A stretch of DNA of 45,848 nucleotides, taken from an uncultured Gammaproteobacteria bacterium. Its GTDB lineage: Bacteria > Patescibacteriota > Microgenomatia > UBA12405. This document shows, piece by piece, positions 1 to 45,848 of the stretch. The position numbers and the translations under genes were made by a program. The stretch covers positions 1,729 to 47,576 of the forward strand of contig CAYUZS010000002.1 of assembly GCA_964448705.1 (NCBI GenBank), read 5' to 3'. The notes beneath the pieces are model-generated. The model did not search any database. It had not been told where the DNA came from and was given only the letters and a program-made list of their open reading frames with translations. How positions within the stretch are numbered: position 1 is the stretch's first letter; each line of letters begins with the position of its first letter.

Positions 1-50
1 GAACGCCCCGCTGAGCGGGGAGGTCGCGGGTTCGAACCCCGTCTCCCGCT
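1..50 (+). tRNA. 3' part of a class II (long variable arm) tRNA cut by the window edge; Leu/Ser/Tyr class, isotype undetermined
   Basis: Read directly: variable-arm hairpin CCCCGC-TGA-GCGGGG, T arm GCGGG/TTCGAAC/CCCGT and acceptor 3' strand CTCCCGC. The anticodon lies upstream of the window. Confidence 0.6.
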
Positions 51-82
51 CTAAAAGATATAAGATTAAGTAGATAATCGAA

Positions 83-421
83 TTATTTCCCAATAGAAAT
101 ACCTAGGAGACCGTTGATAATAGAGAGAACTAACCCGAAAAGCAAAGCGGAAAAGAAGCCATCAACCTGAAATCCGGGAACTATAGCACTTGAAAGCATG
201 ACCATAGCTGCTGAAATAATCAAGCTAAAGAGACCTAAAGTTAAAACATTAATGGGAAAAGTTAAAATACTTAAGATAGGTCGAACAAAGGCATTAACGG
301 CTGCCAGAATGACGGCTGTGACAACCGCAGCAAAAAAACCGTCAACATGGACTCCGGGAATAATGTAGGCACTAATCAAAACGGTGATACCGCTGAGGAT
401 AATAGTGAGAAGAGTATTCAT
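83..421 (-). CDS. small integral membrane protein, YvlD/PF04020-like ('phage holin 4_2' family)
   Basis: 112-aa ORF, almost entirely hydrophobic. The segment VNAFVRPILSILTFPINVLTLGLF is typical of this family. Paralogous to 7456..7875. Confidence 0.55.
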   Translation of the reverse strand: MNTLLTIILSGITVLISAYIIPGVHVDGFFAAVVTAVILAAVNAFVRPILSILTFPINVLTLGLFSLIISAAMVMLSSAIVPGFQVDGFFSALLFGLVLSIINGLLGISIGK

Positions 422-454
422 AATTGTATATTTTTAAATAATATTGAGATAATT

Positions 455-808
455 ATGAAGAAGATTAAAAGAAGTGTCAAATTTATGAAAAATATCATCA
501 GAAATAATTTTGGCGATTATATTCTTTCCTGGGGTTATGTACTTTTTATCGGTTTGTTTGGTTTTGATGAAAAGGTTTTAAGTTTGGGTTTTTTGGTTCA
601 TCAAATCCCCTTTTTGATTTTGGTAATTATTAGCATAATTTCTCTTAAATACCGTAAAATTGGCGGTATATTATATATAATCATGTTTGCAGTTTTCACT
701 GTTGTCTTTAAAACATATCGTGAATTAGGGGTGTTTATGTTGATTTCGCTGCCGCTTTTAATTTTAGGGTTGATTTTTGTTTTAAAGAAAACGAGAAATA
801 GGCTATAA
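455..808 (+). CDS. hypothetical multi-pass membrane protein
   Basis: The ORF-track ORF 347..808 is trimmed to the internal ATG (MKKIKRS...), which avoids overlap with the divergent gene. Three to four hydrophobic helices, no recognisable motif. Confidence 0.4.
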   Translation: MKKIKRSVKFMKNIIRNNFGDYILSWGYVLFIGLFGFDEKVLSLGFLVHQIPFLILVIISIISLKYRKIGGILYIIMFAVFTVVFKTYRELGVFMLISLPLLILGLIFVLKKTRNRL

Positions 809-847
809 TATCTAGGAAAGTAGGACGTCAGACAGATAACTTAGTTC

Positions 848-921
848 GGGTCTATAGCTCAATTGGTTAGAGCATTCCGTTTACATCGGAAAGGTTAGAG
901 GTTCAAGTCCTCTTAGACCCA
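848..921 (+). tRNA. tRNA-Val (anticodon TAC)
   Basis: Cloverleaf read by eye: GGGTCTA/TAGACCC acceptor, D arm GCTC..GAGC, anticodon loop TTTACAT, T arm AGAGG-TTCAAGT-CCTCT, discriminator A. No encoded CCA. Confidence 0.9.
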
Positions 922-957
922 CCTTTTTGTTATAATATCGTGCTCTTTTAACAATCT

Positions 958-1042
958 GCCGACGTGGTGAAATTGGTATACACGTACGCTTGAGGTGCGT
1001 ATGCCGCAAGGTGTGGAGGTTCAAGTCCTCTCGTCGGCACCA
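958..1042 (+). tRNA. tRNA-Leu (anticodon GAG), class II, CCA encoded
   Basis: GCCGACG/CGTCGGC acceptor, anticodon loop TTGAGGT, long variable arm, T arm GGAGG-TTCAAGT-CCTCT, terminal ACCA. Confidence 0.9.
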
Positions 1043-1046
1043 TCAT

Positions 1047-1117
1047 TGCCCTGTCGTCTAATGGTAGGACAGCAGCCTTTGGAGCTGTTTATTGTGGTTC
1101 GAATCCATGCAGGGCAA
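1047..1117 (+). tRNA. tRNA-Gln (anticodon TTG)
   Basis: TGCCCTG/CAGGGCA acceptor (U1-A72), anticodon loop CTTTGGA, T loop TTCGAAT. Starts 4 nt after tRNA-Leu. Confidence 0.85.
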
Positions 1118-1123
1118 CAAAAG

Positions 1124-1585
1124 TTATTTAAGTCTAAGTTTAAGCATTATTTTGGGATTGTCTTCAAACTCACTGTCTTTCTCCAGGTCATATATTTCAT
1201 AGCCTCTTTTAATTAGTAATCTGATGTTTTCTTTGAACCGATTGAAAGTGTTAAGCGATACTCCTAAATAACCCTTTTTTTGAGCATATTTTTCTACTTC
1301 ATCATAAATTTTTGAGGCAATCCCCTTGCCTCTGAATAATTCCTCGACTCCTAAATCCCAAATATGATAGAGATTTGGATAACGTTGGTAACATAAAGCG
1401 AACCCGATAAGTTGAGAATTTTCGTAAGCCTCAATAATTAATGGGTCGTGATCAATAGTTTTATCGTAAGCAAACTCGGAACTATAATCATGAGCGTTAG
1501 GATACTTGGAGAAAATTTTATTTAATAGATTTATTGAATTATTAAAGTCAGATTCTTTGCTTGGAACTATTATTTTTATATCCAT
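1124..1585 (-). CDS. GNAT family N-acetyltransferase
   Basis: 153 aa. Acetyl-CoA binding motif A (LGVEELFRGKGIASKIYDEVEKYAQKKGY). Confidence 0.75.
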   Translation of the reverse strand: MDIKIIVPSKESDFNNSINLLNKIFSKYPNAHDYSSEFAYDKTIDHDPLIIEAYENSQLIGFALCYQRYPNLYHIWDLGVEELFRGKGIASKIYDEVEKYAQKKGYLGVSLNTFNRFKENIRLLIKRGYEIYDLEKDSEFEDNPKIMLKLRLK

Positions 1586-1703
1586 TATTGAATTATATAA
1601 TCAAAAGTCTGGATTAAGTCTTTGATAGAATCAATTATCCCGTAGAACTTTTTATCGGTTAGATATGAAACCATGTGGAGCAACCAATAAGAAGAAAATT
1701 TTT

Positions 1704-2480
1704 TTATTTTTGCAGGATTATAAAATGATGATGGGAAAATATCTCTAAAAAGGAGTGGTTTAATATTGTGTCTATTATTTTGGTAATTGGGTAAATTCTG
1801 TTTAAGGAAAATTGCAGCTTACCCGGTGCAATTTCCGGTAAAAAATCTGTTTTTTGATAAAGAATTATCTTATATTTATTTTGGCTGAGTAATTTAAATA
1901 TTTCATGTTTGGAAAACTTTATATCATGACTTTTTGCTAAGAATTCGGTTAATGCGAATTTGTTTGGTGTCCTAGATATTACCAGATGACCATGTTTTTT
2001 TAGCACCCGATATATCTCATTAAGAACTATAGGTAATATTTTTGCCGGAATATGTTCTAAGACAGCATGACAAAAAACCATATCGAAACAATCATTTTTA
2101 TATGGAAAATTGTTACCATCATAAAACTGAAAATGTAAATTTTTGTTTGATTTTTCAAGATTTTCCCAAAGCAATCTTTGTGATTTCTTGCCTTTTAGAA
2201 TAAAAGCATTTTGGACTTCTTCGTTTTTGTCATAAATATCAATTGCTTCGATTTTATTATTTAAGTTAGCTAATAAAAAGCTTGTTAGCCCGGTTCCGCA
2301 ACCTAAGTCTAATATTTTAATTTTCTGTTTTTTGATTTTTCCAAAAGTGGTGTTTATTATCTTCTTAATGCCGCTTAGGTAGGGTAATGAGTGAAATAAA
2401 AATTCTTCTTTTTTAAAGTTACTTTTTTCCAGGATTAAGATAAACTGAGAAAAATAGATATCAGTTAAGGTTTTGATCAT
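1704..2480 (-). CDS. class I SAM-dependent methyltransferase
   Basis: 258 aa. Motif I ILDLGCGTGLTS plus downstream acidic and post-I motifs (AIDIYD, FDMVFCHAVLEH). Confidence 0.7.
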   Translation of the reverse strand: MIKTLTDIYFSQFILILEKSNFKKEEFLFHSLPYLSGIKKIINTTFGKIKKQKIKILDLGCGTGLTSFLLANLNNKIEAIDIYDKNEEVQNAFILKGKKSQRLLWENLEKSNKNLHFQFYDGNNFPYKNDCFDMVFCHAVLEHIPAKILPIVLNEIYRVLKKHGHLVISRTPNKFALTEFLAKSHDIKFSKHEIFKLLSQNKYKIILYQKTDFLPEIAPGKLQFSLNRIYPITKIIDTILNHSFLEIFSHHHFIILQK

Positions 2481-2584
2481 AAATAATGTACAAAAACATA
2501 AATATTAATGTTATTTTTATATAAATGATCCAGGATTAGTAATGATATTTATGTAGTAATAAATAATACAATACAGAGCAACAA

Positions 2585-3163
2585 ATGAAAATACTAGAGA
2601 ATATTACTGTTGAGGAAATGGTGGCTGTTTTTTTAAGCGGTGAACTTAATTCACCAAGGTGGGGAGAAAAAATAAAAGCTATTCTGACAAAAAATAAGAT
2701 AGATGAGCGGATAATAACTAACCCGGATATTAAAAATAAAGATGAAAATTCTAAAAGAGCTTTGGTCCTAGGAGAATCAAGGGGTTATGGCCGAAAAGAC
2801 GGTTTGTTCGATGATTTGGAAGAAGTGACGGGATGGAAAAGGGTTTTGTTGGAATCTGATGATTTTAAAAACATTAGGTATATTGATTATGATTACTGGA
2901 ACGAATTGTCGGGAAAAACAAGATTAGTGACCGAAGGGGCTAAGAGTGTTGAAGAAGGACGGGAATTTTTTAATGTTAGTAACCAACAATATTGGCAGGT
3001 TAGCGAATTCGTAAAAAAGGGCGGCAGATTTCCCAGTTTAATTTTGATATCAGATAAAACGGGAAAAATGAAATTACTTGAAGGTCACGTAAGACTGACT
3101 GGTTATCTGCTAAATAATAAAGAACCCGAACCTTTAGAAGTGATTGTTGGTTTTAAAAACTAA
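2585..3163 (+). CDS. hypothetical protein
   Basis: 192-aa soluble ORF with no motif I recognise. Confidence 0.4.
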   Translation: MKILENITVEEMVAVFLSGELNSPRWGEKIKAILTKNKIDERIITNPDIKNKDENSKRALVLGESRGYGRKDGLFDDLEEVTGWKRVLLESDDFKNIRYIDYDYWNELSGKTRLVTEGAKSVEEGREFFNVSNQQYWQVSEFVKKGGRFPSLILISDKTGKMKLLEGHVRLTGYLLNNKEPEPLEVIVGFKN

Positions 3164-4516
3164 CTATTTTGAAGATCGATAAGTTTTAAAAAAAGATCGG
3201 GAAATCATAAAGAACAAAATCAGATTGAGGATAGAGAGAGATTTTCCAATAAGAAAATTATTCGATTTTATGAGCGGCGGAAGCCAGCTTAACCATGACC
3301 AGGGCATGAAAGCATTGAACAGATTTAAAGTATAAATTGCAGCCAAAATTAGAAAATATTTTAAATATTTTCTCTGATAGATGGAAAGCAAAAGTATGGA
3401 GACGATGCTGATAAAAAAATAACGTTCGTGAATACCGGTCATAAATAAAAAACAACCAAAACTGTTGATAAACATAGCGGCCAGTAAGTTGTCTATCTTT
3501 TTGGTTTTTAAAGATAGTATGGCAAATACAATTGTGACTGCAGAAAGCAGCCAACCCCATGTTTTTAGATAAAATCCCAGAAATAAGTTGGTATCCAATT
3601 GACTTTGACTGCCAATAAAAGGATAAAAAATATACCAGAAGTTGAAGGCATTATAGTTTATAAAACCATCACTGGTAGTGATCTTATAAGGCAGGACATT
3701 TAAACTATATATTAAAGAATTATCCGAAGTGAACCAGGAAACAGTCCAGAAAGTGAAAACGGCGGCAATTATTCCCCCGATAAACAGTTTAAAAAAAGAT
3801 TGTTTTTGGATGTAGATGCCATAAAAATAAATCGGAGCAACAATCAGACAGGTTGGTTTTATATTGGCAGCAATAGCATATAAAAGCGGAGACATGAAAA
3901 AATATTTTTTGGAAAAAATAAGAAGAAAAGAAATAATAAAAAAGATGAATGAAAGCTGGTCTGACTGCCCCCAAACTGAGGATATGTACCAGGAAAACGG
4001 CAAAAATAAATATAAAAAAACCGGTAAATGCCAATCTTTTTTGGCTTTTCGACAAAGATAATAAATGACAACAGCGATGCCAAGATCGGCAACAATCATA
4101 AATTGTTTAAGAATAAAAATGACTCCGGAAAGGATTGGAGTAGTGTTGTACAAATCGGTTCCAAACCAAATGGAAAAATTGAAGAGCCATACGAATTTGG
4201 TCGGAGCTAAACGATGAAGGGCAATGAAATTACCCAGATTTGAAAGAACACCCATTAACCAACCATGCAAAGGTCTTAGAATGTAATAAAGTGACGAGAT
4301 TAAAGGCGGATGGTTTGGAAAACCACTTCCCCAAACGTCCCACTGATAATAACCTTTAAGTGTTCCGAAATTAGAGGCAGTTTGCCCCCATCCGCTTTGA
4401 GTTAGCAGATCATCATGAGCAGTATTGAGCGACAATATAAAACGTAGAATATAGGCAATGAAAATGAGTACGAGATTAAGCCAATTGGATCTGATGAATC
4501 TGAGAAGAGTCCTCAT
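3164..4516 (-). CDS. polytopic membrane protein, GT-C-type glycosyl/mannosyltransferase-like
   Basis: 450 aa, 10 or more hydrophobic helices, aromatic-rich loops, no soluble domain. Assigned from architecture only (ArnT/PMT/DUF2029-like). Confidence 0.45.
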   Translation of the reverse strand: MRTLLRFIRSNWLNLVLIFIAYILRFILSLNTAHDDLLTQSGWGQTASNFGTLKGYYQWDVWGSGFPNHPPLISSLYYILRPLHGWLMGVLSNLGNFIALHRLAPTKFVWLFNFSIWFGTDLYNTTPILSGVIFILKQFMIVADLGIAVVIYYLCRKAKKDWHLPVFLYLFLPFSWYISSVWGQSDQLSFIFFIISFLLIFSKKYFFMSPLLYAIAANIKPTCLIVAPIYFYGIYIQKQSFFKLFIGGIIAAVFTFWTVSWFTSDNSLIYSLNVLPYKITTSDGFINYNAFNFWYIFYPFIGSQSQLDTNLFLGFYLKTWGWLLSAVTIVFAILSLKTKKIDNLLAAMFINSFGCFLFMTGIHERYFFISIVSILLLSIYQRKYLKYFLILAAIYTLNLFNAFMPWSWLSWLPPLIKSNNFLIGKSLSILNLILFFMISRSFFKTYRSSK

Positions 4517-4522
4517 GGACTA

Positions 4523-4528
4523 ATTATA
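4523..4528 (-). promoter_or_regulatory. -10 hexamer TATAAT exactly 6 nt upstream of the GT-C start codon (leaderless geometry)
   Basis: Minus strand reads TATAAT-TAGTCC-ATG. Only a weak -35 (TTCAAA/TTTCAA) lies 16-17 nt upstream. Confidence 0.4.
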
Positions 4529-4607
4529 TGGTTTTTAAAATAAGTTTGAAAAGGGATTTTAAAAATAGATGTGGAATAAAAATATTATTTTGATAGAATT
4601 TTTTCAA

Positions 4608-5174
4608 ATGAAAGAAAAGGCAAAATTAATCTCTTTTATCGGAATGGAAGGTTCAGGAAAAAGTACGGTTGCAAGAGATTTGGCGAAAAGATTGGATTAT
4701 ATTTATGTTTCTACCGGTGATATGCTGAGAGAAGCGGCGAAAAATGATATGGGGACGTTGGGTGATGCCTGCCGTAAAATGTTTGAAAATCATGCTTATC
4801 TTGATCCGCAAATATTATTAAAAATTGTCGAAAAAAGATTAGAACAGGACGATGCGGTTGACGGAGTAGTTTTGGACGGTGGTTTCCGAACTCTGGAAGA
4901 AACAAAAAATTTTGACAAGATAGGGAAAGACTTTGAGGTTAAAGTTTTTTATTTGAATGTACCAAAAAGAGAATGTTTAAATCGTCTTTTAGGTGAAAAC
5001 GGTAGAAAAAGAAGTGATGATACCGAAGATGGAGTCCGAAAAAGAATGTTTGAGTTTTCCAAAGATTTATTTGCCAGAACAAAATTTATTAGGGATAAAT
5101 ACCAACTGGAAATAATTGACGGAATGAGACCACTTGAGGAAATTTCGAATGAGATTTTGAGGAGATTAGGGTAA
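4608..5174 (+). CDS. adk: adenylate kinase family protein (short form)
   Basis: P-loop GMEGSGKST, VSTGDMLRE, LDGGFRT (DGFPR-like). Start moved to the ATG that puts the P-loop about 10 aa from the N-terminus. Confidence 0.7.
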   Translation: MKEKAKLISFIGMEGSGKSTVARDLAKRLDYIYVSTGDMLREAAKNDMGTLGDACRKMFENHAYLDPQILLKIVEKRLEQDDAVDGVVLDGGFRTLEETKNFDKIGKDFEVKVFYLNVPKRECLNRLLGENGRKRSDDTEDGVRKRMFEFSKDLFARTKFIRDKYQLEIIDGMRPLEEISNEILRRLG

Positions 5175-5228
5175 CAAATATTGTGGTTGTCGTCCGTAAA
5201 CTGATAGAATAAATTGAGGTAAAAAAAT

Positions 5229-5693
5229 ATGAAAAAACTAAATTGGCTATGGGCGATTTTATTGTGTCAGGGAGCGGGAATTATCGGCTCTCTGTTTACT
5301 TTTAAGGAAATAGATAGTTGGTATTCATTTTTAAACAAGCCAAGTTTTAATCCCCCTCCGTGGGTTTTTGGTCCGGTATGGACATTTCTATATTTGTTGA
5401 TGGGAATTTCATTGTTTTTGATTTGGCGGGCGAAAAACAAAAGCGACAAAAAGGAAAGTTTGAAGTATTTTTATATTCAGTTGGTTTTAAATGTTTTATG
5501 GTCAATAATATTTTTCGGAGCCCATTCCCCTACCTTAGCCGGAATAGAGATAATCGTTTTATGGATGACGATTTTAATATTAATTAGAAAGACCTGGAAA
5601 GTGTCGAAAACAGCGTCTTATCTGTTTATTCCATATTTACTTTGGGTAAGTTTTGCCGGTGTTTTGAATTGGGCAGTGGCGATTCTGAACTAA
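5229..5693 (+). CDS. tspO: TspO/MBR tryptophan-rich sensory protein
   Basis: 154 aa, 5 TM helices, KPSFNPPPWVFGPVWTFLYLLMG signature. One of the few genes here with an SD-like GAGGT upstream. Confidence 0.8.
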   Translation: MKKLNWLWAILLCQGAGIIGSLFTFKEIDSWYSFLNKPSFNPPPWVFGPVWTFLYLLMGISLFLIWRAKNKSDKKESLKYFYIQLVLNVLWSIIFFGAHSPTLAGIEIIVLWMTILILIRKTWKVSKTASYLFIPYLLWVSFAGVLNWAVAILN

Positions 5694-5694
5694 A

Positions 5695-5895
5695 CTATTT
5701 GGTGACAGACGGAGAGGCTATTTGGGCGGAAGGTGAAGCGACAGCCGGAGAAGGAAGGACTAAGGTTTGAGATTCTATACGTTGAAGAACGGTCCAATCG
5801 ATACTTTTATAGGAAAGATAGCCGGCAACTATTAAAGATATAGTAAGAAAAATAATAAGTGAGTAGGTAAGGAGATCTATTTTTGGCGAATCCAT
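5695..5895 (-). CDS. hypothetical small membrane-anchored protein
   Basis: 66 aa with one TM helix and a Pro/Ser/Ala-rich tail. Last gene of the minus-strand operon. Confidence 0.35.
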   Translation of the reverse strand: MDSPKIDLLTYSLIIFLTISLIVAGYLSYKSIDWTVLQRIESQTLVLPSPAVASPSAQIASPSVTK

Positions 5896-5899
5896 AAAA

Positions 5900-7237
5900 T
5901 TATTTTACACGAGAAATATTGTATGTGGTGGGGAATTTTAAGAATATAGCCGGAGACTCTTCAAGCAAAAAACGCTGGAAATCATAATATATTTTTTTTC
6001 TTTCCTGTTGATCGAAAGTCTGACGACCTTCTTCGAGAAGTTTATCAATACGGGAATTATTTAAATGAGTGATGTTGGTTGATGTTTGGGTGGAATGCCA
6101 AAAAGTATATTGATCCGGATCGTTAGGAATAACCCCATAAGTTAAAATCGTATCGTAGTTGTTAAGATCTATTTGATTGCTGTTGGCGTTGATGGTGACT
6201 TTAATTCCTAAATTCTGCTCCCAAGCATTTTTAATTTGTTCGGCAGTATCCAGTAATTTACGATCACTAACAATAAGGTTCATTTCGAGAATCTGGTCTT
6301 TGGGAAATAATTCCTTGGCACGTTCGGGGTTGTAGGGATATTCTTTTATGTCAGAATTGTAGGCCCAGGAGTTAATGGAAATCGGTCCAAGACAGCGATC
6401 ATTTTTGTCGTTTGATTTGGGAGTGGCGTAGGCAATAGCCTGTCTTAATTGTTTGGAACCAAGTTTTTCGGTATTAATGAAGATAGCCAGATACTCACTG
6501 TCGGAAATTTGGGGTGAAACTTTAACCTGTGGCCATTTGGCCAGGTCATTGTCGAGTGAATTGATAGATATTTCATCGACTTCACCGAGCTTAAAAGCGT
6601 TTAACAAATTTTGACTATTGGAATAAAAATGGTAGGTTAATTTTTGTTTTTTGTTTTCATTGTTGATAAGAGTTATGGTTTTAACATTACCGTCTTGATA
6701 GGTTATCTGATCAGATTTATATGGACCAAGTCCGATGAGAGTTTTTTTATAAAAAATAGGACGGGTTAAAAGCGACAATAAAGGGGCATAGGCTTCTTTA
6801 ACTTTGATCTGAAGCTGATTTGAAGCAGGAGTGGTAATATCTGCCCCGGAGATATTCAGTTGAATGTCGTTAGTTTGAAATTTTGAACCATTGTGCCAAT
6901 AAAGATTGTCCTTAAAGGTAAAAAGGTAGACGGTGTTATCTTCTGAAATTCGTAGATCGGAAATTATGGGAGAAATTTCCTGTTTATCATTTTCATTATT
7001 GACGGTGAAACCGTAACTAATTTGATCGACAATGTTGGCAGGAAGAGACTGGAGATTATAAAGTCCTTCAACACCGATATGAGTGTGGTCGGTTTGAAGA
7101 AGCTGATAGATATTGATTAATTGATTTCTTTCAATAAAAGCAAAAGAGCCGATGGCAATTCCCAAGATGACTATCAAAAAATATTTTTTTAGATAGTGGA
7201 CCGAATATTCGAGAAAAAAATGAAGTCTTTTGCTCAA
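5900..7237 (-). CDS. ABC transporter substrate-binding protein, family 5 (peptide/nickel type)-like, membrane anchored
   Basis: 445 aa with an N-terminal TM anchor. Overall similarity to SBP_bac_5 proteins (e.g. WHNG, LGPY, PNDPDQY segments). Confidence 0.5.
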   Translation of the reverse strand: MSKRLHFFLEYSVHYLKKYFLIVILGIAIGSFAFIERNQLINIYQLLQTDHTHIGVEGLYNLQSLPANIVDQISYGFTVNNENDKQEISPIISDLRISEDNTVYLFTFKDNLYWHNGSKFQTNDIQLNISGADITTPASNQLQIKVKEAYAPLLSLLTRPIFYKKTLIGLGPYKSDQITYQDGNVKTITLINNENKKQKLTYHFYSNSQNLLNAFKLGEVDEISINSLDNDLAKWPQVKVSPQISDSEYLAIFINTEKLGSKQLRQAIAYATPKSNDKNDRCLGPISINSWAYNSDIKEYPYNPERAKELFPKDQILEMNLIVSDRKLLDTAEQIKNAWEQNLGIKVTINANSNQIDLNNYDTILTYGVIPNDPDQYTFWHSTQTSTNITHLNNSRIDKLLEEGRQTFDQQERKKIYYDFQRFLLEESPAIFLKFPTTYNISRVK

Positions 7238-7246
7238 TTTTGATGA

Positions 7247-7459
7247 TTAAATTGTAGTTTGAATAATAGAGGAAGCGATGAATAAGACCAGAACACCAAT
7301 GGTGATGTAGAAGATTATTTTTTCCCAACCGCGTTTTTGAAATCCGGAGTTGGACATAATGTTTGATTGTGATTGAGAATCATCCGTTGACTGCAGAAAA
7401 ATTAGAACGCTGAGAACTACGGAGAGAACGATTTGAATTATTGTGAGTGCAATTTTCAT
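7247..7459 (-). CDS. secG: preprotein translocase subunit SecG (putative)
   Basis: 70 aa: two TM helices separated by a polar Ser/Gln/Gly-rich loop. Size and topology fit SecG. Confidence 0.5.
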   Translation of the reverse strand: MKIALTIIQIVLSVVLSVLIFLQSTDDSQSQSNIMSNSGFQKRGWEKIIFYITIGVLVLFIASSIIQTTI

Positions 7460-7875
7460 TTTTTATCCTTTTTGGGTTTAATAATTGATTTAAAAATAGC
7501 TAACAAAATATTTTGCGAAGTAGAATTGACCACGTAGGCCCAAAAACCGATAAAACTGAGAGTGGGGACGGTGAAACCCTGCCAGATAAAAGAAGAAATA
7601 TGGATGGAATTAACTTGAAAATCCGATAAAAGAAAAACAGCGAGATAGAAACCGACAGTGTTGATGACGATACGGAATAAACCTAAGGTTAGAACATTAA
7701 TCGGCAGAAGAAGGATTTTTATAATAGGTTTAAGGAGAAGCTCAAAAATAGTTAAAATAAGGGCAACTTTGATGATGGTCCAGGAATGGCCGGCAAAAAC
7801 TAAGTTGCCCCAGATTTCGTTTTGTAAGGCTAAAGAAAATGAAATTAACAGAGTGTATTTAAGAAATTTTTTCAT
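7456..7875 (-). CDS. membrane protein, YvlD/PF04020-like (second paralogue)
   Basis: 139 aa. LKPIIKILLLPINVLTLGLFRIVINTVGFYL parallels the motif in 83..421. Confidence 0.5.
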   Translation of the reverse strand: MKKFLKYTLLISFSLALQNEIWGNLVFAGHSWTIIKVALILTIFELLLKPIIKILLLPINVLTLGLFRIVINTVGFYLAVFLLSDFQVNSIHISSFIWQGFTVPTLSFIGFWAYVVNSTSQNILLAIFKSIIKPKKDKK

Positions 7876-9632
7876 TGTTTTTTATGTGAAACAGTTAATA
7901 TTATACCGCCTATGCAAAGCAAAAAGATGACGGCGCCAATGGTGATGGTTAGATTTAAATAGTGCTCTTGATTTGGGAATTGATAAGAAAGAGGGTTAAC
8001 TGATTCGGCTAGGGTAAGAGAAAACTTATATTCTTCATATCGAGGCAGGAGAGATTTGAAAAATGAAGGAGAAGAAAGGTTAAAAGTGACGGAACCAAGC
8101 GGTGGAATTAAAGGAATAGTTTCGGAAAAAGGAAAATCTTTGTCGGATAAAGTTAAAGAGTGAAGGCTAAACAAATTGGGGTTGGTCAGAATTACAGAAT
8201 TATTTTTGACGGTAACCTGAGGAGAAACAAAAGTAGGCTTTAATTCTTCAGTAGCAAAATTGACGTAAACTGATTTCTCAGAAGCTGATCGTTTATAGGA
8301 ACCCGGCGGCGATGGATAATCGCTTTGAAGTCCGTGAATAACAAAAGTAAAATGATTAAGATCGAGGTCGCTAAAATAATCGATACCATTGGTTGTTTTT
8401 TCCCAGGTCGGATCTACCTGCACCCACTGTTTTTTAACTGAGTCATAAAATTCCGGCCAGGCGTGAAGAATATCAGAATTAGGGTTGGTGGGTTTGATTT
8501 TAGAATTATTACTGTAGGCATAGCCCTCTATTTCCCGGGCAGGGATATTTTTTGATCTGGCTAAAGTGACGAAAAGATCGGTAAATTCAGTACAAAGTGA
8601 ATTATTAGGTAAAGTTAAAGCGGAAAGAGCGCCTTTTCTGGAGGCAGAGTTTATTTGGTTGTAGTCGTAATTGAGAGTGTTGACGACATATTGATAAATT
8701 GATTTAGGTGAACTGAGAGATGAATTAATGATGGAGATTTGGGAATCGTTAACCGGCCAATATTTTTGAGAAGAAAGATATTCACCCGGTTGAGGTTGAT
8801 TTTCGGAACGGGAAATCGGAGGATGAATTTTGGCCTGACCGGAAACAGTAATATCCAGAGATTCGTTTTGGGAAATTGTATATTGAGCCAACCAATTACC
8901 ATCAGCATCAACAGTGATGGCTGTCGGTGAAGGGGTGATGGACTTAAAAATAACAGTTTGGCTATTGGTGTCCGGAGGTAAAGGGATTTCGGTGTTAACA
9001 GGCTGGGATTGGTCGTTTTTAAGATAATAATGTAATTCGAAATCAAATAATTGATGATTACCAAAAATTAACAGGACTTTACCGGAGGAGCTTTGGTTTT
9101 GAATAAAATTTATTTGAGTCGTATCGGTTAGAACGTGAGTGCTGGAAATGGCGGCCGAATAAAAAGACAAGTCGCCAAAAGAACTTGGTACTTCCAACAA
9201 AACATTGGTTTGAGGAGAATCCTGAGAAGAACCAAGAGAGGGAAATTGTATTTCCCAAGTATTGCCTTTCTTTTTGGCAAAATTCGTTATTGAATAACGA
9301 AGAGTGAATTGATGATTTTGATCTTTACCGATTGACGGTTGGGAAAAATGAAGATTGATGGAGGTTTGGTCTCCGTCGGTTTGAATATTATTGATGATAT
9401 TTCCAAAAGCATCAGTACCGGTGATATTTTTTAGGACTGCCCCGACAAGAGTTATCTGATATTCTTTGGCGTATATCTGCGAATAATTATTCTTAAGACT
9501 GATTTCCTGAACGACTTGGGCAGTCCCCTGTCGATCGACCGTATATGAGATATTTTGACTTATATTAAATTCTCCGGCAGCAAAGGTTGTTTTTGGAATT
9601 AAAAAAAATAAAAATAAGAGAAAAAAGAACAT
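7872..9632 (-). CDS. secreted/membrane-anchored transglutaminase-like domain protein
   Basis: 586 aa with N-terminal signal and C-terminal TM. Cys-His-Asp core: CTEFTDLF..ARSKNIPAREIEGYAY...HAWPEFY...VDPT. Confidence 0.7.
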   Translation of the reverse strand: MFFFLLFLFFLIPKTTFAAGEFNISQNISYTVDRQGTAQVVQEISLKNNYSQIYAKEYQITLVGAVLKNITGTDAFGNIINNIQTDGDQTSINLHFSQPSIGKDQNHQFTLRYSITNFAKKKGNTWEIQFPSLGSSQDSPQTNVLLEVPSSFGDLSFYSAAISSTHVLTDTTQINFIQNQSSSGKVLLIFGNHQLFDFELHYYLKNDQSQPVNTEIPLPPDTNSQTVIFKSITPSPTAITVDADGNWLAQYTISQNESLDITVSGQAKIHPPISRSENQPQPGEYLSSQKYWPVNDSQISIINSSLSSPKSIYQYVVNTLNYDYNQINSASRKGALSALTLPNNSLCTEFTDLFVTLARSKNIPAREIEGYAYSNNSKIKPTNPNSDILHAWPEFYDSVKKQWVQVDPTWEKTTNGIDYFSDLDLNHFTFVIHGLQSDYPSPPGSYKRSASEKSVYVNFATEELKPTFVSPQVTVKNNSVILTNPNLFSLHSLTLSDKDFPFSETIPLIPPLGSVTFNLSSPSFFKSLLPRYEEYKFSLTLAESVNPLSYQFPNQEHYLNLTITIGAVIFLLCIGGIILTVSHKKQ

Positions 9633-9646
9633 GATTATTTAAATAT

Positions 9647-9662
9647 AACACTTCTAAGTGTT
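9647..9662. promoter_or_regulatory. perfect palindrome AACACT-TCTA-AGTGTT overlapping the lexA -35; candidate LexA operator
   Basis: Read directly. Its last 2 nt are the first 2 nt of TTGACT. It lies in the divergent lexA / transglutaminase-operon control region. Confidence 0.45.
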
Positions 9663-9688
9663 GACTTCGGGTATTGTTCGTGTAAGAT
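9661..9688 (+). promoter_or_regulatory. lexA promoter: TTGACT-16 nt-(TGT)TAAGAT, then 6 nt, then ATG (leaderless geometry)
   Basis: -35 at 9661-9666, extended -10 at 9681-9688, start codon at 9695, no SD. Confidence 0.5.
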
Positions 9689-9694
9689 GTTGAT

Positions 9695-10312
9695 ATGGCA
9701 GCAATTATTTATAAAAGGCAAAAACAGATACTTGATTATATTAACGATAATATCAGTAAATATGGATATGCTCCAACTCTAACTGAAATTGCCGATTATC
9801 TTGGGTTATCCTCTTTGGCAACGGTACATGAACATTTGGCAGTGTTGGAAAAGAAAGGTTTGATTCGACGATACCGGGGGGCAGTGAGAGGAATTGAAGT
9901 AGTGGAAAATGACAATTATATGGGCAGTAACATGATGGAATTACCAGTGTTAGGATTTATTGCCTGCGGAGCACCTATAGAGCCGTATACCGATCCAAAT
10001 GCGACATTAGCAGTCAGTTCATCTTTGGTGTCATCCGGACAAAAATCATATGTACTGCAAGCTAAAGGCGACTCGATGGTTGATGACGGAATTCTGAGCG
10101 GTGATTATCTGGTGATAAAAGAACAAAATACCGCTAATAACGGAGATATTGTAGTCGCAGTGCTTAAAAATGGTTTTGCGACTTTAAAAAGATTTTATCG
10201 GGAAGCTAATCGGATCAGACTGCAGCCGGCGAACTCGAAAATGTCACCGATATATGTGACGGAAGTGGAGATCAGAGGAAAAGTAGTTTCGGTTATCAGA
10301 CAATTTAATTAA
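9695..10312 (+). CDS. lexA: LexA repressor (S24 peptidase)
   Basis: 205 aa. N-terminal wHTH (PTLTEIADYLGLSSLATVHEHL), catalytic Ser in GDSM and Lys in ATLKRF. Confidence 0.85.
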   Translation: MAAIIYKRQKQILDYINDNISKYGYAPTLTEIADYLGLSSLATVHEHLAVLEKKGLIRRYRGAVRGIEVVENDNYMGSNMMELPVLGFIACGAPIEPYTDPNATLAVSSSLVSSGQKSYVLQAKGDSMVDDGILSGDYLVIKEQNTANNGDIVVAVLKNGFATLKRFYREANRIRLQPANSKMSPIYVTEVEIRGKVVSVIRQFN

Positions 10313-10317
10313 TCCCA

Positions 10318-10776
10318 ATGATTAAAGAAGTAACAAATTTGTTTTTGGTGAAAGAAGATGAAGTTTGTTTGGGTATGAAGAAGAGAGGTTTTGGAGTAGG
10401 ATTGTGGAATGGAACAGGGGGAAAAGTGCTTGAAGGAGAAAGTGTTGAAGAGGCAGCCAAAAGAGAGGCACAAGAGGAATTTGGAGTAAAAGTGAGTCAG
10501 CTTATGGATGCCGGAAAGACCAGATTTATTTTTAAAGACGGATTAGAAATTTCTTGTCATCTTTTTGTATGTGGAGAATGGGAAAATGAACCGGTGGAGA
10601 GTGAGGAAATGGCACCTAAGTGGTTTAAGATTGCCTGCTTACCATTGGAAACGATGTGGGAAACGGATAGAAGTTGGCTGCCATTGATTCTAAGGAATAA
10701 AAGAGTTGAAGGTATTTATTATTTTAATGACGATGCAAAAACAGTGGAAAGATATGAATTAAAGGAGATAAACTAA
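10318..10776 (+). CDS. NUDIX hydrolase (MutT-like)
   Basis: Nudix box GGKVLEGESVEEAAKREAQEEFGV. Confidence 0.8.
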   Translation: MIKEVTNLFLVKEDEVCLGMKKRGFGVGLWNGTGGKVLEGESVEEAAKREAQEEFGVKVSQLMDAGKTRFIFKDGLEISCHLFVCGEWENEPVESEEMAPKWFKIACLPLETMWETDRSWLPLILRNKRVEGIYYFNDDAKTVERYELKEIN

Positions 10777-11417
10777 TGCTGTATATAATTTCAACCCCAA
10801 TAGGTAATTTGAAAGATATTACTCTAAGAGCGATAGAGACTTTGGAACAATTGGATATCCTTTTGTGTGAAGATACCCGAAAAACCGGTTTACTGCTGCA
10901 AAACTTAAAAATTGTTAATAAGCCCAAATTGATTTCCTTTTATGATGAAGTAGAACAACAAAAAATACCGGAAATACTGAATTTACTCCGGGAAGGATTG
11001 GAGGTAGGTTTAGTGTCGGATGCCGGGACACCACTGATTTCCGATCCGGGGTGGCTGTTGGTTAAGAAATGCCGTGAATCAGGAATAAAATATACTGCTA
11101 TTCCGGGTCCAAGCGCAGTGGTTGATGCTGCGGTATTGTCGGGAATGCCGATACAAAGATTTGTGTTTTTGGGTTTTTTACCTAAAAAGACCAGCGATAA
11201 AAAAAAATTGATCGAAAAATATAGGGAAACTGACGGTGTGAAGATTGCCTATGAAGCCGGAAACAGGGTAAAAGATTCGGTGCAAATTATCAAAGAAGTA
11301 ATGGGAGAATGGGTGGAAATAAAAATTGTCAGAGAAATGACTAAAAAGTTTGAAGAGATTCTCCTACCTTCGGAAATTCATAATGAAAAAGGTGAAGCAG
11401 TGATTTTATTTTTGTAA
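10776..11417 (+). CDS. rsmI: 16S rRNA (cytidine1402-2'-O)-methyltransferase RsmI
   Basis: LYIISTPIGNLKDITLRAIETL...LLCEDTR N-terminus and tetrapyrrole-methylase fold motifs. The 3' end overlaps convergent ppsA by 12 nt. Confidence 0.8.
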   Translation: MLYIISTPIGNLKDITLRAIETLEQLDILLCEDTRKTGLLLQNLKIVNKPKLISFYDEVEQQKIPEILNLLREGLEVGLVSDAGTPLISDPGWLLVKKCRESGIKYTAIPGPSAVVDAAVLSGMPIQRFVFLGFLPKKTSDKKKLIEKYRETDGVKIAYEAGNRVKDSVQIIKEVMGEWVEIKIVREMTKKFEEILLPSEIHNEKGEAVILFL

Positions 11418-13700
11418 TTTTCTCTTTTCGGCCCAAGCAACTATTTCTCGGGTGGAATCGATAACATCCGGTGAAACAGAAACGGAAGTAACTCCCCATT
11501 TGACCAGTTTATCTACAAGATCCGGGTGGTTACTAGGTGCTTGGCCGCAAATTGAAACAGAAATGTTTCTTTTTCTGGCTTTAGTGACCGCTCTTTTTAA
11601 ACTCCATAAAACTGCAGGATCCATTTCATTAAAATCTTTGGCGACTTCACTGTTGTCTCGATCGAGTCCTAAGGTAAGCATGGTTAAATCGTTGCTGCCG
11701 ATGGAAATACCGTCAATGCCGACATCAATAAATTTGTCCAGGAGAATAATATTACTGGGAATTTCGACCATCATGAATAGTTTAAAAGTCGGAGATCGAA
11801 GCAATCCATGATCAACGGCAATTTGTTTGACTTTGGCCAACTGCTGCGGAGTTCTGACAAAAGGAATCATTAACCATAAATTCTTAAGGTTGTAGCGATT
11901 ACGGACCATCTTAATAGCCTCAAGCTCCATGGAAAAAACATCAGGCGAGTTTATATAGCGAACAGCACCACGAAAACCCAAAAGCGGATTCGGTTCTTCA
12001 GGTTCATAAAGTTTTCCCCATTTAAGAAAACGATATTCGTTTGTTTTGAAATCAGTAGCCCGATAAATTACCGGTCGGGGGTTAAAGCTCCGGCAAAATT
12101 CTGCTAATCCTTTGGCTAATTTTTCGATGTACTCTTTCTGTCGGCCATCAGCGATCATTTTTTTAGGATGAATGCCGATGTTGGCGATCATGAATTCAGC
12201 CCGAAGAAGACCAACTCCATCCACATTTCTTTTAGAAATGGTTTTGGCCAATTCCGGTTCGCCGAGATTTACATAAACTTTGGTGGCAGTTTTCAGAACT
12301 TTAGAGCTACGGTCTTTTAGTATTTTAGAATCGGGAGTTTGACCGTAAAGCAAGTCTCCTTTCCAAATTTCACCGGTAGTACCGTTGATAGTGACTGTAT
12401 CCCCTTCTTTGAAAAATTTAGTAGCAATTTTTGTGCCAACAACACAAGGAACACCGAGTTCACGGCTAACAATGGCAGCATGAGAAGTTTGTCCACCTTT
12501 ATCAGTAATAATGCCGTTAACTTTTTTCATGGCCGGAACATAGTCGGGAGTGGTCATACTGATGACCATAATTTGACCTTTTTGGACACGCTCCATTTCT
12601 GTCGGAGACTTAATGATGATTACTACACCGCTGGTAGTTCCCGGACTGGCAGGCTCCCCTTTTAAGTCGGGTTCGAGACGGGAAATTGTTTTTTGAGTGT
12701 CGAGAATTTTTTGATTACTTTGAATAGTGGTAATCGGCCTGGTTTGAACGATGTATATTTTTCCCTTTTCAATGGCAAATTCGATGTCCTGAGGTTTGCC
12801 ATAGTGATTATGAAGTTTTTGACCAATCTTGGCGATCTTGGTGGCAGTTTCCTTGGAAATTTTGACTTTGTTTTGTCTAACTTTGGGAACTTTTACTTCT
12901 TTAGTTTCATCTACTGATTTAATTAATTGAACATCCTGAGAGACATGGGTCTGAGAAATAATATTCCAATTGCTTTTATCGAGGATAATCTGATCGGGAG
13001 TAACCCGACCCTGAACGATGTATTCCCCAAGGCCCCAAATAGTTTCAATAATAATTTCGTTTTTGTTGTTGCTTACAGGGTTAACGGTAAACATTATCCC
13101 CGAAATATCTGACTGGACCAGTTTTTGAACAGGGACGGCAACACCGATTTTGAAATGATCGTAATGTTTTTTGACCTGATAAAAAATAGACCTGGGAGTG
13201 AAAAGACTGGACCAACAGTCACGAACTCTTTTTACAACATTAGCTTCTCCGATAACATTCAAGAAAGTATCCCCTTGTCCGGCAAAAGAAGCATCCAGAG
13301 TGTCTTCGGAAGTAGCTGAGGTGCGGATAGCAACCGGAATATTTTTTAAACCACCAAAACCGGACAACTGTTTATAGTTTTTCATGATGTCGATGGCGAT
13401 TTGGGGAGGAACCGGAGTTTTGCGAATTAAAGATCTGATTTTTTTGGAAGCGGAATGAAGCTGGTCCGGTTGGTCAACATCGGTAGTTTTTAAAATGTCG
13501 GCAATTTTTGGTTTGAGATTATTTTCTTTTATAAACTGAAAATAAGCAGAGGCGGTAACTACAAAACCATTAGGAACAGGAATTCCGAGGTTGTACATTT
13601 CCCCAAGATTGGCACCTTTACCACCGACAATATCGACATCCTCGTAATGAATTTGTTTAAACCAAAGTATATCGTTATTAGTTTTCATGACTGATTCCAT
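11406..13700 (-). CDS. ppsA: phosphoenolpyruvate synthase (pyruvate, water dikinase)
   Basis: 764 aa. ATP-grasp GGKGANLGEM, phospho-His domain GGQTSHAAIVSRELGVPCVVG, C-terminal PEP-utilising TIM barrel (SIGSNDL). Confidence 0.85.
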   Translation of the reverse strand: MESVMKTNNDILWFKQIHYEDVDIVGGKGANLGEMYNLGIPVPNGFVVTASAYFQFIKENNLKPKIADILKTTDVDQPDQLHSASKKIRSLIRKTPVPPQIAIDIMKNYKQLSGFGGLKNIPVAIRTSATSEDTLDASFAGQGDTFLNVIGEANVVKRVRDCWSSLFTPRSIFYQVKKHYDHFKIGVAVPVQKLVQSDISGIMFTVNPVSNNKNEIIIETIWGLGEYIVQGRVTPDQIILDKSNWNIISQTHVSQDVQLIKSVDETKEVKVPKVRQNKVKISKETATKIAKIGQKLHNHYGKPQDIEFAIEKGKIYIVQTRPITTIQSNQKILDTQKTISRLEPDLKGEPASPGTTSGVVIIIKSPTEMERVQKGQIMVISMTTPDYVPAMKKVNGIITDKGGQTSHAAIVSRELGVPCVVGTKIATKFFKEGDTVTINGTTGEIWKGDLLYGQTPDSKILKDRSSKVLKTATKVYVNLGEPELAKTISKRNVDGVGLLRAEFMIANIGIHPKKMIADGRQKEYIEKLAKGLAEFCRSFNPRPVIYRATDFKTNEYRFLKWGKLYEPEEPNPLLGFRGAVRYINSPDVFSMELEAIKMVRNRYNLKNLWLMIPFVRTPQQLAKVKQIAVDHGLLRSPTFKLFMMVEIPSNIILLDKFIDVGIDGISIGSNDLTMLTLGLDRDNSEVAKDFNEMDPAVLWSLKRAVTKARKRNISVSICGQAPSNHPDLVDKLVKWGVTSVSVSPDVIDSTREIVAWAEKRKLQK

Positions 13701-14068
13701 CCACGGTTGGGAGAATTTCTAATTTCAGGGGTTTCGTTGGGACGTTGATATTCGTCTTCGAGGCGAAAAGTGGTGCCGACTTCGGCGGTAGAAACTTCAA
13801 CAACGACAGAATTGGTGACAGCTTCAAGCCTATGGATTATAGGCGGTTTGATGGTGTAGCCGTGGTTAATTTCCATATCGGTTGTCTGTTGATCGAGGGT
13901 AATTTTAGCTGAGCCGGAAATAAGGGTTAAAGTCTCAATTTTTTGATCGTGATATTGGAGAGATAATTTATGACCGCTTTTGATTTCCAATATCTTGCCG
14001 GTGTAAGGTAAATCGGATTCGGTAAGGATTGTCTCCCGACCCCAGGGTTTTTCGATAATAGTGGGCAT
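13685..14068 (-). CDS. cupin domain protein (type II phosphomannose-isomerase-like cupin)
   Basis: 127 aa. EKPWGRE...GHKLSLQYHDQKIETLTLISG cupin motifs. Overlaps the ppsA start by 16 nt. Confidence 0.6.
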   Translation of the reverse strand: MPTIIEKPWGRETILTESDLPYTGKILEIKSGHKLSLQYHDQKIETLTLISGSAKITLDQQTTDMEINHGYTIKPPIIHRLEAVTNSVVVEVSTAEVGTTFRLEDEYQRPNETPEIRNSPNRGWNQS

Positions 14069-14093
14069 TAGAAAAATAATAGCAGAAATTATA

Positions 14094-14120
14094 TTAGCAG
14101 TCCAATGTTTCGACTGCTAA
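14094..14120. promoter_or_regulatory. 9-bp perfect inverted repeat TTAGCAGTC-N9-GACTGCTAA abutting a TATAAT upstream of the cupin-ppsA operon
   Basis: Read directly. On the minus strand the repeat is immediately followed by TATAAT (14093..14088), 19 nt before the cupin ATG. Confidence 0.35.
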
Positions 14121-14208
14121 TAATAGCGTTAAAAATTATTTAGCCTGTCTTTACGATAAATATATGTTATGTTACAAAGTGTATACAAATAATACTATAT
14201 ATTACTAA

Positions 14209-14826
14209 CTATCTCACCAAAGGAAGTAGTACCCTTTTTAAAGCAATTTCCTTGGCGAAAGATAACTGCCCTGTTTTGTATTGAAACTCCAGCTCGATTG
14301 TTTGAAGATATATTTTTTGGACTAAGGATGGTTGATATTTAGAACTGCTAATCAACTGGCGACGAAGATTACCTTTTAATAAATATAAAAAAAGATCGAA
14401 CAGTCCTTGGGAAACAATCAGATCGTAATAGCGATTAAATGAGTTGAGGTTTCCTGGTTTGATAGAATTTAAACAACTAAAAATCTGGTTGTCTGATTTA
14501 AAAAAGTTTATTTTGGCACCGGGAAATATTTTTATTTGGGCGGCAGTAAGGGCTTTATCCTGCCAGATAACAATATTGATTTCTGATTTGCTTAGAATCG
14601 AAACGAGTTTGTCCAGAACAGTTTTGTTTGTTGAAAAAAAATTATCGATGGCCAAAACATTTTCTTCCGGAAAAAGCGCTCCGCCGTTTAAATAATTATT
14701 AATTTGATTAAACTCAACAGATTTAGAATCAAAACGGATAATTGAAGACGGAGAAAATTGGCCAAGAAAATCAAAAAATGCCTGACGACTTTGAACGGGA
14801 TTAGTGCCATGAAAAATGGTGATCAT
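14209..14826 (-). CDS. DNA polymerase III delta subunit-like protein (short)
   Basis: 205 aa. Weak resemblance to HolA (N-terminal IFHG, ALFPEENVLAIDNF, later IFSCLNSIKPGN..). Shorter than typical HolA. Confidence 0.35.
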   Translation of the reverse strand: MITIFHGTNPVQSRQAFFDFLGQFSPSSIIRFDSKSVEFNQINNYLNGGALFPEENVLAIDNFFSTNKTVLDKLVSILSKSEINIVIWQDKALTAAQIKIFPGAKINFFKSDNQIFSCLNSIKPGNLNSFNRYYDLIVSQGLFDLFLYLLKGNLRRQLISSSKYQPSLVQKIYLQTIELEFQYKTGQLSFAKEIALKRVLLPLVR

Positions 14827-14900
14827 GTGAGTAAGGATAACAGATTAAAAACAGACAAGAAATGAAGACGAGGTGGGGTTTACTATTTATTATCCTTAAA

Positions 14901-14929
14901 TTGACAATAAAATATATGTATAGGATAAT
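14901..14929 (+). promoter_or_regulatory. promoter TTGACA-17 nt-GATAAT, then 6 nt, then ATG (leaderless geometry)
   Basis: -35 at 14901-14906, -10 at 14924-14929, ATG at 14936. Confidence 0.5.
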
Positions 14930-14935
14930 ACACCG

Positions 14936-15463
14936 ATGACAAAAGAGAGTTGGCAGAAACACAAAAGTAGAGGGTTAACTGAAATAGATACCCCGACCTG
15001 TCTGCCGGCAGCGCTGGACACGATTTCGAGTCGGACTTCGGTGTCCGAAGACACTTATTGGGCCTATATTGATGCTTATCAAGAGCAGTCTAAGAATGGT
15101 TACTCTTCCCGAAGAGTAAGAGATCTTTACAGGAAATTGCTGGAAGATTTAACCGGGTCAAATTGTTTAAAAAGTATATCTTATAGAAGAGCGAATTCTC
15201 TAGTAGAAACTCACCAGGTATTAAATAAAGCCAAACAAGGGGGCAAAAGAGTTTTTCTAGCGGTTAAGGACGGTCATTTGATTGGTGTTAGACCGGTTAG
15301 CAACGGCTGGAAAGTAAGCGGCAATACCTGGCTTGATACAGAAAACATTTTTACAGTAGAAGAGATAAACGGGATGTTATGGAAAGGAAGAAGAGAATTT
15401 AAAGGAAAAACAGAAGCGAATATTTTTCTGTTTCCTTCTGAGCCTAAAAAACCCAAACGATAA
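14936..15463 (+). CDS. hypothetical protein
   Basis: 175-aa soluble ORF with a basic C-terminus and no recognised motif. Confidence 0.4.
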   Translation: MTKESWQKHKSRGLTEIDTPTCLPAALDTISSRTSVSEDTYWAYIDAYQEQSKNGYSSRRVRDLYRKLLEDLTGSNCLKSISYRRANSLVETHQVLNKAKQGGKRVFLAVKDGHLIGVRPVSNGWKVSGNTWLDTENIFTVEEINGMLWKGRREFKGKTEANIFLFPSEPKKPKR

Positions 15464-15518
15464 TTATTTTGAGAGGAAAATAATTAATTTAAGCAAAAAT
15501 TATTTAAACTTATTTCCC

Positions 15519-15872
15519 CTATTTTTTCGATGCTTTTTCTCCCAAAAATCCAAAAAGTGCTCCGAAAAACATCAGGCCTATCGGTCCGGTAATAAAAATA
15601 GTTAAACTGTATTTTCCCACCGAGTTTAATATTGAATTCAAGGTCAAATTATCCGGATCAGAAATATACAAAATCAACAACAGAAAAAATGCCAATAGAT
15701 ACGGAAATAATGCTGATATTAGACCATACAACCATCCTTTCTTCTTAATTAAAAAACCGACAAAAAAGGCAGTTAAGATCGAAAGTATTATTGAAACTAA
15801 TGTACCGTTATTTCCTTTTAACAGAACAAACAAAACCAATGCCACCAAGTTCAGAAGGATTACTTTTCTCAT
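15519..15872 (-). CDS. hypothetical small membrane protein
   Basis: The ORF-track ORF 15519..16133 runs through tRNA-Glu and the end of the ABC gene. It is trimmed to ATG 15872 (MRKVILLNLV..., 117 aa, 4 TM helices), 2 nt after the tRNA. Confidence 0.45.
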   Translation of the reverse strand: MRKVILLNLVALVLFVLLKGNNGTLVSIILSILTAFFVGFLIKKKGWLYGLISALFPYLLAFFLLLILYISDPDNLTLNSILNSVGKYSLTIFITGPIGLMFFGALFGFLGEKASKK

Positions 15873-15874
15873 TG

Positions 15875-15948
15875 TGACTCCTGTGGGAGTCGAACCCACG
15901 ATTGCCTGGATGAAAGCCAGGAGTCCTAGGCCACTAGACGAAGGAGCC
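15875..15948 (-). tRNA. tRNA-Glu (anticodon TTC)
   Basis: Reverse complement gives GGCTCCT-TCGTCTAGTGG...; anticodon loop CTTTCAT; T arm GTGGG-TTCGACT-CCCAC; acceptor AGGAGTC; discriminator A. Confidence 0.85.
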
Positions 15949-15972
15949 GCGTCTGGATATTTTATCAGATTG

Positions 15973-17751
15973 TCATGTTTCTTGGTAGCCTTTAGCCTGA
16001 AGATTGAAAGATTTGGCATAAAGACCTTTAAGTTTAAGTAAATACTGATGGCTCCCCTGCTCAACAATCTTTCCTTTATCAATGACAATGATTCTTTGGG
16101 CGTTACGTACGGTGGAAAAACGGTGGGAAACAATGATCAGAGTTTTATTTTGAATGGTTTTATAAAGACGGCTAAAAATTTTATTTTCAGAAACAGCGTC
16201 GATGGAGGCGGTGGGTTCATCGAGAAGAATAATCGGACTGTCCCGATAAAATACTCTGGCGATGGCAATCTTCTGCATTTGTCCCCAGGAAGGTTCCTCA
16301 CCGCCATAGCGGTGGCTCATAGGAGTATTAAGACCATCAGAATATTTGTTTATGAATTGAGCATCGGCTTTTTTGAGGGCGGTGATAACTTTGGGATCAT
16401 TAATGATTTGCGGTCGGCCGATGGTAACGTTTTCCCGAAGGGAAAGATTATGATAATGATTAAATTCTTGGGAAAGATAGGATAATTGGTTATACCAACT
16501 TTCAAGATCAATCTCTTTGAGATTGATACCATTGACTAAAATTTTACCGGAGTTCGGTTCGTAAAAATGACAAAGTAGTTTAATTAAAGTACTTTTACCG
16601 GCACCATTTTGACCGACAATGGCAATTTCCTCATTACTGTTAATCGTCAGATTTAAATTTTTAAAAACGTAGCGTTTAGAACAAGGGTATTTAAAGGTGA
16701 CATTTTGGAATTCAATTTTGGCAGGGATGGGGGGAGAAATTTTAACCGAGCCGCCATTGATATTATTTTTAAGATCCAAAACTTCCCGAAAATTACTGAT
16801 ATGGTAGCTGTTTTCAGTAATATTTACCGAGCTGTAAACTAAGCCACGAAAGAAATCGGAGGTTTGTTGAATAGTCTGAAAAAAGAAGGTGAAAAGACCA
16901 ACAGTTAGGATATTACTTTGAGCATCGGAAATTAAAACATAGAGACAAATTCCGTTTATTAGAACAGAAAGCCCGATCAGAAATAATTCACTGGGACTTC
17001 GTTTAATTCTGAGCTCGATACGGGAGTTAGTGAAGAAATTAAAGCTGTCCTGGAATTTTTGAAAAAGATAACCAACGGCGTTATTTATTCTTAATTCAGA
17101 AATATAGTTTTTGGAACGGAGTTGATAATTTAAATCCCACATCATCTTGTTTTTATCGCTGTTATCTTCCCTAATTTGCCAATCTTTCTGGATCCAAAAT
17201 TTTTCCACCAAATATTGAGGAATTTGAGAGATAAATATTAGAAGCCACAGTTGAGGGTAACGGGGCAGAATAATAATAGTGACGGCAATCAGACTAATAA
17301 AATTACTAAAAATATTACTAATATCCTGAACACTTTGACGGATGCGCCAGCCAAATTCCTCATCGACTTTAGAGATAAGATTGCCGGTTTTTTTGCCTTC
17401 AAGGTGTTGGTAATCAAGGTGAGAAACTTTGTTAATGAACAAGATCCGCAGTTGGCTTTGAAGTTTAGTATCTAAAATCCGGCTAAATTGACTCTGGAGG
17501 AAATAAAAAACAGAGGAAAAAACTAAAATAATAATAAAAATACTAAAGATTGTAAGGATATTATCCTGTTGTCGATAAACAATAGTGTCGAGAAGTTGGG
17601 AAAAAACTTTATTTCGAAAAAAAGGAATACCGGCAACCAGAACCTGAATACAAAAAATACCGGAGAAAAGCAGAGGGTTGAATTTAAAAATCAATCTTAG
17701 AGTCCAAAAAGTGTTACTTAAAATCTTTTTGTATGATTTTGACTTTTTCAT
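15973..17751 (-). CDS. ABC exporter, fused permease/ATPase (MsbA/ABCB-like)
   Basis: 592 aa. Six-TM domain, Walker A GQNGAGKST, Q-loop, Walker B ILLDEPTASID, H-loop VSHR. The signature motif is atypical (PSWGQ). Confidence 0.85.
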   Translation of the reverse strand: MKKSKSYKKILSNTFWTLRLIFKFNPLLFSGIFCIQVLVAGIPFFRNKVFSQLLDTIVYRQQDNILTIFSIFIIILVFSSVFYFLQSQFSRILDTKLQSQLRILFINKVSHLDYQHLEGKKTGNLISKVDEEFGWRIRQSVQDISNIFSNFISLIAVTIIILPRYPQLWLLIFISQIPQYLVEKFWIQKDWQIREDNSDKNKMMWDLNYQLRSKNYISELRINNAVGYLFQKFQDSFNFFTNSRIELRIKRSPSELFLIGLSVLINGICLYVLISDAQSNILTVGLFTFFFQTIQQTSDFFRGLVYSSVNITENSYHISNFREVLDLKNNINGGSVKISPPIPAKIEFQNVTFKYPCSKRYVFKNLNLTINSNEEIAIVGQNGAGKSTLIKLLCHFYEPNSGKILVNGINLKEIDLESWYNQLSYLSQEFNHYHNLSLRENVTIGRPQIINDPKVITALKKADAQFINKYSDGLNTPMSHRYGGEEPSWGQMQKIAIARVFYRDSPIILLDEPTASIDAVSENKIFSRLYKTIQNKTLIIVSHRFSTVRNAQRIIVIDKGKIVEQGSHQYLLKLKGLYAKSFNLQAKGYQET

Positions 17752-18337
17752 GGCTGATTAATGTTAATCCAAGAACAAAGAAAAGAATACTGATTAATTG
17801 GGCGATTTTGATTTCACTGACGGCCCAGGTATCAGAACGAAAAAATTCAAAAATAAACCGAATAAGACCGTAACCAATAAAATAATGAGCTGTTGGAGTT
17901 TTGGATTTTTTAAGAAGAAAGAAAAGAATTAAATTAAATGAGGCTTCCAGCCACCATAAAGGAATTTCCTGATTAACAAAATTGCCCAGACGGCCAATAG
18001 CCTGACATAAAGGTAAAACCGGAGAGATGGAATCAAGTAATGATAAAAAAGAATAACCTCCTAAGCGGCAGAAAATAAAAATGAACAGGAGAGATCCTAG
18101 GATACCACCATAGATTCCGAGTCCCCCGTTCCAGGTTTGGGGTATGAGCCATAGATTTTGGGAATAAAACGACCATTGGTCGATAACATGATAGAGTCGG
18201 GCGCCAATTATGGCGGAGAAAATAGTACCAAAAACAAATAAATTAAGCTGAGAAGAGGAAATGTGTTTTTGGTGTTTTAGAAAATATTCGATACCAATGA
18301 CAAAAGAAATACCTATAATTAGGCCGTAAAGATGCAT
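17714..18337 (-). CDS. lgt: prolipoprotein diacylglyceryl transferase (short form)
   Basis: HLYGLIIGISF, GGLGIYGGILG and GRLGNFVNQE motifs. Start trimmed to ATG 18337, because the upstream 21 codons of the ORF-track ORF are a tRNA-like sequence. The 3' end overlaps the ABC gene start by 38 nt. Confidence 0.75.
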   Translation of the reverse strand: MHLYGLIIGISFVIGIEYFLKHQKHISSSQLNLFVFGTIFSAIIGARLYHVIDQWSFYSQNLWLIPQTWNGGLGIYGGILGSLLFIFIFCRLGGYSFLSLLDSISPVLPLCQAIGRLGNFVNQEIPLWWLEASFNLILFFLLKKSKTPTAHYFIGYGLIRFIFEFFRSDTWAVSEIKIAQLISILFFVLGLTLISHEKVKIIQKDFK

Positions 18338-18339
18338 GC

Positions 18340-18412
18340 GGTGGGCCCTGCGAGGATCGGACTCGCGACCAATCCCGATAAATCGGGACTGTTCTACCAA
18401 TCGAACTTCAGG
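18340..18412 (-). pseudogene. tRNA-Lys-like pseudo-tRNA: intact T arm and 3' acceptor strand, palindromic 'anticodon arm', degenerate 5' acceptor strand
   Basis: 18340..18373 is identical (34/34) to the tRNA-Lys 3' part at 18657..18690. A D-arm-like GTTC-GATTGGTA-GAAC is present. The 5' strand AATCCCT cannot pair with AGGGCCC. The 5' third is the end of the GIY-YIG ORF. Confidence 0.6.
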
Positions 18413-18654
18413 GATTGTGAATTAATAACCTTTTCAATTATTTTACGACTTTTAAGTTTTTTTAGGTATTTTTCCATTTTGTTGGCAGAGGTGATATCCG
18501 GAAATTCTTGAAAAAATTCAAGTTTGATAGGAAGAAATTTTTTGGTAAAAGTGCTTTTGCCGGAGGAATGATCAATTATTCGTTGACTGATATTGGTTGT
18601 ACTGCCGATATAAAACTTATCGTTGCTGAGTCTTAGGATATATACCCAGGCCAT
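18394..18654 (-). CDS. stand-alone GIY-YIG nuclease domain protein (86 aa)
   Basis: WVYIL...FYIGSTTNISQRIIDH...KLEFFQEF...: GIY/YIG, Arg and Glu motifs of the GIY-YIG fold. The ATG lies 1 nt after the CCA of tRNA-Lys, and the stop TAG lies in the D-loop-like GATTGGTAG of the pseudo-tRNA. Confidence 0.75.
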   Translation of the reverse strand: MAWVYILRLSNDKFYIGSTTNISQRIIDHSSGKSTFTKKFLPIKLEFFQEFPDITSANKMEKYLKKLKSRKIIEKVINSQSLKFDW

Positions 18655-18655
18655 T

Positions 18656-18730
18656 TGGTGGGCCCTGCGAGGATCGGACTCGCGACCAATTGCTTAAAAG
18701 GCAACTGCTCTACCACTGAGCTAAGGACCC
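18656..18730 (-). tRNA. tRNA-Lys (anticodon TTT), CCA encoded, unusual T loop TCCGATC
   Basis: GGGTCCT/AGGGCCC acceptor, D arm GCTC-AGTGGTA-GAGC, anticodon arm GTTGC-CTTTTAA-GCAAT, T arm GCGAG-TCCGATC-CTCGC, ACCA. Confidence 0.85.
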
Positions 18731-18982
18731 AAATTGTTAAATAAGCGATGTTAAGGTAATCGCGACCAATCCCGATAAATCGGGACTGCTCTACCACTGA
18801 GCTAAGGACCCAAATTGTTAAATAAGCGATGTTAAGGTAATCGCGACCAATCCCGATAAATCGGGACTGCTCTACCACTGAGCTAAGGACCCAAATTGTT
18901 AAATAAGCGATGTTAAGGTAATCGCGACCAATCCCGATAAATCGGGACTGCTCTACCACTGAGCTAAGGACCCAAATTGTTA
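18731..18982 (-). repeat. three perfect 81-bp tandem units, each carrying a truncated tRNA-Lys 5' fragment with a palindromic replacement of the anticodon arm
   Basis: Unit 5' ends are at 18973, 18892 and 18811 (minus sense). The units are identical base for base. Each has GGGTCCTTAGCTCAGTGGTAGAGCAG, then TCCCGATTTATCGGGA, then TTGGTCGCGA, then a 29-nt spacer. Confidence 0.9.
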
Positions 18983-18994
18983 GTTCGTTCCTGT

Positions 18995-19309
18995 TTATAG
19001 GGTTTTTTTAGTTTTGGAGTTACGGACGTAATAGAGTTTGGAACGACGAATTTTGGATTTTGGAGAACGAAGTTTTTTAATACTTTCGATCCATGGAGAA
19101 TCAATAGTAAAGATTCTTTCAACTTTAATTCCATCGGCGGCATCTTTACGGATAATGATGCTTTTATTGCTACCTTTTCCCTGAACAGCCAAAAGAATAC
19201 CATCGAAAGCTTGAATTCTTTCTTTGTCTTTTTCTTTGATCTTATAATTAATTTTAAGGGTATCACCAACGGTATATTCGTGATCCTGGTGCGTAAATTT
19301 GAGTGACAT
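18995..19309 (-). CDS. rplS: 50S ribosomal protein L19
   Basis: 104 aa. ERIQAFDGILLAV...IRK...GIKVERIF...SPWIESI...RRSKLYYVR matches the L19 consensus. Confidence 0.9.
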   Translation of the reverse strand: MSLKFTHQDHEYTVGDTLKINYKIKEKDKERIQAFDGILLAVQGKGSNKSIIIRKDAADGIKVERIFTIDSPWIESIKKLRSPKSKIRRSKLYYVRNSKTKKTL

Positions 19310-19401
19310 AGTTAATTATTTAATAATGAATTATTCTATCAGAAACTTTGGTATTTTATATTAACTAGCTTCAGTTATCAACCTGTAGATTATTTTGATT
19401 A

Positions 19402-19430
19402 TTGACAATAAATAGAGTTGGAATTATTAT
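19402..19430 (+). promoter_or_regulatory. promoter TTGACA-17 nt-TATTAT
   Basis: -35 at 19402-19407 and -10 at 19425-19430. Drives the short hairpin-rich transcript below. Confidence 0.45.
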
Positions 19431-19436
19431 AAGCCA

Positions 19437-19531
19437 AGATGAGTATTCAGTACACATTCGGTCCGCCGAGCAGCGGATCTTTTTTAAAAGGAATTTTGAC
19501 TAACAGGTCCCGCATGGCGGGGCTTTTTTTT
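19437..19531 (+). ncRNA. candidate ~95-nt small RNA or 5' leader ending in two tandem intrinsic terminators
   Basis: Hairpin GTCCGC-CGAGCA-GCGGAT plus CTTTTTT (19461-19485) and hairpin GTCCCGC-ATG-GCGGGGC plus T8 (19507-19531). No match to an RNA family I know. Confidence 0.35.
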
Positions 19532-19573
19532 ACTTAAAATTTATTTTTTTAAAAAAGGAGGTGAGAATTTAAA

Positions 19574-19762
19574 GTGACTGAAAAAAAAGAAAAACTGCCA
19601 AAAACTGCTTTAGAGTTATTGGTTGGAGTACCTATTTATGGTGGTCCTACCGGAGGAAACTCGCTGAGAAGAAAAAATTTTATTAGTGTGCCAAATTTGC
19701 CACCGGAAGGAGGATATAAAAGTAATGAGTCTCAGGATGTACCACAGACAAATGGACAATAA
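19574..19762 (+). CDS. hypothetical 62-aa protein
   Basis: GTG start preceded by the strongest SD in the window (AAGGAGGTGA, 9-nt spacing). Gly/Pro-rich, no motif. Confidence 0.45.
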   Translation: MTEKKEKLPKTALELLVGVPIYGGPTGGNSLRRKNFISVPNLPPEGGYKSNESQDVPQTNGQ

Positions 19763-19769
19763 ATTGTAA

Positions 19770-19806
19770 TTGATTAACCTTACGGATCCGAGGTTAATCA
19801 ACTTTT
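19770..19806 (+). terminator. 11-bp perfect hairpin TTGATTAACCT-N10-AGGTTAATCAA plus CTTTT between convergent genes
   Basis: Read directly. The 3' arm contains the dnaE stop codon (19794-19796). Confidence 0.45.
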
Positions 19807-22800
19807 AAAATAGAATCTATTTGTTTTTGCAGGTCTTTATTGTAGCGGACTCCGTATGGGATAGCGATGTTTTTGCCGTTAGAAAAGGCAATAAGGCCGC
19901 GATGGCCATTAGGATTATTTTTAAGGAGATTGTTTAGTTTCATGAGTTTACTTTGAGTGGTTTGAGGCGGAACTTCGATGACGAAATCGTATTTATTGAT
20001 ATTATCCGGGAGTTTTTCAGAGACAAGATCAATCAGAATGGAGATTTGATCATCACGTAAAGAAACTTTGCCTTCAAAATAGAGAGGTTGGTTTTCGTTT
20101 AAAAGAGAATCAAAAGTTTCGTAAGCTTTTGGAAAAATGACAGCTTCGATCTGTTGGGACTGATCTTCAAGTACAAGAAAAGCCATTTGAGAATTATCTT
20201 TTTTGGTGCGAATATTTTTTTTCTTGTTAATGACAGCTACAAATTTAACTAATTCGTTAGCTTTTTTTTTAGAAATTTCTTCAAGAGTCGGCAGCGATGC
20301 CTCCTGAAAAGGCTTGAGCATTTTACTAATTGGATTTTCAGTGACGTAAATTCCAAGAAGAAGTTTTTCCTGTGAAAGTCTTTCTTTTTCCGGCATTGGT
20401 TCGACCGGGGGAAAATTATCAATTGGAACAGTGGCTTTGTTTTGTGATTCGTCATTATCAAACAAACTTGACTGCCCATTATTTTTTTTGTTGTTGATGT
20501 TTTGGGCTTGGGTACGAATTTCATCAAGAGCAGAGAGGATGGCATTTCTTTCTCCAAATTGATCGAAAGCACCAACCTTTATGAGACTTTCAAGCACCCG
20601 TTTATTAACCTTTTGACCGTTTACCCGAAAACAAAAATCAGTGAAACTTTGGAAAGGACCATTCTCGGAACGTTCGATAATGATATTTTCAATGGCGGCA
20701 TCACCGACATTTTTGATAGCATCAAAACCAACACGGATAGCCATATTTTCCAAAGAATCTTTGTTATCTTCAATTTCAAATCCCTTTTGAGAGAGATTGA
20801 TATCGGGAGGTGAAACAGTGATTTTCATTTTGCGGCATTCTTCGATGCCGTCACTGACCTTTTCGATATCATCAGCTTCGGCGGTAAGCAAGGCACACAT
20901 ATATTCCACCGGATAATTAGCTTTCATGTAGGCAGTACGATAGGCCAACATACCATAGGAGGCAGCGTGAGCTTTGTTAAAACCGTAAGATGTAAATGGT
21001 TGGATATAACTGAAAATTTCCTCAGCTTTTTTTTGAGTATAACCGTTGTCAATACAGCCCTGAATAAATTTCTCTTTTTGGGCGGCCATTTCTTCGGGAA
21101 TTTTTTTACCGATGGCTTTTCTAAATTTGTCGACTTCTACCCAGTTGTATCCGGCTAATTCGATAGCGGTGTATAAACAGTCATCCTGGTAGACGAGAAG
21201 TCCATACGATTTTTGAAGATATTTTTCCATTTTCGGATCAAAATAAGAAATTTTTGAGGCATCATTTTTTCTGGCAATATATTCGGGAATCATGGCCATA
21301 GGTCCGGGACGATAAAGGGCCACCATGGCCATAATGTCGTCAACTCTGGTTGGTTTTAGTTCTTTGAGCCATTTGGTCATCCCCTCTCCGGAAAGTTGGA
21401 AAACGCCCATAGTGTCGCCTCTGGAAAGCATGCTAAAAGTTTTTTTGTCATCCAGAGGGAGTTTGCGAAGATTGATATCGATATTTTTAGTTTTACGGAC
21501 ATTTAAAACTGCCTGTCCTAAAAATGATAGATTACGGATTCCTAAGATATCAAATTTTATAAGACCAACATCCTCAGCGGCATGCATTTCGTATTGAGTA
21601 ATCATTTTGTCGCCACCGGTTTCTATCTGAGTCGGGGAAAAATCGTTGATAGTGGTTGGGGAAATGACGATGGCACAGGCGTGAACAGAAATGTGACGGG
21701 CACAGCCTTCAATCATTTTGGCGGTGGTTAGAATTTTTTTGGCATCCGGATCGGTTTCATATAAGTTTTTTAATTCCTGAGTGGTGTCTATGGCTTTATC
21801 GATAGACATGGGAAAACCTTGAGAACCAAGAGGGATAAGTTTACTGACTTTATCGCCGATGGCATATTCGTAACCAAGAACCCGGGCGGTGTCACGGACA
21901 GCTCCCCTGGCCATCATCCGGCCAAAAGTGCAGATTTGAGCAAATGCATTTACACCGTATTGTTCGGCAATATGATACAACATTCCCTGTCGTTTATCGT
22001 CGGCGATATCCAGATCGATATCCGGAGGAGAGGGACGGTCCTTATTTAAAAACCTCTCAAAAGGCAGTTGATAAATTAAAGGATCAACGGAAACAACCCC
22101 TAAAACGAAAGAAACAAGCGAACCACCGGCGGATCCTCTGGTGTTGGTCGGAGTGTCGTTCTTTTCACACCAGGAAATAAAATCACGCATGATTAAGAAG
22201 TAGGCGGCATAACCTTTGGTACAGATAACATCAAGCTCGTATTCCAGTCGGTCTTTAACTTCCGGAGAAATACTGCCGTAATGCTCTTTTGCCGACTCAA
22301 AAACCATGTCGCGAAGAGTTTCTTCAGCTGTTTTTCCTTCTGGGAGATTAAATTTTGGAAAATACCATTTTCCAATTTCTATTTCGAGATTACATTTTTC
22401 GGTAATTTTGATGGTGTTTTCTATGGCCTCGGGAAGATCTGCAAATTGGGCGGCCATTTCCTCGGGACTCTTAAGATAAAAGTCGGGAGTTTCGGCCATT
22501 GAGAGGCGGTTGGGAGTATTGATGGTGGTCTGAGTATTGATCATAACCAATACGTCCTGTCCGAAAGCATCTTCTTTTTTAAGATAGTGGGCATCATTGG
22601 TGGCGACGAGAGGAATTCCTAATTCACGACTGATTTTAATCAGTCCTTCGTTGGCAAGATCCTGATCTTTGATTCCGGGGTGGCGTTGGAGTTCCAAATA
22701 ATAATCCTCACCAAAAAGCTGTTGATATTTTTTGGCTGACTCGTAGGCTCCTTTATAGTTGTCACCGACAATTTGAGAAGCAACTTCTCCCTGAAGACAG

Positions 22801-23207
22801 GCACTAAGACATATTAAACCTTGGTGGTATTTTTCCAATACTTCCCAATCAATTCTGGGTTTGTAATAAAAACCTTCCATGTGACCGATAGAAACCATCT
22901 TCATAAGATTTTTATAGCCATCATGATCTTTGGCCAATAAAATCAGGTGGTGAGCTTTTCGATTTAGGGAGGTTTTTTCCAAACGACTACCTAAAGTAGT
23001 ATATAGTTCACAGCCAATGATAGGTTTTATTTCATTTTTATGGCAGGTTTTATAAAACTCAATGGCACCGTACATATTGCCATGATCAGTTATGGCACAG
23101 GCATTGGAACCTTGTTCTTTGATAAGAGCGGTTAGTTTTTTAATTTTCGAAAGTCCGTCGAGAAGGGAATATTCTGTATGAACATGAAGATGAGTAAAAT
23201 CGGACAT
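19794..23207 (-). CDS. dnaE: DNA polymerase III alpha subunit
   Basis: 1137 aa. PHP domain HLHVHTEYSLLDG, polymerase core (GRMMARGAVRD, PDIDLDI), HhH and C-terminal OB-fold region. Confidence 0.9.
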   Translation of the reverse strand: MSDFTHLHVHTEYSLLDGLSKIKKLTALIKEQGSNACAITDHGNMYGAIEFYKTCHKNEIKPIIGCELYTTLGSRLEKTSLNRKAHHLILLAKDHDGYKNLMKMVSIGHMEGFYYKPRIDWEVLEKYHQGLICLSACLQGEVASQIVGDNYKGAYESAKKYQQLFGEDYYLELQRHPGIKDQDLANEGLIKISRELGIPLVATNDAHYLKKEDAFGQDVLVMINTQTTINTPNRLSMAETPDFYLKSPEEMAAQFADLPEAIENTIKITEKCNLEIEIGKWYFPKFNLPEGKTAEETLRDMVFESAKEHYGSISPEVKDRLEYELDVICTKGYAAYFLIMRDFISWCEKNDTPTNTRGSAGGSLVSFVLGVVSVDPLIYQLPFERFLNKDRPSPPDIDLDIADDKRQGMLYHIAEQYGVNAFAQICTFGRMMARGAVRDTARVLGYEYAIGDKVSKLIPLGSQGFPMSIDKAIDTTQELKNLYETDPDAKKILTTAKMIEGCARHISVHACAIVISPTTINDFSPTQIETGGDKMITQYEMHAAEDVGLIKFDILGIRNLSFLGQAVLNVRKTKNIDINLRKLPLDDKKTFSMLSRGDTMGVFQLSGEGMTKWLKELKPTRVDDIMAMVALYRPGPMAMIPEYIARKNDASKISYFDPKMEKYLQKSYGLLVYQDDCLYTAIELAGYNWVEVDKFRKAIGKKIPEEMAAQKEKFIQGCIDNGYTQKKAEEIFSYIQPFTSYGFNKAHAASYGMLAYRTAYMKANYPVEYMCALLTAEADDIEKVSDGIEECRKMKITVSPPDINLSQKGFEIEDNKDSLENMAIRVGFDAIKNVGDAAIENIIIERSENGPFQSFTDFCFRVNGQKVNKRVLESLIKVGAFDQFGERNAILSALDEIRTQAQNINNKKNNGQSSLFDNDESQNKATVPIDNFPPVEPMPEKERLSQEKLLLGIYVTENPISKMLKPFQEASLPTLEEISKKKANELVKFVAVINKKKNIRTKKDNSQMAFLVLEDQSQQIEAVIFPKAYETFDSLLNENQPLYFEGKVSLRDDQISILIDLVSEKLPDNINKYDFVIEVPPQTTQSKLMKLNNLLKNNPNGHRGLIAFSNGKNIAIPYGVRYNKDLQKQIDSILKVD

Positions 23208-23213
23208 GGTTTA

Positions 23214-23242
23214 ATTATCAGTTAATAAATTTGATTTGACAA
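23214..23242 (-). promoter_or_regulatory. dnaE promoter TTGTCA-17 nt-GATAAT, then 6 nt, then ATG (leaderless geometry)
   Basis: Minus strand: -35 at 23242..23237, -10 at 23219..23214, TAAACC, ATG at 23207. Confidence 0.5.
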
Positions 23243-23289
23243 TGGAAATAAACTAAATCAAATCAAGTTGTTCTGACAAAATGCGGTAA

Positions 23290-24183
23290 TTACATCATAG
23301 ATTTCAAGGCTTTGATGCGGTCTTGGATTGGTGGATGGGTAGAAAACATGGAGGCCATCTTGTTTCCGGTAAAAGGATTGTTGATGTAGAGTGAAGCTGT
23401 GGCGGTTGATGCAGTTTTTAAATGATTGGTATCCTGAGAGATTTTTTCAAGGGCACTGATTAGTCCTGATGGCTGGCGGGTAAGCATTACCGAACCGGCA
23501 TCAGCGGTATATTCACGACGACGGGAAATGGCTAATTGAATTAATTGGGCGATAATTGGGGCAAAAATGATAAGAATTAGACCAATAATGGCTAAAATTC
23601 CATTACTGCGTTCACCCTGTTCATTATCAGAGCGACGACTACCAGATAAAAATCTTGATCTACTGGTCATATTGATAAGTATCGATAATGTGCCGATAAG
23701 GATACTAACAATGGTCATCAGAAGAGTGTCGTAGTTGCGAATGTGAGAAAGTTCATGTCCAATGACGCCTTCAAGTTCGGTGCGGTTTAATGTTGAAAGA
23801 AGACCAGTGGTGGCACAGACGACTGCATTTTGTGGATCACGACCGGAGGCGAAGGCATTCATGGCATCGGAATCGATGACATACATTTTCGGAACGGGAA
23901 TTTGGGCAGCAAGAGACAAATTTTCAGTGACAGTGTAAAAATCAAAAAATTCTTTTCGGGAAGCCGGACGGGCATTATTTAAACCAAGGACAATTTTATC
24001 GCCCCAAAAATAACTGGCTCCGGTGCTAAAAAGCGAAAAAATAATAGCTGCCGGCAGCAACTCCTGAGCGTCATAAGCATAGGAAATAGCATATGCAGCG
24101 CCAATAATAAAAGTGATAAAAACTCCGATTATAAATACAGAACGACGTTTGTTACTGGAGATCTGCTCGTAAACATTAATCAT
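23290..24183 (-). CDS. htpX: zinc metalloprotease HtpX (M48)
   Basis: 297 aa. TM helices, HELSHIRNYD (HExxH), C-terminal THPPIQDRI. Confidence 0.85.
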   Translation of the reverse strand: MINVYEQISSNKRRSVFIIGVFITFIIGAAYAISYAYDAQELLPAAIIFSLFSTGASYFWGDKIVLGLNNARPASRKEFFDFYTVTENLSLAAQIPVPKMYVIDSDAMNAFASGRDPQNAVVCATTGLLSTLNRTELEGVIGHELSHIRNYDTLLMTIVSILIGTLSILINMTSRSRFLSGSRRSDNEQGERSNGILAIIGLILIIFAPIIAQLIQLAISRRREYTADAGSVMLTRQPSGLISALEKISQDTNHLKTASTATASLYINNPFTGNKMASMFSTHPPIQDRIKALKSMM

Positions 24184-24237
24184 GGATTTTATCCATCAGA
24201 TTCCTCTTTTTTTAAAAGAGAGAAAGAAAGACTTTAT

Positions 24238-24816
24238 TTAAAAATTAACTTTAGGAGTTTTGGTGTCGGATTCTGAGACGGTAAGATGTTCTCCTGAAAG
24301 CGGGGTATCCAGACCTTTTTGAGGTTTAAATCCCATCATCGGGCCAATCCAAATACCCGGAATGGTGGAAATTTTAGTATTAAAATCTGCGGATAGATCG
24401 ATCATAGTTCGGCGGGCATACATTACTTTATCGGAGGTGTCCCGGAGTTCGTTCATTAAATCACTGACAAGATTGGCAGACTTTATTTCCGGATTGCTTT
24501 CCATGACAACTTTTATGGAACCCAAGACTTTAGAGATTAATTGCTGAGCTTCATCGATTTTGGAGCCGGACTGGTTTTTCATGGCAGAATCAATACTTTT
24601 TCTAGCAGAAGTTAAATCTTCAAAAATAGATTTTTCGTGTTTTAAGTAACCTTTGACCGAGTCGATTAAATTAGGAATAAGCTCTGCCTGGCGTTTGAGC
24701 TGATTGCCAATTTCCTGGATAGAAGCAGTGATTCTGACCTGGGTGGTTTTAAGACCGTTATAAAAAGTAACTAAGTACGCGACAATCAAAAATAAAATTA
24801 CAAGTGAAATAATCAT
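24238..24816 (-). CDS. lemA: LemA family protein
   Basis: 192 aa. N-terminal TM and a typical LemA helical region (YNGL...AELIPNL...ARRTMIDLSADFNT). Confidence 0.8.
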   Translation of the reverse strand: MIISLVILFLIVAYLVTFYNGLKTTQVRITASIQEIGNQLKRQAELIPNLIDSVKGYLKHEKSIFEDLTSARKSIDSAMKNQSGSKIDEAQQLISKVLGSIKVVMESNPEIKSANLVSDLMNELRDTSDKVMYARRTMIDLSADFNTKISTIPGIWIGPMMGFKPQKGLDTPLSGEHLTVSESDTKTPKVNF

Positions 24817-24823
24817 AAAAAGA

Positions 24824-25834
24824 TTATACCATTTTGTATTTTTCCAGTTCTTTCTCCCCTAACCTTTCCTGAGGAGGGATGAAGCGTAAATGGAGAAAAT
24901 TATAAAATTTTTCTTCAGACGAAAATTGATTGATTTTTTCTGTTTTTTGGTCTTTTATTCCATATTCAGAAAGTGAATAACCTAGTTTAAGTGCATGACG
25001 ACGAAGAAGAATATTATGTTGTCGGGAACCGGTAAAATGCTGAAGCAAGGCACCGAAAGATATTGGAGGCTTAACCATCAGATCGACATGGACATCGTGA
25101 AGCAAACGAATTGAGGCTTTATCCTGACCGCGGATGATGGTTTGAACAGAATCCGGATAATTGAGAAAATAATCTAAAATAGGCTGGGAATTATCTGAGG
25201 CGGCGGCGATATCAATATCGCCGATTGTAGCTGACTGCCGCCGTAAAGAACCTAAAGGAATAAATTTAATTGAAGGAAATTGTTTTTGAAGATACGAAAT
25301 TATCTTTGTAGATAATTTTTCGGCCTCTTTTAACGGCATACGGCGATTCCGGCCCAGGAATGAAAGAGTGTTGTCGAGAATTAAAGCTTCTGACTTTTCT
25401 CCAAGGGTGGGAATGGTGCGGATTTTGCCCTTTTGGCAATAGCTGATTAATTGGTCAAGTGCTTTTTCGGGAGATTGGGAAAATTTTAGATTTTGGGTAA
25501 GTTTATAAGCAATAAGGGGTCCAATGCCGTTAATTTTGGTAAAGGTAAAAACAGCAGGATGAAGTGAATTTAAAATTTTTTGAGTCGGAGGATAAATTTC
25601 TTGGTTTTTGAATAAATAGTCAATTTTTTTGAGGATGGCCGGGCCGATATTGGGTACTTCATCGATCAGTTTTGGATCTTTTTGCCAAAGTTCATATAGA
25701 GATTTAGGATAGGTAAGAATGGTGTCGGCAGCGTTTTGATAGGCAATAATCCGAAAACGATTTTTCTTTTTGATTTCATAGGCAGTAGCGATGTTGGTAA
25801 GAAATTCAGAAACATAAGCATTTGTATAGTTCAC
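24824..25834 (-). CDS. family X DNA polymerase (Pol beta-like core, no PHP domain)
   Basis: 336 aa. HhH motifs (GIGPLIAYKL), nucleotidyltransferase motif GSLRRQSATIGDIDIAAAS. GTG start. Confidence 0.7.
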   Translation of the reverse strand: MNYTNAYVSEFLTNIATAYEIKKKNRFRIIAYQNAADTILTYPKSLYELWQKDPKLIDEVPNIGPAILKKIDYLFKNQEIYPPTQKILNSLHPAVFTFTKINGIGPLIAYKLTQNLKFSQSPEKALDQLISYCQKGKIRTIPTLGEKSEALILDNTLSFLGRNRRMPLKEAEKLSTKIISYLQKQFPSIKFIPLGSLRRQSATIGDIDIAAASDNSQPILDYFLNYPDSVQTIIRGQDKASIRLLHDVHVDLMVKPPISFGALLQHFTGSRQHNILLRRHALKLGYSLSEYGIKDQKTEKINQFSSEEKFYNFLHLRFIPPQERLGEKELEKYKMV

Positions 25835-25882
25835 ATCTAGATTATAATACTGTTTTTTGGTATATTACCAAAGCCGTTGTAT

Positions 25883-25956
25883 GGGTCCATGGTGCAGCGG
25901 TCTAGCACATCCGCCTGTCACGCGGAAGATCGTGGGTTCGAATCCCATTGGACCCG
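25883..25956 (+). tRNA. tRNA-Asp (anticodon GTC)
   Basis: GGGTCCA/TGGACCC acceptor, anticodon loop CTGTCAC, T arm GTGGG-TTCGAAT-CCCAT, discriminator G. Confidence 0.9.
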
Positions 25957-26003
25957 CCTTCGACTCGCTGAAGCTCGTCTTCGGCGAGGTAAACCCGCTT
26001 TTG

Positions 26004-26028
26004 AAAATCCGCTATTGGCGGATTTTTT
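26004..26028 (+). terminator. intrinsic terminator AAATCCGC-TATTG-GCGGATTT plus T run
   Basis: Read directly, 48 nt downstream of tRNA-Asp. Preceded by a GC-rich 10-bp hairpin at 25964-25988. Confidence 0.6.
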
Positions 26029-26044
26029 GATATCATATTGCTAT

Positions 26045-26437
26045 ATGAATATTAAGTTTGACGAATTTTTTAAGAAATGTGATAAAAATGAGCCTGTTTC
26101 AGAAACGGTATTAAAAGAACTAAACAATAGACTTCCAAAGAGTTATTTTGATTTCCTTAAGTTTAGTAATGGTGTTGAGGGAGAGGTTAGTAACGGTTCT
26201 TATTTGCAATTATGGAAGGCCGAAGAATTGGATGAATTGAATAAAAGTTACCAAGCTAATGAATTTGTCCCTGGAATGTTTTTAATTGGAGGAGATGGAG
26301 GTAATGAAGCTATTGGAATTGATTTGCGAAAAGATGGAGATTCATATCAGAAGTTTTTTAGGGTTCCCTTTATTTCTCTTGAGTGGCAAGAAGCCATTGA
26401 GCTGGGTTCTGAGGTTACGGATATAAAGATCGTCTAA
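26045..26437 (+). CDS. SMI1/KNR4 (SUKH-1) family protein
   Basis: 130 aa. LPKSYFDFLKFSNG...LQLW...FLIGGDGGNEAIGID matches the SMI1_KNR4 pattern. Start trimmed, because the ORF-track N-terminus reads through tRNA-Asp. Confidence 0.6.
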   Translation: MNIKFDEFFKKCDKNEPVSETVLKELNNRLPKSYFDFLKFSNGVEGEVSNGSYLQLWKAEELDELNKSYQANEFVPGMFLIGGDGGNEAIGIDLRKDGDSYQKFFRVPFISLEWQEAIELGSEVTDIKIV

Positions 26438-26536
26438 TACTGGTGTTGGTAATAGTTGCTGATGTAGTCCGCTAGACAAAAGAATGTATATAGAAAATTT
26501 TGTTTACAGTCTTACAGATATTTGTTAGCATTGCTT

Positions 26537-26986
26537 ATGTTAAAAAATGAAGATATTGATTTGATACTTGAACAAGGTTTAGCAGAATTGGGTATGGTAG
26601 GAGGTGTTATTGGCGGAGCATCGGCGGGAAGTTTGACGACGGCGGCAGTGTCGGTGCTAACCGGAGGTTCCGGGGCAAAAATAGGTGCCAGAAAGATTGC
26701 GACTGATCATAAAAATGAAACTATCGTGGTAAAAGATGATATTAAAACATCTAAATTAATTCGACAGTTCTTTGGAGAGGGAAACTTTGGTGTTGACGCT
26801 AATAATGAAAATTATGTAATTGGTCTCAGAGGTTCGGGTTTTTGGAATATGAATCCGTGTGTTTATGAGCTGGTTCAAAAACCCGGTGAGTTAAATGTTA
26901 CTACTCATGCAAAAGAGGGACTGATTAAACAAAATTCCTGCCAAAAAGCGATTGATAATTTGAAGTCATATTTATCGACTAATTAG
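26537..26986 (+). CDS. hypothetical protein with a glycine-zipper-like hydrophobic segment
   Basis: GMVGGVIGGASAGSLTTAAVSVLTGGSGAKIGA followed by a soluble domain of about 100 aa. Start ambiguous (TTG 26522 or ATG 26537). Confidence 0.4.
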   Translation: MLKNEDIDLILEQGLAELGMVGGVIGGASAGSLTTAAVSVLTGGSGAKIGARKIATDHKNETIVVKDDIKTSKLIRQFFGEGNFGVDANNENYVIGLRGSGFWNMNPCVYELVQKPGELNVTTHAKEGLIKQNSCQKAIDNLKSYLSTN

Positions 26987-27059
26987 TTTGAAAAGTTTAT
27001 TCAGCTGGAATTGGTCTGATGATGAAATTCGGATTTGATAAGAGATATACTGAGAAAGG

Positions 27060-28259
27060 ATGAGAAATGTTTGGAAAGAAGTTAAAAAACATAAAGTTTG
27101 GATCGGAATATATTTGACGGGAGTACATTTTTTGGCTTTAGTTGGGCTAATATTTATCGGAGTCTTTTTTGCAGTAAAGTTTAAGGTAACTGATATTCCG
27201 GGAAAAGTTGATAATTTAAATGAAAGTTTTGCGGATAACGCTCAACAGTCATTAGTACTGGGAACCGTAGATGATAAAAAATATGAACCGGGAAAAGATT
27301 TGGAAGTAAATGGAATCGACTCTCAAATTGAAGAGCTTAATAAAAAGAAGAAGGAAAAGATTGATTATTTGTGTACTTTAGAGGAGTTGAGTTTTGTAGC
27401 ACCAAAAAATGTAAAAAAAATAATGGCAGTTAAAAAGAAAACTAACTCGGAAATAATAGTTAAACAAATGATTTTTGCAGTTAGAACACATTTAACGGAT
27501 ATTAATCAACTTAACGCTGAAATTGAAAACTGCAGACTTAATTTTGATAATGAAAATATTAATGAAAAAGAAATAAGCGAAAGGGTAGAAAAAAGCCAAA
27601 GTGCGGATATTTTTGGTTGGCCGGATAAAGAAGAGTGGCAAAACGTTAAATTATCAATTCAGAAAGATGTGGATATTATTAACAAAGCAGCAACGGTTGC
27701 AGAAATTGATCCAAGGTTAATTGTTTCTGATTTGATGGTTGAACAGCTTAGGTTATTTTTTTCTCAGAGAGAACTTTATAAAAAATATTTTGAACCTTTA
27801 AAAATATTGGCTAATTCATATAAAATTTCGCTGGGAGTGATGGCGATTAAAGAAGAAACGGCAGTGCAGATAGAAAATCATCTGAAAGATATTAACAGCC
27901 CTTATTATTTGGGAGAAAAATATGAACATTTACTGGATTACCCGATGGAGGCCGATGAAAAAACAGTAAGGTTTAACAGACTGAGCAGTGAAGATCATTA
28001 TTATAGCTATCTTTACGCTGCTTTATATTTAAAACAAATAATGGAACAGTGGAAAAAGATGGGATATGACATCAGTAACCGCCCGGAAATTATAGGAACA
28101 TTGTTTAATGTCGGATTTTCTCAGTCTAGACCCAATGCTAATCCAAAAGTCGGTGGATCGACAGTGAAAATTGATCAGACGGAATATAGTTTTGGACGGT
28201 TATCTTACGAGTTTTTCTACTCCGGAGAAATGGTTGATGAATTTCCGATGAAAAATTAA
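27060..28259 (+). CDS. hypothetical membrane-anchored protein
   Basis: 399 aa. N-terminal TM, a coiled-coil-like stretch, and a C-terminal domain with faint lysozyme/transglycosylase-like strings (SLGVMAIKEETA, IGTLFNVGF). Not enough to call. Confidence 0.4.
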   Translation: MRNVWKEVKKHKVWIGIYLTGVHFLALVGLIFIGVFFAVKFKVTDIPGKVDNLNESFADNAQQSLVLGTVDDKKYEPGKDLEVNGIDSQIEELNKKKKEKIDYLCTLEELSFVAPKNVKKIMAVKKKTNSEIIVKQMIFAVRTHLTDINQLNAEIENCRLNFDNENINEKEISERVEKSQSADIFGWPDKEEWQNVKLSIQKDVDIINKAATVAEIDPRLIVSDLMVEQLRLFFSQRELYKKYFEPLKILANSYKISLGVMAIKEETAVQIENHLKDINSPYYLGEKYEHLLDYPMEADEKTVRFNRLSSEDHYYSYLYAALYLKQIMEQWKKMGYDISNRPEIIGTLFNVGFSQSRPNANPKVGGSTVKIDQTEYSFGRLSYEFFYSGEMVDEFPMKN

Positions 28260-28347
28260 ATTAACATATTGATATTTATATATGATATAAAAAATTAGAT
28301 TATAGTACGTTATAATAATTACAAATTACTATTTTAATTATTTTAAT

Positions 28348-29082
28348 ATGGGTTTAATCACTAAAGAAGAATTGGAGCGAAGTATAAGAACTAAAAATAG
28401 CAGGAAGACATTGACTGATCTGGAAAAGGACCTCAATTTGGTTGGCAGCTTTGGGGATAATATTAGGAATTTTTCTAATGTAGACGATATCAATATAAGA
28501 TTCATAGCTTTTATGGGAGTGAGTTTCACTGAAGGAATTGATAAAAGCTATTATCCCGGGATGGTCGATTCACACAATGGACTTGGATCAAAATTTCGGA
28601 GGAACCTAGCAAAGGTGTGTGTGGCAATGAATCCAATGTCATTAAATATGTTGAAAGAGAGAGCTGATATATTAATGGACAAGGCTCTGTCGATGCTAAA
28701 AGAAGGTAGTACAGATTATCACCGGATTAATATTGAAAAACAATTTATTTCGACCAGAAAATCAACTGACGAATGTATTAAAAGTTTGGGGAAATTACGA
28801 GAACAGGATCCGTCTTTGTGTAAACAAACTTTGATTGATAAAAGCATAAGAGTGGCTTGTTTAACCCACGAACAAAATAAGATAAATGATATATACAAAG
28901 CGGCGGGCAGTGATCTAAATAATGTATCCAAACATTTGAAGACAGTACAAATTGAACGGCAAGTTTTAATGGATGAAGTTAAAGAAGAATGTTTATTCGA
29001 TAAATTCTTAGAACTGCCGGAGTTTAGGTCTATATTTGTACTGCAACAGACTGAAAACTTAACAGAAAATTGGATTAAATAA
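28348..29082 (+). CDS. hypothetical protein
   Basis: 244-aa soluble, helix-rich ORF with no motif recognised. Confidence 0.4.
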   Translation: MGLITKEELERSIRTKNSRKTLTDLEKDLNLVGSFGDNIRNFSNVDDINIRFIAFMGVSFTEGIDKSYYPGMVDSHNGLGSKFRRNLAKVCVAMNPMSLNMLKERADILMDKALSMLKEGSTDYHRINIEKQFISTRKSTDECIKSLGKLREQDPSLCKQTLIDKSIRVACLTHEQNKINDIYKAAGSDLNNVSKHLKTVQIERQVLMDEVKEECLFDKFLELPEFRSIFVLQQTENLTENWIK

Positions 29083-29090
29083 TTTAGATA

Positions 29091-29702
29091 TTATTCCAGA
29101 ATACCATCGAGGTTGACGTCGTAGATGATGGCTTCAGTAACCAGACGATAACTGAGGATTTCTTCAGGTTTAAACCAGATGGCCATTTCTTTTTCGGCCT
29201 CTTCGACGGATCCAGAAGCATGAATGATATTGCGAACAGCTCTTTTATCCGAATCTGCGGACCGGTATGAATCAATAGTATAATCGCCGCGAATAGTTCC
29301 CGGCACCGAGGTTAATGGTTCGGTACCTCCGGTAATTTTTCTGATGACTCCAATAGCATTCATCCCCTGCCATACCATAGCGACAACAGGACCGCTGCTG
29401 AGGAACTCGACTAATTGTTTTCTGACGGCTTCGGCTAATTCTACCGGATCTTCTGTGGGAGGTGTTAAGCCTTTGGCTTTCCATGATTCAATCGATTTAG
29501 TACCGGTTTTTAGCGCCCATTCCGGATCAACGGAATAATGATTTAAAGCCATTTCTTTTGAAGGTACGACCATTTTAATAGCAATTAATTTTAAACCTGA
29601 TTGTTCATATCTTCTGATCGATTCACCAATAAGGCCCCGTTGGACACCATCCGGTTTAACCAATACTAAAGATTTTTCCTGTTTATTATCGTAGTTGTTC
29701 AT
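29091..29702 (-). CDS. ndk: nucleoside diphosphate kinase (long form with insertions)
   Basis: SLVLVKPDGVQRGLIGE, FLSSGPVVAMVWQG, GTIRGDY, NIIHASGS (active-site His). Start taken at ATG 29702; a TTG at 29720 is the alternative. Confidence 0.75.
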   Translation of the reverse strand: MNNYDNKQEKSLVLVKPDGVQRGLIGESIRRYEQSGLKLIAIKMVVPSKEMALNHYSVDPEWALKTGTKSIESWKAKGLTPPTEDPVELAEAVRKQLVEFLSSGPVVAMVWQGMNAIGVIRKITGGTEPLTSVPGTIRGDYTIDSYRSADSDKRAVRNIIHASGSVEEAEKEMAIWFKPEEILSYRLVTEAIIYDVNLDGILE

Positions 29703-29743
29703 AGTGGTGTATTTTGACAATGAATAATCATTATTGCAATAGG

Positions 29744-29771
29744 TTGATATATTGAGTAAAGTCGATATAAT
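29744..29771 (+). promoter_or_regulatory. promoter TTGATA-16 nt-TATAAT, then 6 nt, then ATG (leaderless geometry)
   Basis: -35 at 29744-29749, -10 at 29766-29771, ATG at 29778. Confidence 0.5.
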
Positions 29772-29777
29772 CTAAAT

Positions 29778-30083
29778 ATGGATAAAATATTTAAGTCTTT
29801 GGCTGATGTGAATCGGAGAAAAATTCTGACGGCACTTAAGGAAAAAGATTTAACGGTGAGCGAACTTCTAAATTATGTAGAAATAAAACAAGCGACACTT
29901 TCCAGCCATTTGGCAATACTTAGAAAAGCAAATTTGGTGGAATTTTTTGTAAAAGGAAAACAAAGAATATATAAGTTTAAAAAAGAGACGATAATTAGTT
30001 TTGTAAAAGAATTAAATAGGTTTTCCGGGTTAACGGATACAGATTCCAAGGATGAAATAATTTTACGGAGAAAAAACGACTAG
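29778..30083 (+). CDS. ArsR/SmtB family transcriptional regulator
   Basis: 101 aa. FKSLADVNRRKILTAL...LTVSEL...QATLSSHLAILRKANLV wHTH. Confidence 0.75.
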   Translation: MDKIFKSLADVNRRKILTALKEKDLTVSELLNYVEIKQATLSSHLAILRKANLVEFFVKGKQRIYKFKKETIISFVKELNRFSGLTDTDSKDEIILRRKND

Positions 30084-30088
30084 AAGGG

Positions 30089-30117
30089 TTGACTATAGGA
30101 TTTAACTAAGGTATTTT
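30089..30117 (+). promoter_or_regulatory. promoter TTGACT-17 nt-TATTTT, then 6 nt, then ATG (leaderless geometry)
   Basis: -35 at 30089-30094, -10 at 30112-30117, ATG at 30124. Confidence 0.45.
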
Positions 30118-30123
30118 TTGGTT

Positions 30124-30678
30124 ATGAAGAAATCATCAGAAGAAATCGTGAGTATGTTTTTAGGACTAGTGGTGGTGGTAGCAGTTGTCGGCTTGGTTTT
30201 TAGTTATTTTCAAAGACGAAAAGGTAATGTTGAAATTCCGGGAACGTCGCAAACATTAACTAAACCGGATGAAGGTGAAAATGTCAGCAATAAAAGAGAA
30301 TACACAGTGAAAAAAGGTGATAACTTGTGGAAAATAGCCGAGGAAACTTATGGTTCCGGTTATAATTGGGTTGATATTCAGAAAGCAAACGAAATTAAAA
30401 ATCCGGGTTTACTGGCTGTTGGCCAAAAGATTGTATTACCTGAACAGGTTAGTGCAATGGAGGTAACGGCGGAAAAAGGCGGCGACGAAATTAAAACTTC
30501 AAAAATAGAATCTGAAAATTATCAGGTAGTTAGAAACGACAATTTGTGGAAAATTGCAGTAAGGGCTTACGGAGATGGTTACCAATGGACAAAAATTTGG
30601 GAAAACAATAGAAATAAATTGAATGATCCCGATAAACTTGAAATCGGAATGATATTGACTTTGCCGGCAATAAGGTAA
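30124..30678 (+). CDS. membrane-anchored protein with two LysM domains
   Basis: N-terminal TM. Two repeats of Y.V..GDNLWKIA...YG.GY.W..I...N......L..G..I.LP. Confidence 0.8.
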   Translation: MKKSSEEIVSMFLGLVVVVAVVGLVFSYFQRRKGNVEIPGTSQTLTKPDEGENVSNKREYTVKKGDNLWKIAEETYGSGYNWVDIQKANEIKNPGLLAVGQKIVLPEQVSAMEVTAEKGGDEIKTSKIESENYQVVRNDNLWKIAVRAYGDGYQWTKIWENNRNKLNDPDKLEIGMILTLPAIR

Positions 30679-30716
30679 AATTGTGTTAGAATTACCCAGC
30701 AATTTATAATATAATT

Positions 30717-30787
30717 GCGGCTATGGTTTAGTGGTAAAATGAATCCTTCCCAAGGATTAGTCGAGGGTCCGATTCCCTCTAGCCGCT
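30717..30787 (+). tRNA. tRNA-Gly (anticodon CCC), unusual T loop TCCGATT
   Basis: GCGGCTA/TAGCCGC acceptor, anticodon loop TTCCCAA, T arm GAGGG-TCCGATT-CCCTC, discriminator T. Confidence 0.85.
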
Positions 30788-30823
30788 CCCATCCTAGACA
30801 AATATTTTAAGGGTGGAATTAAG

Positions 30824-30896
30824 GCCAGAGTAGCTCAGTTGGCAGAGCAGGACTTTCGTAAAGTCAAGGTCGGGAGTTCGATTCTCCCCTCTGGCT
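30824..30896 (+). tRNA. tRNA-Thr (anticodon CGT)
   Basis: GCCAGAG/CTCTGGC acceptor, anticodon loop TTCGTAA, T arm GGGAG-TTCGATT-CTCCC. Confidence 0.85.
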
Positions 30897-30924
30897 CATA
30901 AGTTATAATAGGTTAATAAAAAAT

Positions 30925-31644
30925 ATGGCAGAGTTTAGAAGATCACGTTTGGAAAAAAAAGCTGACGAAGAGATAACCAGAAAAACTGTTTTTTTGGGGT
31001 TATTAACAGTCGTTGTTTTTGTTTTGGTAATAGTTTTTGGTTTACCTTTCTTAATTAAATTTTCCATAATGCTGGGAGAGGCAAGAAGTAAACAGGATAG
31101 CCAAACACAGGAAAAAGTTTTGCCGCCAATGTCGCCGCGATTAATACTGCCGTTTGAAGCAACAAACAGCAGTCAAATTGTGATTTCCGGTTTAGCAGAA
31201 AAGAACATGATGGTGGAATTGCTTAAAAACGACGTATCTATTGCTAAAACGCAGACCAATGATGCCGGTGAATTTTCTTTTGACGGTATTCAACTTGATT
31301 CCGGCGACAGTAAGTTTACAGCGGTGGCGATCAGCGATAAGGGCGGAAGCAGTGAATCTTCAAAGGAAGTGACGGTGACCTATGATAATAATGCTCCGGC
31401 ATTAACCATGCTAAATCCAAGTGAAGACAGTTTAAGCGTTGATTCTGCCGACTTTGATGTGATCGGCCAGAGCGAACAAGAGGTAAGCATCACAATCAAC
31501 GGACAAGTGGCAATGGTGGATGACAACGGAAAATTTAAATTAAAAGTTCAGTTGAATACCGGTAAAAATAACATTGAAATTGTAGTTAAAGACCTAGCTG
31601 GAAATGAGACCAAGAAGACAATTGTTTTAACTTACGATATCTAA
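30925..31644 (+). CDS. membrane-anchored hypothetical protein with beta-rich (Ig-like?) repeats
   Basis: 239 aa. N-terminal TM, then two similar modules of about 80 aa (..ISGLAEKNMMVELLKNDV.. / ..VIGQSEQEVSITINGQ..). Confidence 0.35.
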   Translation: MAEFRRSRLEKKADEEITRKTVFLGLLTVVVFVLVIVFGLPFLIKFSIMLGEARSKQDSQTQEKVLPPMSPRLILPFEATNSSQIVISGLAEKNMMVELLKNDVSIAKTQTNDAGEFSFDGIQLDSGDSKFTAVAISDKGGSSESSKEVTVTYDNNAPALTMLNPSEDSLSVDSADFDVIGQSEQEVSITINGQVAMVDDNGKFKLKVQLNTGKNNIEIVVKDLAGNETKKTIVLTYDI

Positions 31645-32729
31645 ATTAGAACAAGGAATAGAATTACCCAAGGGTAAAACAAAGAATTGGCAAACAAAGA
31701 GTGAACAGCAAGAGCGACGATCATGCTTTGGGTAATTAAAGAAGATTTTTGAAAATAAAGCTTACTTCCATGGATAAACAAGGCAAAACCAATGATGCCG
31801 GAGGTACAAAGTATGGTTAGAAGACTGGAATCAAAACCGGAGTTAGAATGAGATTGAGGTTTATCGATATAACGTATGTATTGGAGATTATTATAACCAT
31901 GCCCGATAATCGGAGAAGTTGAAAAGACACCAACCCCCTCTTTATAATTTTCAATTTTGGCAAAGATGGACGAGGTTCTTTCTAATTTTGTCCCCTCTCC
32001 AGGTTGACGGGGAAGAATGAGAATAGTTAAACCAACTAAAACAATGCTGAGGATGGATAAATATTTTTTACCTGTTTTAAAGGAAATGTAAATAAAGGCG
32101 AATATTAAGGATAAAAAAGTAGAACGGCTGTAAGTTAATGAAATAGCAACATAAGTGATGATTATCAGAAGACGATTAATAATAGACGGATATGGTTTGT
32201 TTAAAAATAAATATATTAAGAAAAATAAATAAATGAGGGCGGTGAAAGTAGGATCAAAAAAACTGCTGACTAAACGATAAAGATGCGGATCCCAATTGAG
32301 GGAATTAAAAAAGGTAAAATCGGGCCAGAAAAAATATTGGATTAATCCAAATAAAATGTTGGAAATTATGGCCAGACGAAAAAAACTTTTAAGCCGGAGA
32401 TTGTTTTTTGAAAAAAGCGGGAAAACTATGAATGACAGCAGAGCGGTGAAACGCAGGAAATAAAATAATGGTTTTACAAAAGGGTAATGAAAAAATATCA
32501 GATTTGCCAATAATGAAACCAAAGAAAAACAGATAAAGTACAAAAAATACTTGTTTTGAGAAGTTATTTTTTTGGATAAAATGTGGTTTAAAAGATTGAC
32601 GGAGGCTAAAAGTAAAATGAAAATATCGATAACCGGGAAGGAAATCGAAAAAAGAGTAACACGTAACAGTTGGCCAAAATTGAAGACGATAATAAGTGCA
32701 AGAGTAATTAAGAATTGGATAAGTGCCAT
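31641..32729 (-). CDS. O-antigen ligase/polymerase-like (Wzy_C-type) membrane protein
   Basis: 362 aa, about 10 TM helices, YSRSTFLSL segment and one larger loop. Sits in a glycosyltransferase cluster. Confidence 0.5.
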   Translation of the reverse strand: MALIQFLITLALIIVFNFGQLLRVTLFSISFPVIDIFILLLASVNLLNHILSKKITSQNKYFLYFICFSLVSLLANLIFFHYPFVKPLFYFLRFTALLSFIVFPLFSKNNLRLKSFFRLAIISNILFGLIQYFFWPDFTFFNSLNWDPHLYRLVSSFFDPTFTALIYLFFLIYLFLNKPYPSIINRLLIIITYVAISLTYSRSTFLSLIFAFIYISFKTGKKYLSILSIVLVGLTILILPRQPGEGTKLERTSSIFAKIENYKEGVGVFSTSPIIGHGYNNLQYIRYIDKPQSHSNSGFDSSLLTILCTSGIIGFALFIHGSKLYFQKSSLITQSMIVALAVHSLFANSLFYPWVILFLVLI

Positions 32730-33478
32730 AATTTGGCTCTAACTAAAAAAGAATGAAAGCTCATCCCTAAAGCTAAGATGATACCGGGAGTACTGTCCAG
32801 AAAACCTAATCTAAAAATGTAATTTTGAATAAATTTTCCTACAGGGTAGGCAATTACTTTAAAGAGATCGACCTGAATGTGCTGATGATAAAGTTCATGG
32901 GCACGAATGGTGGAATAGAAATTTATTTTTTGAAAAAATGTATCTAAATTTTGATGAGATGGGTGGAGAAGATAGGTTTCAAGACATAAGGCCGATTTTT
33001 TTGAATACCAAATTTCATGTACTTTTCCTGAAAAATGACCGTGTTTCTTGTGAAATAGACGAAGAAAATAAAGAGAAGATGTCTCCCCGTGTTTCAATTC
33101 TTTGCCAAGAAAAATATCATGACGAGAAAAGGCATAATTGAAATATTTTTTGGGTTTAAAGTTTTTAATGTATTTAACGAAATCCTCTGAAGGTACTTCA
33201 TCCGGATCTATCCACAAAATCCAATCGTTTGAGCTTTTGGATACGGCGTATTGACGCTGGGCGGAAAAATTGTTGTTTAATCCCCTGCTGTAAACTTTTA
33301 GTTTTCTGGAATCAGATTGTAGTTTTTTTAGAGAATTAAGAGTGTTGTCGACGGATAAATCGTCGACAACAACAATTTCATTAATGATGGGACATTCGTC
33401 CAACCAACCAAAGTTGTTTAAGATTTTGTTTTCTTCGTTGTGGGTAAGAAGGAGGAGAGTGATGTTAGGCATACTCAT
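32708..33478 (-). CDS. glycosyltransferase family 2
   Basis: ITLLLLTHNEE...VVDDLSVDNT...WIDPDE (DxD-like) motifs. Confidence 0.7.
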   Translation of the reverse strand: MSMPNITLLLLTHNEENKILNNFGWLDECPIINEIVVVDDLSVDNTLNSLKKLQSDSRKLKVYSRGLNNNFSAQRQYAVSKSSNDWILWIDPDEVPSEDFVKYIKNFKPKKYFNYAFSRHDIFLGKELKHGETSSLYFLRLFHKKHGHFSGKVHEIWYSKKSALCLETYLLHPSHQNLDTFFQKINFYSTIRAHELYHQHIQVDLFKVIAYPVGKFIQNYIFRLGFLDSTPGIILALGMSFHSFLVRAKLWHLSNS

Positions 33479-34553
33479 TTTGATATATTTTGAATATTTT
33501 TTCTACATACATTTTCCAGTTCATTTTAACAGTTTTATATGATGATATGTTTTTATTGTTAAGTACATCTCTAATATTTTTTCTTGCAACTTTAATATCA
33601 CATGGATGCAAAACTCCACTTAGGCCATTTTTAATTATTTCTGGTGTTCCACCTTGATTTTTCCCAACTACAAAAATATTGTTGTTTGTTGCTTCTAATG
33701 TTGTTATGCCAAATGGTTCGTTTTCATTGTTAGCTAAATAAATAGAACTTTTTTTCAAAATTTCAATCTTCTTTTTGTTACTTTCAGTTGACACTAGATT
33801 TATTTTTACTCTTGTTTTCTTGGATACCTTAATAATTTCGTTATATTCATGTGTACTTCTTCCAATTATTGTAATTGAATCAATTAATCCACTTAATTCA
33901 TACAAAGAGAATGTATGTCCTTTTATTTTAGATAGTAATCCAATAGAAATTATCTTATTGTTGTTTTTAATAAAACATTTCCTTGGTGGAGTTTCTTTTA
34001 GTCCAGGATAGATTACAAATGATTTCTTACCATATATTTTTTTAATTTTGTTTTCAGAATAATATGAGTTTGAAATAATTACCTTGGCTTTCCTTGTATT
34101 TAATATATCTATTAATCTAATTGGATACCTTACGATTCTTGATAAAGTCCTTTTAAATGAATAATAGTCAAAAGAAGTTTTTTCGTAAAATTCCCTTTTT
34201 GGTTCGTTAAGTATATAAATGTACTTTGTTTGATTACTTAGATATTTCAAAATATATGGGCTTTGTATAATTGAACACTGAAAAACTAATACCAAATCGT
34301 ATTTGTTACCTATGTTGGCAGCTATTTCTTTACTTACATTCTTTAATTCAAAAAATATTTGTAATAGATGTTGAAATATATTATTTGTTTTTTTAAGTTT
34401 GTATACATAAATATTTTTGAAATATCTATTGTTAATCAAGTTCTTGTGACAAAAAATATCTATTTCGTTATTTTTATAAATATTTTTGACGATTTTGGTG
34501 AGTTGGATTAATGCACCTCCTTTTTCAAGATTATGATATATGGCAATTTTCAT
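33465..34553 (-). CDS. glycosyltransferase family 4 (GT-B)
   Basis: 362 aa. C-terminal EPFGITTLEA...GG.PEII motif. Noticeably lower GC than neighbouring genes. Confidence 0.65.
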   Translation of the reverse strand: MKIAIYHNLEKGGALIQLTKIVKNIYKNNEIDIFCHKNLINNRYFKNIYVYKLKKTNNIFQHLLQIFFELKNVSKEIAANIGNKYDLVLVFQCSIIQSPYILKYLSNQTKYIYILNEPKREFYEKTSFDYYSFKRTLSRIVRYPIRLIDILNTRKAKVIISNSYYSENKIKKIYGKKSFVIYPGLKETPPRKCFIKNNNKIISIGLLSKIKGHTFSLYELSGLIDSITIIGRSTHEYNEIIKVSKKTRVKINLVSTESNKKKIEILKKSSIYLANNENEPFGITTLEATNNNIFVVGKNQGGTPEIIKNGLSGVLHPCDIKVARKNIRDVLNNKNISSYKTVKMNWKMYVEKIFKIYQNEYA

Positions 34554-34554
34554 A

Positions 34555-34583
34555 TTGACAGACTTTCTTTGTATAAGTAATAT
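34555..34583 (+). promoter_or_regulatory. promoter TTGACA-17 nt-TAATAT, then 6 nt, then ATG (leaderless geometry)
   Basis: -35 at 34555-34560, -10 at 34578-34583, ATG at 34590. Confidence 0.5.
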
Positions 34584-34589
34584 TTAAAT

Positions 34590-37121
34590 ATGTTAAAAAT
34601 GTTACAAAAATTATTATTAACATTTTTATTTGTTTTCTTTCTGATTTTACCAAAAATAACGCTTGCTTCTGAATATCTGTATAATGATGAATTCAATAAC
34701 TTTGACTATGAAAAGTGGTCATTTAACCAAAATGAAGGTTCTTTTGAAATTGATAATGGAATAATTACACTCGATAGTCATCTTGGTTCTTTTCCTGTCA
34801 TGTATAGTAAATTTCAAAACGTATTCACTTCATCTGGAAAAAACACTCTTGATGTACGTTTTAAATATAATAGCTATGGTTCTATGGGTGATGGAATAAG
34901 TATTGGTTATACAGGAGATACTATTTATCCGTATTATCAATTTTCTCTTTGGAGAGATTTATGGCCAGTGTTTTCATATAATGATTTTAATAAGGCAAAG
35001 TATTCTTACTGTACAAAATTTGAACCATGGAAGGATATTGACGATAGAGTAAACGTCACATTAAACAATAATGATAATGATTGGCATGTTTTAACAATTA
35101 ATAAAATAAATTCTTGGTATCAGATATTTATTGATAAAGACACGAACCCCACTCCTATATATAGTGCTTATGGTAATCAGTGTGTACCCCAAAATATAAT
35201 AATTGGAAATCCACTTTCAGGTGGTAGTACTAATTGGAACTCAATATCAATAGATTATGTCAGATCTTACGATACGGATAATCCACCACCAACTCCAACC
35301 GTCATTGAAACCCCTACTCCAACTCCAACTCCAACTTTGACACCAACATCAACTCCTACTCCAATACCAACTTTAACACCGACGATGACACCAACATCAA
35401 CTCCCACACCTACTCCAACCCTAACACCAACCCCAAAAAGAAAAATCATTATTATTCCCGGTCTTGGAGCAAGTTGGAACTCGGAGGCAATGGTTTTTAA
35501 TACCGAGGTAGAAGATGACCAATGGAAAATGACTCCGTTTGTAAATAATTATCAGCTTTTAATCGACACATTGAAATATAATGGATTGGTCGAAGGACAG
35601 GATTTTTATGTTTGGAATTATGACTGGAGAAAACCTATAAGCCAAATAGTTGGTAGACTGGACAATTTTATAAACAAAAATATTTTATCCGGTGAGAAGG
35701 TGGTCTTAATCGGTCATAGTTTGGGCGGAGTAACTGCCCGATTGTGGTCACAAAATCACCTATCTGATGATCGTTTAGATAAAGTGTTTAGTTTGGGAGG
35801 TCCACAGCTTGGAGCGATTGATGCTTATGATGTTTGGAATGGTGTTCAAATTCCTCAACGGGATTTGGTTTCCAACGCTGCCATAAATTTACTTCTAGCA
35901 TTACAAAGCCAAAATCAATTAAGCAGGCTGGAAACGTTAAGAAGCTATGCTCCGGTGCTAAAAGATTTAATGCCGACATTTGATTTTGTAAAGAAAAACG
36001 GAGTGATCGTGAATATAAACAATTTGAAAAGTAAGAACGATTATTTGATTAATGAAAACAAAAATATTTCCAGCTTAAACGATAATTATTTACCTATAGT
36101 AGGAGTCGGAGTTTCAACGAAGGAATATATAAATTTGGGAAAACAAAGCATTTTTAGTAGATTAACCGGTTTATGGCCGGACGGCGATCCGGTCGGTTAT
36201 ATTCGGGGCAATGGTGATGGAACGGTGATATATAAAAGTGCGGCATTCGGAAAAACACCGTTTGAGATTAACTCTAACCATGGTGAAATAGTTGATAAAT
36301 CGATAAGTGAAATTGTCAGAGAAATCAACTTAAATAATTACGGTGAGAGTAACTTTAAGGAGGCGGATTTAAGCGGGAAAATGTTATTTTTTATCGGTTC
36401 TCCGGCATATATGTCGGCTGACTGCGGATTGGGGGTGACAAAAGTCTCTGATGAGTTGGGTTTTATAGAAATGAGTGCTGAAAATAAACCGTGTAATGTA
36501 AAAGTGACGGCAATTGGTAATGGCGGTACTTATCATTTGGTAACCGGAAAAATCGGTGAAGAAAAAAGTTGGCAATATTTTGAAACAGAAATCAATTCAG
36601 GTGAAAGCGATGTGTTAATTTTGGATGGAAAAACAGGAGAACCTATAGACAAGAAAAATGATGACTATTGGTATAAATTGTTGATCAGAGAAATAAATCA
36701 GTTATTAAAAAAATATCCGAATAACAATCATTTGAAAACGGCTAAAGAGTCGGCGATCAGAAAAAATTTGTTAATGACAATAAATAGAGTTTTTGAATTT
36801 AGAAGAGAAAACAAGGAAATAGTGATTACAAACAGAATGATTGATTATTTTAAAGAATTGTTGATTAGTAAATATTCACGGGTAGATAGACCAAGTACAA
36901 AATATGTGTGGAATACGGTTAGCGGCAGCAGAAAAAAGATAGACACTTGGATGGAGATGTATTGGAAGCTCGGTTGGAAACCGTCGAGAATGATGATGGT
37001 TGATTATCAAAAGATTGGAGATCTTGGAGAAGAGGGAAACGAAGCTTGGAATTCAGGAAATAATGCCAGCGCTTATGCGAATTCACTATTAATGTCCTAT
37101 CTTATGGAGAGGTTTTGGTAG
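34590..37121 (+). CDS. secreted multidomain alpha/beta-hydrolase, LCAT/lipase-like, with an N-terminal lectin-like domain and a Pro/Thr linker
   Basis: 843 aa. Signal peptide; beta-rich N-domain of about 200 aa; PT linker (aa 232-282); IIIPGLGASWN, YVWNYDWRKPI (LCAT-family YDWR) and nucleophile elbow GHSLGG (35712-35729). Confidence 0.6.
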   Translation: MLKMLQKLLLTFLFVFFLILPKITLASEYLYNDEFNNFDYEKWSFNQNEGSFEIDNGIITLDSHLGSFPVMYSKFQNVFTSSGKNTLDVRFKYNSYGSMGDGISIGYTGDTIYPYYQFSLWRDLWPVFSYNDFNKAKYSYCTKFEPWKDIDDRVNVTLNNNDNDWHVLTINKINSWYQIFIDKDTNPTPIYSAYGNQCVPQNIIIGNPLSGGSTNWNSISIDYVRSYDTDNPPPTPTVIETPTPTPTPTLTPTSTPTPIPTLTPTMTPTSTPTPTPTLTPTPKRKIIIIPGLGASWNSEAMVFNTEVEDDQWKMTPFVNNYQLLIDTLKYNGLVEGQDFYVWNYDWRKPISQIVGRLDNFINKNILSGEKVVLIGHSLGGVTARLWSQNHLSDDRLDKVFSLGGPQLGAIDAYDVWNGVQIPQRDLVSNAAINLLLALQSQNQLSRLETLRSYAPVLKDLMPTFDFVKKNGVIVNINNLKSKNDYLINENKNISSLNDNYLPIVGVGVSTKEYINLGKQSIFSRLTGLWPDGDPVGYIRGNGDGTVIYKSAAFGKTPFEINSNHGEIVDKSISEIVREINLNNYGESNFKEADLSGKMLFFIGSPAYMSADCGLGVTKVSDELGFIEMSAENKPCNVKVTAIGNGGTYHLVTGKIGEEKSWQYFETEINSGESDVLILDGKTGEPIDKKNDDYWYKLLIREINQLLKKYPNNNHLKTAKESAIRKNLLMTINRVFEFRRENKEIVITNRMIDYFKELLISKYSRVDRPSTKYVWNTVSGSRKKIDTWMEMYWKLGWKPSRMMMVDYQKIGDLGEEGNEAWNSGNNASAYANSLLMSYLMERFW
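35283..35435 (+). repeat. low-complexity Pro/Thr-coding repeat (interdomain linker)
   Basis: Imperfect ACNCCN reiterations encoding PTPTVIETPTPTPTPTLTPTSTPTPIPTLTPTMTPTSTPTPTPTLTPTP. Confidence 0.9.
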
Positions 37122-37136
37122 TGTATAATTGGTTGA

Positions 37137-37208
37137 GGCTGCTTGGCTCAGTGGTAGAGCGTTCCATTCACATTGGAAAGGTCAGTGGTTCGATCCCACT
37201 AGCGGCCA
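37137..37208 (+). tRNA. tRNA-Val (anticodon CAC)
   Basis: GGCTGCT/AGCGGCC acceptor, anticodon loop TTCACAT, T arm AGTGG-TTCGATC-CCACT, discriminator A. Confidence 0.85.
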
Positions 37209-37230
37209 CAACAATGTTAAACTGTAAATT

Positions 37231-37821
37231 ATGATAAATAATTTAAAATCTCAGGCTGGATTTTCGATCGGCAGTTTTATTTTAGAATTTGTACAGTCGA
37301 TAGTTTTGGCTTTATCGGTGTTTGTACTTTTGTATTTATTTGTTGCTCAGCCAAACGAAGTAAAAGGTAGTTCTATGCTGCCAAATTTTGTTGACGGTGA
37401 GTACCTATTAACGGATAAATTAAGCTATCAATTCGGAGAACCGCAACGAGGCGATGTAGTTATATTTAAAGCACCAGCAAGCGAACCATGTTCTGCTGAG
37501 GAATGCGAATATATTAAAAGAGTAATCGGTATTCCCGGAGACAAAGTACTGGTTAAGGATGGCAAGGTTTTTCTTAACGGGATAATGCTGACAGAATCGT
37601 ATTTGTCTGAGGAAACAGTGACCGATGCAGGTGAATTTAGTGTTGAAGGTGTCGAAAAAACTGTACCTGAAGGCTATTATCTGTGTTTTGGTGATAACCG
37701 CGGTCATTCCCGTGACGGTAGAGTGTTTGGGCCGATCAAAAGAGAACTGATTATCGGAAAAGCTTTTTTTAAATACTGGCCGGTATCATCGATCGGATTG
37801 ACTCCAAAAACAACTATCTAG
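37231..37821 (+). CDS. lepB: signal peptidase I
   Basis: GSSMLPN (Ser), RGDVVIF, IKRVIGIPGD (Lys), GDNRGHSRDGR boxes. Confidence 0.85.
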   Translation: MINNLKSQAGFSIGSFILEFVQSIVLALSVFVLLYLFVAQPNEVKGSSMLPNFVDGEYLLTDKLSYQFGEPQRGDVVIFKAPASEPCSAEECEYIKRVIGIPGDKVLVKDGKVFLNGIMLTESYLSEETVTDAGEFSVEGVEKTVPEGYYLCFGDNRGHSRDGRVFGPIKRELIIGKAFFKYWPVSSIGLTPKTTI

Positions 37822-37822
37822 A

Positions 37823-38665
37823 TTATTCCTGTTTACTGATTTCCTGGTGACATATCTCTTTATAGAGACTTTTTAGGTTGTCAAATCTGTGGTCAATGGA
37901 ACCTTTGAATTCGATGGTAACTCTGGTGACAGTGTTGGTTTGGGTGATTTTAACATCGGTGGTTTTGTCTTTAAAAAATGATTTGATATCAGTGGAGATA
38001 TTATCGAGATGAGACTTTAAAAATTGGGGAAGGTTTTCTTTGGTAATGGGAACATCACCCTCTTCGATTTTTTTTCTCATTCTTCTGGCTATTTCTTCTG
38101 CCCGTCGAACTGAGGCTTTTTCTTTAATGACAATTTTATAAGCTTCGATCATTAAACGGGAATCGCCAATACTGGAAAGAGCCCGGGCATGGCCTTCAGT
38201 GATTAAGCCGGAAAGTAAACCGTCTTTTAAAGCGTCGGGAAGAGTGAGAAGCTTTAAAACGTTGATGACGTAAGGAACACTTTTACTGACCTTTTTGGCG
38301 ATACCAACGTGATCAAGATTAAATTCTTCTTTAAGTCTTAAAAAGGCTTTGGCTCTTTCGATAGGGTTAAGATCTTTTCTCTGAACGTTTTCGACAATGG
38401 CCATTTCCAACATTTGTTGGGGAGATGTTTTTTTGACAATAGCCGGGACATAGGCTAATTTTAAAATTCTAGCTGCCCGCCAACGTCTTTCACCGGCAAT
38501 GATTTGAAATCCAGCCGGGGTTTGAGCGACGATAAGCGGTTCGAGAATACCGTGTTCCCGGATCGATTCAACTAATTCGGAAACTGAATCAGCACTAATG
38601 ATGCCCCGTGGCTGCAGAGGGTTTGGTTCAAGCTGATTTGTGGGCAATTGAGCAACATCTTTCAT
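37823..38665 (-). CDS. parB: ParB/Spo0J chromosome partitioning protein
   Basis: 280 aa. LEPNPLQPRG, GILEPLIV, IIAGERRWRAA, HTH region. No parA is adjacent in the window. Confidence 0.85.
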   Translation of the reverse strand: MKDVAQLPTNQLEPNPLQPRGIISADSVSELVESIREHGILEPLIVAQTPAGFQIIAGERRWRAARILKLAYVPAIVKKTSPQQMLEMAIVENVQRKDLNPIERAKAFLRLKEEFNLDHVGIAKKVSKSVPYVINVLKLLTLPDALKDGLLSGLITEGHARALSSIGDSRLMIEAYKIVIKEKASVRRAEEIARRMRKKIEEGDVPITKENLPQFLKSHLDNISTDIKSFFKDKTTDVKITQTNTVTRVTIEFKGSIDHRFDNLKSLYKEICHQEISKQE

Positions 38666-38671
38666 GGAAAA

Positions 38672-38680
38672 AGATTACCA
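38672..38680 (-). promoter_or_regulatory. extended -10 TGG-TAATCT, then 6 nt, then parB ATG (leaderless geometry)
   Basis: Minus strand reads TGGTAATCT-TTTTCC-ATG. Confidence 0.4.
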
Positions 38681-38734
38681 TGAAAACCCGTCGTGAAAAA
38701 AGAGAGATGAACTGTGCCAGAATAGGTCAATTAT

Positions 38735-38986
38735 TTAAGCTTTGACAACTGAAACGAATTTTTTACCTAGTTTAGTGATGAATTTGACAATTCCCGGCCT
38801 GATAGCGTAGACAGTGTAGTCTTTACCATATTTTGTACCTTCACCGGCATGAAATTTAGAACCAACCTGACGGACAATAATTTGGCCGACGGAAACTTTT
38901 TGATCACCAAAAAGTTTTACTCCCCGCCTCTGTCCGGGACGGTTTGATTTCTGATTAGTTTTTCCTTGTGATTTGGTATGTGCCAT
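38735..38986 (-). CDS. rpmA: 50S ribosomal protein L27
   Basis: MAHTKSQGKT...GVKLFGDQ.V..GQIIVRQ.G.KFHAG..T..GKD.T.YA...G.VKF. Confidence 0.9.
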   Translation of the reverse strand: MAHTKSQGKTNQKSNRPGQRRGVKLFGDQKVSVGQIIVRQVGSKFHAGEGTKYGKDYTVYAIRPGIVKFITKLGKKFVSVVKA

Positions 38987-38999
38987 AGGTTATAAAAAG

Positions 39000-39314
39000 T
39001 TAAAGTTTAATTTTAGTGATTTTAATATCAGTAAGCTGAGGTCTGAAACCCTGAGTTTTTCGGTAACGGGACTTTGATTTGTATTTAAAGACTTTTAATT
39101 TATCACCCTGATAGTTTTTCAAAACTTCGTAATCAACAGAAGCATCTTTAACATTGGGCTGACCGACGGAAATCTTGTCGCCGTCGACGGTTAAAAGGAC
39201 ATCGGTTATTGATCCGGTTTTCTTTTCATCAAGACCGAGTTTATCAATAGTGATAACTTGATTTTCTTCAACTTTGATTTGAGTGCCGGAAATGGCAATA
39301 ATGGCGTATTTCAT
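39000..39314 (-). CDS. rplU: 50S ribosomal protein L21
   Basis: MKYAIIAISGTQIKVEEN... typical L21 N-terminus. Start trimmed to the second ATG. Immediately upstream of rpmA. Confidence 0.85.
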   Translation of the reverse strand: MKYAIIAISGTQIKVEENQVITIDKLGLDEKKTGSITDVLLTVDGDKISVGQPNVKDASVDYEVLKNYQGDKLKVFKYKSKSRYRKTQGFRPQLTDIKITKIKL

Positions 39315-39347
39315 ACTTGGGAAGTATATCATAAACTGTTTATTTAT

Positions 39348-40346
39348 CTAAGAGGAAAAGATGATACCCAAAGAAAACATTAAAGTCATAATCGAAGAGC
39401 CACCGACAGACAAAAAAGGCAGCGGAATACCTGTAACCGGTAAGATTCCAATATTCATGCCGATATTAATAAACGATTGAGCCCAGATTTGAAATGCAAT
39501 ACCAAGAGTAAATAAAAATAACTGACGATCCTGACTGATAGTAAAGGCTTTGTTAAATAGGGTTTTAATTAATAAAAAATATGCAGCCAAAATTAATGAG
39601 GCTCCGGCTAAACCCAGTTCTTCGGTGGTGGCGGCAAACATAAAATCAGTGTGTTTTTCCGGGAGAAACAACAATTGTCCCTGACTCCCCTTTTTGTAAC
39701 CCTTACCCCATATACCGCCGGAACCAATAGCAATTTTTGACTGGATAACATTGTAACCTCTACCCAAAGGATCATTTTGAGGTTCAAGAAAGTTAATAAT
39801 ACGATTACGTTGATAATCATGAAAAGCGAAACGCCAGATCAGAGGAGAAAACAAAACTAAAACGATTCCAATAATGACGGATATTTTGGCTAGTTTTTTG
39901 TTATAGAGAATAATGGGAATTAAAAGCATTAGAACAGTGATGGCGCTACCTAAATCCGGTTGCAGGGCGATGATGCCAATCGGAATAAGAATCAGTAGTG
40001 GAAAATTGGTATTAACTAAAAACAACATCAGCCAGGGTTTAACTAATTCTGATGGTTGAAGAGTACCGATTCCGACATCGATCCATCTACGGGAGCCTCT
40101 GGTGATATTATTCAACAAGATAGGCAAAAATAGTGCTATGCAGGACATTACAAAAATAAAAATCTTGGATGAAACTATCTGGCGAGGATTGATTTGAGTG
40201 CCGATTACAAAAAGAACAATACCAATTAACCAGGAAACTAATTGTTTAACCAGCAATTGCGGGGCCAGAGAACTGATCATCAGAATGTTCAGACAAAAAA
40301 GTATCCCTAAACTGATAGCAACCGGTAACCAAAAGTTTTTCGACAT
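39348..40346 (-). CDS. SEDS family protein (FtsW/RodA/SpoVE)
   Basis: 332 aa, about 9 TM helices. QPSELVK, GSGGIWGKG, LPEKHTDFMFA, GILPVTGIPLPFLSVGGSS motifs. Confidence 0.8.
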   Translation of the reverse strand: MSKNFWLPVAISLGILFCLNILMISSLAPQLLVKQLVSWLIGIVLFVIGTQINPRQIVSSKIFIFVMSCIALFLPILLNNITRGSRRWIDVGIGTLQPSELVKPWLMLFLVNTNFPLLILIPIGIIALQPDLGSAITVLMLLIPIILYNKKLAKISVIIGIVLVLFSPLIWRFAFHDYQRNRIINFLEPQNDPLGRGYNVIQSKIAIGSGGIWGKGYKKGSQGQLLFLPEKHTDFMFAATTEELGLAGASLILAAYFLLIKTLFNKAFTISQDRQLFLFTLGIAFQIWAQSFINIGMNIGILPVTGIPLPFLSVGGSSIMTLMFSLGIIFSS

Positions 40347-40355
40347 TAATCAATT

Positions 40356-43145
40356 CTAGCCTATTTTTTCTATCCTGAGTTCGTCTGATTTCTCTATTGA
40401 ATCTGCTAAAGTTTTACTCATAATTTCTTTTTCCAGCGATTCAGGCCAGCTTGGAGCCAGAATTTTGATATGGTCTTTAACTTCCAGTCCGGCTTCACGA
40501 CGAAGAACCTGAACACTCCGAACGAAATCCCGGTATTCACCTTCAGCGATCAATTCAGGAGTTAAAACAGTGTCTAGAACAATCTGGGGAATATTAGTGC
40601 CAGTGGTGTCGATGATGACAGACTTAATATTTGTTTCCGAGGCGATGACGGCTATTAACTCATCGTTTAATTTGGCGCTGGTTTTAATGGTGACTTTAGC
40701 CAGAGGTTGACGGATTTTAAGACCTTCTTTTTGTCTTTCAGCATGAATTAACTGACACAATTGTCTGACTTTAGACATTTGTTTTTCAAGATCGATGTTG
40801 ATCAACTTGACGTCTGATACCGGCCAATTTTGAGTGTGAACAGTAACATTGGAGCCGGTCATTTCATTTCCGGATAAGTTTTGGAAAAGCATTTCACTGT
40901 AAAAAGGAATAAAAGGCGATAAGGTGACGACCAATTGGTGAAAAATATAATTTAACAATCCAAAATTATCGATGCGGTCCCGATTTCGTCGAATATACCA
41001 AGTGGATAAATCAGAAACAAACTCCTCCAGAGATTTAGTGGCGGCAGCAGTGCTATATTTTTCCACGGTATTAGTGACTATTTTTATAGTGGAGTGAAGA
41101 CGGGAAATGATCCATTGGTCGAGAATATCAGTGGCGGAAGAAGGATCGAAGTTTTCGGTCGGCTGCCAGTTTTCTAAGTTGGCATGCTGAGTGAAAAAGC
41201 GATAAGAATTCCATAGAATTAACAAAAACTCTCTTTTAACCTGATCGGCAATGTTAAATCCAAAATTAACATTAGCGGAAGGTTTTTGCTGGCAATACAT
41301 CCAGCGCATAGCATCGGCACCCATTTTAGTGACGGCATCATCATAAGGAATACCATTTTTTTTGGTTTTACTCATTCTTTCACCTTTTTCATCACGAACT
41401 TCACCATGGGTAACGACAACTTTGTAGGGAGGTACGTCTTCAAAGGTAACACTGAAGAACAGCATGGAATAAAACCAGAGTCTTACCTGCTCAACCATTT
41501 CCAACACCATATCGGCAGGGAACCATTTTTGCCAGTAAGATTTATCTTCTAAATATTTCAGAGTAGAAAAAGGAACAACTCCGGCGTCCAACCAAACATC
41601 ACCGACATCGGTAATCCGGGAAATATCATGACCGCAGTGAGGACATTTTATTTTGATGTCGTCAATCCAGGGACGATGCAGCGAAGGAAGTTTATCAATA
41701 AGTTCCGGGTTAACGGCTTTTTCTTTTAATTCTTCCAAACTGCCGATGACCGTCAATTCGCCACAATCACATTGATAAAAAGGAAGAGCCAAACCATAAA
41801 AACGTTTACGGTTAATCATCCAATCTTCCATGTTATCCAACCAATTTTGCATCCGACGGCCGGCATATTTTGGATGCCAATTAACTTTTTTGGCGGCTTC
41901 TTTTAACAAAGGCCGGATTTCATCTGATTTAATAAACCAAGAGTCTTCGAGACGGAAAAGACATTTGGTTTTACAACGCCAACAATGCGGATAGCGATGA
42001 GTTATAGATTCGGTTTTGAACAGAGAGCCAATACTTTTTAAATAATCAAATACCATTGGGGCAACATCATGAGCATATTTCCCACTTAATTCGCCGTAGC
42101 CTTCAAGAAAATGACCACTTTCATCAAGCGGAGCAAGAGCATCGGCGTTTAGTTTTTTACCAAGTTCAAAATCTTCCTGACCACAGCCAGGGGCGATATG
42201 AACAACTCCGGAACCGTCGGTGTCGGAAACCATTTCCCAATCGGTGAGATAGTGTTTGACATTTTTCTGAGCGGGAATATCGTAGAGGGATTCGTATTCC
42301 AGATTTAATAAACTTTTCGGATCGATGATTTGGTAGTCTGTCAGACCAAGACGATCGGCGGCATTTTTACCCAAATATACTTTTTGGCCGTCGAGATTGG
42401 CACAGACATATTCAAAATTAGTATTGATAGCTAATAAAACATTGGCGGAAAGAGTCCAAGGAGTAGTTGTCCAAGCTAAAACATATTCCTGCCGATTTTT
42501 CAGTTTAAATTTTAAGAAAACTGAAGTATCCGTATCTTCCTGATAACCATCGGCCTCTTCATGTTGAGAAAGACCTGTTTCGCATCGGGGACACCAGGTG
42601 GTGGCGCTTTTCTTTTTAATCAGCCAACCTTTTTGATGAACGATTTGCAAAAAATGCCAAATATACAGATTATTGGTGCGGGAATTGGTGTAATACGAAT
42701 TTTCCCAATCCATAAACATTCCTAAACGTTTAGATTGTTCGGTTTGGATTTGAGAATATTTATCAATCCTGGCAAGACAAGTTTTGGTGAAATTTTCCAA
42801 TCCAAAATTTTGAATGTCTTTTTTAGAATTAAAACCAGCCTCTTTTTCCACCTCGACTTCTACCCACAAACCCTGGCAATCGAAACCGTTTTGAAATCTT
42901 TGGGCGAAACCTTGGGCATTTTTGAAACGCTGAAATAAATCTTTGAGTGTTCGGCCGCGGGCATGATGAACGCCCATGGGATTGTTGGCAGTAATAGGAC
43001 CGTCAATAAAAGAAAAAGTTTGAGAAGATTCGTCGTTTCGGTGGAGATATTGGGATACTATGTCCTGACTGTACCACCAATTTAAGATTTGAGTTTCTAA
43101 CTCCGGAAAGTTCGGGTTTTGAGGAAGATCTTTGAAGAATGCCAT
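40356..43145 (-). CDS. ileS: isoleucine--tRNA ligase
   Basis: 929 aa. HIGH-type motif PMGVHHARG, editing-domain TTPWTL, WCPRCETGLS, KMSKS variant RMSKTKKNG, zinc-finger-like CPHCGH. Confidence 0.85.
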   Translation of the reverse strand: MAFFKDLPQNPNFPELETQILNWWYSQDIVSQYLHRNDESSQTFSFIDGPITANNPMGVHHARGRTLKDLFQRFKNAQGFAQRFQNGFDCQGLWVEVEVEKEAGFNSKKDIQNFGLENFTKTCLARIDKYSQIQTEQSKRLGMFMDWENSYYTNSRTNNLYIWHFLQIVHQKGWLIKKKSATTWCPRCETGLSQHEEADGYQEDTDTSVFLKFKLKNRQEYVLAWTTTPWTLSANVLLAINTNFEYVCANLDGQKVYLGKNAADRLGLTDYQIIDPKSLLNLEYESLYDIPAQKNVKHYLTDWEMVSDTDGSGVVHIAPGCGQEDFELGKKLNADALAPLDESGHFLEGYGELSGKYAHDVAPMVFDYLKSIGSLFKTESITHRYPHCWRCKTKCLFRLEDSWFIKSDEIRPLLKEAAKKVNWHPKYAGRRMQNWLDNMEDWMINRKRFYGLALPFYQCDCGELTVIGSLEELKEKAVNPELIDKLPSLHRPWIDDIKIKCPHCGHDISRITDVGDVWLDAGVVPFSTLKYLEDKSYWQKWFPADMVLEMVEQVRLWFYSMLFFSVTFEDVPPYKVVVTHGEVRDEKGERMSKTKKNGIPYDDAVTKMGADAMRWMYCQQKPSANVNFGFNIADQVKREFLLILWNSYRFFTQHANLENWQPTENFDPSSATDILDQWIISRLHSTIKIVTNTVEKYSTAAATKSLEEFVSDLSTWYIRRNRDRIDNFGLLNYIFHQLVVTLSPFIPFYSEMLFQNLSGNEMTGSNVTVHTQNWPVSDVKLINIDLEKQMSKVRQLCQLIHAERQKEGLKIRQPLAKVTIKTSAKLNDELIAVIASETNIKSVIIDTTGTNIPQIVLDTVLTPELIAEGEYRDFVRSVQVLRREAGLEVKDHIKILAPSWPESLEKEIMSKTLADSIEKSDELRIEKIG

Positions 43146-43160
43146 AGTGTATTTTAATAT

Positions 43161-43184
43161 AAAAAATCCCGCAGGTGCGGGATT
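43161..43184 (-). terminator. intrinsic terminator AATCCCGC-ACCT-GCGGGATT plus T run, 15 nt upstream of the ileS ATG
   Basis: Read directly on the minus strand. It lies between a -10 element (43264-43272) and ileS. Confidence 0.6.
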
Positions 43185-43220
43185 GATGTAGCTGCGTCTC
43201 CGAAATGAATCGGATAGCAG

Positions 43221-43253
43221 CTAGATAATAATTATTTTTTGGGTAGTGCCCAT
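43221..43253 (-). promoter_or_regulatory. candidate ileS leader peptide ORF MGTTQKIIII* (four consecutive Ile codons ATA ATT ATT ATC)
   Basis: ATG 43253..43251, TAG 43223..43221. The stop codon is the first 3 nt of hairpin TAGCTGC...GCAGCTA (43189-43223). Confidence 0.4.
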
Positions 43254-43263
43254 AAGATGATAA

Positions 43264-43272
43264 ATTATAGCA
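43264..43272 (-). promoter_or_regulatory. extended -10 TGC-TATAAT, 10 nt upstream of the leader ATG
   Basis: Abuts the stop codon of the upstream ORF. Same architecture as 43594..43602. Confidence 0.4.
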
Positions 43273-43539
43273 TTAACTGGTTACATTTCTTATTTCAACT
43301 TCACCACCGCCAAAATATTTGAGTTTCATTGAATTATCTCCAGTTATGATGAATGCTTCGGTAACAGGATTGTATGCAATTAGATTTGAACTTAGGTTAA
43401 CTGGCATCGTGTCTCGGATTAAAACTTCGGTGTGACGGGTGATAGTGTCAGTGATGATTAAATTAAATTTGGATAATTCAACCCGGTCGTAACATATTTT
43501 TGTAAAAAACTTACCATCAATCAAGATTTCAGTGGTCAT
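43273..43539 (-). CDS. hypothetical 88-aa protein between ftsZ and ileS
   Basis: Beta-rich soluble ORF. Start trimmed from TTG 43563 to ATG 43539. No SD. The ATG overlaps the TGA of a 15-codon upstream ORF (ATGA). Confidence 0.4.
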   Translation of the reverse strand: MTTEILIDGKFFTKICYDRVELSKFNLIITDTITRHTEVLIRDTMPVNLSSNLIAYNPVTEAFIITGDNSMKLKYFGGGEVEIRNVTS

Positions 43540-43602
43540 AAATGGGAAGTACGACACAAACAAAATTTTTGGTTAGTGCCCATAGATAGAAGGATTATAA
43601 CA
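43536..43602 (-). promoter_or_regulatory. extended -10 TGT-TATAAT plus 10 nt plus upstream ORF MGTNQKFCLCRTSHL*, a paralogue of the ileS leader element
   Basis: -10 at 43602..43594. ATG 43583; TGA 43538..43536. 43565-43587 nearly matches 43235-43258. Confidence 0.35.
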
Positions 43603-44757
43603 TTATTTATTTTTTCTTAAAAAAGAAGGAATGTCGAATTCGTCCACAATATCAACACCGGCGGGAATTTCTTTATCGTTTAAAACTGCCATTTCAGGCG
43701 GTTGAGGACTGACCGGAGAGGAATTAGCAACAGGAGGAGAAATCTGAGTTTGTAACGGACGTGAGGGTTTTTTGATATTTTGATAAAGTCTTTGGCGGCT
43801 GGAGTCAAAACCGGTGGCGATAACACTGATCTTAATTTTATCGGAAAAAGTTTTATCGATTGTGGCCCCAAAAATTACATTTGCGTCGGGAGCTGATAAT
43901 TCAGTGATAGTTTTGGCAGCCTCTTCGATTTCGGCCATTGTCAAATCCGGACCACCAGTGATGTTAATCAAAACTCCTCTGGCACCATCAATAGCGACTT
44001 CGACTAACGGGGAATCAATAGCAGCTTCAACCGCTCTTCTGGCTTTTTCTTCACCTTCAGCTTCACCGACACCCATGAGAGCCGAACCGGCGTTACTCAT
44101 AACAGATTTGATATCGGCAAAATCGAGATTAATAAGACCGGGAACAGTAATCAGATCGGCAATGGCTTTTGTGCCTTTATTTAAAACTGAATCAGCAATT
44201 TTAAAAGCCTCAAGAAGAGTGGCTTTATCGTTGACGACTTCAAGTACTTTTTGGTTGGGAATTACAATGAGAGTGTCAACATTTTCTTTGAGCTGAGAAA
44301 CACCTTCCTCAGCATTGGTCATGCGTCTGGTGCCTTCAAAAAGAAAAGGTTTGGTGACGACAGCTATCGTCAGGGCACCTATTTCTTTTTTGGCTATTTC
44401 GGCGATTATCGGAGCAGCACCGGTACAAGTTCCTCCACCCATACCTCCGGTAATAAAAATCATGTCAGTTCCCTCCAGAGCTTCACGAATACGATCGTGT
44501 GATTCTTTGGCGGCTTCGGCGCCGATTTGAGGATTACCTCCGGCACCAAGACCTTTGGTTAATTTTTCTCCGATTTGAATTTTAATAGGAGCCAGGGAAT
44601 TTAAAAGTGCCTGAGAATCGGTATTAACAGCGATAAAATCGACACCCTGAATATCTTCTTCAGAAATCATGGAGTTGATGGCATTGTTTCCGCCGCCACC
44701 AATACCCACAACTTTGATTCGGGCAAACTGACCGGTAAGGTTTTTTATTAATCCCAT
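43603..44757 (-). CDS. ftsZ: cell division protein FtsZ
   Basis: 384 aa. GIGGGGNNA, tubulin signature [28 protein letters not shown]-terminal DIPSFLRK tail. Confidence 0.95.
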
Positions 44758-44813
44758 ATCTAGTTAAATTAAGAAGTACAAATAAACAAAGGCAGATGAA
44801 AAGTCATTAAATT

Positions 44814-45848
44814 TTATGGAAGCAGGGGTTCTATTAAATTTTTAATTTTTCCAAAAATACCGTTTAAAGAGACTGATGATTTTTTGGATGATCCAGAATT
44901 ATCAGATTTATTGGTTTCTAAATTATACATTAAAAGACCAATGGCGCTGGTATAACCCGGATTAAGAATATCATCAACAATGCCACCAAATTTAGGGGGG
45001 CTGGCGATTCTGAGAGGCAGAGGAATAACTTTACTACAAATCTCCCGGGCATTTATAGTTTGGGCTCCCCCACCGGTGAGGACAATTCCGGCAGGAATAG
45101 AGTGAGTAAATCCACTGTTTTCGATTTGGTCGTATATAAGGGAAAATAATTCTTCGAGACGCGGTTTAATGATGCCGTTTATGGCTGTTTGAAGAGAAAT
45201 TTTGTGTTTATCTTCGGAGAGAATTCCAAAATGGGAAAGATCAACTTCATCATCATATTTTTGACTATCGGAGATTTTGTTAAGTTTTAGTTTTATTTTA
45301 TCGGCATCATCCAAAGAAAGTCGAAGACCTATGGCCAGATCGTTGGTAACATTATTAGCGCCAACCGGAATAACAGTGGAATAAACAGGGAAACCTTCTG
45401 TGAAAATAGTTAAAGAGGTAACGCTGCCGCCAATGTCTACCAGAGCCACACCCAATTCTTTTTCGGTGTCGGTTAAAGAAGCTTTGGCAGCTGCCAGGCC
45501 GGAATAAACCAGTGAATCAATTTTTATACCAATTTCATCGAGACATTTGTGTAAATTTTTTAAGCTGGGACTGGAAGCCATGATTAAATGGGATTCCAAT
45601 TCGAGACGAACTCCGTTCATACCAACAGGATCAACTACCCCTTCCTGACCATCAACAGTATATTTTCTGGGTATGGTGTGGATTATTTCTTTACCATTAG
45701 GAAGAGAAATTGCCTGGGCAGCTTCGATAACCCGTTCGATATCCGATGAAGAAATTTCACCGTTGGGACTGCTGATGGCAACTACACCTTGAGAATTTAA
45801 AGATTCAATATGGGGGGCGCAAATGGAAACAGCGGCATTATGAATTTG
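44814..45848 (-). CDS. ftsA: cell division protein FtsA (N-terminus outside the window)
   Basis: Actin-like ATPase motifs (VALVDIGGSVTSLTIF, GVVLTGGGAQ). The reading frame stays open upstream of the ORF-track Met to the window edge. Confidence 0.85.
   Translation of the reverse strand, partial: QIHNAAVSICAPHIESLNSQGVVAISSPNGEISSSDIERVIEAAQAISLPNGKEIIHTIPRKYTVDGQEGVVDPVGMNGVRLELESHLIMASSPSLKNLHKCLDEIGIKIDSLVYSGLAAAKASLTDTEKELGVALVDIGGSVTSLTIFTEGFPVYSTVIPVGANNVTNDLAIGLRLSLDDADKIKLKLNKISDSQKYDDEVDLSHFGILSEDKHKISLQTAINGIIKPRLEELFSLIYDQIENSGFTHSIPAGIVLTGGGAQTINAREICSKVIPLPLRIASPPKFGGIVDDILNPGYTSAIGLLMYNLETNKSDNSGSSKKSSVSLNGIFGKIKNLIEPLLP

Follow-up and report, generated by a model that had tools for sequence, protein, structure and literature searches.

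Protein genes flush behind tRNA genes in a CPR bacterium: candidate tRNA punctuation of leaderless mRNAs and a GIY-YIG cassette at a tRNA-Lys/lgt junction

The transcripts of animal mitochondria are punctuated by tRNAs (PMC3790967), a model that was reportedly put forward by Ojala, Montoya and Attardi in 1981. In E. coli the thrU-tyrU-glyT-thrT-tufB operon gives a tRNA-mRNA co-transcript in which a tRNA promoter drives the downstream protein gene, tufB having a long spacer and its own Shine-Dalgarno (SD) sequence, and in plant mitochondria tRNA-like structures (t-elements) mark mRNA ends. The promoter-made leaderless mRNAs of Actinobacteria, including mycobacteria, are SD-free, form a large share of the transcriptome (PMC4633059, PMC3898074, PMC3160421) and have the AUG at, or a few nt from, the 5' end (PMC4633059). 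SegB is a free-standing GIY-YIG homing endonuclease encoded in the tRNA gene cluster of phage T4 (PMC2330249). The Ssn nucleases are single-domain GIY-YIG proteins that act on single-stranded DNA and are associated with hairpin repeats, a family defined by CDD cd10448 and by site-specific ssDNA cleavage at a flanking hairpin motif (PMC11893778). Our literature searches found no paper describing flush tRNA/protein-gene starts or GIY-YIG/partial-tRNA cassettes.

The organism from which the window comes (by "window" we mean the whole 45,848-nt stretch of DNA analysed here) is an ultra-small CPR bacterium. On the minus strand of the window three protein genes begin almost directly behind a tRNA or tRNA-like element (Table 1), the gap from discriminator base to ATG being 2 nt at tRNA-Glu(UUC), 4 nt at tRNA-Lys(UUU) and 4 nt at a partial tRNA-Lys copy; the junction coordinates in the initial annotation were all correct on re-checking. 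Its count of three of three such elements is right in that all three are flush, but the cases are not independent and amount to two events only, because a single inserted cassette is bordered by the starts of the GIY-YIG gene and of lgt: one event is the tRNA-Glu unit, the other the insertion of the GIY-YIG cassette at the old tRNA-Lys/lgt junction. As in mitochondrial punctuation, tRNA genes abut protein genes, with only a few nt, free of promoter and SD sequence, in between, so that excision would set the mRNA 5' end at or near the AUG; an SD signal is missing and translation would be leaderless. The mitochondrial case differs in several respects: the genome here is free-standing and bacterial and has many promoters, the arrangement concerns only about 10% of the tRNAs, searches found no RNase Z, and mRNA 3' ends are not tRNA-defined.

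Table 1. Positions of the features discussed, in window coordinates.
Feature	Position	Strand	Details
Terminal partial tRNA-Gly(GCC) copy	1..51	+	hairpin in place of anticodon arm
117-aa membrane-protein ORF	15519..15872	-	ATG 15872-15870, 2 nt past discriminator (C A between)
tRNA-Glu(UUC)	15874..15948	-	57.6 bits; discriminator A 15875, C74 15874, CCA not encoded
Extended -10 box TGATAAAAT	15959..15967	-	10 nt 5' of tRNA-Glu 5' end
ABC transporter, 592 aa	15973..17751	-	38-nt overlap with lgt end; stop 24 nt before tRNA-Glu
lgt, prolipoprotein diacylglyceryl transferase, 207 aa	17714..18337	-	PF01790, E 1.5e-42, from profile position 12; TIGR00544, 114.3 bits, just below the 118.9-bit cut-off, from profile position 23; ATG 18337-18335, 2 nt (G C) past ACC of partial copy
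Partial tRNA-Lys copy	~18407..18340	-	ends A-C-C at 18342-18340; D-arm remnant, hairpin, variable loop, T arm, 3' acceptor strand
GIY-YIG single-domain nuclease gene, 86 aa	18394..18654	-	PF01541, E 2.9e-15; ATG 18654-18652, 1 nt (A) past tRNA-Lys CCA
Intact tRNA-Lys(UUU)	18656..18730	-	68.9 bits; encoded CCA ends 18656
Three tandem 81-nt units	18760..18973	-	starts 18973, 18892, 18811
rplS, ribosomal protein L19, 104 aa	18995..19309	-	PF01245, E 9e-27
Promoter-like site TTGATA, 17 nt, TAAAAT	19353..19381	-	upstream of rplS

No promoter-like or terminator-like site was found at the junctions. The earlier statement that there is no room for a promoter or a ribosome-binding site holds for the promoter, since nothing promoter-like fits into the tRNA-Glu/ORF gap, but, behind tRNA-Glu, not literally for the binding site: an AGGAG (15882-15878) lies within the tRNA-Glu acceptor strand, 5 nt 5' of the membrane-ORF ATG. 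Co-transcription of tRNA-Glu and the membrane ORF is plausible from the sequence, in that the tRNA has its own extended -10 box and nothing promoter-like fits in between; such boxes stand 10 nt before the 5' ends of both tRNA-Glu(UUC) and tRNA-Gly(UCC), and a -10 box at a spacing of 10-12 nt precedes 14 of 45 tRNA genes of the genome. Around tRNA-Lys, the site upstream of rplS is the sole sigma-70-like match on the minus strand between rplS and lgt, and the gene order rplS, tRNA-Lys, lgt recurs in several relatives.

One may ask whether the start codons have been placed wrongly, with the true starts lying downstream behind ordinary signals, or whether the ORFs are genes at all. The 117-aa membrane ORF invites this suspicion, being nearly an orphan that matched no Pfam or NCBIfam family, has a single distant homologue (32% identity) and contains in-frame TTG/GTG codons at positions 9-14. 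That homologue, however, aligns from M1, shares the basic N-terminus and itself starts close behind a tRNA gene, 4 nt past the discriminator. The other starts argue in the same direction: PF01541 covers residues 1-70 of the GIY-YIG protein (profile 1-74), the aligned Lgt sequences of 20 loci all open with M-[HS]-[LI]-Y-G at one and the same codon, ATG or GTG, and in relatives no more than 4-10 residues separate flush starts from the beginning of CDP-OH_P_transf, ASCH and deaminase domains (residue 5 for CDP-OH_P_transf). We therefore take the flush start codons as the true ones and regard mis-assignment as highly improbable.

A survey of distances from tRNA 3' ends to the next start codon in this genome and its relatives, as the initial annotation had proposed, finds flush starts enriched in six genomes of the family. 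In the window genome, counting from the ARAGORN tRNA end, an ATG ORF of 80 codons or more begins at 0-6 nt behind four of 46 tRNAs, where 0.19-0.80 are expected, and in five relatives 14/174 tRNAs are flush, compared with 1.85% for random positions; chance does not account for the pattern. Outside the family no enrichment was seen (4/164 at 0-8 nt in five genomes from five other families of the order). Across 217 tRNAs of the six genomes, with ATG ORFs of at least 60 aa, 23 starts fall 0-8 nt past the tRNA, none of them with a -10 box, and 19 fall at 15-30 nt, of which 10 have a -10 box at a spacer of 5-7 nt (eight with TG); spacers of at least 16 nt often carry such a box 5-7 nt before the ATG. 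Not one start lies at 9-14 nt, where about eight would be expected if the 42 starts were spread evenly over 0-30 nt. This bimodal spacing supports the view that flush starts and promoter-bearing spacers are alternatives. Pfam domains were found in nine of 19 scanned flush ORFs of relatives (YkuD, CDP-OH_P_transf, MGDG_synth, NAGPA, Ser_hydrolase, deaminase, GNAT, ASCH and GIY-YIG), which shows the flush partners to be genuine genes of varied kinds.

Elsewhere in the genome, sequence signals support promoter-made leaderless expression as the normal mode. Before the starts of 772 ORFs, -10-like hexamers peak at a spacer of 6 nt (44, 82 and 31 at spacers 5, 6 and 7, background about 9), and they precede 111/421 non-internal and 45/348 internal genes against a background of 1.4%. 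The 16S rRNA ends in CACCTCCTTT, yet SD-like motifs are not enriched in any gene class, occurring before 6.7-10.3% of starts with a background of 9.3%. Since the genome has no SD signal and many leaderless genes, the absence of an SD sequence, which had been singled out as a mark of the flush genes, is not special to them. The genome thus resembles those with actinobacterial leaderless genes in having a -10 box 5-7 nt before many starts, whereas the window's three flush genes lack it (0/3, by which we rejected the promoter-made leaderless class for them) and their 5' ends would be monophosphate rather than triphosphate.

The same either/or is seen at lgt, compared in 20 loci from 20 genomes, the window included. 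The gene begins 0-4 nt past an intact tRNA-Lys(UUU) in eight loci (8/19 of the relatives' loci) and 2-3 nt past a hairpin-bearing partial copy, behind a GIY-YIG gene, in three, including the window. A -10-like hexamer 5-7 nt before the lgt start is present in none of these 11 flush loci and in six of the nine others; in two of these six the sequence TGnTAAACT lies inside tRNA-lgt spacers of 19-22 nt. Flush lgt is kept across genera at 43-66% protein identity, with a GTG start in 3/11 cases; GTG is a poor start codon for leaderless initiation in E. coli, which counts against a leaderless reading.

Which nuclease could act at such junctions is constrained by the gene content. No canonical RNase Z was found in the 97% complete genome (TIGR02651, PF12706, PF00753): the best TIGR02651 match, at 25.7 bits, lies inside the RNase J ORF, and the MBL fold turned up in RNase J, a 494-aa beta-CASP protein, a ComEC-like ORF and a 200-aa ORF. 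Among 41 related genomes not one reaches the RNase Z cut-off, and partial RNase Z-like ORFs occur in just six. RNase Y, RNase J, PNPase and the CCA enzyme are present, RNase P RNA is found at 81 bits (below the 100-bit cut-off), and 36 of 46 tRNAs lack an encoded CCA. Excision by RNase P plus RNase Z, as in mitochondria, was accordingly set aside, and another nuclease would be needed, such as RNase J, RNase Y or the 494-aa beta-CASP protein.

That no RNase Z was found could also mean that there is no cut at the tRNA 3' end and that ribosomes start internally on the tRNA-mRNA chimera, independently of SD sequences, as in internal operon genes. Because SD-like motifs are enriched in no gene class, SD-free internal initiation or coupling must exist in this organism, and behind tRNA-Glu the AGGAG stands 5 nt before the ATG. 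Behind an untranslated tRNA, however, termination-reinitiation coupling is impossible, and a folded tRNA immediately 5' of the AUG is expected to impede 30S binding. Internal initiation also leaves unexplained the empty 9-14 nt class and the mutual exclusion with -10 boxes, and the tRNA 3' end must be freed anyway for charging. We consider it rather unlikely.

The tRNA-Lys junction of the window has been remodelled. Its GIY-YIG gene, together with a hairpin-plugged 3' copy of tRNA-Lys, is by sequence comparison a mobile cassette at the ancestral tRNA-Lys/lgt junction, with filled and empty sites of the homing type: tRNA-Lys and lgt are separated by the cassette in L001, L004 and L011, while the junction is unbroken in L002, L003, L007, L008, L009, L010, L017 and L020. 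The partial copy, probably the displaced native 3' part of the tRNA-Lys gene, has 34 nt that are 100% identical to positions 41-74 of the intact tRNA, an 18-nt hairpin (18389-18372) instead of the anticodon arm, and a D-loop remnant into which the GIY-YIG stop codon (TAG, 18396-18394) falls; it has no 5' acceptor strand, forms no cloverleaf and was not called a tRNA by ARAGORN or Rfam (E up to 1). Each of the tandem 81-nt units upstream consists of the 5' 52 nt of tRNA-Lys, with the same 18-nt hairpin replacing the anticodon arm, and a 29-nt spacer; we read them as cassette debris or landing pads. An integrase-borne genomic island, which should carry an integrase gene and duplicate the tRNA 3' end as an att site, was rejected: the inserted unit is only about 320 nt, its sole ORF is the 86-aa GIY-YIG gene, and in the duplicated tRNA part a hairpin replaces the anticodon arm. 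A second GIY-YIG cassette array starts 3 nt past tRNA-Gly(GCC); its beginning lies on the far side of an assembly gap, a short way upstream of the window, and its end is the partial copy at positions 1..51.

The protein's closest solved chains are UPF0213 BH0048 (1zg2, E 4.4e-6) and EF2693 (1ywl). Like SegB, it is encoded among tRNA genes and occurs in some relatives but not in others, as a selfish element would. It differs from SegB in being a bare 86-aa UPF0213-type catalytic domain rather than a multi-domain protein, in being chromosomal, and in having hairpin-plugged partial tRNA copies and a start flush with a tRNA. With the Ssn nucleases it shares the arrangement of a small stand-alone GIY-YIG protein beside GC-rich hairpin repeats, a likeness of hairpin association only; the word tRNA has 0 occurrences in PMC11893778, whereas the hairpins here vary between cassettes and sit inside tRNA gene copies.

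Mobility raises the question of whether flush placement simply results from genome compaction and from the use of tRNA 3' flanks as landing sites by small mobile genes such as GIY-YIG cassettes and orphan ORFs, with no role in expression, some flush ORFs being poorly or not expressed. Two of the window's three cases belong to the cassette, five of the genome's seven GIY-YIG ORFs lie at tRNAs or partial-tRNA copies, and tRNA-Glu(UUC) has a different flush partner in each of three genera (the membrane ORF, a CDP-alcohol transferase and a GIY-YIG gene). Protein-gene pairs on the same strand, moreover, are about equally often flush (79/754 at 0-6 nt, with 177 overlapping), so that compaction alone predicts some flush tRNA-gene pairs. 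Against this, housekeeping genes, among them lgt and those for YkuD and CDP-alcohol phosphatidyltransferase, are flush and must be expressed, flush lgt is conserved across genera at the identities given above, and the 9-14 nt gap, with boxes only where spacing permits, points to selection on the making of 5' ends. A by-product without function is thus unlikely in our judgement.

The reading we prefer, with a probability of about 55%, is that tRNA 3' processing defines the 5' end of the flush mRNAs, which would be translated as leaderless messages, and that the cassette uses this slot. It would involve a single transcript carrying tRNA and ORF, made from the tRNA's own extended -10 promoter in the tRNA-Glu unit and, in the tRNA-Lys unit, probably from a weak promoter of the tRNA or from that of rplS; endonucleolytic maturation of the tRNA 3' end, leaving an mRNA 5' end 0-8 nt before the AUG; and leaderless translation, a route that would already serve a large share of the organism's genes. 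Excision of the tRNA would thus probably make an mRNA that starts at its start codon, much as in mitochondria, and a 5' end of this origin would be the simplest route to translation. Of the original proposal of leaderless mRNAs released by tRNA 3' processing, putative co-transcription, true starts, bimodal spacing and a genome given to leaderless expression speak in favour, while RNase Z was not found and the third element is only partial. By a slight balance we also favour the wider view that in this CPR family tRNA genes lie inside or head transcription units, the next gene abutting the tRNA 3' end. As in the thrU-tufB operon a tRNA promoter would drive a downstream protein gene, although the spacer here, at 0-8 nt, is too short for a long leader or an SD sequence.

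Within the window, tRNA 3' processing would directly concern two genes, the membrane ORF that follows tRNA-Glu and the GIY-YIG gene that follows tRNA-Lys. The cassette would have landed in the old tRNA-Lys/lgt junction, where it would be expressed from the tRNA slot, and would have displaced the native tRNA 3' part downstream together with lgt, to which that part is still attached. Like a t-element, this non-functional tRNA-like copy directly before lgt could signal processing, but it arose by cassette insertion and lacks the 5' acceptor strand, and since its acceptor stem is incomplete its 3' processing is doubtful; in L004 even the T stem of the copy is broken, and lgt still adjoins it. The source of the lgt 5' end behind the copy is the least certain step of the proposal. 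More tentatively, tRNA genes may be portable expression modules whose promoter and non-RNase-Z 3' maturation would yield leaderless mRNAs from whatever gene lands flush behind them. A tRNA 3'-end copy, carried or displaced, might then keep lgt expressed in the manner of a t-element, which would make insertion of a GIY-YIG cassette nearly harmless.

If confirmed, this would be tRNA punctuation in a bacterium, with RNA processing, rather than a promoter or ribosome-binding site, setting the translation start of about one tenth of tRNA-linked genes, lgt included. It would offer a test case for how gene expression is organised in SD-free, leaderless-prone CPR bacteria, would raise the question of which nuclease matures the CCA-less tRNA 3' ends when RNase Z is not found, and would account for the way gene callers here extend ORFs across tRNA genes (the 117-aa ORF was deposited as a 166-aa product). 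It would also show how a selfish nuclease cassette can occupy such a slot and leave its host unharmed.

The three junctions on the minus strand at which an ORF abuts the 3' end of a tRNA-type element, read in the initial annotation as tRNA punctuation yielding leaderless mRNAs as in mitochondria, are all exactly as it described them (see table). Rfam and ARAGORN called the two intact tRNAs only, and neither called the partial tRNA-Lys copy, whose D-loop contains the stop codon of the GIY-YIG ORF. The absence of a promoter at the three starts also stands: no -10-like hexamer lies 5-7 nt upstream of any of the three ATGs and no promoter-like match was found, so that a promoter inside the tRNA 3' parts was rejected. 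Behind tRNA-Glu one may also consider a Shine-Dalgarno (SD)-driven start, as an AGGAG lies 5 nt upstream of the ATG, but this is unlikely, since SD-like motifs are not enriched genome-wide and the AGGAG is paired in the acceptor stem.

Features of the tRNA/ORF cluster and of related cassettes. Positions are those of the window unless a contig (C2-C9) of the window's genome, G000, is named.
Feature	Position	Strand	Remarks
rplS	19309-18995	minus	
Three tandem 81-nt units	starts 18973, 18892, 18811	minus	52 nt from the tRNA-Lys 5' end in each, the anticodon arm being replaced by an 18-nt hairpin
Intact tRNA-Lys(UUU)	18730-18656	minus	CCA encoded
GIY-YIG ORF, 86 aa	18654-18394	minus	one base after tRNA-Lys
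Partial tRNA-Lys copy	~18407-18340	minus	from within the D-loop to a final ...ACC; same hairpin as the tandem units
lgt	18337-17714	minus	two bases after the partial copy
ABC transporter	17751-15973	minus	overlaps lgt
tRNA-Glu(UUC)	15948-15875	minus	C74 at 15874; 24 nt after the ABC transporter
Membrane ORF, 117 aa	15872-15519	minus	two bases after the tRNA-Glu discriminator
Cassettes or partial copies besides tRNA-Lys	C2:1239-1779 (window 1-51); C3:167150-167707 with C9:1-111; C7:10700-11216; C4:84049-84350; C3:153078-153258		

The proteins themselves indicate that the three start codons are the true ones. The Pfam domain match of the GIY-YIG ORF begins at residue 1, and the Lgt N-terminus, M-[HS]-[LI]-Y-G, falls on the same aligned codon in all 20 lgt loci compared (one from each of 20 genomes), starting with ATG or GTG; the GTG starts at three of the 11 flush loci (start within a few nucleotides of the 3' end of a tRNA or partial copy) are a weak point of the tRNA-punctuation reading. 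Across these 20 loci, the window's among them, the family's Lgt is shorter than the canonical protein by the first 11-22 profile positions, beginning at the conserved YG motif. No family was found for the membrane ORF, and a search of 5.8 billion proteins matched only the ORF itself, deposited as a 166-aa product (window 15519-16016) that runs through tRNA-Glu and is probably a mis-annotation in which the gene caller extended the ORF through the tRNA. It has a single homologue (genome G013; 32% identity, alignment from M1), whose start codon follows the discriminator base of a tRNA gene by 4 nt; this tRNA, N-masked at its 5' end and not called by ARAGORN, was read visually as tRNA-Val(GAC). 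A scan of genome contigs with the membrane-ORF alignment returned this known locus and nothing further.

As separate cases the three junctions do not hold, because two of them belong to one mobile cassette, composed of the GIY-YIG ORF and a tRNA gene fragment in which a hairpin replaces the anticodon arm. Seven GIY-YIG ORFs were found in G000 by tblastn, five of them at tRNA genes with hairpin-bearing partial copies (Lys(UUU), Gly(GCC), Ala(GGC), Ile(UAU) and Ser(GGA)) and two, at C7:29415 and C1:155160, with no adjoining tRNA. Those at Gly(GCC) and Ala(GGC) form tandem arrays, interrupted by an assembly gap or contig ends; the former begins 3 nt after its tRNA, just upstream of the window, and ends in a partial copy at window 1-51. 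The hairpin sequence varies between the cassettes of G000, where a hairpin-bearing 3' copy of tRNA-Thr(GGU), with no GIY-YIG gene, also lies 77 nt downstream of that tRNA. Other flush GIY-YIG ORFs lie behind tRNA-Lys and tRNA-Ile(UAU) in genome G018 and behind tRNA-Glu(UUC) in genome G003. When folded, the partial copies gave strong hairpins and no cloverleaf; three cassettes would allow a pseudo-acceptor pairing of 4-5 bp (CC[CU]UG with CAGG[GA]), which, at n=3 and inside coding sequence, proves nothing. A search of freely accessible literature found no description of tRNA-embedded GIY-YIG hairpin cassettes. Nearest among published families are phage T4 SegB (PMC2330249) and the hairpin-associated Ssn nucleases (PMC11893778), the latter paper making no mention of tRNA.

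The cassette also lies between tRNA-Lys and lgt in two relatives' loci (L004 and L011) and is absent from eight others (L002, L003, L007, L008, L009, L010, L017 and L020), in all of which an intact tRNA-Lys is followed at 0-4 nt by the lgt start. Because the junction is uninterrupted and flush in these eight cassette-free loci, the abutment of tRNA-Lys and lgt is ancestral. The cassette landed in this junction, where it took the place immediately behind the functional tRNA, leaving lgt attached to a displaced tRNA 3' part. A -10-like hexamer 5-7 nt before the start was observed in none of the 11 lgt loci abutting tRNA-Lys or a partial copy and in six of the remaining nine; in genomes G007 and G021 a TGnTAAACT box lies within the 19-22-nt tRNA-lgt spacer. 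Release of the lgt mRNA by processing at the partial copy would be the least secure step for the window: this copy is without a 5' acceptor strand and has no cloverleaf fold, and the T stem of the L004 copy is broken.

Other rearrangements were observed at this junction. At positions 161-275 of L005 (genome G017) 12 codons left over from the start of lgt are flush behind tRNA-Lys, followed by an inserted permease-like gene and, 1.2 kb downstream, the full lgt; the junction here received an insertion of a second type, with duplication of the lgt start. In L008, L009 and L013 (genomes G003, G015 and G002), hairpin-plugged partial tRNA-Lys copies with no GIY-YIG gene adjoin tRNA-Lys and look like scars of lost cassettes; one copy in L013 has a second hairpin in its T loop and one in L008 has three hairpins.

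Surveys of the distance from tRNA to start codon, genome-wide and in relatives, revealed the enrichment near zero that tRNA punctuation calls for. In G000, an ATG ORF of at least 80 codons starts 0-6 nt after four of the 46 tRNAs (Glu-UUC, Lys-UUU, Gly-GCC and Gly-UCC), where 0.19-0.80 would be expected. For five relatives of the same family, ARAGORN found 182 tRNAs in the regions around 150 listed ones, 174 with sufficient downstream sequence; ATG ORFs of at least 60 aa started at 0-6 nt in 14 of the 174, vs. 1.85% of 6000 random positions (17 vs. 6.2% when GTG and TTG were also allowed). Pfam domains were detected in nine of the 19 flush or near-flush ORFs scanned in the relatives, in several cases no further than 4-10 residues from the start. 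Thus flush starts in the window's family are not due to chance, and since the tRNA-gene pairs are diverse, they arose many times. Five genomes from five other families of the same order had flush starts at only four of 164 tRNAs, and the trait is therefore one developed in the window's family rather than order-wide, to which family our claim is restricted.

The initial annotation also pointed to the lack of a ribosome-binding site, which holds for the three genes but does not mark them out, as nearly every G000 gene is likewise without one. In 772 long ORFs, the -10-like hexamers upstream of the first start codon peak sharply at a spacing of 6 nt (5 nt, 44; 6 nt, 82; 7 nt, 31; background ~9), and such hexamers are present ahead of 26% of the non-internal genes and 13% of the internal ones (background 1.4%). 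SD-like motifs stay close to background (10.3% and 6.7% vs. 9.3%), and the 16S rRNA retains a canonical anti-SD. These motif counts suggest that G000 is built for leaderless expression genome-wide. Of 754 same-strand gene pairs, 177 overlap and 79 are 0-6 nt apart; an internal gene can draw on the translated gene that it overlaps or abuts upstream, whereas a gene behind an untranslated tRNA has no such option, and so a processed 5' end would be its simplest route. An extended -10 box lies 10 nt before the 5' end of tRNA-Glu(UUC) and likewise of tRNA-Gly(UCC) (C2:268-653, just upstream of the window), 5 nt after whose ARAGORN end starts an ORF of 102 aa that is rich in cysteine and matches no Pfam family; promoter, tRNA and ORF would thus form a compact unit. 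Altogether, 14 of 45 G000 tRNA genes have a -10 box 10-12 nt upstream.

Which enzyme would do the cutting is the weak side of this reading. Canonical RNase Z was not found in G000 (97% complete), nor were RNase II/R and RNase E/G; none of 41 relatives passed the RNase Z model cut-off, and partial RNase Z-like ORFs turned up in just six of them. G000 does have RNase J, RNase Y, PNPase, a 494-aa beta-CASP protein and the CCA enzyme, and its RNase P RNA scores 81 bits, below cut-off. All 46 tRNA genes encode C74 (32 C only, four CC, 10 CCA), in a genome where C makes up only ~19% of bases. As CCA is encoded in only 10 of the 46, and yet C74 in all, some 3' maturation activity must exist.

The tRNA-punctuation reading of the three junctions is therefore partly supported: comparative and genome-wide evidence argues well for it, while no canonical RNase Z was found. 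We found no paper on tRNA-punctuated leaderless mRNAs in bacteria in a search of freely accessible literature; the nearest known parallel is mitochondrial tRNA punctuation together with the leaderless translation of bacteria. The central pattern is a bimodal spacing. When 217 tRNAs from six genomes of the family were pooled, 23 ATG ORFs started 0-8 nt after the tRNA end, none with a -10-like hexamer 5-7 nt before the ATG, none started (or had such a hexamer) at 9-14 nt, and 19 started at 15-30 nt, 10 of them with the hexamer, eight of these also with an upstream TG. The minimum room for an extended -10 box and a 5-7-nt spacer is ~15 nt, and the lgt loci show the same either/or rule between flush placement and a -10 box. 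Under both arrangements the RNA is predicted to begin at the AUG or right beside it.

Follow-up and report, generated by a model that had tools for sequence, protein, structure and literature searches.

On the minus strand of the window (the whole 45.8-kb stretch of DNA that was analyzed), rplS is followed by 3.4 copies of an 81-bp unit, a tRNA-Lys(UUU) gene, a GIY-YIG ORF, a D-arm remnant, a hairpin, a tRNA 3' half, and lgt. The features of the locus are as follows:

18995..19309, minus strand: rplS (ribosomal protein L19), the upstream neighbor (Pfam PF01245, E 9e-27)
18704..18982, minus strand: tandem array of 3.4 perfect 81-bp copies (Tandem Repeats Finder, period 81, 100% matches)
18973-18893, 18892-18812, and 18811-18731, minus strand: three pseudo-tRNA units, with 5' ends at 18973, 18892, and 18811
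18932..18947, minus strand: hairpin TCCCGAT-TT-ATCGGGA in unit 1, replacing the anticodon arm (tRNA positions 27-43), from the sequence
18907..18925, 18826-18844, and 18745-18763, minus strand: second stem-loop of each unit, GCGAT-TACCTTAAC-ATCGC, at the T-arm position (sequence and RNA fold)
18656..18730, minus strand: functional tRNA-Lys(UUU) with encoded CCA (ARAGORN; Rfam RF00005, 68.9 bits)
18394..18654, minus strand: 86-aa GIY-YIG nuclease ORF, UPF0213/Slx1-like (Pfam PF01541, E 2.9e-15)
18338..18398, minus strand: downstream pseudo-tRNA, made of a D-arm remnant GGTAGAACAG (18398-18389), the hairpin (18388-18373), tRNA positions 44-76 (18372-18340), and GC
18335..18373 (right copy) and 18652-18690 (left copy), minus strand: 39-nt direct repeat of tRNA positions 44-76, 2-3 nt, and ATG (repeat search, 95% identity)
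17714..18337, minus strand: lgt (prolipoprotein diacylglyceryl transferase), the downstream neighbor (Pfam PF01790, E 1.5e-42)

The position of rplS is kept in the related loci L001-L007, L015, L017, and L076-L082 (L-numbers label the loci compared with the window), making it a conserved synteny anchor, and the lgt ATG at 18337 is consistent with the orthologs. As the original prediction had described, there are three perfect 81-bp units and an intact tRNA-Lys(UUU) with encoded CCA, the latter being the single tRNA that ARAGORN and Rfam find at the locus. Each unit consists of tRNA-Lys positions 1-26, TCCCGATTTATCGGGA, TTGGTC, GCGAT-N9-ATCGC, and TTATTTAACAATTT, and the array ends in a partial copy comprising the leader and, from the real tRNA-Lys, positions 1-26. 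The second stem-loop is conserved in L005 and L080, and its counterpart in L001 (GCGGT...ATCGC) would allow G-U pairing on the sense strand. Neither the 81-bp units nor the downstream copy scored as tRNA in ARAGORN or Rfam (E up to 10), so the hairpin-bearing copies are not parts of a normal high-scoring tRNA; folds of the units show no acceptor stem, and the units lack the 3' acceptor strand. The pseudo-tRNA units are not decoding tRNAs. The number of upstream units in orthologs is zero (L007, L015), one (L001, L005, L080), or at least two (L011). The earlier suggestion that the units are expressed anticodon-less tRNA-Lys mimics for anticodon nucleases finds no support, given the missing acceptor strand, the lack of a tRNA fold or score, and this variable number; a decoy role was set aside, the units having neither an anticodon loop nor an acceptor stem.

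A promoter and terminator scan of 18200-19400 found none in the 81-bp units and none after the hairpin, and the ideas of a promoter in each unit and of the hairpin as a terminator were dropped; L076 is an exception, with a T8 run after the hairpin of its unit. Rfam searches of the locus (E <= 10) and of 16 related loci (gathering threshold) returned tRNAs and, apart from these, nothing but a cobalamin riboswitch and an RNase P RNA, both unrelated. A weak YrlA match (Rfam, E 0.17, 21 of 69 bits) comes from the tRNA-like module alone and was set aside. No second copy of the nuclease was found in the window.

The hairpin of unit 1 recurs identically in the other two units (18851-18866 and 18770-18785) and a fourth time downstream of the ORF. 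These four are the only hairpin sites in the window, compared with 0.6 expected even when 3 mismatches are allowed. The 16-mer had been called a perfect palindrome; it is instead a 7+7 inverted repeat around a TT center, with AA at the center of its reverse complement. An RNA fold that includes the flanking tRNA-derived sequence gives a stem of 9 bp (-14.0 kcal/mol, z -4.1). In 11 lineages, the core AGAGCAG-hairpin-TTGGTCGC does not vary, although synonymous sites are saturated, and the hairpin is invariant over this divergence even where it is a single copy (L007, L015). It is absent from 66 unrelated lgt loci.

The GIY-YIG ORF begins with an ATG 1 nt after the tRNA CCA, as predicted, and its TAG stop lies within GGTAGAACAG, the 3' side of the D arm. 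Its last codons had been read as a degenerate acceptor and D arm: the D-arm part holds, with clear homology to the tRNA only at positions ~16-26, and an acceptor arm is not supported, the stretch varying among orthologs. Y5, Y15, R25, H29, and E61 of the nuclease are invariant in 12 sequences. In sequence searches, the protein matches PDB 1zg2 (E 2.2e-12) and 1ywl (3.3e-10), and I-TevI only at 0.55; the predicted model (pLDDT 90) gives the Foldseek order 1zg2, Slx1 (rmsd 2.3 A), and 1ywl, all ahead of I-TevI. By these sequence and model comparisons, the 86-aa protein is a minimal Slx1-like/UPF0213 GIY-YIG nuclease, not of the I-TevI or UvrC type. A DNA-binding domain is absent, the Pfam domain covering residues 1-70 and the model adding one short helix. 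Pfam detects GIY-YIG and a below-threshold T5orf172 match, and no HUH/Y1 transposase. PADLOC (E 5e-4 or worse) and PHROGs gave weak partial matches only, and 5 weak nuclease matches were found among 50,697 phage records. With a dN/dS of 0.11-0.15 and a pS of 0.56-0.84, the ORF is under purifying selection.

The downstream pseudo-tRNA directly adjoins the lgt ATG; in agreement with the original prediction, it carries the hairpin, shares 33-34 nt with the 3' part of tRNA-Lys, and ends 2 nt (GC) before the ATG. The 39-nt repeat copies flank the ORF, the D-arm remnant, and the hairpin. As in integrase islands, one end has the intact tRNA, and the other has its 3' part as a direct repeat. Between the repeats, the insert (18374-18651) contains the GIY-YIG ORF only, with no tyrosine or serine recombinase. 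The empty tRNA-Lys-lgt site that had been proposed as a check exists in close relatives: L078, L079, and L082 have rplS-tRNA-Lys-lgt alleles with neither nuclease nor hairpin. In these empty alleles, the intact tRNA-Lys lies 2-4 nt from lgt, just as the downstream duplicate adjoins lgt in the occupied allele, and the downstream pseudo-tRNA is most likely the original 3' end of tRNA-Lys.

Occupied alleles include those of the window, L076, and L080, and the empty ones are nested among the occupied in a neighbor-joining tree of Lgt. At the same tRNA-Lys, L089 and L083 carry other nuclease lineages together with other hairpins. The nuclease and hairpin of L076 group with those of L015, and its Lgt is sister to that of the window (rough neighbor-joining trees of short proteins); one cassette with its hairpin may have been swapped horizontally between lineages. 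Judged by divergence, the insertion at the tRNA-Lys site is old, not recent, because orthologs that are 52-79% identical share synteny and synonymous sites are saturated. The amplification at the locus had been called recent or ongoing, which fits the 81-bp array, seemingly a recent local expansion, and does not fit the insertion. A sign of gene conversion is that the T arm of the pseudo-tRNA matches the tRNA of its own genome where T arms differ (window, L007, L014, L015). Among the earlier readings, that of a homing cassette is closest to the evidence: the empty sites, the other GIY-YIG lineages in L089 and L083, the possible swap, and the many tRNA species that family members adjoin, with partial tRNA duplicates, favor it, although the insertion at this locus is old.

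The family survey covered 62 homologous loci, which belong to many phyla and were collected solely on the basis of protein similarity. A tRNA lies within 150 nt of the nuclease ORF in 49 of the 62 loci, and all 58 tRNAs within this distance are on the ORF strand, with 0 on the opposite one. The tRNA density is 3.19 per kb near the ORF versus 0.079 per kb elsewhere, and the partners cover 15 amino-acid types (Ala to Tyr). On the far side of the ORF there is usually a partial duplicate of the neighboring tRNA, and the breakpoints recur at positions 26-28 and 44-46. In the databases, family proteins often have N-terminal extensions resembling translated tRNA; that of P0008, MVEQLPFKQLVASPILAGPTE, corresponds to tRNA-Lys sequence, and the remaining extensions were judged tRNA-derived by eye. 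CCGA-type hairpins number 69 within +-400 nt of the ORFs versus 21 in the remaining 264 kb (shuffles, 0.85), a ~14-fold enrichment in density near the ORF, and they share the GC-rich stem YCCCGA...TCGGGR. The results show that a stem-loop, YCCCGAY-loop-RTCGGGR, accompanies the nuclease family and that the association with same-strand tRNA, partial duplicates, and hairpins is family-wide.

Near family ORFs, the hairpins interrupt pseudo-tRNA pieces or substitute for their arms. The same stem stands in place of the anticodon arm in pseudo-tRNA-Met (Peribacteria), -Asp (Ignavibacteria), and -Ala and -Pro (Bacteroidota). The recurrence of one stem in unrelated phyla and tRNA contexts led to rejection of the proposal that the hairpin is a repair scar. 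The stems show compensatory changes (TCCCGAC/GTCGGGA, TACCGA/TCGGTA, and GACT/AGTC to AACT/AGTT), and the loop length ranges from 2 to >14 nt, which suggests recognition as a stem-loop. The CCGA-type hairpin is missing in 26 of the 62 loci, several of which have TCCCGC or TCCGCC types. Truncated or frameshifted nuclease copies occur in L017, L024, and L075, and tandem or multiple copies in L031, L043, and others. Strand asymmetry of G-T versus A-C stem pairs, which bears on RNA versus DNA, involves only 2-4 versus 0-1 informative pairs.

From these comparisons, we consider it somewhat likely that a selfish, tRNA-targeting nuclease cassette of a kind associated with tRNA genes has long resided at the locus, together with its cognate hairpin. 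The nuclease would recognize the folded hairpin, the candidate substrate being the stem-loop, a cruciform, or a four-way structure formed by the hairpin-bearing pseudo-tRNA strand paired with the real tRNA strand, and it would nick or break DNA at this structure. Homologous recombination between the tRNA-derived repeats would then repair the break, with four possible outcomes: the cassette could enter cognate tRNA genes or replace what is there, with conserved tRNA segments serving as portable arms of homology; the pseudo-tRNA and the real tRNA could evolve in concert; units could expand in tandem, as in the 3 x 81 bp array; and the cassette could be lost precisely via the 34-39-nt direct repeats. 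Classical homing leaves self-cleavage unexplained, because the intact tRNA is retained and the occupied allele keeps all of the empty-allele sequence. Several observations speak against the selfish cassette: the 86-aa protein has no DNA-binding domain to confer sequence specificity, several hairpin types occur within one locus (AGCCGAC, CCCCGAC, CTCCGAC), in some genomes (L047, L025) such hairpins lie far away from nuclease genes, and the cassette at this site has been inherited mostly vertically over the long term under purifying selection, which also fits a domesticated function. A more ambitious version, which we hold only tentatively, is that the ~10-kDa, structure-specific UPF0213 nuclease and the YCCCGA/TCGGGR hairpin form an undescribed two-part mobile system, with the nuclease recognizing its own portable hairpin and using tRNA segments as homology arms; such a system would enter tRNA genes in many phyla, duplicate and convert them, and leave them again. 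In its boldest form, the hairpin-bearing pseudo-tRNA strand or its transcript would pair with the real tRNA gene and position the nuclease at the anticodon arm, making it a nucleic-acid-guided homing nuclease.

The cassette might instead be a domesticated RNA-level system, which we regard as unlikely, in which the GIY-YIG protein acts on tRNA or pre-tRNA and the hairpin-bearing pseudo-tRNA transcript is its bound partner, either an inhibitor or decoy as in type III toxin-antitoxin systems or a guide or cofactor pairing with the tRNA gene or transcript. Purifying selection with long-term synteny, the retention of the hairpin while adjacent sequence decays, the compensatory stem changes with variable loops, and a repeat array upstream of a nuclease gene (compare ToxIN) are consistent with it, as are the few stem pairs that are G-U compatible on the sense strand (L016, L027, L001) with almost none on the antisense strand; the 2006 GIY-YIG survey, in its pertinent sections, also links or fuses prokaryotic Slx1-like domains to COG4123 and TrmH-type tRNA methyltransferases (PMC1564403). 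However, the empty alleles, pseudogenes, tandem ORF copies, and tRNA-species switches are typical of selfish DNA, upstream units range from none to several in orthologs and have neither acceptor 3' strand nor tRNA score, the scan of the locus gave no promoter or terminator, the G-U asymmetry comes down to 2-4 cases, and the protein has no convincing PADLOC model match. It is more improbable still that the hairpins are RNA elements serving the embedded ORF only, as exonuclease protection of an mRNA in the pre-tRNA leader or trailer or as processing sites, with the nuclease recognizing something else or nothing specific. Where the ORF comes before the tRNA, the hairpin does lie just 5' of the ORF, and where the ORF comes after the tRNA, just 3' of its stop. 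The stems are stable and GC-rich within AT-rich genomes, and the ORF and lgt each begin 0-4 nt downstream of a tRNA 3' end, a spacing that points to dependence on tRNA processing. Such a role leaves unexplained why one stem sequence is retained in different phyla, why hairpins lie inside pseudo-tRNA loops or replace arms rather than being anywhere in the UTR, why they nest in each other, and why the upstream units of the window are split from the ORF by the real tRNA.

We find it hard to credit that the hairpins are independent parasites, that is, small mobile GC-rich palindromes with no functional tie to the nuclease, colonizing dispensable pseudo-tRNA debris left by nuclease-induced or slippage-induced duplications. 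Precise insertions without target duplication, sometimes nested, and the dispersed copies in L047 and L025 would be in keeping with this, and mitochondrial GC clusters and double-hairpin elements act likewise (PMC4478555). The 14-fold higher density near the ORF is not expected of such parasites, nor are the absence of hairpins from the empty alleles and the 66 unrelated lgt loci, the way in which hairpin type tracks nuclease lineage at the same site, and the invariance of the single-copy hairpin. Least probable of all is an assembly artefact in which a single unit was mis-assembled into three perfect ones. The perfect identity of the three copies and the contigs of relatives that frequently end at the locus (L008, L011-L013, L016, L077) would agree with it, but arrays of similar units are present in independent assemblies: L077 and L089, from different samples, have an identical 2.3-copy array, tandem pseudo-tRNA arrays also recur in L035, L043, and L056, and L011 has similar units. 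Short-read assemblers, moreover, usually collapse tandem repeats rather than expand them.

Judged from the loci compared, the trio of nuclease, tRNA pieces, and hairpin recurs beside many tRNA genes across bacterial phyla. A literature search on GIY-YIG, UPF0213, or YhbQ with tRNA, hairpins, pseudo-tRNA, or Patescibacteria did not find the arrangement described, which agrees with the earlier statement that no such architecture is known. With 20,713 cluster representatives at E <= 0.001, the UPF0213 family is very large; NMR structures were released in 2005, and it is still without an assigned function. Its tie to tRNA genes, partial duplicates, and one conserved hairpin offers a concrete candidate substrate. 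If the proposed mechanism is true, a minimal nuclease without a DNA-binding domain could be site-specific, and tRNA genes would be universal landing pads that need no integrase. Annotation is affected as well: such loci yield pseudo-tRNAs and spurious ORFs (here a 108-aa ORF across the units and a TTG-extended lgt), nuclease proteins mis-called with tRNA-encoded N-termini, and broken metagenome contigs. The idea is testable, since cultured hosts exist, for example Draconibacterium mangrovi GM2-18 (L060).

Among known systems, type III toxin-antitoxin systems such as ToxIN have tandem direct repeats upstream of a small nuclease gene, with the toxin families ToxN, CptN, and TenpN. Here, in contrast, the protein is of the GIY-YIG family, the repeat number in orthologs goes from zero upward, and a real tRNA lies between the repeats and the ORF. 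REP/RAYT and IS200/IS605 TnpA are HUH/Y1 transposases with cognate short palindromic hairpins that are recognized as folded DNA and able to multiply. The present locus resembles them in that a small nuclease gene is accompanied by short palindromic hairpins, but theirs are spread genome-wide and not tied to tRNA, whereas those described here cluster at the nuclease locus inside tRNA copies. Membership in any of these groups was rejected, given the GIY-YIG family, the lack of HUH/Y1, and the variable units. Among organellar elements, mobile endonuclease ORFs reportedly duplicate the end of the invaded gene and leave the displaced copy downstream, as described by Paquin and colleagues in 1994 and 2000 (cited in PMC3787672). 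Mitochondrial GC clusters and double-hairpin elements are GC-rich palindromes that proliferate in AT-rich genomes, merge, nest, and spread by recombination at conserved flanks (PMC4478555). Unlike the present case, these organellar elements mostly concern protein-coding genes, with no established link of a nuclease family to one hairpin stem.

Islands and prophages at tRNA genes have attL/attR sites made of one complete and one partial tRNA copy (PMC9897764, citing Williams 2002). As in these, the insert lies between an intact tRNA and its directly repeated 3' part, precise loss would restore a single tRNA, and the partial copies confuse annotation; here, however, the insert is only ~320 bp and carries a nuclease and no tyrosine or serine recombinase, and the partial copy keeps a D-arm piece and a hairpin in place of the anticodon arm. 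In the passages that two papers devote to it, SegB is a free-standing GIY-YIG homing endonuclease encoded in the tRNA gene cluster of T-even phages and shows a statistical enrichment near tRNAs that spans many isotypes (PMC2330249; PMC13096335); it cuts inside tRNA genes, and the breaks drive recombination-dependent tandem amplification of tRNA-containing segments (PMC13096335). Both cases have a GIY-YIG nuclease gene embedded among tRNA genes, but SegB, as those passages present it, is an I-TevI/UvrC-type phage gene with a DNA-binding extension, whereas the gene analyzed here encodes an 86-aa Slx1-like/UPF0213 domain in cellular genomes, and the same passages describe no hairpin-substituted pseudo-tRNA for SegB (PMC2330249; PMC13096335). 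The cassette shares with homing endonucleases a presence/absence polymorphism with empty alleles and lacks the appended DNA-binding domain of the I-TevI/Seg type. The pertinent sections of the 2006 GIY-YIG survey note the methyltransferase links and mention no tRNA-gene adjacency or hairpins (PMC1564403). In sequence and fold, the protein is like UPF0213 BH0048 (1ZG2), EF2693 (1YWL), and the Slx1 catalytic domain, as a minimal stand-alone GIY-YIG; Slx1 itself is characterized, in the parts of the structural work that bear on it, as a structure-specific nuclease for branched DNA (6SEH, 7CQ3; PMC8287910).

The tRNA-Lys(UUU) locus lies on the minus strand of the window and is composed of the following features.

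19309-18995, minus strand: rplS, the upstream neighbour, followed by the 81-bp array
18982-18704, minus strand: tandem array of 81 bp x 3.4 copies with 100% matches (Tandem Repeats Finder)
18730-18656, minus strand: tRNA-Lys(UUU) (ARAGORN; Rfam 68.9 bits)
18654-18394, minus strand: nuclease ORF of 86 codons, starting 1 base past the tRNA CCA
18388-18373, minus strand: downstream copy of the hairpin found in the units, right after the ORF/D-arm remnant

Each 81-bp unit consists, in order, of the first 26 nt of tRNA-Lys, the hairpin TCCCGATTTATCGGGA, TTGGTC, the stem-loop GCGAT-TACCTTAAC-ATCGC, and the native leader TTATTTAACAATTT, and the last, partial copy comprises the leader and positions 1-26 of the sole real tRNA. 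The units give no tRNA score with Rfam. The hairpin, described in the original prediction as a perfect 16-nt palindrome, is actually a 7+7 inverted repeat around TT, and it occurs nowhere else in the window beyond the three array units and the downstream copy. The ORF 3' end had been read as a degenerate acceptor and D arm; about tRNA positions 16-26 are recognisable there, while the rest of these arms is not, and the TAG stop is the TAG within GGTAGAACAG, on the D arm 3' side. Beyond the downstream hairpin come 33-34 nt that match tRNA positions 44-76 exactly, and GC separates these from the lgt ATG (18337). Two copies of a direct repeat of 39 nt (95% identity; tRNA 44-76 plus 2-3 nt plus ATG) thus flank the ORF together with the D-arm remnant and the hairpin. 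The repeats also create a spurious 108-aa ORF across the three units (MVEQSRFIGIGRDYLNIAYL... repeated; 18633-18959, minus strand), and a spurious TTG-started 228-aa version of lgt (17714-18400, minus strand) runs across the hairpin and the pseudo-tRNA; either could be reported by gene callers. A coding-type tandem repeat at 35313-35431 (period 48, 6-nt sub-period, ACTCCA-like) most likely codes for a Thr/Pro-rich repeat and has no connection with the cassette.

The ORF product contains a GIY-YIG domain (Pfam), in which Y5, Y15, R25, H29, and E61 are invariant among orthologues. A profile of 12 orthologues matches the UPF0213 proteins BH0048 (1ZG2; E 2.2e-12) and EF2693 (1YWL; 3.3e-10), with weak matches to Slx1 (E 0.06-0.8) and I-TevI (E 0.55), and the AlphaFold model (pLDDT 90) matches 1ZG2, Slx1 (rmsd 2.3 A), and 1YWL, with I-TevI ranking below these. 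The profile matches and the fold ranking identify the protein as the minimal Slx1-like stand-alone nuclease domain. The family is very large and comprises 20,713 representatives (50% identity clusters) at E <= 0.001.

We examined 62 family loci from species-representative genomes, retrieved by protein alignment only. A tRNA lies within 150 nt of the ORF in 49 of them, all 58 such tRNAs share the ORF strand, and there are 3.19 tRNAs per kb close to the ORF versus 0.079 per kb in the remainder of the same loci. The adjacent tRNAs cover 15 amino-acid types (Ala to Tyr). Among the hosts are many Patescibacteria groups, as well as Bacteroidota, Ignavibacteria, Omnitrophota, Saganbacteria, and Atribacteria. 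A partial duplicate of the adjacent tRNA usually lies across the ORF, its breakpoints falling around positions 26-28 and 44-46. The window locus is therefore one member of a general nuclease/tRNA class. Two arrangements occur. In form A (pseudo-5' fragment, ORF, real tRNA), the ORF starts 6-20 nt past fragment position 26 and stops inside the real tRNA, often with TAG at positions 8-10, giving a 10-nt overlap. In form B, the real tRNA is followed by the ORF and a pseudo-tRNA that has a hairpin in place of its anticodon arm, as in the window and in tRNA-Met of Peribacteria, tRNA-Asp of Ignavibacteria, and tRNA-Ala of Draconibacterium. Database proteins of the family (P0008, P0015, P0030, P0055, P0104, P0107, P0113, and P0152) carry N-terminal extensions of 20-35 aa that resemble translated tRNA, with motifs such as VEQ/VER and GSNP/GSSP; that of P0008, MVEQLPFKQLVASPILAGPTE, corresponds to tRNA-Lys sequence, and the others were judged tRNA-derived by eye. 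Such extensions would be an independent sign of form B and a systematic gene-calling artefact.

Several individual loci deserve description. In the cultured Bacteroidota isolate Draconibacterium mangrovi GM2-18 (L060; 2926-2965, 3297-3335), the duplicated segment extends over the intrinsic terminator that follows tRNA-Ala, giving a repeat of ~70 nt, and the last 7 ORF codons equal tRNA positions about 4-22; its sister species L075 has an identical hairpin and a frameshifted ORF. Three MAGs labelled 'uncultured Gammaproteobacteria' (L014, L015, and L016) have the rplS-tRNA-Lys-nuclease-lgt locus in common with Shapirobacteria/Microgenomates-like genomes, and L028, labelled likewise, carries a tRNA-Glu form A locus as in those genomes; the four labels may be wrong. 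An Rfam control on related loci detected an AdoCbl-II riboswitch (45 bits; L014 3022-3100) and RNase P RNA (141 bits; L025 4570-5053).

Hairpins with YCCCGA(Y)...(R)TCGGGR stems, or the related CTCCGAC and AGCCGAC, number 69 within 400 nt of the ORFs versus 21 in the remaining 264 kb; shuffled sequence gives 0.85. At least one is present in 36/62 loci, and none occurs in 66 unrelated lgt loci save for 7 loose regex matches. The hairpin replaces the anticodon arm, is also found as a precise D-loop insertion without target duplication, takes the place of the T arm once in L011, and in some cases is nested inside another. Because stem differences are compensatory and loop lengths vary from 2 to >14 nt, the sequences argue for recognition of a folded stem-loop rather than of a double-stranded palindrome whose spacing is constant. 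In other nuclease clades, TCCCGC or TCCGCC stems take its place, and in a rough tree the types of hairpin and of tRNA each cluster with nuclease clade. The hairpin is a part of the nuclease/tRNA class. After tRNA-Tyr in L056 (3312-3462), a 37-nt unit composed of a TCCCGCC..GGCGGGA-type hairpin and the tRNA last 14 nt is repeated in 4.1 tandem copies (97% matches). Within 1.2 kb, locus L031 (2015-3243) holds a tandem run of three family ORFs, separated by TCCCGAT hairpins with long loops. In L076 (2063-2096), the upstream unit ends in hairpin-TTGGTCG-T8, which is intrinsic-terminator-like and lies between rplS and the tRNA; the window units, unlike this one, have no T run.

Orthologues with 52-79% protein identity occupy the same rplS-tRNA-Lys-ORF-lgt context (e.g. 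L001-L008, L011-L017, L076, and L080). All have the hairpin 3' of the ORF, and their stop codon is the D-arm TAG except in L014 and L016, where the frames end just outside the remnant. Upstream units number one in L001, L005, and L080, at least two in L011, and none in L007 and L015. Purifying selection acts on the ORF (dN/dS 0.11-0.15), and its synonymous differences (pS 0.56-0.84) have reached or come close to saturation. In an alignment of the stretch from ORF to lgt in 11 lineages, AGAGCAG-TCCCGA...TCGGGA-TTGGTCGC shows little or no change amid variable surroundings. The hairpin is thus under constraint and not neutral, including where it is the sole copy (L007 and L015). The cassette arrangement is old at this site.

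Searching metagenomes with the window's Lgt as query revealed different site states. Close relatives L078, L079, and L082 carry empty alleles, with tRNA-Lys 2-4 nt from lgt and neither nuclease nor hairpin. In L089/L077, a different nuclease lineage (31% identity) lies upstream of the same tRNA, with two perfect 81-bp pseudo-units bearing a different hairpin, TCCGCCAACTGGCGGA, and L083 has a form A occupant with a further hairpin type. Because the Lgt tree places the empty alleles within form B carriers and also has form B on deep branches, we infer secondary precise loss via the flanking direct repeats, regain being the alternative. L076 is the closest to the window by Lgt (68%), yet its nuclease groups with that of L015, and both have a TCCCGAC stem; joint horizontal replacement of nuclease and hairpin would produce this pattern. 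The pseudo-tRNA T arm equals that of the same genome's tRNA in lineages whose T arms differ mutually, which points to gene conversion. Decayed ORFs (L017, L024, and L075), tandem ORFs (three in L031; two each in L043, L042, L054, and L064), and tandem pseudo-tRNA arrays (L035, L043, L056, and L077/L089) round off the picture of a selfish-element life cycle. The lgt start lies 2-4 nt past the tRNA-Lys 3' end in empty alleles (L078 2495-2510; L079; L082), and in occupied ones the nuclease ORF has the same offset. No Shine-Dalgarno is evident in these loci or in the window (18335-18345), and tRNA 3' processing may yield near-leaderless mRNAs from which both genes are translated. A 574-aa serine recombinase (Resolvase/Recombinase) gene beside tRNA-Glu, just downstream of lgt in L006 (3969-5693), is probably a separate integrative element.

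Beside the observed anatomy, associations, and site polymorphism, we infer a mode of action. The nuclease would act on the hairpin in its folded state or at a junction where a hairpin-bearing pseudo-tRNA strand is paired with a real tRNA strand, and homologous recombination between tRNA-derived repeats would repair the resulting nick or break. Invasion or replacement by way of conserved tRNA segments would follow from this one process, as would concerted evolution, precise loss, and expansions like the perfect 3 x 81 bp array. Its weak points are that the protein has no DNA-binding domain and that the occupied allele keeps an intact tRNA, which leaves self-immunity unexplained. Rival readings place the function at the RNA level, either as a domesticated role with the pseudo-tRNA as partner or with the hairpins as mRNA-stabilising structures; alternatively, the hairpins could be independent palindromic parasites, and the 81-bp array could be a mis-assembly. 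We consider nuclease action on the hairpin or junction, followed by recombination, the most likely account of how the cassette works.

Full-text literature searches found no description of this nuclease/tRNA-duplicate/hairpin arrangement, and we therefore rate the cassette as a previously undescribed form of tRNA-associated selfish nuclease element, with an appreciable chance of its being a new class of mobile system. A 2006 GIY-YIG survey linked prokaryotic Slx1-like domains to a COG4123 methyltransferase and a TrmH-type tRNA methyltransferase, and its passages on tRNA do not mention tRNA-gene adjacency (PMC1564403). Integrase-borne islands (PMC9897764) likewise have an intact tRNA and a repeated 3' part, whereas the window cassette has no recombinase. 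The cassette's pairing of a hairpin with a nuclease is reminiscent of REP/RAYT and mitochondrial GC clusters (PMC4478555). The nearest tested precedent for the proposed mechanism is SegB of T-even phages, which cuts within tRNA genes and amplifies a tRNA segment in tandem, an effect that depends on its nuclease activity together with uvsX and uvsY, recombination genes of the phage (PMC13096335); it shares the nuclease-tRNA link but differs in enzyme lineage, hosts, and the hairpin-substituted pseudo-tRNAs of the window class.

Follow-up and report, generated by a model that had tools for sequence, protein, structure and literature searches.

In the trp, his and pheST attenuators an antiterminator captures the 5′ arm of the terminator upon ribosome stall, and to our knowledge no textbook sensor of this type works without a competing RNA hairpin. 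T-box riboswitches are found upstream of ileS in Firmicutes and Actinobacteria. The precedent for an aminoacyl-tRNA synthetase under leader-peptide attenuation is pheST (PMC1262725). In mycobacteria, leaderless polycysteine sORF attenuators sense supply by ribosome stalling; the stalled ribosome there opens a duplex that hides a ribosome-binding site, a translational form of control that works without a terminator (Canestrari et al., bioRxiv 10.1101/834739). Coupling at pyrBI/pyrE needs no antiterminator RNA, as the nearness of a ribosome to the terminator hairpin suffices to suppress termination (Li et al., PMC4824070), and switches between T-box and leader peptide at one aminoacyl-tRNA synthetase gene have been documented for hisS (PMC2965389). 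No prior description of an ileS leader peptide was found in the open-access literature; the papers retrieved describe the regulation of ileS through T-boxes. The element described here, located in front of ileS in a stretch of 45,848 nucleotides that was analysed as a whole (the window), would be the first amino-acid-sensing leader peptide in the Candidate Phyla Radiation (CPR, Patescibacteria) and the first for ileS.

The leader element in the window

As listed in Table 1, the minus strand from 43272 to 43161 carries an extended −10 box, a 10-nt spacer, the mini-ORF, a compound hairpin termed P1 and a strong terminator ending 15 nt 5′ of ileS. All the leader features reported in the initial annotation of this DNA were recovered where it had placed them. 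Promoter, ten codons and two hairpins together take up about 110 nt. The distance from the −10 box to the ATG implies a predicted 5′ UTR of about 3-4 nt, and such a leaderless signature is common in the window, where many genes have their ATG about 6 nt past a −10 box. The terminator hairpin covers 43184-43165 and its T-run ends at 43161, leaving 15 nt to the ileS ATG (43145). The leader is in frame with ileS in the window, with the TAG alone between them.

Table 1. Features of the ileS leader region and its surroundings in the window
Feature	Position	Strand	Basis or remark
Leader promoter (predicted), −10 box with TG extension, TGCTATAAT	43264..43272	-	Sequence read
Spacer from −10 box to mini-ORF	10 nt	-	Sequence read
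Mini-ORF MGTTQKIIII*, 10 codons + TAG (ATG GGC ACT ACC CAA AAA ATA ATT ATT ATC TAG, 43253-43221), predicted leaderless or near-leaderless	43221..43253	-	Sequence and relatives
Four consecutive Ile codons ATA ATT ATT ATC, presumed sensor	43224..43235	-	Family consensus
Compound hairpin P1, 5′ strand starting with the TAG stop; outer stem TAGCTGC/GCAGCTA, inner stem TCCGA/TCGGA	43189..43223	-	Fold and family structure
Linker CATC from P1 to terminator	43185..43188	-	Family median 5 nt
Intrinsic terminator AATCCCGC-ACCT-GCGGGATT, then TTTT	43161..43184	-	Consensus scan and fold
Proximal −10-like box TAAAAT, 5 nt before ileS ATG	43151..43156	-	Also in relatives without the element
ileS, isoleucyl-tRNA synthetase, 929 aa	40356..43145	-	Pfam tRNA-synt_1, Anticodon_1, DUF5915
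88-aa ORF, lineage-specific insertion into the ancestral leader	43273..43539	-	Absent from relatives
Truncated uORF MGTNQKFCLCRTSHL*, TGA overlapping the ATG of the 88-aa ORF	43536-43583	-	Sequence
Duplicate of ftsZ stop, promoter and first six leader codons, 78% identical	43566..43605	-	Repeat family D15

The fold of 43140-43262 consisted of exactly P1 and the terminator, the two hairpins that had been described by eye, with a minimum free energy of −35.9 kcal/mol (z = −5.6), and 0/200 shuffles folded as well. In this fold neither the ileS start codon nor the 15 nt leading up to it was paired. The ileS-leader terminator ranked best within 38-45.8 kb in a consensus scan, and a like-formed terminator (AAATCCGC...GCGGATTTTTT) was found 3′ of a tRNA gene at 26005-26025, which indicates that terminators of this type are genuinely used by this genome. 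Searches with Rfam returned tRNAs only, and no leader family, when the whole window was scored at the gathering score, and at E <= 10 the leader region gave noise only, with no leader or T-box family. A T-box was looked for separately in 42900-43800, where no match to RF00230 was obtained even at E <= 10.

The leader is preceded by an 88-aa ORF for which no Pfam family match was found. A motif search gave two copies of the duplicated sequence against 0.03 expected; the upstream copy shows where the leader originally began, before the 88-aa ORF was inserted and divided it. At two related loci (L008 and L148) this ORF is missing and the ftsZ stop abuts the leader promoter. The initial annotation had considered that the hairpin might merely be the terminator of the 88-aa gene, and this was excluded, since the gene is an insertion confined to one lineage and the element persists in relatives that lack the gene.

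Conservation of the element and its linkage to ileS

A total of 51 non-identical copies of the element were collected from Shapirobacteria-like genomes and metagenomes. Twenty-four came from genome loci without pattern selection, and 27/51 from further metagenome loci retrieved with a pattern that fixed two Ile codons, the TAG and the terminator arms. The family sequences are phylogenetically related, and p-values computed from them overstate their independence. Given this recurrence in 24 genome and 27 metagenome loci, and a covariation above that of shuffles, the leader arrangement is far beyond chance. Across the copies the core Ile codons, P1 and the terminator are kept.

A TATAAT-like box was located 6-12 nt 5′ of the mini-ORF start in 45/51 family members. 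With the −10 box picked blind to the start codon, the first ATG or GTG past it shared its frame with the Ile run and the stop codon in 45/45 cases (p about 3e-22, overstated for related sequences). The mini-ORF is 7-18 codons long and its N-terminal residues are not conserved, and the family core reads Ile-Ile-Ile-X-stop, with Ile at positions −4, −3 and −2 and any residue at −1. Ile was present at −3 and −2 in 50/51 copies each and at −4 in 41/51, counts that include the copies retrieved with two Ile codons fixed. In the 24 genome-derived copies, all had at least two Ile codons in tandem, 18 having three or four and six having two. The Ile codons switch synonymously among ATA, ATT and ATC, and ATG never substitutes for a core Ile codon, the rare non-Ile residues being Thr, Lys, Ser, Pro, Asp or Tyr. 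This pattern supports translation of the mini-ORF and a conservation directed specifically at the Ile codons.

Compensatory changes were seen in both P1 and the terminator in the family alignment, and 6/10 terminator pairs were changed on both sides across the family. Helix covariation was 0.33 versus 0.13 in shuffles, a value that 0/500 shuffles reached, and slid controls stayed at <= 0.14. The mean free energy in the family was −14.7 kcal/mol for P1 and −10.7 kcal/mol for the terminator. Counting from the stop codon, P1 has its first pair at nt 1-5 (median nt 3), about 5 nt 3′ of the last core Ile codon, and the linker between P1 and terminator has a median of 5 nt (sd 1.2) while P1 itself spans 17-36 nt.

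The linkage to ileS was tested by a metagenome pattern scan, in which ileS was the next gene for 29/31 matches of the mini-ORF type and for 0/45 other matches (Fisher p = 5.6e-19, overstated as the sequences are related). L092, an exception, is truncated, yet the sequence starts with MSKFKDIPQ. The gene downstream of the element is invariably ileS, and the upstream neighbour is variable, being ftsZ in only 30/53 loci. The element was also kept in front of a replacement IleRS of only 36% identity, the upstream FtsZ being still 77% identical. A covariance model (R1) run on 544 kb matched solely copies upstream of ileS, and a scan of 1.12 Mb for a mini-ORF plus terminator gave amino-acid runs of Ile only (45/46, the 46th being the L018 ileS element itself). 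No analogous modules for other amino acids were found in this 1.12 Mb, a sample with few other aminoacyl-tRNA synthetase genes. The element is missing from 17 close relatives. Relatives keeping the hairpin but lacking the Ile-rich ORF had been named in the initial annotation as a finding that would speak against it; none of those inspected keeps P1 and the terminator alone, and the close relative L029 has a −10 box and a weak hairpin, the ORF being absent.

T-box-like leaders were found at the same position in more distant lineages of Dojkabacteria and Chloroflexi type. These loci scored 32-51 bits against the T-box model (E 3e-8 to 2e-3), the gathering score being 93, and are called T-box-like because they match at the E-value threshold only and none reaches the gathering score. 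No T-box, searched for with the RF00230 model or the conserved sequence AGGGUGGNACCGCG, was found in Shapirobacteria-type loci, and the distribution of the T-box-like and the mini-ORF element is near mutually exclusive.

Antiterminator test and possible mechanisms

The capacity for antitermination was assessed in a pre-terminator folding test with the ribosome placed at the last Ile codon or at the stop, with shuffles for comparison and with E. coli trpL and thrL as positive controls. Both controls were recovered (trpL −11.0 kcal/mol; thrL −13.7 and −10.0 kcal/mol). In the 51 elements the capture of the terminator 5′ arm amounted to −1.0 kcal/mol with the ribosome stalled and −1.7 kcal/mol with the ribosome at the stop (overall −1.0 to −1.9 kcal/mol), which was weaker than in the shuffled controls and significant in 0/51 elements. 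L035 alone gave a significant value (−9.7), and only with the whole 5′ half of P1 masked. The lack of a convincing antiterminator, already remarked on for the window in the initial annotation, hence extends to the whole family. What was proposed there is partly supported. The Ile ORF and the terminator ahead of ileS held, and the comparisons add an exclusive tie to ileS and a position taken by T-boxes in sister lineages, whereas an antiterminator-based mechanism following the logic of pheST or ilv-type attenuation did not hold, with a capture of about −1 kcal/mol against −11.0 for trpL. Two further measures were uninformative: the equilibrium terminator probability under ribosome masks moves just from 0.97 to 0.83 in trpL itself, and the energy gap to the best terminator-free structure was 12.0 and 19.4 kcal/mol in trpL and thrL versus 11.2 kcal/mol in the family. 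As no competing pairing exists, the terminator should, judged by sequence, fold in every state.

A putative cis-acting Ile-tRNA sensor for ileS is well supported by these comparisons, and we consider it reasonably probable that a leaderless mini-gene, P1 and the terminator together sense the supply of Ile-tRNA(Ile) in cis and regulate ileS. RNA polymerase would start at TGCTATAAT and a 70S ribosome would load on the 5′-terminal, or nearly 5′-terminal, AUG; P1 may double as a pause hairpin, keeping the polymerase waiting while the ribosome loads. When charged tRNA-Ile is plentiful, the ribosome would pass Ile-Ile-Ile-X to the TAG, unwind the 5′ strand of P1 and leave, upon which the terminator would fold, the transcript would end after about 90 nt and ileS would be made from the proximal promoter only. 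When charged tRNA-Ile is scarce, the ribosome would park on the Ile codons and more polymerases would read through into ileS. That stalling raises read-through, and how it would do so, is the step that we infer.

Because no antiterminator exists, a mechanism based on geometry is proposed for this step. When the A site holds the last core Ile codon, P1 would stand intact at the entrance to the mRNA tunnel. In this folded form P1 would be a collapsed spacer that leaves a single-stranded tether of about 10 nt between ribosome and terminator stem, as opposed to about 40 nt when unwound, and the bulk of the ribosome would get in the way of the stem being completed. Two codons further on, at the stop, the hairpin would be unwound, the tether would be about 40 nt and termination would proceed. 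Measured linearly, 27-47 nt separate the last Ile codon, and with it the stalled ribosome, from the terminator stem, more than the approach to about 10-15 nt expected of a ribosome-proximity attenuator, against some 10 single-stranded nt if P1 is folded. No experimental precedent for a steric effect through a folded hairpin was found in the literature. An antiterminator-free attenuator with a folded hairpin as collapsible spacer at the tunnel entrance, and perhaps also as a pause signal, is accordingly put forward as a tentative model, and it is an equally tentative suggestion that a collapsible-spacer leader would have evolved in CPR bacteria, replacing the ileS T-box.

Other ways for a ribosome to influence ileS were tried and rejected. 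Frameshifting at hungry Ile codons across the terminator is contradicted by the +1 and −1 frames, which are not consistently open over P1 and the terminator, and read-through of the stop codon into ileS by a frame relation that is not conserved (distances 63, 167, 86, 169 nt and so on). For ribosome hopping past P1 in the manner of gene 60, a matching Ile/Thr linker codon was present in some members and absent, by eye, in L012, L013 and L006.

Messenger stability offers an account that we regard as improbable, in which the terminator is leaky and constitutive and a stalled ribosome shields the read-through ileS RNA from 5′-end-dependent decay. This resembles the erm-type 'induced stability' in B. 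subtilis. A mini-ORF of 7-18 codons that starts at or near the predicted 5′ end suits it well, as a stalled ribosome (within about 30 nt) would cover that end; it needs no alternative RNA structure, in agreement with the folding test, and some lineages must express ileS through the terminator. It leaves unexplained, however, why P1 starts exactly in the stop codon and is followed by a linker of about 5 nt, and why a strong terminator (−10.7 kcal/mol) is kept up.

The region between terminator and ileS bears on the sensor as well as on its rivals. The TAAAAT box in the window is probably ileS's own leaderless promoter, and the string TTAAAATAC..ATG occurs also in relatives without the element. 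In most lineages a proximal −10-like box, 4-9 nt ahead of the ileS start codon, is kept irrespective of the element, being present in 34/44 loci with and 12/18 loci without it, over a background of 0.07. This conservation makes a transcription start 3′ of the terminator likely in most lineages, where ileS may then not depend on read-through. Such a proximal start complicates regulation by read-through without excluding it. In four lineages (L028, L034, L025 and L101) only 2-16 nt, free of any −10 box, separate the end of the T-run from the ileS ATG, so that read-through is needed there. ileS has no Shine-Dalgarno sequence, and its translation from a leadered read-through transcript is thus an assumption.

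The module could conversely act on this proximal promoter, with polymerases fired from a strong leader promoter that terminate over the TAAAAT box and occlude it or get recycled to it, and with a ribosome-dependent release of a P1-induced pause that would set the polymerase flux, a reading to which we give little credence. The window and subgroup 2 do have the order T-run, 1-4 nt, TAAAAT, N5-7 and ATG, the box is conserved independently of the element, and the terminator looks constitutive by sequence. Many members nevertheless have the terminator 24-160 nt off with unrelated repeats between (terminators distant from the ileS promoter were found in L004, L014, L021, L032, L071, L118, L124 and L142), and the four lineages named above are without any proximal box, so adjacency cannot be the general mechanism. 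Simple pause and occlusion would also predict less ileS in Ile starvation, which is the wrong direction.

An attenuator of the classical trp/his/pheST type, in which the stall frees the P1 3′ strand to pair with the terminator 5′ arm, is very improbable and close to refuted in silico. The order of a cognate-codon ORF, a stop-adjoining hairpin, a short linker and a terminator would fit an arrangement of 1:2 plus 3:4, and a 5-bp CGCAG/CTGCG pairing is possible in the window, but that pairing is not conserved in relatives and the folding test, in which both E. coli controls show their antiterminator, reveals no such structure in the 51 elements. That the element is a self-contained mini-gene, small RNA or insulator after ftsZ with an Ile run due to AT-rich codon bias, as its own promoter and terminator, the AT-rich genome and the 17 close relatives without it might suggest, is likewise very hard to reconcile with a tie to ileS that is exclusive in an unbiased scan and persists through replacement of both the upstream neighbour and ileS, with Ile fixed by codon position while the remaining peptide drifts, with a 1.12 Mb module scan yielding Ile runs only, and with a T-box that takes the element's place in sister lineages.

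Comparison with known systems

A leader of this kind would show how sensors are built in very small genomes with few Shine-Dalgarno sites and mostly leaderless mRNAs. The absence of an antiterminator points either to a new link between ribosome position and termination or to an incomplete textbook picture of such leaders, and the collapsible spacer, if true, would bring a new principle of coupling to leader-peptide control. The exchange of T-box and leader peptide between sister lineages, and a leader that stayed in place although a 36%-identical type had taken over from ileS, are two natural experiments that make this a clean system for studying the evolution of regulatory leaders.

The element shares with E. 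coli pheST (pheM) and with the trp, his, thr and ilv leaders a short leader ORF with tandem cognate codons, a hairpin and an intrinsic terminator before the gene, and the expected logic is the same, in that low charged tRNA would lead to ribosome stall and more read-through. It differs from them in having no antiterminator, in a mini-ORF that is predicted to be leaderless and is not led by a Shine-Dalgarno sequence, in regulatory codons that are the last 2-4 sense codons, and in a stop codon that contributes to the first hairpin. Terminator and gene usually have a predicted second promoter between them, the gene is ileS, and the host is a CPR bacterium. The mycobacterial poly-Cys sORFs are alike in their short ORF, which is predicted to be leaderless in the present element too, their run of codons for one amino acid and the control of a downstream gene, whereas the present element has a strong intrinsic terminator, and ileS is without a Shine-Dalgarno sequence and has a start codon free of structure.

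The steric model proposed here would use the same principle of ribosome proximity as pyrBI/pyrE. The ORF of those systems reaches or enters the terminator, unlike the stop of the mini-ORF, which is 27-47 nt (linear) upstream, and proximity would here come only through folded P1. The T-box before ileS has the same gene, the same position and the same presumed signal, tRNA-Ile charging, and the output is as in terminator-type T-boxes, although the element described here is without T-box sequence or fold. The T-box binds tRNA directly, whereas here sensing would go via the translating ribosome.

Arrangement of the ileS leader

The minus-strand genes of the window run ftsA, ftsZ, an 88-aa ORF, ileS, rodA/ftsW, L21, L27 and parB, and reading of the sequence showed that all the leader parts which the initial annotation had placed in the 127 nt upstream of ileS are present as described. 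The best matches to the window IleRS come from Candidatus Shapirobacteria genomes (CPR/Patescibacteria), with 80% identity. Two hairpins, the terminator and P1, a compound hairpin whose 5' strand starts in the leader stop codon, make up the entire predicted fold (-35.9 kcal/mol, z = -5.6), and no Rfam family matches the leader region.

Positions of the leader parts, neighbouring genes and related features (loci prefixed L are ileS-related loci in other genomes or metagenomes)
Feature	Position	Strand	Detail
ftsZ	43603-44757	-	
Insert region	43273-43583		88-aa ORF and truncated uORF
88-aa ORF	43273-43539	-	
Leader -10 box	43272-43264	-	TGCTATAAT, sequence read
Spacer, -10 box to mini-ORF		-	10 nt
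Mini-ORF	43253-43221	-	ATG GGC ACT ACC CAA AAA ATA ATT ATT ATC TAG
P1, compound hairpin	43223-43189	-	5' strand starting with TAG
Linker, P1 to terminator		-	CATC
Terminator	43184-43161	-	AATCCCGC-ACCT-GCGGGATT and T-run
-10-like box before ileS	43156-43143	-	TAAAAT-ACACT-ATG
ileS ATG		-	15 nt past terminator
ileS	40356-43145	-	
MGITFE/MGITLE mini-ORF	L032 6139-6235; L118 3990-4086; L157 2974-3070	-	

The leader promoter and first six codons occur twice (43236-43275 and 43566-43605) in copies that are 330 nt apart and 78% identical, the upstream copy being directly 3' of the ftsZ stop. This 40-nt direct repeat, composed of the ftsZ stop, the -10 box and six leader codons, flanks an insert of about 290 nt. 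Since an intact leader is located right after the ftsZ stop in relatives (L008 and L148), the 88-aa ORF is a lineage-specific insertion in the ancestral leader ORF, with the break mended through the 40-nt duplication. The terminator is therefore not just that of the 88-aa gene, and this simpler role was ruled out. The 88-aa ORF is an orphan: Pfam gave no match, and identical copies of its protein were found on 4 same-species contigs only. The upstream repeat copy gives a truncated uORF (MGTNQKFCLCRTSHL, then stop) that ends in a TGA overlapping the start codon of the 88-aa ORF (ATGA), and the ancestral leader promoter and start appear to have been captured by the new gene.

Elsewhere in the window, a tRNA gene (18659-18730) lies amid tandem repeats of 81 nt and repeats of 37-39 nt (families D2, D3 and D14) at 18335-18982. 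These include tRNA-like segments (TCGCGACCAATCCCGATAAATCGGGAC) and may therefore have arisen by partial tRNA duplication or mark a hotspot of integration. The 12-nt periodic repeat at 35274-35453 encodes the Pro/Thr-rich linker of an 843-aa LCAT/alpha-beta-hydrolase protein (34590-37121).

Conservation among relatives and association with ileS

The arrangement seen in the window recurs at 23 of the 80 ileS loci taken from genomes of GTDB species, with a TATAAT-like box, a 6-12 nt spacer, ATG or GTG, the ORF, a hairpin, a linker and a strong terminator in common. The leader peptides (MFSLNKIIIK, MFLSKIIIT, MRKTSSQKIIIT, MGQTKTIIII, MTYQFIIIIN, MKTCKLTYDIII and MKKLMAKTEELVKIIIKN are examples) are free to differ in their N-terminal residues and end in Ile-Ile-Ile-X-stop, with synonymous variation at the Ile codons (ATT 48, ATA 13, ATC 12). 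The hairpin begins inside the stop codon or just past it, and the linker is 0-6 nt long (median 5). Alignment of 24 copies revealed compensatory changes in the outer and inner helices of P1 and in the terminator, with a covariation score of 0.33; shuffled alignments gave 0.13 (0/500 reaching 0.33) and slid registers no more than 0.14. The covariance model built from these copies matched, in 544 kb, only the same ileS-upstream copies. One relative, L029, has a TGCTATAAT box, a weak hairpin and a T-run before ileS (~2930-3000) but no start codon or Ile run, and seems to retain a degraded form of the element.

Metagenomes were scanned with a pattern of two Ile codons, TAG and terminator arms, which left ileS, promoter, start codon and P1 unspecified, and 76 loci were recovered, 31 of the mini-ORF type and 45 others. 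ileS was located downstream on the same strand, 16-162 nt away, in 29/31 of the former and in 0/45 of the latter, which were C-termini of long ORFs (Fisher p = 5.6e-19). Among the mini-ORF-type loci, the truncated L092 has a downstream start, MSKFKDIPQ, resembling IleRS, and L128 is a false positive within a long ORF. Amino-acid runs in mini-ORF-plus-terminator modules were of Ile only throughout the 1.12 Mb scanned. As upstream neighbour, ftsZ was found at just 30 of 53 loci. In a subgroup with peptides ending in ...SKIIIIK the downstream IleRS, full length, is only 36% identical to that of the window, but the upstream FtsZ (L084 and L111) is 77% identical, and the synthetase gene has therefore been swapped in place with the leader retained. 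This second IleRS type (L111 1673-4480) has the canonical PHHGH, and the window IleRS has PMGVHHARG (42960-43000, residues ~52-66) at the site of HxGH (HIGH), the signature of class I synthetases.

Loci whose IleRS is at least 66% identical to that of the window in the N-terminal part carried the Ile leader in 21 cases, nothing in 17 and a T-box-like match in 1; at 56-66% identity (Dojkabacteria and similar) the counts were 2, 8 and 23. Every T-box-like match was on the same strand immediately upstream of ileS, the distant loci scoring 32-51 bits with the Rfam T-box model relative to a gathering score of 93 (E 3e-8 to 2e-3). T-boxes of ileS are well known (PMC1262725), and exchange between T-box and leader peptide is documented at another synthetase gene, hisS (PMC2965389). 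Sequence comparison marks the element as a translated Ile-codon leader plus terminator that is conserved and specific to ileS; to date it has been seen in Shapirobacteria-like CPR bacteria, in which it stands in for the ileS T-box. The original observation of an Ile-codon leader before ileS is confirmed, and much strengthened.

Evidence for translation of the mini-ORF and for promoters of ileS

The TATAAT box was placed at the best match ahead of the stop, blind to start codons; in 45/45 elements the first ATG or GTG at least 4 nt past it shared the frame of the Ile run and stop (binomial p ~3e-22, an optimistic value as the sequences are related). Box-to-start spacing was again 6-12 nt and ORF lengths ranged from 7 to 18 codons, the frame therefore having been kept across many indels. 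So short a spacing points to a leader mRNA that is leaderless or almost so, which fits the genome because Shine-Dalgarno sequences are rare among window genes and a -10 box ~6 nt before ATG is found in many. Such TAnAAT boxes are located at, for example, 1586-1600, 4517-4531, 24817-24831, 25835-25850 and 40347-40361, and the rodA box TAGAAT includes the ileS stop codon. This suggests that leaderless mRNAs and a promoter for each gene are the usual arrangement here.

A -10-like box 4-9 nt upstream of the ileS ATG was present in 13/20 genome loci and 21/24 metagenome loci with the element, and in 12/18 loci without it (background 7%). Since the box is enriched either way, in most lineages ileS is probably served by a leaderless promoter of its own, and the leader unit would be an additional, conditional transcript source. 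In four element-bearing lineages (L028, L034, L025 and L101) the T-run lies 2-16 nt ahead of the ATG with no -10-like box, so the essential ileS can there be transcribed solely across the terminator; as these genes also have no Shine-Dalgarno sequence, internal initiation without it must work in the clade.

GC-rich MITE-like repeats (...CCAGCGAGCGCAAGCGAGTCGG... and ...GTCATTTCGAGCGAAGCCGAGAAATCTC...), followed by a second -10 box, are inserted between leader terminator and ileS in L004, L014, L124 and L142, and at the same place in L032, L118 and L157; the terminator-to-ileS distance is therefore evolutionarily flexible. Another conserved mini-ORF, MGITFE/MGITLE, with -10 box, hairpin and terminator is found in L032, L118 and L157 a few kb off on the strand opposite ileS. 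In L021 and L076 a second terminator-like hairpin (AATCCGCC-N3-GGCGGA, then a short T-run) lies between the leader terminator and the proximal ileS promoter, and may be a tandem terminator or a duplication remnant.

Search for antiterminator pairing, and the proposed mechanism

Classical attenuators require an antiterminator. The RNA present before synthesis of the terminator 3' arm was folded with the ribosome-covered part masked through 9-10 nt past the A-site codon, and the energy gained if the terminator 5' arm may pair upstream was taken as the measure. Stalling at the control codons gave -11.0 kcal/mol for E. coli trpL (sequence verified) and -13.7 and -10.0 for E. coli thrL, and both gave 0 at the stop. 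The means for 51 family members were -1.0 stalled and -1.7 at stop, weaker than in the shuffled controls (-1.6 and -2.2), with significance in 0/51 and -4.6 as the most negative value. With the entire 5' half of P1 masked, only L035 changed. Equilibrium terminator probability and energy gap were dropped, as they fail to discriminate even for the two controls. The first reading had found no convincing antiterminator, which is true of the family; of the pheST/ilv-type logic that it saw, the translated Ile-codon leader and the terminator are supported and the antiterminator is not. Frameshift or read-through translation across the terminator was excluded as a general mechanism.

It is position and not sequence that is conserved in the element. 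P1 opens with a pair at nt 1-5 counted from the start of the stop codon (median nt 3). Members with a TAA stop lack the X codon, and their P1 begins 1-2 nt past the stop; either way, P1 starts ~5 nt past the last core Ile codon. Linker length between P1 and terminator varies little, 5 +/- 1.2 nt, despite a P1 span of 17-36 nt. When that last core Ile codon occupies the A site, the first P1 pair is ~+12 from the P-site codon, the mRNA tunnel entrance according to ribosome footprints. The single-stranded stretch from the last Ile codon to the terminator stem is ~10 nt with P1 folded and ~40 nt with P1 unfolded.

A ribosome awaiting Ile-tRNA would leave P1 folded and abutting it, and one two codons further on would have to open the P1 outer stem. 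Folded P1 would tether the stalled ribosome near the terminator and prevent completion of its stem, and we infer that the terminator is blocked in this way. P1 (mean -14.7 kcal/mol) might also be a pause hairpin, buying time for slow leaderless initiation. Alternatively, read-through transcripts could be stabilised by ribosome stalling close to their 5' end, the module could act on the proximal ileS promoter, or the element could be an unrelated mini-gene. The favoured model, tethering by P1, has the right regulatory sign and would account for the fixed geometry, the free P1 sequence and the absence of a competing pairing. Although without the antiterminator that defines trp/pheST-type attenuators, the element is like them in its list of parts.
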